Below, piece by piece: positions 1 through 13,828 of a stretch of DNA of 13,828 nucleotides. Every line of letters begins with the position of its first letter. Positions within the stretch are counted from its first letter, which is position 1. The notes under the pieces were generated by a model. It saw nothing but the letters and a program-made list of their open reading frames with translations. It was not told where the DNA came from and made no database searches. Source of the stretch: Candidatus Jordarchaeales archaeon (lineage in GTDB: Archaea > Asgardarchaeota > Jordiarchaeia > Jordiarchaeales > Freyrarchaeaceae); the NCBI GenBank assembly GCA_038858525.1, contig JAWCFL010000025.1:1-13828 (forward strand), written 5' to 3'. The position numbers and the translations under genes were made by a program.

Positions 1-102
1 GGTGTTCGGCAGCCTTTCAGCTATCAAGTTCAAGTCTAATCTTTGATTCAGGATGACGGAGGCTACGACGTTTTCAATGTGTATTGATTTTGCCTTCGGC
101 AT
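1..102 (-). CDS. tbp: TATA-box binding protein, 5' part only (34 codons, runs off the window edge; not in the ORF track)
   Basis: Manual translation from ATG at 102 gives MPKAKSIHIENVVASVILNQRLDLNLIAERLPNT, matching the TBP N-terminal repeat signature IENVVAS...LDL. A purine-rich GGGGAGGA lies directly upstream. Confidence 0.9.
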   Translation of the reverse strand, partial: MPKAKSIHIENVVASVILNQRLDLNLIAERLPNT

Positions 103-137
103 TCCTCCCCGCCTCTTCTTATGAGGATTATATATAA

Positions 138-155
138 TATATAAACATTTTTTAT
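138..155 (-). promoter_or_regulatory. Putative BRE/TATA promoter of tbp
   Basis: Minus strand reads TAAAAAATG-TTTATATA (TATA at 145-138), about 35-45 nt upstream of the tbp ATG. Confidence 0.5.
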
Positions 156-449
156 TTTTCTTTTAGGTGGTGCTGATCTTCTCGTTTTGGTTTTGTAGGA
201 GTTTCTGAATCGAGTTGTTTTTATATGTTTTCCTTTTTCATGGACGTTCAGTCCCTCCTTCATGGAATGAAGCGCCAAAATGAAAAATGAAAATGCCCAA
301 TTTGGAGTGTTCACATTATTTCCGAAGATTCAAGCTGATAGAGTGAAAAAAGAACGAAAATCCATGGGTCCCCCGCGACAGTAACTTTTTTTGGATAAAT
401 TTGTCTTCATGGCGCTTTTTGCCTGTGTTTGATACGCTGCTACAACCCC

Positions 450-1652
450 TTATTGAAGCACTTTTTCTATAATTTCTGGGTCTGGTTTTACTTGTATTGG
501 TTTTTCGCATGTTCTTATGGGCGTGTCTGGGTCTTTGAGTCCGTGTCCTGTTGTTATGCAGACTATCCTTTCGTCTTTATCTATGAGTCCTGCATCCAGT
601 ATTTTTGTTAGCCCTGCTATCGATGCTGCTGATGCGGGTTCAACGAATATTCCCTCTGTTCTAGCGAGGAGTTTTTGTGCTTGCAGTATTTGTTCATCTG
701 TTACGGTTTCTGCTGCTCCGTTTGTGTCGTAGATCGCTCTTAGTGCTTTTTCCCAGTTAACTGGTTTTCCTATTCTTATCGCTGTCGCTAGAGTTTCAGG
801 GTTTTCAATAAACGTTACTTCTCTTTTCTTTTTCTTGTACGCATGGGCTATCGGGGCTGCTCCTTCGGCTTGGATGCCGATTAGTCTGGGAGTTTGTTCT
901 ATGAGTCCGAGCTGTTTCCACTCTGTTATCCCTTTATGTATTGCGCTTATGTTTCCGGCGTTTCCGACGGGGAGTATTATCGCGTCGGGTGGCTCTCCTA
1001 GTTGCTCAATAACCTCGTAAGCAATGGTTTTTTGTCCCTCTAAACGGTATGGGTTTAGGCTGTTTAGGATGTAGAGTCCGAGGCGTTTGCTGCTTTGCTC
1101 AACGAGGTTTAGAGCTTGGTCGAAGTTTCCCTCCACGGCGAGGACTATTGCCCCATACATTATTGCTTGGGCGAGTTTTCCTAGGGCGATTTTTCCGGAT
1201 GGAATCATTACGACGCATTTTAGTCCTGCTTTGGCAGCGTAGGCCGCTAGAGATGCCGATGTGTTTCCGGTTGAAGCACAGGCGACTGTTCTGCTGCCGA
1301 GTTCCTTGGCAAGAGATACGCCGACAGTCATTCCTCTATCCTTAAAGCTGCCTGTCGGGTTTTCTCCTTCGTTCTTGATCCAGAGGTTTTTAATTCCAAA
1401 CTTCTCTGCTAGCCTATCACATTTATAGAGGCTGGTTCCACCCTCGTTGAGGGATACCTTCTCCCTTACTTTCGGGAGGAAGTTCTCGTATCTCCAAACC
1501 GAGAACGGCTTCCCTCTCCACGATTCAGGGTTAGGTTCTTCGAAGCGGTACTTCACATCTAGTAGTGCGCCGCATTGGTCGCATGTGTATATTACGGTGT
1601 TCCATGGAAACTTCTTATGGCATCTTATGCATTCAAGCCACATGTTCTCCAC
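450..1652 (-). CDS. thrC: Threonine synthase (PLP-dependent, fold type II)
   Basis: N-terminal CxxC...CxxC; NPTGSFKDRG PLP-lysine motif; CASTGNTSASLAAYAA; PVGNAGN; EPASAAS; TGHGLKD. Start is GTG 1652 or ATG 1643; overlaps the hom stop. Confidence 0.95.
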   Translation of the reverse strand: MENMWLECIRCHKKFPWNTVIYTCDQCGALLDVKYRFEEPNPESWRGKPFSVWRYENFLPKVREKVSLNEGGTSLYKCDRLAEKFGIKNLWIKNEGENPTGSFKDRGMTVGVSLAKELGSRTVACASTGNTSASLAAYAAKAGLKCVVMIPSGKIALGKLAQAIMYGAIVLAVEGNFDQALNLVEQSSKRLGLYILNSLNPYRLEGQKTIAYEVIEQLGEPPDAIILPVGNAGNISAIHKGITEWKQLGLIEQTPRLIGIQAEGAAPIAHAYKKKKREVTFIENPETLATAIRIGKPVNWEKALRAIYDTNGAAETVTDEQILQAQKLLARTEGIFVEPASAASIAGLTKILDAGLIDKDERIVCITTGHGLKDPDTPIRTCEKPIQVKPDPEIIEKVLQ

Positions 1653-2649
1653 TTTTGATTCCTCCTCTCTTTTTTGCTATAGTTATTATGTCTGCTAGTA
1701 TGGCGCTGGCCGTCTCCCTCGGTCCCGCTCCTTTGCCTATGAATGTCAATGGGCCAGATAACTCGGTGTTGAGCGTTATGACGTTAAACGTTCCTCCAAC
1801 CGCTAAGGGTGAATTTTTTGGGACTAATCTTGGAGCTACCTCCATTTTCTCCCCATCAAGATATGCTACGTGCTTTACGAGGTAACCGTCCTCCTCAGCT
1901 AATTCTATCATCTCAGGGGTCACTCTGCTTATCCCCTCTATTTCGACGTCGGAAAGATGCTTATCCATGTTCATTAATCCATTCGCCAGGATTACAAGCT
2001 TGCATGCAGCATCTATTCCTTCGACGTCGTATGTTGGGTCTGCTTCAGCATACCCCATTTCCTGCGCTTCCCTTAGTGCGTCATCAAAAGAAACCTTGTC
2101 CTCGCTCATCCTTGAAAGAATGTAATTTGTTGTTCCGTTAAGTATCCCCTCAACGCATATTATTCTATCATGCCTCAGGAATTCCCTGGCGACTGTAAAT
2201 ATCGGTATGGCTGCTCCAACTGTCGCTTCATAAAGTAAAAAGCACCCCTTTCTTTCAGCCAGCGAGAGGAGACTCTTCATTGAGACAACGAGGGGCCCCT
2301 TGTTGGATGTCACAACGTCCTTTCCTTCTTCAAGCGCTTTTCTTATGAAACTCACACCCGGCTCTCCATTCCTCACGTTGGTGGGGGTCATTTCAACTAC
2401 CACATCGCATGGTAGCTCCTCAATGTGACTTAAAGGGCTTGCCCCCGGAACCCAGCTTTTATGCTGCTCACTTTTTTCGAGAATTTCGCCTAACATAAGC
2501 CCGTTGGAATCAACGAACCCACCATTGCTCTTGAAGATGCCTGTAACGTTAATGCTTAACCCTAATCCTCTAAGCCGATCGATTTTTTCCCACAGAATGC
2601 GGGCTAAGGCTCGCCCAACGTTTCCGAAGCCTATCAGGATAAGGTTCAA
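1633..2649 (-). CDS. hom: Homoserine dehydrogenase
   Basis: GFGNVG Rossmann motif, VVTSNKGP, YEATVGAAIP, GILNGTTNYIL, GYAEADPTYDVEGIDAACK, GAGPRETASA. Start moved from the track's 2730 to TTG 2649, which follows GGAGCTGA at the ACT gene stop. Confidence 0.95.
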   Translation of the reverse strand: MNLILIGFGNVGRALARILWEKIDRLRGLGLSINVTGIFKSNGGFVDSNGLMLGEILEKSEQHKSWVPGASPLSHIEELPCDVVVEMTPTNVRNGEPGVSFIRKALEEGKDVVTSNKGPLVVSMKSLLSLAERKGCFLLYEATVGAAIPIFTVAREFLRHDRIICVEGILNGTTNYILSRMSEDKVSFDDALREAQEMGYAEADPTYDVEGIDAACKLVILANGLMNMDKHLSDVEIEGISRVTPEMIELAEEDGYLVKHVAYLDGEKMEVAPRLVPKNSPLAVGGTFNVITLNTELSGPLTFIGKGAGPRETASAILADIITIAKKRGGIKSGEHVA

Positions 2650-2653
2650 GCTT

Positions 2654-3139
2654 TCAGCTCCAAGCGATGAATAAGTTTTTCTCACCAGCCACCTTCTTGA
2701 GAACCCTAAGAGTGCTTTCCAAAGTTTCACTTGAATCAGCTTCGAGGACGAATTTGACCGTGGAGACGTCCTCTGCGCTCTTTATCCTGGCAACAAGCCT
2801 CCTAACTTTCACTCCCCTCTCCAAAACTCTATCTATGGTATCCTTTATGTTGGTTGCGAAGACATGTCCAACCATGATAACTACCTTTCTATGGAGCTCC
2901 ATGAGCGGCTCTATGCCCGCTACTTGAATACCACTTGCCTCCACAGCATCCCTTATCTTGAAAAGATGATCCAAATCTTTAACGTCGAAAGTTACTGCCA
3001 CCGGAAGCATATTTCCCCTTTTCTCCTCCCTGAGATGGGATATTTCCCTCACATTGCCCCCAAACTCGGCTATGGGCTGCAGAGCCTTCAAGAGTTGCCC
3101 TGGCTCGTCGGCCAAGTTGAACCTCATTTTTACCCTCAA
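2654..3139 (-). CDS. Tandem ACT-domain protein (COG2061-like, putative allosteric subunit of homoserine dehydrogenase)
   Basis: DEPGQLLKAL ACT signature, second repeat GHVFATNIKDTIDRV, position directly upstream of hom, and SD GGAGGAGG before TTG. Confidence 0.8.
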   Translation of the reverse strand: MRVKMRFNLADEPGQLLKALQPIAEFGGNVREISHLREEKRGNMLPVAVTFDVKDLDHLFKIRDAVEASGIQVAGIEPLMELHRKVVIMVGHVFATNIKDTIDRVLERGVKVRRLVARIKSAEDVSTVKFVLEADSSETLESTLRVLKKVAGEKNLFIAWS

Positions 3140-3203
3140 TTTTCCTCCTCCCGCAGCTCAAGGGAATCAACTAGTGGCCTTCCTGGTAAGTTATCAAGAA
3201 AAA

Positions 3204-4607
3204 TCATCCCTTTGAAAGCTTAAATTCATCATGAATAGCCTTCACAGCTTCCCTCAAATCTTTTCTCGAAACCACAAGTGTTATGTTTAGCTCGCTGCTC
3301 CCTTGAGCTATCGCCCTTATGTTTATACTCCTCTTTCCAAGAGCTGAGCACACTCTAGCAGCTATCCCCGGAGTGTTCTTCATTCCCGCACCCACTACGC
3401 TCACTAGTCCGACGTCATCTTCAACGTTTATCTTTATCCAGTGGCTTCCGAAAAAATTAGACCTCCTTATCGCCTCAACTGCCCTGTCCTTATCCGCTGA
3501 ATCTATCACGAGCGTTATGTTGTTCTCGGAAGACGACTGAGATATCATTCTAATGTTAACGTTCTCCTCCCCCATTATGGCGAAAAGCTTGGCGGCTGTT
3601 CCCGGCCTCGAAACCATAGCCTCTCCCTCAACAGTTATCATTGCCACCTTCTCCATTCCCGAGACAGCCTTCACCACGCTCGCCCTTGCCTCCACAATAT
3701 TTGATATGACGGTGCACTCATCTGAGTCCATCCTCCAGAAATTTCTTATCTCGACAGGTACGCTTTTCTTCTCAGCCGGGATCAGGCAAAGGGGGTGAAG
3801 AAGCTTCGCGCCGAAGAAAGCCAGCTCCTTCGCCTCAGCATAGGAAATGTCTCGGATAAGTTTCGCGTCTTCCTCATACTCCGGGTTTGCCGTAAGTAGC
3901 CCGTCGACATCCTTCCAGAGAATAACCTTAACATCGCTTTTCTCATCCTTCAACCCGTAAGCTAGTATAGTTGCGGTAAAGTCGCTTCCCCCCCTTCCAA
4001 GAACCGCGATCTTTCCATCAGCGTTCTTGCAGATGAAACCTGGAACCACAACATGCATCCCCTCTTCAAGTAACGGGATGATTTTCTCCTTAACATTAGC
4101 AGCAGTCTCCTCTAAGAGAGGAAGGCCATTAAGATAACTGTTGAACGTCACTATGACGTCCTCAGCCTCGACAAGCTTTGCTCTAATTCCATTTTCGTTG
4201 AGGAATGATTCAAGTAGTACTCCTGAAAACCTCTCTCCAAACCCCTCTATAAATGCGAGAAGAGAGTCGTTCAATCCTTCAATCCTAACTCTGCCAAGCG
4301 CTTTAGCCAGCTCCTCCCTCATAACTTCTATCTTTTCAATAAATGAGTTTTTCCTCTGCTTCAGCACATCGTTCGCTATTTCAACATGCCGTTTAATGAT
4401 TAATTCTAACTCATCATTAAATTCTTTTTTAGTAGCAAGCTTAGCCATGCTGATGAGCTGATCCGTTACGCCTGAAAGCGCCGACGGAACAAGGACGAGC
4501 TGGCTTTCTCCACCATACTCCCTAATAGCTCTCAAGACTTCTTTAAAGGCACCTGCGTTTTTCAGGCAACTTCCGCCAAACTTCATGACAACCCTACATA
4601 TTCTCAT
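3204..4607 (-). CDS. lysC: Aspartate kinase with two C-terminal ACT domains
   Basis: VMKFGGS, VPSALSGVTD, GERFS, LGRGGSDFTA, KDVDGLLTANP, AKLLHP, ISQSSSENNI and IAQGSSELNI motifs. Confidence 0.95.
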   Translation of the reverse strand: MRICRVVMKFGGSCLKNAGAFKEVLRAIREYGGESQLVLVPSALSGVTDQLISMAKLATKKEFNDELELIIKRHVEIANDVLKQRKNSFIEKIEVMREELAKALGRVRIEGLNDSLLAFIEGFGERFSGVLLESFLNENGIRAKLVEAEDVIVTFNSYLNGLPLLEETAANVKEKIIPLLEEGMHVVVPGFICKNADGKIAVLGRGGSDFTATILAYGLKDEKSDVKVILWKDVDGLLTANPEYEEDAKLIRDISYAEAKELAFFGAKLLHPLCLIPAEKKSVPVEIRNFWRMDSDECTVISNIVEARASVVKAVSGMEKVAMITVEGEAMVSRPGTAAKLFAIMGEENVNIRMISQSSSENNITLVIDSADKDRAVEAIRRSNFFGSHWIKINVEDDVGLVSVVGAGMKNTPGIAARVCSALGKRSINIRAIAQGSSELNITLVVSRKDLREAVKAIHDEFKLSKG

Positions 4608-4781
4608 AATGTCTCCCTCGACTCCTACCAGAGAACAGAGTCACAAAAATATAAGGGTTACGAAGCGCGAGGAACTAAAAGCCTCTCACGCTACCTTGAC
4701 AAAAATCAAAACGAATAAAAACAACAGATAATTAGATTCTAGTGTTGCGTTTCTCTTTTAAAGGCCAAAGGGGGCTCTCCT

Positions 4782-5147
4782 ATCCCGGCTGGCGTTATAA
4801 TAATCGGTTGGAGTAAGAAGCTTGGCGCAATGGCTGAAGCTTCTTTCCCCGAAAACTTAAAACTCCCACCAGATTTTGTAACGCAGGTATTCTCAGCGCA
4901 TTTTGAAGGAGACCTAAGCAACTTCACTCCAATGGTTACACTTCAAGTATCTGGCCGGAAAGTTGTCAGCTACCTCACAGATGACGGCGAGAAGAAAAGG
5001 TGCTTTGCCCTCATACTCCACAAAGAGGAAAAGACAAGCGAATGGATTGAACCCCTCAAAAAGCTGGCATCAGAAGTCATGGAAAAAGATGATTTAAAAG
5101 GAATTTCATCCCTTTACAAAAAATTCATTTTCGAAAAAAGAATTTAA
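4782..5147 (+). CDS. Small longin-fold-like protein of the type common in Asgard archaea; start uncertain
   Basis: The frame is open from 4743. Extending the track ORF upstream gives (I)PAGVIIIGWSKKLGAMAEASFPENLKLPPDFVTQVFSAHF, with a strand/helix pattern b-b-a-b-b-b-a-a typical of longins. The first ATG is at 4830, and no GTG/TTG lies upstream in frame. The fold call is pattern recognition only. Confidence 0.5.
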   Translation: MPAGVIIIGWSKKLGAMAEASFPENLKLPPDFVTQVFSAHFEGDLSNFTPMVTLQVSGRKVVSYLTDDGEKKRCFALILHKEEKTSEWIEPLKKLASEVMEKDDLKGISSLYKKFIFEKRI

Positions 5148-5157
5148 AAAGTAAACC

Positions 5158-5898
5158 TCAGACCATGAAGCCTACCTCGTTATGAAATGTTTCCCCATCG
5201 ACATTCAACGTCCTCTTAACCTTCCCCCGTCTCTTTGACATGAGCCTGAGCTCCCTCGCTGTAAGTCCCTCCCTGTTCTCAGGAGCAACTAATTCTTCCA
5301 CTACAAACTCATTTGTAATAAGCATGTTCTTGAAGCCCTGAGGGACCAAGCTAATGAAGTCTGGTATAGCTTGCTCGAGAAGTCTTCCCAACGCTTCTCT
5401 TTCAACCACGATCTTTCCCACGCAGAACCTTACCCCCTCTTCTTCCCCCCTGACGTTTACTGTCCAATCGAGCTTGGTCCTGCACTTAACATTCCATCCC
5501 CGAGCGGTCTTGATGCTCAGAAGAAATGTGCACTCGTCAGAATACCTTTCGTAAATCCTCCTCAGTTCGCCTGCCCTAAAGGAAAAGTTCACCTTTACCT
5601 TATAAGAGTCACCCTTCACCTCAGGCTTGCCACCGTAATCCTTAAGCAATTCGGCGCACGGCTTTCCTAGAACAACTCCGCTGACAGCGCACTCCTCGTC
5701 CTCACTCATAAGACTTAGAGCAAACCAGCTGATGAGGTCCTCATACCCAAAATCACCCTTCAATGTCATATTTTTCCCCTTAACTGTGACTTCCAGTCGG
5801 GGACCATCGAAGACCCCAACCGAGTACTTCACGAACCTCCTATGAAGTCCCTCATCTGAAACGCCTTTAACTAATCGGGCTAGCCAATGCAAATGCAT
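5158..5898 (-). CDS. Conserved hypothetical archaeal protein
   Basis: Long ORF with protein-like composition (HRRFVKYSVGVFDGP; C-terminal KRRGKVKRTLNVDG). ATG 5898 preceded by GGTG is preferred over the track's 5928. Confidence 0.7.
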   Translation of the reverse strand: MHLHWLARLVKGVSDEGLHRRFVKYSVGVFDGPRLEVTVKGKNMTLKGDFGYEDLISWFALSLMSEDEECAVSGVVLGKPCAELLKDYGGKPEVKGDSYKVKVNFSFRAGELRRIYERYSDECTFLLSIKTARGWNVKCRTKLDWTVNVRGEEEGVRFCVGKIVVEREALGRLLEQAIPDFISLVPQGFKNMLITNEFVVEELVAPENREGLTARELRLMSKRRGKVKRTLNVDGETFHNEVGFMV

Positions 5899-6011
5899 CA
5901 CCAGAAGAAAGAGAAAAAGATCTGACATTAAAACTCTTCTCCTGAAAAAAGAAGAAAGTATTAATAAAGCATTATGAGAGAAGATTAGTTTAAAGATTAA
6001 AGGAGAGTTTC

Positions 6012-6755
6012 ATGATGGCTGCCAGAAAATATCATCTTGCCGTGGGAGTTCTGGTTTTCGTGGCGTTCGCCATAGCCTTCTACAAGTGGTACTTGGGAAC
6101 TTGGACTATAACCGAAGTGAATGGAAACATTTTCTCGACGCCACGCTCCTTCTCATCAAGGGATGTGGTTTGGTTAACTATCTCTTTCTTCCTCTCTCTA
6201 ACTGGGTCAGAGATCGCGGATTTCGACCACGCGATAACGTGGATGAACCACCGTGACTGGTTAACACACTCAGCAATAATACCTTCAATACCCGCTGTCG
6301 TAGTTCTAGCTGCAACTTTCAGTAGCACGTTCATGCAGGAAGCGCGTTTAGCCCTCTCCCTACTACTGGCAATGGTCCCCCTAGTGCTCGCAGCTGCATC
6401 CCACCTTCTAATTGACCTCTTCCCAAGCGTGCCTATCGAGGAGCTCAGCAAAAAAGGAAAGTACGTAGAACTGGCTGTACGTATGGCTGACAGCGCCATT
6501 AGAGGTATGATCTTGACAGAGTTCGGCAAGAGAATGTCTGGAAGCTACCTGATACATTTCTGGTGGAATATTAAAAAAGAAAAGGGAAAAGAAAGGCGCA
6601 CTTTAAGCGAGAAGAAAACAAAAACTTGGCTTGTGATTAACGGCGTTGTACTAATCGGAGTAGCCTTAGCTCTCCTAGCAAGATACCTTATGCTCGAACT
6701 GTCTTTTCCCATTACCCAACTAGTGTCTATCGTACTAGGCTTTATTACTGGCTGA
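6012..6755 (+). CDS. Membrane-bound metal-dependent hydrolase, YdjM-like
   Basis: Several hydrophobic segments plus the motifs ADFDH, HRDWLTHS and SHLLID; SD AGGAG. Confidence 0.65.
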   Translation: MMAARKYHLAVGVLVFVAFAIAFYKWYLGTWTITEVNGNIFSTPRSFSSRDVVWLTISFFLSLTGSEIADFDHAITWMNHRDWLTHSAIIPSIPAVVVLAATFSSTFMQEARLALSLLLAMVPLVLAAASHLLIDLFPSVPIEELSKKGKYVELAVRMADSAIRGMILTEFGKRMSGSYLIHFWWNIKKEKGKERRTLSEKKTKTWLVINGVVLIGVALALLARYLMLELSFPITQLVSIVLGFITG

Positions 6756-7692
6756 TCTTCTCTCCGCAATTGGGACAAAACTTAGCGTTGGATGGTACCG
6801 GTGAGCCACATTGAGGACAGAATCCCCCTCCACCCGCCATTTTTTGTCCACAGTTACTGCAAAACCGTGCGCCTTGAGAGTTCTGAGCCCCGCATTTCGG
6901 ACAAATAACCACGTTTTGAGGAGTCTGAGTTTGCTGGAGAAGGGGAGGCAAAATAGCTATTCCAGCACCAAAAGCCGCTCCTGAAGACTTACCGAGTGAT
7001 TCCGCCGCCCTCTCAACTGCCTCCAGCGTCCTGGCGCGTTCTCCCGTAACTCTTCCTGTCTGAAGCCAGAAAAGCCTCTCCCTGTACTCCGGCGTCGTAT
7101 CCATTCCCTCGAATTTAAGGTCGACGAGGTCCAGCCCAATTCTCCTAAATGCTTCCCTGATCTTAACCTTAACTTTCATGCTTGTCTCATCTAGTTGCGT
7201 GAAGACCTCCTGTAGTCTAAACGACGCTAGGGCATCTATCATATTCTCCAGTATAAATCCTCTCACAAACTGGTTTACCGCGTCCGTCGTGAACGAATGG
7301 GTGTTTCCAACCACTTCCATAACAAAGATCTTCGGCTCCTCAACCTTGAACCAGAATGTGCCATGAAACTTGAGAGGCGCCAGATCAACAGTTTGACCTT
7401 GCCCTCCAAACTTGCCTTGAAACTGTGATGTTGAAACGAACATTATCTCGGCGGCGAAAGCCGACTTGTCCAGCAATTGAAGACGCCTTATAACACCAGT
7501 GAGCAACGGAAGATTAGCTGTTGTTAAATGATGCCTACCTGGGCCAAATACATCATAAGCCTTACCATCTCTGAAAAATACTGCCACCTGATTCTCTCTA
7601 ACTATGAGGTTCGAGCCCCACTCGATCCTGTCATCATGGTACCTCCAAACTATTTCTTCCCGTCCGCCTTTCCACTCTATAACCTTAGGCAT
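6745..7692 (-). CDS. SPFH/Band-7 domain protein with C-terminal zinc ribbons (YdjI/COG4260-like)
   Basis: LIVRENQVAVFFRDGK, FGPGRHHLTTANLPLL and AEIMFVS N-terminus; four CxxC pairs (CPKC/CSNC/CPQC/CPNC) at the C-terminus. Confidence 0.9.
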   Translation of the reverse strand: MPKVIEWKGGREEIVWRYHDDRIEWGSNLIVRENQVAVFFRDGKAYDVFGPGRHHLTTANLPLLTGVIRRLQLLDKSAFAAEIMFVSTSQFQGKFGGQGQTVDLAPLKFHGTFWFKVEEPKIFVMEVVGNTHSFTTDAVNQFVRGFILENMIDALASFRLQEVFTQLDETSMKVKVKIREAFRRIGLDLVDLKFEGMDTTPEYRERLFWLQTGRVTGERARTLEAVERAAESLGKSSGAAFGAGIAILPPLLQQTQTPQNVVICPKCGAQNSQGARFCSNCGQKMAGGGGFCPQCGSPVPSNAKFCPNCGEKISQ

Positions 7693-7702
7693 ACTACCAC
7701 CC

Positions 7703-8298
7703 TCATCTAAACTCTAACATATACTCCTTTCTCTCATTAAACTTTTTATCAATATCATCTAGAACCCGCCTTAACCTGAACACGTCCTGATAAACATCCT
7801 TCAAATTGCCCTTCTCCATTCTCTCCTTAAGCTCAAGTATCCCTCTGCGAAACGCCTCAACATCCTCAAGTATCCCCATATCAAACTCGTAAAGCCTATC
7901 AAGCTCTTTTTCCCTAACCTTTACGGCATCAAAAAATCCAGAGTAACCATAGTCCGCATGATTTATCCTCTCAGAAACTCTGTCAAGCAACGCCATAAGC
8001 CTGTCCATCTGCTCCCAGCTTTCACGAAGATCATAGTCGACAAGCATCTCCTGGATCAAGCTCAAATCAGACTTACACTCCTTCATCCTCGTATAAATGA
8101 AACCTCTAAGAGCCTTATCCGTCTCCCTTCTAATCTCCTTAGCCTTGTATCCATGTTGGCCAGCCCGGCAAAAGCTCAGAGCTTATAGCCAGGAACAAGG
8201 TACATCAACTTTTCCAACAAGTTCCTCTTGCTCTGAAAGGAAACCTCTCTCTTAATCTTACCCCCAACATCCTCATTTTCCTTCTTCCACAAAGACAA
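7703..8298 (-). CDS. Intron-split conserved helical hypothetical protein: join(8298-8185, 8155-7703), 188 aa after splicing
   Basis: SD GGAGGTGA (8310-8303), then TTG 8298. Exon 1 is MSLWKKENEDVGGKIKREVSFQSKRNLLEKLMYLVPGY (38 codons). Exon 2 continues HGYKAKEIRRETDKALRGFIYTR into the 127-aa track ORF, which contains ADYGYSGFFD. The stop lies 10 nt before the SPFH start. Confidence 0.85.
8156..8184 (-). other. Candidate 29-nt BHB-type mRNA intron
   Basis: Sequence AAGCUCUGAGCUUUUGCCGGGCUGGCCAA. Central helix GGCU/GGCC, bulges AUA and AAC, intron helix AGCUC/GGGCU, and about 10 bp of exon-exon pairing. The cuts predicted by the BHB rule restore the frame. Confidence 0.85.
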
Positions 8299-8340
8299 AG
8301 AGTCACCTCCAAGATTGACACTAAAAATTAATGCAAAACA

Positions 8341-8362
8341 AGGATAAAAAATTTATAGTAAA
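8341..8362. promoter_or_regulatory. AT-rich BRE/TATA element between the divergent tRNA-Val and the intron-split gene
   Basis: Plus strand GATAAAAAA-TTTATAGT about 27 nt before tRNA position 1; the minus strand of the same stretch reads CTATAAATT. Confidence 0.55.
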
Positions 8363-8385
8363 GGCATAAATCTAGAGTCTAACAA

Positions 8386-8477
8386 GGGCGGGTAGTCTAG
8401 CGGTCATGACGCCACACCAAAACTGGGCGACGCTTACGACGTGGAGGACCCAGGTTCAAATCCTGGCCCGCCCACCA
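8386..8477 (+). tRNA. tRNA-Val(UAC) with encoded CCA and a 16-nt non-canonical intron
   Basis: Acceptor GGGCGGG/CCCGCCC-A-CCA; D arm GTCT...TGAC; T arm CCAGG-TTCAAAT-CCTGG. Removing 16 nt gives anticodon arm CCACG-CTTACGA-CGTGG with anticodon TAC. Confidence 0.95.
8416..8431 (+). other. tRNA intron at position 30/31 with a relaxed BHB motif
   Basis: Intron ACCAAAACTGGGCGAC. Central helix CGCC (8410-8413)/GGCG (8426-8429), bulges ACA and ACG. The flanking helices are weak. Confidence 0.85.
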
Positions 8478-8505
8478 ACCACGATCATCTTTTAAAACGC
8501 ACCAA

Positions 8506-8537
8506 TATTTTCATAAGAATTATTTTCATAAGAATTA
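8506..8537. repeat. Perfect 15-bp tandem duplication (TATTTTCATAAGAAT)x2 plus TA
   Basis: Read directly at 8506-8520 and 8521-8535. Confidence 0.9.
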
Positions 8538-8933
8538 GCGAAAGAACTCCTGCTTTAGTAGGATGAGCCATCATCAAACATATTTTTCCTGAGGTTTCGC
8601 CCTTTTCAGGCCATATGCGTTTACAGCCGAAAACCCAGCAAATACTAAAAAGCAAAGAAAGCCACATACTTAAACAAGCAGGCTACAGCCACATAGTATT
8701 AACAAACTCACAAAAAAGGCATCCAAATACAACTAAAAAATTAAACAGACAAACCAACAACAATCTACCCATACGAAAATGCCACCCATCCCTATCTTTA
8801 TCAAATTTTAATTAAGTAAAGACATCAGAACATTCACTATAATGAATCACCTTCAGGAATAGGTATCATAACTGAGGAACTAAAAATTAAAAGTAAAACC
8901 GCTTAGCATTAGGAAATCAAAAATTTGTTCTAA

Positions 8934-9668
8934 TCACGCTTCACTGAATAATTTCTTTAACCTCTCTAACTCAGCGAGCATAGCACTTCTTAACTCAGTG
9001 ATCGATGACGTTTCAGAGGAAAATGCAACTCCAGGAGCAGATGCGGAAACTGCCGCCGCTGGCGGTGCTGCTGGCAGTGCCCTTGCCGCTGGAGGTGCTG
9101 CTGGAGGTGCTGCTGGAGGTGCTGCTGGAGGCGCTGCTGGGGGTGCCCTTGCCGCTGGAGGTGCTGCTGGAGGTGCTGCTGGAGGTGCTGCTGGAGGCGC
9201 TGCTGGAGGCGCTGCTGGAGGCGCTGCTGGGGGTGCCCTTGCCGCTGGAGGCGCTGCTGGAGGCGCCGCTGGAGGCGCCGCTGGGGGTGCCCTTGCCGCT
9301 GGAGGCGCCGCTGGGGGTGCCCTTGCCGCTGGAGGCGCCGCTGGAGGCGCTGTTGGAGGCGCCCTTGCCTCTATTGATAATGGCGTTTCAGTTCGGGATG
9401 CGCCTATGAATACATCGAATACCTCTTCTGGCTCTTTTTGGGCGAGTGCTTCTATTTCTGGTGCTGATATTACTATTTCTTCTTCCTCTATTAGTGGTAC
9501 TTCAGCGCTTTTAGCTAGTTTTTCTACTTCTTTTTGTATCTTCTTAATTGAAGTGATGTATGAGTCGTGTATTTTCTGGAAATTGGCGAAGTACTTCTCC
9601 GATGTGCTTACAAGTGATTTGCACAGGTTTAGTACGGCTTTAAGGACTTTTTCTTCTTTTTTAGGCAA
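8934..9668 (-). CDS. Hypothetical protein: helical N-terminus, acidic linker, long (APPA)n Pro/Ala tract, C-terminal amphipathic helix ending LKKLF
   Basis: TTG start with SD GAGGGG. Non-repetitive ends read as real protein, with C-terminus ITELRSAMLAELERLKKLFSEA. Confidence 0.8.
   Translation of the reverse strand: MPKKEEKVLKAVLNLCKSLVSTSEKYFANFQKIHDSYITSIKKIQKEVEKLAKSAEVPLIEEEEIVISAPEIEALAQKEPEEVFDVFIGASRTETPLSIEARAPPTAPPAAPPAARAPPAAPPAARAPPAAPPAAPPAAPPAARAPPAAPPAAPPAAPPAAPPAAPPAAPPAARAPPAAPPAAPPAAPPAAPPAARALPAAPPAAAVSASAPGVAFSSETSSITELRSAMLAELERLKKLFSEA
9052..9369 (-). repeat. Intragenic GC-rich tandem repeat: 12-nt units (PPAA) interspersed with 18-nt units (PPAARA)
   Basis: About 22 PP doublets; exact 60-nt duplication 9081-9140 = 9147-9206. 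Confidence 0.95.
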
Positions 9669-9917
9669 AGTCGTCCCCTCAACCTACTCCTTATTTTTTA
9701 ACTTTTACTTAAAGGTTGCTTTTCAACGTGTTATTCAGATATTTTTAATGTTGTTTTTTATATATGAACTTTATCGCAAATTTTTTTGTTCACTTAACTG
9801 CAAGGTGCCTTTTGCTCCCTTTTATGTATGTTTTACATGTCCTCCCTTACTTATTTCGTTCTTGTTAGTATCTGCGATAGATGGTTCATTAGCAGTTACC
9901 GTGTTTTTTGTGGAGCG

Positions 9918-10886
9918 TTAAGTGCTGAGCATTATTACTAGTATAGCCATGTACGAGGCGTGGGCGGCTATTGTTGTTATTATCCTGTATTCTCTTGCTT
10001 GGAGTAATGCTCCTAATATTAGGGATAATATAATGTACGTAGGGAGAGCTAGCAGTACGCTTATTAATCCTACCTCTGGCAAACCTATGGTAGATGCGTT
10101 CTGCGGGTATAGGATCACGTGGAGTATAGAGAATATTATTGCTGTCGCTACTAATCCCTTCCACCGTCCCCAGCTTTTTTCTAGTCCCTGCTGTAGGAAT
10201 CCTCTCGTGGCTATTTCTTCGCATGGTGCTACTAGTAGCGTAACTGAAGCTATGAGGAGAAAGAGCTGAGCAGGGTTGGTTGCTCCGAAGGGAGCGTTTA
10301 TCTCTGATATGAATTCCTCAGCGAGAAGGATGAGTAGTGGGCCCAGAAGCGGGCCGTAGAATGCTTGAAGCACGGCTAGCAGAGCTAGGGTAGTAACGAT
10401 ACTTGTTATGTTAGCTGTCACCATCATACCTATTCCCGCTAGGCATCCGATTATCACATCCATTACTGTGTTTCTCTTATTCGTAGATGGGAATCCTAGT
10501 TCTCTAAGAGAGGCCTTCTTCAGTTTGAGGATGAGCACTGGAATTATCAAGAGTGCTAGCTCCCCTAGTGTTACGAATGATAATATTTCGGGCGTCACTA
10601 TTACCAACACTAATTCGAATTTGTATGTCATAGTGAATATGTCAAAGGTGGATTGTAGCCTCAAAAGGGAGAGAGGGCTTATAGCTAGCATTAACGCAAG
10701 TCCTAAGAGGTACATTACACTCTGAAAAAGGAAAAGAAGGATTATTGATGCCGTGAAGCCTACAGTTGCCTCAATCCACCCCCAAGAAACCCTAGCGCCA
10801 TCCATTCTGCTACCACAATACGCGCACCTTTTTCCTTTGTCTTCGGGCTGTTCAGCCCCACACGTCGGGCAAAATCGTCTCTCCAT
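9918..10886 (-). CDS. CPBP (Abi/CAAX protease) family intramembrane protease with an N-terminal zinc ribbon
   Basis: CPTC...CAYC at the N-terminus, multiple TM segments, and CPBP motifs CEEIATRG, IFSILH and AAHASYM. Confidence 0.85.
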   Translation of the reverse strand: MERRFCPTCGAEQPEDKGKRCAYCGSRMDGARVSWGWIEATVGFTASIILLFLFQSVMYLLGLALMLAISPLSLLRLQSTFDIFTMTYKFELVLVIVTPEILSFVTLGELALLIIPVLILKLKKASLRELGFPSTNKRNTVMDVIIGCLAGIGMMVTANITSIVTTLALLAVLQAFYGPLLGPLLILLAEEFISEINAPFGATNPAQLFLLIASVTLLVAPCEEIATRGFLQQGLEKSWGRWKGLVATAIIFSILHVILYPQNASTIGLPEVGLISVLLALPTYIILSLILGALLQAREYRIITTIAAHASYMAILVIMLST

Positions 10887-10907
10887 TTTTCCTTGCTTCC
10901 CCCTTCA

Positions 10908-12668
10908 TCAATTCTTTACAACTTTGACTATTTTTTGCGCTATTACATCCACAAGCCCCTTCTCGGTTATTTTCAGGAAAGGTATTACTGGTAGACTTAT
11001 AAATGACAGCGTCATGAATGGATCGTGCAAAGTGCACCCAAGCCCTCTGACAGCTTCAAGTATCCCCCGCCTTTTCTCGATTACAACGTTCGCGTCCTCT
11101 GCACTCATCAACCCAGCTACCTCCAGTGGAAGTGACGCTAATACTTTTCCTTTATCAGCTACAACCATGCCTCCCTGCATTCTCACAATCTCTCTGGCGG
11201 CTAAAGCCATATCAATACGGCTAGCTCCCACCACAACCAAGTTATGTGAGTCATGAGCTACCGTTGAAGCAAGGCTACCCGAGGATATGCCGAAACCTCT
11301 AACAAAGCCTAACCCCACCTCCCCAGTCCCCTTATGCCTCTCTAGGACAGCAACTTGGAGTACATCGTCAGCTGGGTTAGGCTCAACCACTCCACCTATA
11401 ACCTTCAGCTCAGCTTCCTCCTCACGAGTAACGATGCTTCTCTCCTTAACCCCTATCACTCTCACGACAGCGCTGCTCCTATCATGCCTGACAGCGAAAA
11501 GCTCCGGCTCTATTTTTTGGGTCACGCGCACCCTCCCCCTCACCTTATCCGAGTAGCTGAACCGATTAAGCTCAACGATCAATTTCCTCCCATCAGCCAC
11601 CATCACTCCTCTCGCGAACACTTTTTCAACCGTAACTTTTTCAAGGTCTCTGATGACAGCTATATCCGCTCTTCTGCCCGGCGCCAACCCGCCGAGAACC
11701 ATATCAACTCCCAGATAAGTCGCGGGATTCAGCGTCGCCATCTGGTAAGCCTTAACGGGATCAACTCCCTCCTCAATGCTCATCCTGATGAGCAAGTCTA
11801 CATGTCTCTCCACGAGTTCCTCGGGGCTTATGTCGTCGCAGGCCAAAAGACAATTCCTCGTGTCAAGCCCAAGCCTCACAATTGGTCTAAGTAGCTCTGA
11901 AAGGTTCTTTGAGGCAGTTCCCTCCCTCAACATAAGAAACATCCCTCTCCTAAGCTTCTCAACCCCCTCCTCACCCGACACGCTTTCATGATCAGACCTC
12001 ACACCCGCAGCAATGTAGGCGCAGAGCTCTCTGCCGGAAAGCCCGGGACAGTGCCCATCGATAACCCTCATTTCCCTACTAGCTTTAAGCTTAGCAACAA
12101 CGCTTGGATCGAGACCGAGCACTCCTGGGAAGTTCATCATCTCAGCCAGTCCCACAATTCCCTCCTCACCCTTTAGCCTCTCAATATCTTCCACGTCTAT
12201 TCTTCCTCCAGCCTCTCCGAGCTTAGGATCAGACGCTGGAACACAACTTGGAATAACCACAAAGAAGTTCACGGGTAGTCCCCTAACTTCCCGGAGAAAC
12301 TCGATCAAACCATCAACACCAGTGACGTTCGCTATTTCGTGAGGATCCCAAACCACGCTGGTAGTGCCGTGCGGAAGGCACAGCCGAGCGAACTCCGTCG
12401 GGGTAATCTGGCTACTTTCAACATGAATGTGCGCATCGAAAAACCCTGGGGAAAGATACATTCCACTTACGTCTAAGACCTTGGTATTCGCCCCCACATG
12501 TCCCTTCACGTCACCAACGCAAACTATGGTATCGTCCTTAACAGCGACATCAGCCTTCTCTATTTCCCCAGTAAAAACATTGATGATTTCCCCACCCGAG
12601 AAAACAACGTCCGCCTTTAATTCTCCCAAAGCCGCCCTAATAACATCCTCTAACCGCACATTTACCAC
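10908..12668 (-). CDS. ade: Adenine deaminase (AdeC type, amidohydrolase superfamily)
   Basis: PGFFDAHIHVESS, DPHEIANV, EMMNFPGV, DGHCPG, SDHE, REGT, CDD, AHDSHN and PFMTLSFISLPVIP motifs. Start is GTG 12668 or GTG 12659. Confidence 0.92.
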   Translation of the reverse strand: MVNVRLEDVIRAALGELKADVVFSGGEIINVFTGEIEKADVAVKDDTIVCVGDVKGHVGANTKVLDVSGMYLSPGFFDAHIHVESSQITPTEFARLCLPHGTTSVVWDPHEIANVTGVDGLIEFLREVRGLPVNFFVVIPSCVPASDPKLGEAGGRIDVEDIERLKGEEGIVGLAEMMNFPGVLGLDPSVVAKLKASREMRVIDGHCPGLSGRELCAYIAAGVRSDHESVSGEEGVEKLRRGMFLMLREGTASKNLSELLRPIVRLGLDTRNCLLACDDISPEELVERHVDLLIRMSIEEGVDPVKAYQMATLNPATYLGVDMVLGGLAPGRRADIAVIRDLEKVTVEKVFARGVMVADGRKLIVELNRFSYSDKVRGRVRVTQKIEPELFAVRHDRSSAVVRVIGVKERSIVTREEEAELKVIGGVVEPNPADDVLQVAVLERHKGTGEVGLGFVRGFGISSGSLASTVAHDSHNLVVVGASRIDMALAAREIVRMQGGMVVADKGKVLASLPLEVAGLMSAEDANVVIEKRRGILEAVRGLGCTLHDPFMTLSFISLPVIPFLKITEKGLVDVIAQKIVKVVKN

Positions 12669-13615
12669 CCCGAAGAGTATGGTCCAGCAAGAAACGCGAG
12701 AATGCCGAAGAAAGCCCCGATCTTATCTAGGAGGCTAGCCTTGCTCTGAGCCTTGCGGGACGAGTACCTTGCGAGAATTAGAATGGCTGAAGCTCCTACA
12801 ACCACGACTCCCGGAAAATAGAATGGGTAGAACCAGAAGCCGAGGGTTCTAACCCACCATACCCCCAATCCATCTATGACTGGGCAAAGCGTGAAGCACA
12901 CGATCCCGGCCAAGTTAAACGCCGCGCCAGCATATGAGGCAGTCCTCAACCCGTAAACCCTAGCTATTGTCCTTGCATCCCTGAGCGTGTCGCCCTCAAC
13001 ATCCTCCATTACTTTTATTATTTCCCTTCCCTGCAGAACGCAGAACGCTGTAAGGAAGAAGAGGACAACCATAAGTGGGAGAGAGAACAATCCGAAGTCG
13101 CTTGACACGACGAGTGAGCCATAAATGTACCCGAAAGCAAAACTGAAGGAGACTACGAAGTTCCCGAGCAAGCCTAAAACTTTAACTTTCGCCGCATAAA
13201 GTAGACCGACGGTTGAAAAGATAACAGCTAAAATCCCGGACGGAATGCTTATCAGAAAAGCAAGCGCACAACCTGTACTCCACAGAACCCCTGCCAGCAC
13301 CTTAGCTTCTTTGACGCTCATGGCTCCTCGGGGAAGAGGCCTGTTAGGCTTATTAACCCTATCAACTTCCACGTCGTATATGTCGTTCACGACGTTCCCG
13401 GCGGCTGCTATAAGAACGTAAACGAAGTAAGCGAGAACTCCAATTTCCCAGAATCTGCTGGGAAAAACCCAGAATCTAGGCCAAAGCCAGTTCAAGAAGA
13501 GAAGCCCATAAAAAACCTTCGCAACTTGAAGAGAAGAAAGAACAGTTAATCCGCCCATAAGACAGTTATGTGGACGCGTAATTTCTAAGTAAGCCCTCAG
13601 ATCCATAACTACCAC
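12662..13615 (-). CDS. UbiA prenyltransferase, probable digeranylgeranylglyceryl phosphate (DGGGP) synthase
   Basis: YLEITRPHN; GNVVNDIYDVEVDRVNKPNRPLPRG; GREIIKVMEDVEGD; multiple TM helices. Start is GTG 13615 or ATG 13606. Confidence 0.8.
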   Translation of the reverse strand: MVVMDLRAYLEITRPHNCLMGGLTVLSSLQVAKVFYGLLFLNWLWPRFWVFPSRFWEIGVLAYFVYVLIAAAGNVVNDIYDVEVDRVNKPNRPLPRGAMSVKEAKVLAGVLWSTGCALAFLISIPSGILAVIFSTVGLLYAAKVKVLGLLGNFVVSFSFAFGYIYGSLVVSSDFGLFSLPLMVVLFFLTAFCVLQGREIIKVMEDVEGDTLRDARTIARVYGLRTASYAGAAFNLAGIVCFTLCPVIDGLGVWWVRTLGFWFYPFYFPGVVVVGASAILILARYSSRKAQSKASLLDKIGAFFGILAFLAGPYSSGW

Positions 13616-13642
13616 CAGACAATTGTAATCCTACAAGTAAAT

Positions 13643-13660
13643 CTTAAAAAAAGTTTTTAC
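13643..13660 (-). promoter_or_regulatory. Putative BRE/TATA of the UbiA-ade transcription unit
   Basis: Minus strand GTAAAAACTT-TTTTTAAG about 30-45 nt upstream of the start. Confidence 0.4.
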
Positions 13661-13828
13661 GTAGAAGAACATATAGAACTTTTTCCTTTTTCACGACATA
13701 AACGCTCTTTTTCATGCCGCTTAATTCCTTCATTTATTTTTTCTTCGAATTTCTGGATACTTTCACTTTTTGCATGCTTACTTCCATACTTATTTCATAT
13801 ATATCAATATTTCTGCTATATATACTAT

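Follow-up and report, generated by a model that had tools for sequence, protein, structure and literature searches.

Endonuclease-dependent splicing of protein-coding transcripts in archaea is known from the cbf5 pre-mRNA intron of Crenarchaeota, including Aeropyrum, Sulfolobus and Desulfurococcales (Watanabe 2002; Yoshinari 2006; Yokobori 2009 = PMC2738675). For more than 20 years, cbf5 has been the sole archaeal protein gene with such confirmed processing, splicing having been confirmed for no other archaeal gene (PMC2738675), and our literature search, which covered sources outside subscription journals, found no later report of a confirmed non-cbf5 archaeal mRNA intron. The splicing endonuclease EndA cuts between the second and third residues of each bulge of a BHB motif, and its hetero-oligomeric form has been linked to cbf5 mRNA splicing (PMC2738675); the Asgard enzyme is reported to be of the broad-specificity (alpha-beta)2 type (PMC5829648). 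Non-canonical tRNA introns (BHB/HBh') are very abundant in Freyarchaeia and Atabeyarchaeia (PMC11291895; bioRxiv 10.64898/2026.10.13.758758). The consulted sections of the papers on Freyarchaeia, Atabeyarchaeia and Asgard tRNA introns give 92-95% of tRNA genes as intron-bearing, and describe tRNA introns only. HAC1/XBP1 splicing, a further point of comparison, is named in PMC13149111.

We analysed a 13,828-nt stretch of DNA (hereafter the window) from a member of the Jordarchaeia, an affiliation that agrees with the Asgard origin proposed in an earlier interpretation of the letters alone (the sequence-only reading). A conserved gene in the window is very probably interrupted after codon 38 by a 29-nt archaeal BHB intron that would be spliced by EndA and RtcB (Table 1). 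Support for splicing comes from the junction, the covariation of the RNA structure, selection on the exons, the presence of the enzymes and one RNA contig.

Table 1. Coordinates of the split gene, its predicted intron structure, neighbouring features and further interrupted genes (window positions unless the genome, G000, is named; the caret marks the splice point)
Feature	Position	Strand	Remarks
Split gene	8298..7703	-	Codes for a conserved 188-aa protein once the 29-nt insert is removed
Shine-Dalgarno-like element GGAGGTGA	8303..8310	-	4 nt 5' of the TTG start; read from the sequence
Exon 1	8185..8298	-	TTG start at 8298-8296; 38 codons; ends ...LVPGY; conserved in frame in relatives
Exon 2	7703..8155	-	150 codons plus stop (7703-7705); begins HGYKAKEIRRE...
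Predicted BHB intron, phase 0	8184..8156	-	29 nt, a length indivisible by 3; its third codon is an in-frame UGA
Outer (exon) helix, 5' strand	8191..8200	-	Imperfect pairing with 8143-8154
Central helix, 5' strand GGCU, exonic	8187..8190	-	Pairs with 8158-8161
Bulge 1, AU^A	8184..8186	-	Predicted 5' splice site after U8185
Inner (intron) helix, 5' strand AGCUC	8179..8183	-	Pairs with 8162-8166
Inner (intron) helix, 3' strand GGGCU	8162..8166	-	Pairs with 8179-8183
Central helix, 3' strand GGCC, intronic	8158..8161	-	Pairs with 8187-8190
Bulge 2, AA^C	8155..8157	-	Predicted 3' splice site after A8156
Outer (exon) helix, 3' strand	8143..8154	-	Imperfect pairing with 8191-8200
Downstream gene	6745..7692	-	SPFH/Band-7 domain and double zinc ribbon (Pfam); starts 10 nt past the split-gene stop
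tRNA-Val(UAC), divergently placed	8386..8474	+	16-nt non-canonical intron 8416-8431, position 30/31
EF2 interruption	G000 C4:81118-81146	+	
aIF2-gamma interruptions	G000 C1 ~191090-191200	-	
aIF5B interruption	G000 C1 ~147520-147550	+	

The reading frames show how the gene is divided. In the unspliced RNA, the 5' frame forms a 40-codon ORF ending ...LVPGYKL-stop (UGA), and the frame of exon 2, which differs from that of exon 1, is open from just inside the insert; the sequence-only reading had placed a UGA stop in the unspliced insert and the downstream part in another frame, and the RNA does read Y-K-L-stop at this point. When the insert was removed, the 188-aa protein it had described was obtained. 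The number of start codons between the nearest upstream stop of the exon 2 frame and the junction is zero, so the first 23 codons of exon 2, which lie 5' of the sole internal ATG (8086), can be translated only after removal of the insert, yet they are highly conserved. Purifying selection acts on both exons: among intron-bearing species (pS 0.3-0.8), exon 1 has a pN/pS of 0.19-0.55 and exon 2 one of 0.13-0.28.

These results bear on the idea that the locus is a pseudogene, or else two genes encoding a 40-aa peptide and a 127-aa protein translated from the internal ATG. Public annotation is compatible with that idea, in that intron-bearing orthologues are deposited as ORFs of 111-131 aa, which is also the truncation that the sequence-only reading had expected from annotation pipelines. 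However, 38 codons of exon 1 and 23 codons after the junction are conserved in frame, the most conserved motif of the family included, pN/pS lies well below 1, and the interruption persists across two families with compensatory changes, unlike a decaying frameshift. We therefore consider a pseudogene or a pair of genes extremely improbable. An annotated example is the complete Freyarchaeota genome CP147778 (L010/L038, ~2,434,700), where the orthologue with a 31-nt intron appears as the 112-aa hypothetical protein WED07_11495, corresponding to exon 2 from an internal Met.

The encoded protein belongs to an uncharacterised, all-helical family of 175-190 aa. The Pfam search of the protein returned no family, and the sole NCBIfam match was NF047596, which was weak (48.6 bits vs a cut-off of 210). 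AlphaFold2 modelled the 188-aa protein as a helical bundle (pLDDT 79), for which a structure search of the PDB gave no match at E <= 0.001; the neighbours in the AlphaFold DB were mostly unnamed or uncharacterised, the few named ones being zinc-ribbon, DUF47, DUF4178 and PhoU proteins. The split gene lies directly upstream of the gene for the SPFH/Band-7 and double zinc ribbon protein in all members of the order, as well as at four loci from other Asgard families (L013, L015, L016 and L017), and the two form an operon in which the split gene comes first. The GGAGGTGA element also precedes the start codon in a relative of the same genus (L003).

The boundaries of the insert could be placed to the nucleotide. 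Exon 1 ends with T8185, the insert runs from A8184 to A8156 and exon 2 starts with C8155; because the letters at both flanks differ, the boundaries are fixed and cannot slide, in agreement with the unambiguous junction claimed earlier. The BHB geometry is present, with the 4-bp helix GGCU/GGCC between the opposite 3-nt bulges AUA and AAC. The flanking helices fit the relaxed form, the inner one having 5 bp and the outer one being broken by two 1-nt bulges: a single U-A pair adjoins bulge 2, and stretches of 3 bp and then 6 bp follow, each after a 1-nt bulge. For a 71-nt RNA around the insert, the minimum-free-energy fold (-25.0 kcal/mol, 30% of the ensemble) contained the helices and bulge 1 of the BHB fold put forward by the sequence-only reading, but its central helix had 5 bp and its second bulge 4 nt, in preference to 4 bp, 3 nt and an isolated U-A pair; the proposed form of bulge 2 was thus not reproduced, and the BHB is accordingly of the relaxed kind (HBh'). 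Compared to shuffled sequences, the fold energy gave z = -2.1, with 7 of 200 shuffles as stable, and the structure by itself is only modestly unusual.

Several other interpretations of the insert were rejected. The palindrome AGCUC-U-GAGCU, considered as a competing fold, has a 1-nt loop and is absent from both the lowest-energy and the centroid folds. A group I or group II intron would have a catalytic core of hundreds of nucleotides vs the 29 nt found here, and the Rfam scan of the window found tRNA only. As for a repeated or mobile element, the only matches that blastn-short returned from the genome were chance ones of 10-14 nt.

A six-frame search of 41 related genomes located the gene in 25 of them. 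Cutting after the second nucleotide of each bulge produces the junction PGY^HGY, and the orthologues of four Freyarchaeota species (sister family, L005-L008) and one metagenome contig (L026) contain an uninterrupted LVPGYHGYKAKEIRRE that equals the predicted spliced junction exactly. The intron-less orthologues thus match the earlier claim that removal of exactly 8184-8156 yields PGY^HGY. In a 31-sequence family alignment that spans to Odinarchaeia, Korarchaeota, Nitrososphaeria and some bacteria, 0 members had a gap at the junction, as the sequence-only reading had anticipated for homologues; G39 and Y40 are invariant, and the junction lies inside the most conserved motif of the family.

At exactly the site of this junction, every gene-bearing genome of the window's family (4 of 4) carries an insert, with lengths of 27, 28, 28 and 29 nt. 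Inserts of 31 nt occupy the site in two of the six species of the sister genus (Freyarchaeota), and inserts of 27-31 nt do so in all but one of the 8 metagenome contigs that were found; the standard cut rule restored the reading frame in every case. The intron is probably ancestral to the order, comprising the Jordarchaeum and Freyarchaeum lineages, and was probably lost precisely in one Freyarchaeota subclade; the protein tree did not resolve the order of intron-bearing vs intron-less Freyarchaeota (gain vs loss).

To describe the conservation of the RNA structure, we compared 11 distinct intron-bearing sequences, namely the window and ten others from Jordarchaeia and Freyarchaeia, six being metagenome contigs. 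The central helix was paired in 100% of cells, the inner helix in 98%, four of its 5 pairs having changed on both sides, and the outer helix (helix 1) in 83%, with one G-C to A-U double change coupling exon 1 to exon 2 (columns 7/58). Across the whole BHB model, 90% of cells paired, compared to 31-44% when the 3' partners were slid by 1-3 columns, and the covariation score was 0.355 vs 0.214 in shuffles (reached by 0 of 500 shuffles), although all of these pairing and covariation figures lean toward the BHB model because the 11 sequences share ancestry and one of them served to derive the model. The inner helix reads AGCUC/GGGCU in the Jordarchaeum type vs GAGCAG/CUGCUC in the Freyarchaeum type; such a full replacement between families with pairing kept is hard to account for otherwise. 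For introns of the Freyarchaeota type, the lowest-energy fold adopted a competing register of 8 bp instead of the canonical BHB, so the enzyme would have to choose the BHB form. Given the modest fold score and a genome scan without excess (see below), the weight of the evidence comes from the relatives and from RNA, not from the motif.

The locus was contained in 18 public sequencing runs, of which four (X1, X7, X13 and X16) were compared with the window at contig level; X16 contributed no aligned contig. All of the DNA runs with the gene (12/12, from 6 studies) contained words overlapping the insert, and the DNA contigs of two hot-spring runs, X1 (one possible source) and X7 (a hot-spring metagenome of 2017 that belongs to another study), crossed the insert site ungapped. 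The insert is present in independent DNA runs and is therefore genomic, which settles a check suggested by the sequence-only reading. A second suggested check concerned spliced RNA. In metatranscriptome X13, one assembled 414-nt contig spanning 7843-8285 lacked exactly 29 nt (8156-8184) and showed 6 differences from the window. This contig represents a slightly different strain and a sample other than those of the DNA runs, is assembled rather than raw reads, and stems from a library in which DNA may be present; it hints strongly at splicing but is not proof. With an 89-nt query in which every word overlaps the insert, no RNA run was found among the runs listed, a result that carries no weight either way. 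A tRNA-like X13 contig was also considered as evidence of tRNA splicing and was discarded, its unlike flanks and small indels pointing to a different locus.

The X13 contig might instead derive from an intron-less allele of a close strain, either as DNA carry-over or as mRNA, in which case the insert-bearing gene could be inactive here. The 6 differences over 414 positions, the fact that RNA libraries can contain DNA and the precise intron loss in one Freyarchaeota subclade are in keeping with such an allele. Nevertheless, the insert is kept in 4 of 4 gene-bearing genomes of the window's family and in 3 further metagenome contigs of that family, all far more diverged than X13, and in every DNA run with the organism (12/12). 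Moreover, in a search of 5.8 billion proteins the Jordarchaeum-type matches were all truncated ORFs, with zero full-length proteins. An intron-less allele is unlikely on account of these more diverged relatives and of the protein search, and, wherever the X13 contig came from, exon selection together with helix covariation requires that some working mechanism remove the insert. We judge this explanation to be improbable, if less so than the others considered here.

A different possibility is that no RNA is spliced, the ribosome bypassing or hopping over the 29 nt, or shifting frame, to make the full protein from unspliced mRNA. The insert bears a superficial likeness to a bypass site, as its start is closely followed by a stop codon and it includes a hairpin. 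However, the contig from the RNA library physically lacks the 29 nt, the conserved and covarying features are those of a BHB (the 4-bp helix and two 3-nt bulges), the take-off and landing codons are unmatched (UAU vs CAU), and the neighbouring tRNA, in which translation plays no part, shows this geometry too. Bypassing or frameshifting is hence scarcely credible as an account of this locus.

The splicing reading is consistent with the enzymes encoded in the genome, which contains one EndA with the catalytic Y/H/K residues, a second EndA-fold subunit with the His missing, and an RtcB (601 bits). The two EndA subunit genes lie in the regions G000 C3:81835-82089 and C43:5978-6235. From their sequences, the two EndA-fold genes would fit an (alpha-beta)2 enzyme and the link between EndA and cbf5 splicing; EndA and RtcB are presumably the acting enzymes, and splicing would be efficient or constitutive. 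In the proposed mechanism, exonic GGCU of the pre-mRNA would pair with intronic GGCC to form the 4-bp central helix, flanked by the bulges AUA and AAC, the inner 5-bp intron helix and the imperfect exon-exon outer helix. The two-subunit host EndA would cut after the second nucleotide of each bulge, and RtcB would ligate the exons. The mature mRNA, reading ...PGY^HGYKAKE..., would give the full protein, and unspliced RNA would give a 40-residue peptide only.

The neighbouring tRNA-Val, located 88 nt upstream of the split gene, has an intron of the same design (CGCC-AC^A ... GGCG-AC^G), with the order of elements and the cut position as in the split gene and almost without flanking helices. ARAGORN called this gene as tRNA-Phe(aaa), an artefact that arose because the intron was read as the anticodon loop.

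The sequence-only reading had framed the intron as a lone oddity, a view that did not hold, as at least four other genes (cbf5, ppsA, EF2 and aIF2-gamma) carry the same kind of intron. These were found and verified by a Pfam-family search of the genome. In ppsA, PPDK_N is split over two frames by a 20-nt BHB intron (G000 C1:42657-42676, +) with textbook helices (outer CGGCA/UGCCG, central GAGG/CCUC, inner GAGAC/GUCUC), and splicing restores the conserved AED^LPGASFAGQQDT motif. In cbf5 (TruB_N), a 30-nt BHB intron (G000 C1:177182-177211, +) with a 10-bp inner helix was located, whose removal restores the catalytic GTL^DP. Among the large translational GTPases, 3 of 4 are interrupted in G-domain motifs: EF2 by a 29-nt intron whose removal restores DTPGHV^DF, and aIF2-gamma by a 30-nt intron whose removal restores GHVDHG, with a probable second intron of ~31 nt; the 29-nt intron of aIF5B, with one A.G mismatch in the central helix, is likewise probable. 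The GTPase introns are placed in the most conserved motifs of their genes.

The sequence-only reading had also advised a genome scan for BHB-interrupted genes, and in its motif-based form this was less productive. We scanned the genome for sites with a central helix of 4 bp, bulges of 3 nt, no fewer than 3-5 bp in the inner helix and no fewer than 2-3 bp in the outer one, and with ORF continuity after mock splicing. Among 42,260 motif candidates, frame-restoring cases were no commoner than in controls whose 3' site had been moved by 1-2 nt, whatever the stringency or intron length. The scan is uninformative, since gene boundaries and chance open frames dominate it and the intron of the split gene itself does not pass the strict outer-helix rule. 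A BHB motif alone proves nothing, because motifs that keep an ORF are as frequent in frame-shifted controls.

Elsewhere in the window, a longin-like ORF (4767-5147, +) has a conserved-looking N-terminal extension (GVIIIGW...) with no upstream ATG, GTG or TTG, and a quick search for an upstream BHB exon gave no convincing candidate. The 244-aa ORF at 8934-9668 (-) contains a tract of ~110 residues of the APPAAPPAA type, flanked by a helical N-terminus and a short C-terminal helix, and is without a match in Pfam; base composition accounts for the open frame on the other strand along the repeat.

It is somewhat probable that the tRNA-splicing endonuclease/RtcB pathway serves as a general mRNA-splicing machine in Jordarchaeia and Freyarchaeia, with many protein genes affected. 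If so, EF2, aIF2-gamma, aIF5B, cbf5 and ppsA would be inexpressible until mini-introns of 14-31 nt are removed from their most conserved motifs, obligatory splicing of protein-coding transcripts would be pervasive in these archaea, for the first time in any known prokaryote, and splicing could act as a regulatory gate, here on the SPFH operon. Gene callers truncate or split such genes, and as a consequence the proteomes, metabolic reconstructions and completeness estimates of these Asgard lineages are systematically wrong at such sites. The new elements here are a host gene unrelated to cbf5 in the archaeal lineage closest to eukaryotes, the phylogenetic covariation of the RNA structure and a first RNA-level hint of intron removal; of wider interest, the intron is one of a set in essential genes of the same genome. 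Interrupted protein genes may thus be tolerable on a wide scale with tRNA-splicing enzymes alone, which bears on the tolerance of intron-bearing protein genes before any spliceosome.

Among known systems, phage T4 gene 60 is translated by bypassing, in which the RNA stays whole and the take-off and landing codons must match. The split gene resembles it in having a short untranslated gap in the coding sequence beside a stop codon and a hairpin, but here the gap is absent from an RNA-derived contig and the two codons are unlike. In the HAC1/XBP1 system of eukaryotes, IRE1 recognises stem-loops in the mRNA and RtcB or tRNA ligase joins the exons in a stress-regulated manner. The likeness to it lies in a protein endonuclease acting on an mRNA structure, a tRNA-type ligase and a short intron whose removal changes the frame and the protein; as IRE1 and its twin 7-nt loop motif are unrelated, this is a likeness of working, not membership. 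With the non-canonical tRNA introns of archaea, the locus shares the RNA motif, the size range (16-31 nt), the cut rule and the presumed enzymes, whereas its substrate is an mRNA, removal restores a reading frame instead of a tRNA fold, and the recognition helix is partly built from coding sequence. The crenarchaeal cbf5 intron is similar in being a short intron within a gene that encodes a protein, with (relaxed) BHB bounds, in its predicted cleavage between the second and third bulge residues, in the hetero-oligomeric EndA of the host, in its patchy distribution with precise loss in some lineages, and in being seen by gene callers as a frameshift or a truncated gene. Unlike crenarchaeal cbf5, the host gene here encodes an uncharacterised helical protein upstream of an SPFH gene, the phylum is Asgard (Jordarchaeia/Freyarchaeia), and several mRNA introns, that of cbf5 included, occur in one genome. 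By mechanism, the intron of the split gene is a new member of the cbf5-type class.

What the first reader, a model, noticed from the sequence alone, without database searches (positions are those of the whole stretch)
7703..8298. Splicing may gate expression of a two-gene SPFH membrane-scaffold operon
The intron-split gene is first in an apparent operon, and the SPFH-zinc ribbon gene starts 10 nt after its stop. The intron sits in phase 0, 38 codons in, inside a PG(F/Y)xGYxxxExRRExD motif that I recall as the conserved core of a family often found next to SPFH genes (recollection, not a search). Unspliced mRNA would give a 40-aa peptide and leave about 480 nt without its full-length ORF being translated. 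Inference: EndA/ligase activity could control this protein and, by polarity, SPFH, linking tRNA-processing capacity to a membrane-stress module.
Basis: partly seen in the sequence, partly recalled or inferred. Interest (0 to 1): 0.7.

Follow-up and report, generated by a model that had tools for sequence, protein, structure and literature searches.

The report
Spliced tRNA-type intron heading SPFH operon
A 29-base intron of the kind archaea cut out of tRNAs splits the first gene of a conserved two-gene membrane-scaffold (SPFH) operon in an Asgard archaeon, and an environmental RNA data set holds the message without it; but it is one of several such introns in this genome, and nothing shows that it works as a regulatory gate.

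Summary
Observation confirmed. On the minus strand, exon 1 (8298-8185, 38 codons), a 29-nt insert (8184-8156) and exon 2 (8155-7703) encode a 188-aa all-helical protein. A Band_7_1 SPFH/double zinc-ribbon gene (7692-6745) follows 10 nt later.

- **Structure:** the insert folds as a bulge-helix-bulge motif: a 4-bp helix between two 3-nt bulges.
- **Junction:** cutting after the second bulge base gives ...PGY|HGYK..., exactly the sequence of intronless homologues.
- **Relatives:** six of the ten genomes of the class that carry the gene, plus further metagenome contigs, have an intron of 27-31 nt at the same site, with compensatory pair changes. One tight clade lost it precisely.
- **RNA:** a metatranscriptome contig lacks exactly 8156-8184, while DNA contigs keep those bases.
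- **Enzymes:** two EndA genes, RtcB and FttA are present.

The regulatory reading is only partly supported. Splicing is obligatory for protein 1, but no evidence shows it is rate-limiting or condition-dependent. I checked a second mRNA intron in this genome (ppsA) and a probable third (rpl44e). Earlier notes of this scan list many more on other DNA of the same genome. The SPFH gene has its own ribosome-binding site in every relative. The only RNA contig over the site is the spliced form. The operon persists unchanged without the intron.

Best reading: a constitutively spliced mRNA intron, a new member of the cbf5 kind.

The parts
8351..8358 (-). AT-rich TATA-like element (CTATAAAT) 53-60 nt upstream of the start codon; inferred promoter of the operon
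   Evidence: Read from the sequence. The same stretch with its T-rich tail recurs upstream of the homologous gene in L007. Inferred, not tested.
8303..8310 (-). Shine-Dalgarno-like GGAGGTGA before the TTG start of gene 1
   Evidence: Sequence. A TTG start at 8298 gives a 38-codon exon 1, the same length as the N-terminus of the intact homologue P0007.
8185..8298 (-). Exon 1 of the helical-protein gene: 38 codons, ending ...L V P G Y
   Evidence: Annotated as a separate 40-aa gene in public assemblies of the same species.
8156..8184 (-). 29-nt BHB intron; it contains the in-frame TGA (8178-8176) that ends the unspliced reading
   Evidence: Absent from intact homologues. Exactly these 29 bases are left out of an RNA-library contig but kept in a DNA contig.
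8143..8200 (-). Whole bulge-helix-bulge motif. Outer exon-exon helix; 3' bulge AA|C; 4-bp helix GGCU/GGCC; 5' bulge AU|A; 5-bp intron helix AGCUC/GGGCU
   Evidence: MFE fold. Pair-by-pair table for 7 distinct versions shows all four central pairs kept and compensatory changes in the inner helix.
7703..8155 (-). Exon 2: 150 codons plus TGA, starting H G Y K A K E I R R E. The spliced product is 188 aa
   Evidence: The structure model of homologue P0007 is an all-alpha bundle (pLDDT 81).
7697..7702 (-). Shine-Dalgarno-like GGGTGG within the 10-nt spacer before the SPFH start codon
   Evidence: Sequence. An SD-like purine run lies in the 8-24-nt spacer of all ten genomes of the class.
6745..7692 (-). 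Gene 2: Band_7_1 SPFH domain plus C-terminal double zinc ribbon, 315 aa
   Evidence: Pfam PF13421 E 2.8e-29 and PF12773 E 5.8e-13. Synteny is conserved in archaea and bacteria.

Best explanation
The 29 bases at 8184-8156 (minus strand) are a genuine archaeal bulge-helix-bulge intron in a protein-coding mRNA.

Proposed mechanism:
1. The operon is transcribed from the AT-rich promoter region near 8355 as one RNA carrying gene 1 (split) and the SPFH/zinc-ribbon gene.
2. The splicing endonuclease cuts after the second base of each 3-nt bulge. This genome has two EndA-domain genes, which suggests the two-subunit form (not established here).
3. RtcB joins the exons.
4. The joined message encodes a 188-aa helical-bundle protein that works with the SPFH protein.

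Splicing is obligatory for protein 1. It is most likely constitutive housekeeping processing: this is one of several such introns in this lineage, inherited from the common ancestor of the order and lost once. It is probably not a dedicated regulatory gate. SPFH translation starts from its own ribosome-binding site.

Shown: intron anatomy, homology junction, conservation with covariation, the spliced form in an RNA library, and presence of the enzymes.
Inferred: which enzymes act, co-transcription, constitutive splicing, and the functional partnership of the two proteins.
For: - Junction: it equals intact homologues with no gap.
- Relatives: the same site is occupied in 6 of 10 class genomes that carry the gene, plus L005 and L007. 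Intron lengths are 27, 28, 28, 29, 30, 31 and 31 nt, in two divergent sequence types.
- Structure: the central 4-bp helix is paired in all 7 versions. The inner helix is kept through A-U/G-C and G-C/A-U swaps.
- Codon link: every intron allele has the Pro codon CCT, whose U pairs in the outer helix; every intronless allele has CCC. The intronless alleles form a single clade, so this contrast rests on one event.
- RNA: X13 contig record 10 (414 nt, depth 15) lacks exactly 8156-8184. DNA run X1 (depth 89) keeps those bases. Five same-species DNA contigs at 99.8% identity also keep them.
- Enzymes: two EndA genes and one RtcB gene are present.
- Other mRNA introns here: in ppsA, the Pfam PPDK_N profile runs 2-113 and then 115-317 across a 20-nt BHB insert. 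rpl44e has an in-frame TAG within about 30 extra bases.
- SPFH translation: the gene has an SD-like site of its own in all relatives.
- Dispensability: the intronless clade keeps the operon.
Against: - The RNA contig comes from a strain about 1.4% different from the window (6 substitutions in 414 nt). No DNA from that sample was laid, so an intronless allele or DNA carry-over is not formally excluded.
- Contigs cannot give spliced/unspliced ratios, so 'constitutive' is an inference.
- Retention of the intron across an order-level divergence could reflect selection for a function.
- An unspliced message would leave 473 nt untranslated, and FttA is present, so a polar effect is mechanistically possible.
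- The fold's free energy is not exceptional (z = -1.44).
Confidence: 0.72

Rival explanations
1. One reading: splicing is a regulatory gate. When EndA/RtcB capacity is limiting, ribosomes stop at codon 40. The 473 untranslated bases then let FttA terminate transcription, so both the helical protein and SPFH fall. This would couple tRNA-processing capacity to a membrane module.
For: - The premature stop lies in or just after the intron in all 7 versions.
- The spacer between the genes is only 8-24 nt in all relatives.
- An FttA orthologue is present at 969 bits, over the cut-off.
- Polarity is described in archaea (PMC12548453, citing Santangelo 2008 and Sanders 2020).
- The cbf5 intron was earlier proposed as a negative regulator (PMC2738675).
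- The intron has been retained across the order.
Against: - No data show variable splicing.
- The only RNA contig over the site is spliced.
- The same intron type sits in ppsA and probably rpl44e in this genome, so there is no specific link to this operon.
- SPFH has its own SD-like site.
- One clade lost the intron with the operon otherwise unchanged.
- A congener lacks both genes with these queries.
Confidence: 0.1
2. The gene is broken: the 29 bases are a frameshifting insertion in a pseudogene, or an assembly error, and no full-length protein is made.
For: Gene callers split it into a 40-aa and a 127-aa ORF in every public assembly of the species.
Against: - The insert sits at one site in relatives down to 62% protein identity, and both exons stay open and conserved.
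- It keeps a BHB with compensatory changes.
- It is identical in six independent DNA assemblies.
- It is missing from an RNA contig.
Confidence: 0.02
3. Programmed -1 ribosomal frameshifting near codon 39-40 reads through the insert. This would give a protein with about 10 extra residues (K-A-L-S-F-C-R-A-G-Q) between PGY and HGYK.
For: The exon 2 frame is open from 8182, so it overlaps the end of the exon 1 frame.
Against: - There is no slippery heptamer at 8184-8176.
- Insert lengths of 27-31 nt need different shifts in different relatives, and the 27- and 30-nt versions carry in-frame stops.
- No homologue has extra residues at this point.
- An RNA without the 29 bases exists.
Confidence: 0.01

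Closest known systems
BHB intron of the cbf5 pre-mRNA in Crenarchaeota (Desulfurococcales, Sulfolobales; Watanabe 2002, Yokobori 2009 = PMC2738675; review PMC10485636)
   Same: - A short intron inside a coding sequence.
- A BHB-type fold at the exon-intron junctions.
- Presumed cleavage by the tRNA splicing endonuclease and ligation.
- Lineage-specific gain and precise loss.
- Hosts with two EndA-type genes.
- A regulatory role has been proposed but never shown.
   Different: - A different gene (an uncharacterised helical partner of an SPFH protein) and a different phylum (Asgard, Jordarchaeia/Freyarchaeia-like).
- The motif here is close to the strict 3-4-3 form, whereas the review describes cbf5 as relaxed.
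- The gene heads a two-gene operon.
- The genome holds other such introns, whereas cbf5 is a lone case in its hosts.
HVO_1309 mRNA of Haloferax volcanii, cut by the splicing endonuclease (PMC7714728; discussed in PMC10485636)
   Same: An archaeal mRNA carrying a BHB that the tRNA endonuclease processes; the spliced form dominates in RNA-seq.
   Different: That gene is unrelated to this one.
Non-canonical tRNA introns of Asgard archaea and Thermoproteales (bioRxiv 10.64898/2026.10.13.758758; PMC5829648)
   Same: Same size class and same BHB geometry. The neighbouring tRNA-Val (8386-8474) carries a 16-nt intron at 30/31 with a CGCC/GGCG central helix.
   Different: The host RNA here is a translated message, so splicing competes with ribosomes and decides the reading frame. 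That preprint does not mention mRNA introns.
Bacillus subtilis YdjI (Band 7 protein of the pspA-ydjGHI operon; bioRxiv 10.1101/2021.02.15.431232)
   Same: A cytoplasmic Band 7/SPFH protein encoded in an operon with a helical partner, and tied to membrane-stress functions.
   Different: The partner here is not PspA: it has no Pfam hit and no structural match to solved structures. The zinc ribbons are fused to the SPFH protein rather than carried on a separate YdjG. I did not scan YdjI itself; Band_7_1 membership of YdjI is my own recollection.

Membership tests
Archaeal BHB intron spliced by EndA/RtcB (cbf5 kind) | Central 4-bp helix flanked by two 3-nt bulges on opposite strands | tested here: met
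   GGCU/GGCC with bulges AU|A and AA|C. The MFE fold draws a 5-bp helix with a 4-nt 3' bulge, an equivalent register. All four pairs are standard in 7 versions.
Archaeal BHB intron spliced by EndA/RtcB (cbf5 kind) | Flanking helices: an outer exon-exon helix and an inner intron helix | tested here: met
   The inner helix is 4-7 bp in six of the 7 distinct versions; in L033 its first pair is a U-U mismatch, followed by 4 pairs. It shows compensatory swaps. The outer helix is present but interrupted by single-base bulges, and it is weaker in the sister genus.
Archaeal BHB intron spliced by EndA/RtcB (cbf5 kind) | Cuts after the second bulge base restore the conserved reading frame and protein sequence | tested here: met
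   The TAT|CAT junction gives PGY-HGYK, identical in register to intronless P0007/P0008 and L001, L035-L038. The cut rule itself is from my own knowledge. It is consistent with the tRNA-Val intron in the window but not proven by it.
Archaeal BHB intron spliced by EndA/RtcB (cbf5 kind) | The intron is removed from the RNA | tested here: met
   An RNA-library contig lacks exactly 8156-8184, while the DNA contig keeps them. Caveat: the strain differs by about 1.4%, and the evidence is contigs rather than raw reads.
Archaeal BHB intron spliced by EndA/RtcB (cbf5 kind) | The host encodes the splicing endonuclease and RtcB ligase | tested here: met
   Two PF01974 genes (110.7 and 80.6 bits) and one PF01139 gene (601.5 bits).
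Archaeal BHB intron spliced by EndA/RtcB (cbf5 kind) | Cleavage by purified EndA at the predicted sites | not testable with these tools
   Needs an in vitro assay.
Regulatory (gating) intron controlling an operon | Spliced/unspliced ratio changes with condition or with EndA/RtcB level | not testable with these tools
Regulatory (gating) intron controlling an operon | The intron is kept wherever the operon is kept | tested here: not met
   L001 and L035-L038 have the operon without the intron. These belong to one tight clade (SPFH 98-99% identical), so this is one loss event.
Regulatory (gating) intron controlling an operon | The downstream gene depends on upstream translation: no own ribosome-binding site or promoter | tested here: inconclusive
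   An SD-like site precedes SPFH in all relatives, so translation need not be coupled. Transcriptional polarity through FttA (present) cannot be judged from sequence. I saw no conserved internal TATA-like element, but no archaeal promoter tool was available.
NCBIfam NF047596 (LIMLP_15305 family) | Score at or above the curated cut-off (210 bits) | tested here: not met
   P0007 48.3, P0074 50.4 and P0040 60.1 bits. This is a distant relative, not a member.
Pfam PF13421 Band_7_1 SPFH (gene 2) | Score above the gathering threshold over the full domain | tested here: met
   102.7 bits against a cut-off of 24, profile positions 1-198 of 211.

The most novel reading that the evidence does not exclude
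The intron is a kinetic gate. Exon 1 is only 114 nt, so the first ribosome reaches the BHB almost as soon as it is made. The share of transcripts spliced before translation would then set the yield of the helical protein. Through FttA-dependent polarity on the 473 untranslated bases, it would also set the yield of its SPFH partner. Output of a membrane-scaffold module would thus track EndA/RtcB capacity in an Asgard archaeon.
Probability: 0.08. Interest if true: 0.8.

Novelty: new member of a known kind. Interest (0 to 1): 0.45.

Why it matters
In the papers I could search, endonuclease-type splicing inside an archaeal coding sequence is described only for cbf5, plus one Haloferax mRNA. This case has three kinds of support: comparative data, RNA structure, and an RNA-derived sequence. 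It lies in an Asgard lineage, the closest prokaryotic relatives of eukaryotes, and it sits at the head of an operon.

It adds to evidence from this scan that mRNA splicing by the tRNA machinery is routine in this lineage. That raises a real question: how is splicing ordered relative to coupled translation?

There is also a practical point. Public annotations split this gene into 40-aa and 97-131-aa fragments, so the family is mis-annotated in these genomes. The specific gating idea is a testable hypothesis and has not been shown.

Tried and rejected
- **Complex prediction** of the helical protein with its SPFH neighbour gave no verdict (score 0.01). This is evidence neither for nor against binding.
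- **Fold and sequence searches.** Foldseek against the PDB and a profile search of solved structures returned only generic helical bundles, designed proteins and IncA at E > 0.01. No fold assignment follows. Pfam found nothing for either exon. The Atlas feature search found only unnamed clusters.
- **My genome-wide BHB scan** was too permissive: 26,148 raw hits, 556 after ORF filters, many of them intergenic spacers.
  - Of five candidates sent to Pfam, only ppsA was a true split domain.
  - Two were adjacent genes: purS/purQ, and a pair of radical-SAM/CofH-type genes.
  - Two were uninformative.
  - The scan therefore gives a chance rate, not a census.
- **Aconitase_C (leuD) search.** A Pfam search of the genome for Aconitase_C showed no stops inside the matched part. 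It neither confirms nor contradicts the scan's note on leuD.
- **RNA runs X23 and X24** gave no usable cover of the locus. The X23 pieces are short and 90-95% alike, with unlike flanks, so they probably come from other organisms.
- **The X13 contig over the tRNA** (record 11) has unlike flanks and belongs to another locus or organism. I drew nothing from it.
- **ARAGORN's call** of tRNA-Phe(AAA) for 8386-8477 is rejected. The Rfam alignment and the sequence fit tRNA-Val(UAC) with a 16-nt intron.
- **Pseudogene and frameshifting readings** are rejected (see rivals).

Full report
**What is there**

The finding's coordinates (7703-8298) hold a minus-strand gene in two pieces.
- Exon 1 starts at TTG 8298, seven bases (four unpaired) after GGAGGTGA, and runs 38 codons to ...CCT GGC TAT at 8185.
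- Read on without splicing, the frame gives K, L and then TGA at 8178-8176, which is a 40-aa product.
- The second frame, shifted by -1, is open from 8182 and runs to TGA 7705-7703.
- Removing the 29 bases 8184-8156 joins TAT to CAT and gives a 188-aa protein.
- Ten bases after the stop, ATG 7692 opens a 315-aa gene. It is a Band_7_1 SPFH domain (PF13421, E 2.8e-29) with a C-terminal double zinc ribbon (PF12773, E 5.8e-13).

**Is the insert an intron?**

*Homology.* A search with exon 2 found 131 relatives in archaea and bacteria, none with a Pfam domain.
In 61 sequences the residues P, G, Y, E, R, R and D of PG-x-x-GY-x-x-x-E-x-RRE-x-D are invariant, as is a YGYSGFFD block.
- The two nearest intact proteins (P0007 and P0008, Freyarchaeota, 188 aa, 66-68% identical) read ...YLVPGYHGYKAKEIRRE.... 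This is exon 1 joined directly to exon 2, with no gap and no extra residue.

*Structure.*
- The RNA folds with an outer exon-exon helix, a central helix GGCU/GGCC, a 5' bulge AUA, a 3' bulge on the other strand, and a 5-bp intron helix AGCUC/GGGCU.
- In the 3-4-3 register the bulges are AU|A and AA|C.
- Cutting after the second bulge base gives exactly the junction that homology demands. That cut rule is from my own knowledge; it is consistent with the tRNA-Val intron beside this gene but not uniquely fixed by it.
- The free energy alone is not unusual (z = -1.44).
- My deliberately relaxed BHB filter fires on about 1 in 10,000 position-length pairs of this genome (26,148 hits). Its fitting the single pair dictated by homology is therefore not a chance event.

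*Comparison.* The window's class holds 11 species genomes, and 10 have the gene.
- Six carry an insert at the identical codon boundary, with lengths 27, 28, 28, 29, 31 and 31 nt. Metagenome contigs add a 30-nt version.
- There are two sequence types: the window's family, and the sister genus with a GAGCRG/CUGCUC inner helix.
- All seven distinct versions keep four standard pairs in the central helix. All keep an inner helix through double changes: A-U to G-C at its first pair, G-C to A-U at its second.
- Five loci have no insert at all and read CCC GGC TAT CAT (four species genomes of the sister genus plus contig L001). Their SPFH proteins are 98-99% identical to each other, so this is one precise loss in one shallow clade.
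- Every intron-bearing allele uses the proline codon CCT, whose U pairs with the A of CAY in the outer helix. Every intronless allele uses CCC. Because the intronless alleles form one clade, this contrast rests on one event.

*RNA.* One metatranscriptome (X13, sediment) holds 62% of the locus's sampled words.
- Its contig record 10 (414 nt, depth 15) covers 7843-8285 with six substitutions, and exactly 29 bases are left out at 8156, that is 8156-8184.
- The DNA run X1 (depth 89) has them.
- The junction cannot slide, because the bases flanking the two cut sites differ.
- Five DNA contigs of the same species, 99.8% identical to the window, also keep the intron.
- Caveats: this evidence is contigs, not reads, and the X13 strain differs by about 1.4% with no DNA from that sample laid. 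However, relatives from 62% to 100% protein identity all carry the intron, apart from the one distant clade. An intronless allele at 98.6% identity is therefore unlikely.

*Enzymes.* The genome has two EndA-domain genes with 193- and 198-aa open frames, which suggests the two-subunit enzyme (not established here). It also has one RtcB gene.

I put the intron itself at about 0.9.

**The operon**
- The gene pair is conserved. The SPFH/zinc-ribbon gene follows after 8-24 nt in all ten genomes of the class. It follows after 1 nt in a Chloroflexi genome. In another bacterial-type locus it lies two genes further on.
- X13 contig record 9 (1512 nt) runs unbroken from the last 80 bases of gene 1 through the whole SPFH gene. 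This agrees with co-transcription but does not prove a single transcript.
- The helical protein models as an all-alpha bundle (pLDDT 81). It has no convincing solved relative, and only a distant, sub-threshold match to NCBIfam NF047596.
- Its role as a partner of the SPFH protein is inferred from linkage only. A complex prediction gave no verdict.

**Does splicing gate the operon?**

The premises are sound.
- Protein 1 cannot be made without splicing.
- An unspliced message leaves 473 bases untranslated.
- Polarity exists in archaea and is attributed to FttA (PMC12548453), and an FttA orthologue is present (969 bits).
- The cbf5 intron was once proposed as a negative regulator (PMC2738675).

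Nothing supports regulation, and four observations lean against a dedicated gate.
1. The intron type is not special to this operon.
   - I confirmed a 20-nt BHB insert that splits the PPDK_N domain of ppsA at profile positions 113/115.
   - I found an in-frame TAG inside about 30 extra bases in the only rpl44e gene.
   - Earlier notes of this scan list many more in this genome, including dnaG, aIF5B, queE and leuD. Apart from a leuD check that settled nothing, I did not test these.
   - A dependency shared with housekeeping genes is a property of the lineage, not a link between tRNA processing and membrane stress.
2. The SPFH gene has its own Shine-Dalgarno-like site in every relative.
3. The only RNA-derived contig over the site is the spliced one. 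Assemblers keep the major form.
4. One clade removed the intron and left the operon as it was. In addition, one congener (95% complete) shows neither gene with these queries.

None of this excludes a kinetic effect of splicing on yield. I give the gating reading about 0.1.

**Comparison with what is known**
- In the library I could search, endonuclease-type splicing of archaeal mRNAs is reported for cbf5 in Crenarchaeota and for HVO_1309 in Haloferax. The review adds that more probably remain to be found (PMC10485636, PMC7714728, PMC2738675).
- A 2026 preprint on Asgard tRNA introns does not mention mRNA introns. Two further searches found no report of them in Asgard archaea.
- This case meets every sequence-level criterion of the cbf5 kind, plus RNA evidence. 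It differs in gene, phylum, operon position and genomic company.
- It is a new member of a known kind. The scan has already found the same kind elsewhere in this genome and in other Asgard genomes, and a separate note covers this very intron.

**Verdict**

Interest is moderate. The intron is well supported, and sitting at the head of an operon makes it a good test case for how splicing and translation are ordered. The specific claim of this finding remains a hypothesis.

Noticed in passing
window 8386-8474 (+): This is tRNA-Val(UAC) with a 16-nt intron in the 5' strand of the anticodon stem (30/31) and a CGCC/GGCG central helix. ARAGORN miscalls it Phe(AAA). It diverges head-to-head from the intron-bearing operon across an 87-bp spacer.
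   Followed up: partly
G000 whole genome: Only 5 of 106 tRNA candidates reach E <= 0.001 with the Rfam tRNA model. This fits heavily interrupted tRNA genes in this lineage.
   Followed up: no
G000:C1:42657-42676 (+), locus L016 558-577: A 20-nt BHB insert splits ppsA. Pfam PPDK_N covers profile 2-113 up to the last residue of the upstream piece, and 115-317 from residue 2 of the downstream piece.
   Followed up: yes
G000:C1:178117-178368 (+), locus L022 about 1615-1650: The only Ribosomal_L44 (eL42) gene has an in-frame TAG inside about 30 extra bases that form a hairpin between ...GSQPK and PVQREFAKTTKK. The exact cut sites are ambiguous because TAAG is repeated at both borders.
   Followed up: partly
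G000:C12:43259-44596 (+): A beta-CASP/aCPSF-like paralogue matches TIGR03675 over positions 151-629 with one TGA and one TAG inside. It may hold two more mRNA introns.
   Followed up: no
protein P0113 (Jordarchaeales MAG, 167 aa): This is a chimeric gene call. The last roughly 42 residues are 98% identical to the C-terminus of this helical protein, but the N-terminal 120 residues are unrelated and start with a hydrophobic helix. It is either a rearrangement or a misassembly.
   Followed up: no
window 8934-9668 (-) / 8998-9921 (+), GC-rich repeats 9030-9370: A GC-rich tandem repeat (63% GC in a 45% GC window) has long open frames on both strands. The minus-strand frame would be a Pro/Ala-rich low-complexity protein, with no Pfam match over the cut-off.
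   Followed up: no
G003 (same genus, about 95% complete, 8 contigs): Neither the helical protein nor the SPFH/zinc-ribbon protein was found with the window's proteins as queries. The operon may be dispensable within the genus.
   Followed up: partly
window 8191-8193 and homologous codon in L001, L003, L005, L007, L032-L040: The proline codon before the central helix is CCT in all intron-bearing alleles and CCC in all intronless alleles. This fits its U being part of the outer BHB helix, although the intronless alleles form one clade.
   Followed up: partly

Follow-up and report, generated by a model that had tools for sequence, protein, structure and literature searches.

The 244-residue product of the gene at positions 8934–9668 (minus strand) is best read, with moderate confidence, as a tether in which an anchor, a long arm and a terminal docking helix follow one another. 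Within a type of tether found across Asgard archaea it would be the soluble form, composed of three functional parts: (i) an N-terminal helix of ~52 residues that most likely pairs as a coiled coil and would act as anchor or multimeriser, (ii) a semi-rigid, length-variable Ala/Pro arm of roughly 100 residues that would serve as spacer, and (iii) a near-invariant, amphipathic end helix of 22 residues that would act as docking peptide, binding a partner conserved across the Asgard archaea. An additional contact may be made by a short hydrophobic motif just before the arm, PEEVFDVFIG. The arm-plus-helix module is carried by single-pass or about 10-pass membrane anchors in other Asgard lineages, so that its general job would be to keep a partner from the cytosol at a fixed place by means of a long leash.

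The gene and its coding strand

The window analysed is a whole 13.8-kb contig (C25) of a 2.09-Mb genome assembly that is 92.7% complete. ORF translation, orthologues and codon comparison delimit in it a complete CDS of 244 aa on the minus strand (8934–9668), opened by a TTG codon (9666–9668) and closed by a stop codon at 8934–8936. No other in-frame start occurs before codon 230, and five codons upstream a stop closes the frame, leaving this TTG as the sole possible in-frame start. A Shine-Dalgarno-like GAGGGG, read from the sequence (9675–9680, minus strand), lies six bases 5' of it, and a TTG start together with GAGGGG or GAAGGG is found at the same place in 10/10 Jordarchaeia orthologues.

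Compared with a congener, 36 head codons are identical, 19 differ synonymously and 3 non-synonymously, and the corresponding figures for the tail are 12, 11 and 0. Within the genus, 9–11 synonymous codon changes against 0 non-synonymous ones are counted in the tail, while comparison of its 20-codon core with the sister family yields 4–6 identical, 9–11 synonymous and 5 non-synonymous codons. By this codon comparison the tail is under purifying selection. The gene is real, and the minus strand is the coding one. A Gly/Ala-rich antisense ORF of 307 aa (8998–9921, plus strand) is an artefact of the GC-rich repeat and not a gene; its frame continues into AT-rich intergenic DNA, and it is the minus-strand frame that the pattern of conservation matches.

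Layout of the protein

The translated ORF and an AF2 model (m60418257a01f), computed with an alignment of 11 orthologues as input, agree with the layout given in a preliminary description of this DNA, namely a helical head, an acidic linker, a Pro-rich tract and a C-terminal helix. The head (residues 1–54) is basic and helical, and nearly all of it is taken up by one long helix at residues 3–54 (9507–9662, minus strand; pLDDT about 86–94). This helix displays a hydrophobic seam with 3/4 spacing and, as modelled, is a probable element for coiled-coil pairing or anchoring. Head residues that are invariant in Jordarchaeia include K4, E5, E6, K7, L9, C16, S18, L19, S23, K25 and Y26.

The acidic linker that follows (residues 55–101; 9366–9506, minus strand) contains 13 D/E against 2 K/R and is predicted by AF2 with low confidence, showing short helices at residues 71–75 and 80–89. 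The second of them corresponds to the short conserved motif PEEVFDVFIG (residues 80–89; 9402–9431, minus strand), in which P80, V83, F84 and F87 are invariant in Jordarchaeia. Counterparts occupy the same position in other members of the family, being DLWSVLMG in family f3, TLFSLLSG in f9, LLFNMLSG in f28 and AVFDSALGE in the polytopic type. When soluble and polytopic types were compared by hhalign, this stretch alone was aligned, although not significantly.

The Ala/Pro arm spans residues 102–206 (9051–9365, minus strand), confirming the APPA tract of about 105 aa noticed in the preliminary description. It is built of APPA units with a periodic Arg (52 Ala, 45 Pro, 6 Arg, 1 Leu and 1 Thr among its 105 residues), is encoded by a 12-nt tandem repeat that TRF places at 9058–9369, and appears disordered in the AF2 model. 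Neither in this protein nor in any of the Jordarchaeia orthologues examined does the longest Pro run exceed 2. In character, APPA repeats look closer to the Ala/Pro-rich semi-rigid spacers of other proteins. Beyond the arm, the product ends in the terminal helix SITELRSAMLAELERLKKLFSEA (residues 222–244; 8937–9005, minus strand). AF2 predicts residues 222–243 as helical with pLDDT values of 77–89, and the tail ELRSAMLAELERLKKLF lies within this single, continuous helix of 22 residues.

Orthologues, gene neighbourhood and the actin of the host

A search with the head as query recovered the gene in its own genus (3/3 genomes) and in the sister family (6/6), and gave no match in 30 other genomes of the phylum. 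The orthologous loci belong to Candidatus Jordarchaeum, Jordarchaeia and Freyarchaeota and include the complete chromosome CP147778.1. Orthologues range from 164 to 244 aa, a variation that falls almost wholly in the arm, built on APPA units in one family and on APPSAG units in the other, and 16 of the 22 tail positions are invariant in Jordarchaeia.

Upstream on the same strand, a zinc-ribbon plus Rce1-like/CPBP membrane protein is encoded (9918–10886, minus strand; Pfam PF02517, E 2.9e-12). Its gene is the sole neighbour kept across both Jordarchaeia families, at a gap of about 190–250 bp, and a CPBP gene adjoins the tail-protein gene in the genomes G002, G006 and G007. The idea of this neighbour being the split-off polytopic anchor of other tail proteins was rejected, since it bears no similarity to their membrane domain. 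Elsewhere, a PilT-like ATPase with a KH domain neighbours the gene at 9/9 loci of one family and at 6/7 of another, and neighbours at family loci also include V-ATPase subunit D, a ribose-5-phosphate-isomerase-like gene and a 495-aa protein with no assignment. At the 27 family loci inspected there are no cytoskeletal neighbours, with no actin, gelsolin or ESCRT gene adjoining.

The genome itself encodes an actin (466 bits against the eukaryotic Actin profile) on a different contig (C32, at 12338–13447, versus C25), as well as gelsolin-domain ORFs, an ESCRT-III protein, a Vps4 with an MIT domain (contig C21) and a second MIT protein. This gene set marks the organism as an Asgard archaeon, in line with the assumption of the preliminary description. 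In a complete Freyarchaeia genome the actin gene lies about 0.5 Mb away from that of the tail protein. Gene order thus gives no support for a link to actin. Co-occurrence is equally uninformative, because actin is near-universal in the phylum (372/400 genomes, including those of families f31 and f17, which have no detectable tail). The premise of the preliminary description that the host would encode both actin and profilin holds for actin, whereas no profilin was found in the genome with the Pfam model; this model matched no control genome either, being blind to Asgard profilins, so that the missing match does not amount to absence. The best profilin candidate in the genome was rejected, as it is a Roadblock/LC7 protein. 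In a preprint on co-immunoprecipitation with Lokiactin, an Arf GTPase, profilin and gelsolins were enriched, in an approach biased against membrane proteins.

The tail as a module shared across Asgard archaea

A profile built from 13 tails representing three architectures was searched at a threshold of E<=1e-3. It matches 297 of 400 Asgard genomes, 73 of the 90 of high quality among them, and 69 of 85 genera, with 0 matches among 301 genomes of a control archaeal phylum (that of a MAG labelled Thermoproteota); the protein described here scores 68.7 bits. Chance resemblance falls far short of explaining these counts. Neither the check on tail conservation across Asgard genomes proposed in the preliminary description nor the distribution of the family, which as far as searched sits in actin-bearing Asgard archaea instead of lineages lacking actin, therefore refutes that description. 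A query with only the 34 residues of the tail gave weak, family-consistent matches throughout the phylum, each of them at the C-terminal extreme of an ORF and after a Pro-rich tract. Over the three architectures the consensus reads S-I-x-x-L-R-x-x-M-L-x-E-L-x-R-L-[KR]-x-[LFIV]-[FM], of which S..L...M..EL.RL, and not LKK, is invariant.

Among 1.84 billion representative proteins, 72 clusters match the tail profile, nearly all with the motif at 19–24 residues from the C-terminus. According to a simple hydropathy count, 28 of them are single-TM proteins, 16 are polytopic (with about 9–10 TM segments), 14 are devoid of TM segments and 13 are fragments. Comparison by hhalign of heads from different architectures returned probabilities of 0.2% and 17%, neither significant. 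The heads of the three architectures are thus not demonstrably homologous, and the tail is their shared element. Proteins of the soluble architecture are encoded in further families as well, two of the genomes (4.4 and 6.0 Mb) being complete; a long helix is there followed by a short hydrophobic motif and a Pro-rich arm, and the chain closes with a tail such as GLGGLREEMLKELDRLKKIMRG.

Some relatives depart from the single terminal copy. P0014 carries three copies of the tail at its N-terminus; P0046 combines a Ras-family GTPase domain (E 5.5e-10) and a Cys-rich domain with two tail copies, one on either side of a PPPPP stretch; this Cys-rich domain recurs in P0057, P0067 and P0075, where it accompanies two or three copies; and P0076 contains one internal copy. 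A Pfam search of 59 tail-bearing representatives identified solely one Ras/Roc domain and one weak CdvA-like coil. Within the genome studied, the tail-bearing ORF is single, no further one being found by regular-expression and profile searches of the six-frame translation. As far as searched, the family appears confined to Asgard archaea. It was not found in the literature on Asgard WH2 or on Asgard proline-rich proteins and actin, and is essentially undescribed and essentially without a Pfam domain.

Proposed docking of the terminal helix and its candidate site

Conservation in the tail is confined to one half of the helix, the residues on the other side being variable. On the conserved half, I, L, M, L, L and F line up as a hydrophobic stripe, with invariant R, E, R and K on its flanks. 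Such a half-helix pattern, hydrophobic as well as charged, is the one of a helix lying in the groove of a partner. Considering (i) the phylum-wide conservation of the tail, (ii) its occurrence on unrelated anchors, (iii) its position at the free end of an arm that is long and flexible, and (iv) the presence of a separate helix for self-association, we infer that the end helix docks onto a partner other than itself.

By analogy with arcadin-2 and with WH2-type helices, the hydrophobic groove of actin would be the leading candidate for the docking site. In arcadin-2, an unstructured linker connects the core to a conserved helix at the C-terminus, and this helix binds the hydrophobic groove of crenactin with a Kd of 31 nM and depolymerises filaments (PMC5173319). 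The arcadin-2 of Pyrobaculum calidifontis (PDB 5LY3) and the protein described here thus have in common a core, a non-conserved linker and a small conserved C-terminal helix. In arcadin-2 the helix alone carries the activity, by docking into the groove of its partner. The protein described here differs in that its linker is a long Ala/Pro repeat and its head a single long helix. The two also differ in genomic context, the arcadin-2 gene residing in the arcade cluster beside crenactin and the tail-protein gene being unlinked to actin. As to sequence, the tail profile found nothing in the 301 genomes of the control phylum, a set that may not include Pyrobaculum.

The coiled-coil alternative

The best-surviving alternative, unlikely though credible, is that the tail forms a short homotypic or heterotypic coiled coil, VASP-tetramer- or zipper-like, joining tail proteins into loops or networks. 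The tail does display a heptad-like hydrophobic seam formed by I223, L226, M230, L234, L237 and F241. PDB sequence searches with the tail and with its profile yielded nothing significant, the sole faint likeness of the profile being to the C-terminal end of the GCN4 zipper (EVARLKKLVGE, E 0.09–0.4), to which the tail end ELERLKKLF can be compared. Moreover, the two or three tandem copies in P0014, P0046, P0057 and P0075 are spaced about 20–50 residues apart and could bundle intramolecularly. Nonetheless, near-invariant charged residues kept phylum-wide on unrelated anchors would be unusual for a simple zipper, and the only tail-bearing protein of the genome already has a 52-residue helix for self-association. 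A coil of only about three heptads in which an Arg occupies one of the core positions would be weak, and VASP_tetra was not matched. The likeness to GCN4 is further limited by the insignificance of the match, the conserved polar residues in the seam and the 100-residue leash on which the tail is carried.

Actin assembly of the WH2 or Ena/VASP type, a doubtful reading

Next comes an actin-assembly factor of the WH2 or Ena/VASP type, which is judged doubtful; the tail would occupy the cleft between subdomains 1 and 3 of G-actin, the arm would recruit profilin-actin and the coil would multimerise. The WH2/VASP likeness put forward in the preliminary description is partly supported, being right as to architecture and lineage and wrong as to family assignment. 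The layout recalls that of WAVE and VASP, and WH2 proteins (PF02205: WASP/WAVE/WIP, thymosin-beta4) likewise combine a Pro-rich region with a short amphipathic helix, R-x-A-[LM]-L-x-x-[LI], followed by L-K-K, to be compared with R-x-A-M-L-x-E-L and then LKKL in the tail. The family is restricted to actin-bearing Asgard archaea, the tandem tail copies of some relatives are reminiscent of tandem-WH2 nucleators, one of these relatives having a Ras-like GTPase, and arcadin-2 sets the precedent of a terminal helix in archaea that uses the groove of an actin (PMC5173319).

Against these likenesses, the spacing is about 5 residues in WH2 and 2 here, where E-R alone separates L234 from L237, as originally counted. 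A WH2 domain comprises a short helix, a non-helical linker and an LKKT strand, whereas the predicted helix of the tail is continuous over its 22 residues. No match to PF02205 was obtained at E<=10 for the whole protein, for its last 39 aa or for the 13 tails of the three architectures, and the tail profile recovered no WH2-bearing chain from the PDB. The WH2 signature consists of a Leu, two basic residues and then Thr or Val (PMC9433394), and WH2-like motifs internal to Asgard gelsolins are described in the literature as LRRV, LKHV, LVDV and LKDV. The regular expression L[KR][KRH][TV] is found in 0 of 25 sequences of the family, so the suggested equivalence of LKKL to LKK(T/V) fails. This protein has LKKL and its relatives have LKKF, LREI or LKDV, with L, F, I or V as fourth residue and with KK turning into RE or KD in the wider relatives. 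Since the triplet is LRE or LKD in relatives, LKK is not kept by selection, and since the faint PDB likeness is to the end of a zipper, LKKL is no more WH2-like than zipper-like. Pfam matches to LytTR (17.5 bits) and DUF7944, returned in the searches with protein, head and tail, were discarded as sub-threshold noise.

With Ena/VASP proteins the family would share a similar multivalent design, in which short conserved helices and a Pro-rich middle are combined with a coil for multimerisation. However, Ena/VASP proteins run from EVH1 through a Pro-rich region to an EVH2 region with a C-terminal coil (PF08776), while here the coil is N-terminal, the Pfam search at E<=10 found neither EVH1 nor VASP_tetra, the latter having been suggested as an equally good reading of the tail, and no polyproline run is longer than 2. 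Heimdall and Thor profilins bind polyproline, albeit weakly, their ligand being of the PPPAPPLP type, and polyproline motifs are remarked upon in general terms as present in Asgard genomes (PMC8410842). Because the longest Pro run is 2, unlike that ligand, recruitment of profilin by this protein is doubtful; the PPPPP runs of other members leave it a possibility for the family. Two further points weigh against an actin-assembly factor, namely the lack of a profilin match with the Pfam model, insensitive as this is to Asgard profilins, and the distance of the gene from that of actin.

ESCRT recruitment and a spurious ORF as improbable readings

Highly improbable is a third option, that of a MIM1-like tail and a MIM2-like arm recruiting the MIT domain of Vps4 or other ESCRT components. 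Potential partners exist in the genome (ESCRT-III, Vps4 with MIT and the second MIT protein), one tail-bearing relative has the weak match to a CdvA-like coiled coil, and the tail, like the MIM1 of ESCRT-III, is an amphipathic helix at the C-terminus that follows a flexible region and contains R-L-x-x-L. The MIM1 consensus is (D/E)xxLxxRLxxL(K/R), located at the C-terminus. None of the 25 sequences matches it, the tail being out of register; the MIM2 core is missing from this protein and present in 2 relatives only, a single PTAP is not conserved, and the C-terminus of the ESCRT-III of the genome looks unlike the tail. In favour of this option, Asgard ESCRT-III proteins do end in MIM1 helices, and thaumarchaeal CdvA has a Pro-rich MIM2 (PMC8970359). 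Taken by sequence, the profile and motif searches show that the tail is neither a WH2, nor a VASP, nor a MIM1 one.

Finally, a spurious, repeat-driven ORF, or a true gene on the opposite strand, would fit the long ORFs that GC-rich tandem repeats open on both strands and the absence of the exact 244-aa product from a 15-billion-protein collection that contains three neighbouring proteins, but its probability is negligible and the codon pattern refutes it for practical purposes, as head and tail, which the repeat does not include, retain at least 44% identity with mostly synonymous changes, the ESM Atlas contains the 244-aa protein identical to every letter, and variants of the antisense ORF are likewise absent from the 15-billion collection.

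Implications for Asgard cell organisation

Asgard archaea have actin, profilins and gelsolins, and we know of no formin, Arp2/3 activator, Ena/VASP protein or membrane-actin linker in them. The tail family is near-universal in the phylum, mostly membrane-anchored, and presents one nearly unchanging helix on a long arm. Being near-universal and undescribed, it is therefore a concrete candidate, amenable to testing, for a component missing from the picture of how Asgard cells are organised, whatever its partner. The soluble orthologues in the two complete genomes mean that experiments in cultured relatives may be possible.

Returning to the tethered docking helix, its most specific version, in which the hydrophobic groove of Asgard actin would be bound by the end helix, possibly with the help of the hydrophobic motif that precedes the arm, and the family would be the archaeal counterpart of WH2, VASP and membrane-linker proteins, is speculative and, in our estimate, rather improbable. 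If it were true, soluble dimers such as the one proposed here would gather or deliver actin, and filaments would be attached to the membrane by the relatives with single-pass or polytopic anchors, while GTPase control of the system would come from those relatives in which tandem copies and a Ras-like GTPase are fused. An actin assembly and anchoring system would then predate eukaryogenesis. Even with a partner other than actin, a docking motif that extends across the whole phylum would offer a handle for identifying that partner.

Genomic surroundings of the gene

Upstream of the gene for the tail-bearing protein (8934-9668, minus strand), a block conserved in both Jordarchaeia families is found on the same strand (9918-13615), which encodes a zinc-ribbon protein with a CPBP/Rce1-like membrane protease domain (9918-10886), an adenine deaminase (10908-12668) and a UbiA-family prenyltransferase (12662-13615). 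Further away, a cluster of threonine-pathway genes (450-4607, minus strand) displays the same gene order in the congener and comprises a threonine-synthase-like PLP-dependent enzyme (450-1652), homoserine dehydrogenase (1633-2730), a small ACT-domain protein (2654-3139) and an aspartate kinase with two ACT domains (3204-4607). Two divergent ORFs, of 256 aa (5158-5928, minus) and 247 aa (6012-6755, plus), yielded no Pfam match for either product, and these products share 64-70% identity with their congener counterparts.

Downstream of the gene, about 1.9 kb (6745-8480) are extra relative to the same position in the congener genome G002 (locus L017), where the orthologue of the 6012-6755 gene and that of the gene for the tail-bearing protein are separated by about 300 bp. 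This stretch contains an SPFH/Band-7 gene (6745-7692, minus), whose product carries two zinc ribbons at its C-terminus, and an uncharacterised 127-aa ORF (7703-8086, minus), together with a 92-nt tRNA gene (8386-8477, plus; Rfam, 52.7 bits over 89 nt, 71-position model), and may be an insertion adjoining that tRNA gene. The ARAGORN call of the latter as tRNA-Phe with anticodon AAA is implausible, this probably being an archaeal tRNA with an intron that ARAGORN read in bacterial mode.

Residues 1-53 of the protein are encoded, at 79% identity, on a 1315-nt contig (JAPDJV010000023.1, locus L054) belonging to a Thermoproteota-labelled MAG. The tail was detected in 0 of 301 genomes of the phylum of this MAG, and the contig is probably a mis-binned one from Jordarchaeia.

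Tail-bearing relatives and other C-terminal helices

Within the source genome, the ESCRT-III gene is adjoined by two ORFs (locus L003, contig C54; 43-1308, plus, and 2343-3461, minus), in each of which a Pro-rich or charged stretch is followed by a short terminal helix of the EEYL type. These helices look SHOCT-like and are different from the tail motif.

Regarding membrane-anchored relatives, single-pass and about 10-pass tail-bearing proteins of two different Asgard families share the same adjoining gene, for a KH-domain-containing ATPase of PilT/T2SSE-like type, in 9/9 loci of family f5 (L031, L038-L048, L064, L066) and 6/7 of family f21 (L032, L035, L037, L047, L061, L063, L065). Thus, both forms may be positional orthologues with different anchors.

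Finally, six relatives (P0014, P0046, P0057, P0067, P0075 and P0076) are grouped as proteins in which the tail helix is repeated two or three times in tandem, P0076 being described elsewhere in this work with one internal copy. In one multi-copy relative the helices are fused to a Ras-family GTPase domain, while several have in common a Cys-rich (CxxC...CCxC) domain followed by one resembling longin/Roadblock-type domains. These architectures hint that small-GTPase circuits, too, make use of the tail helix.
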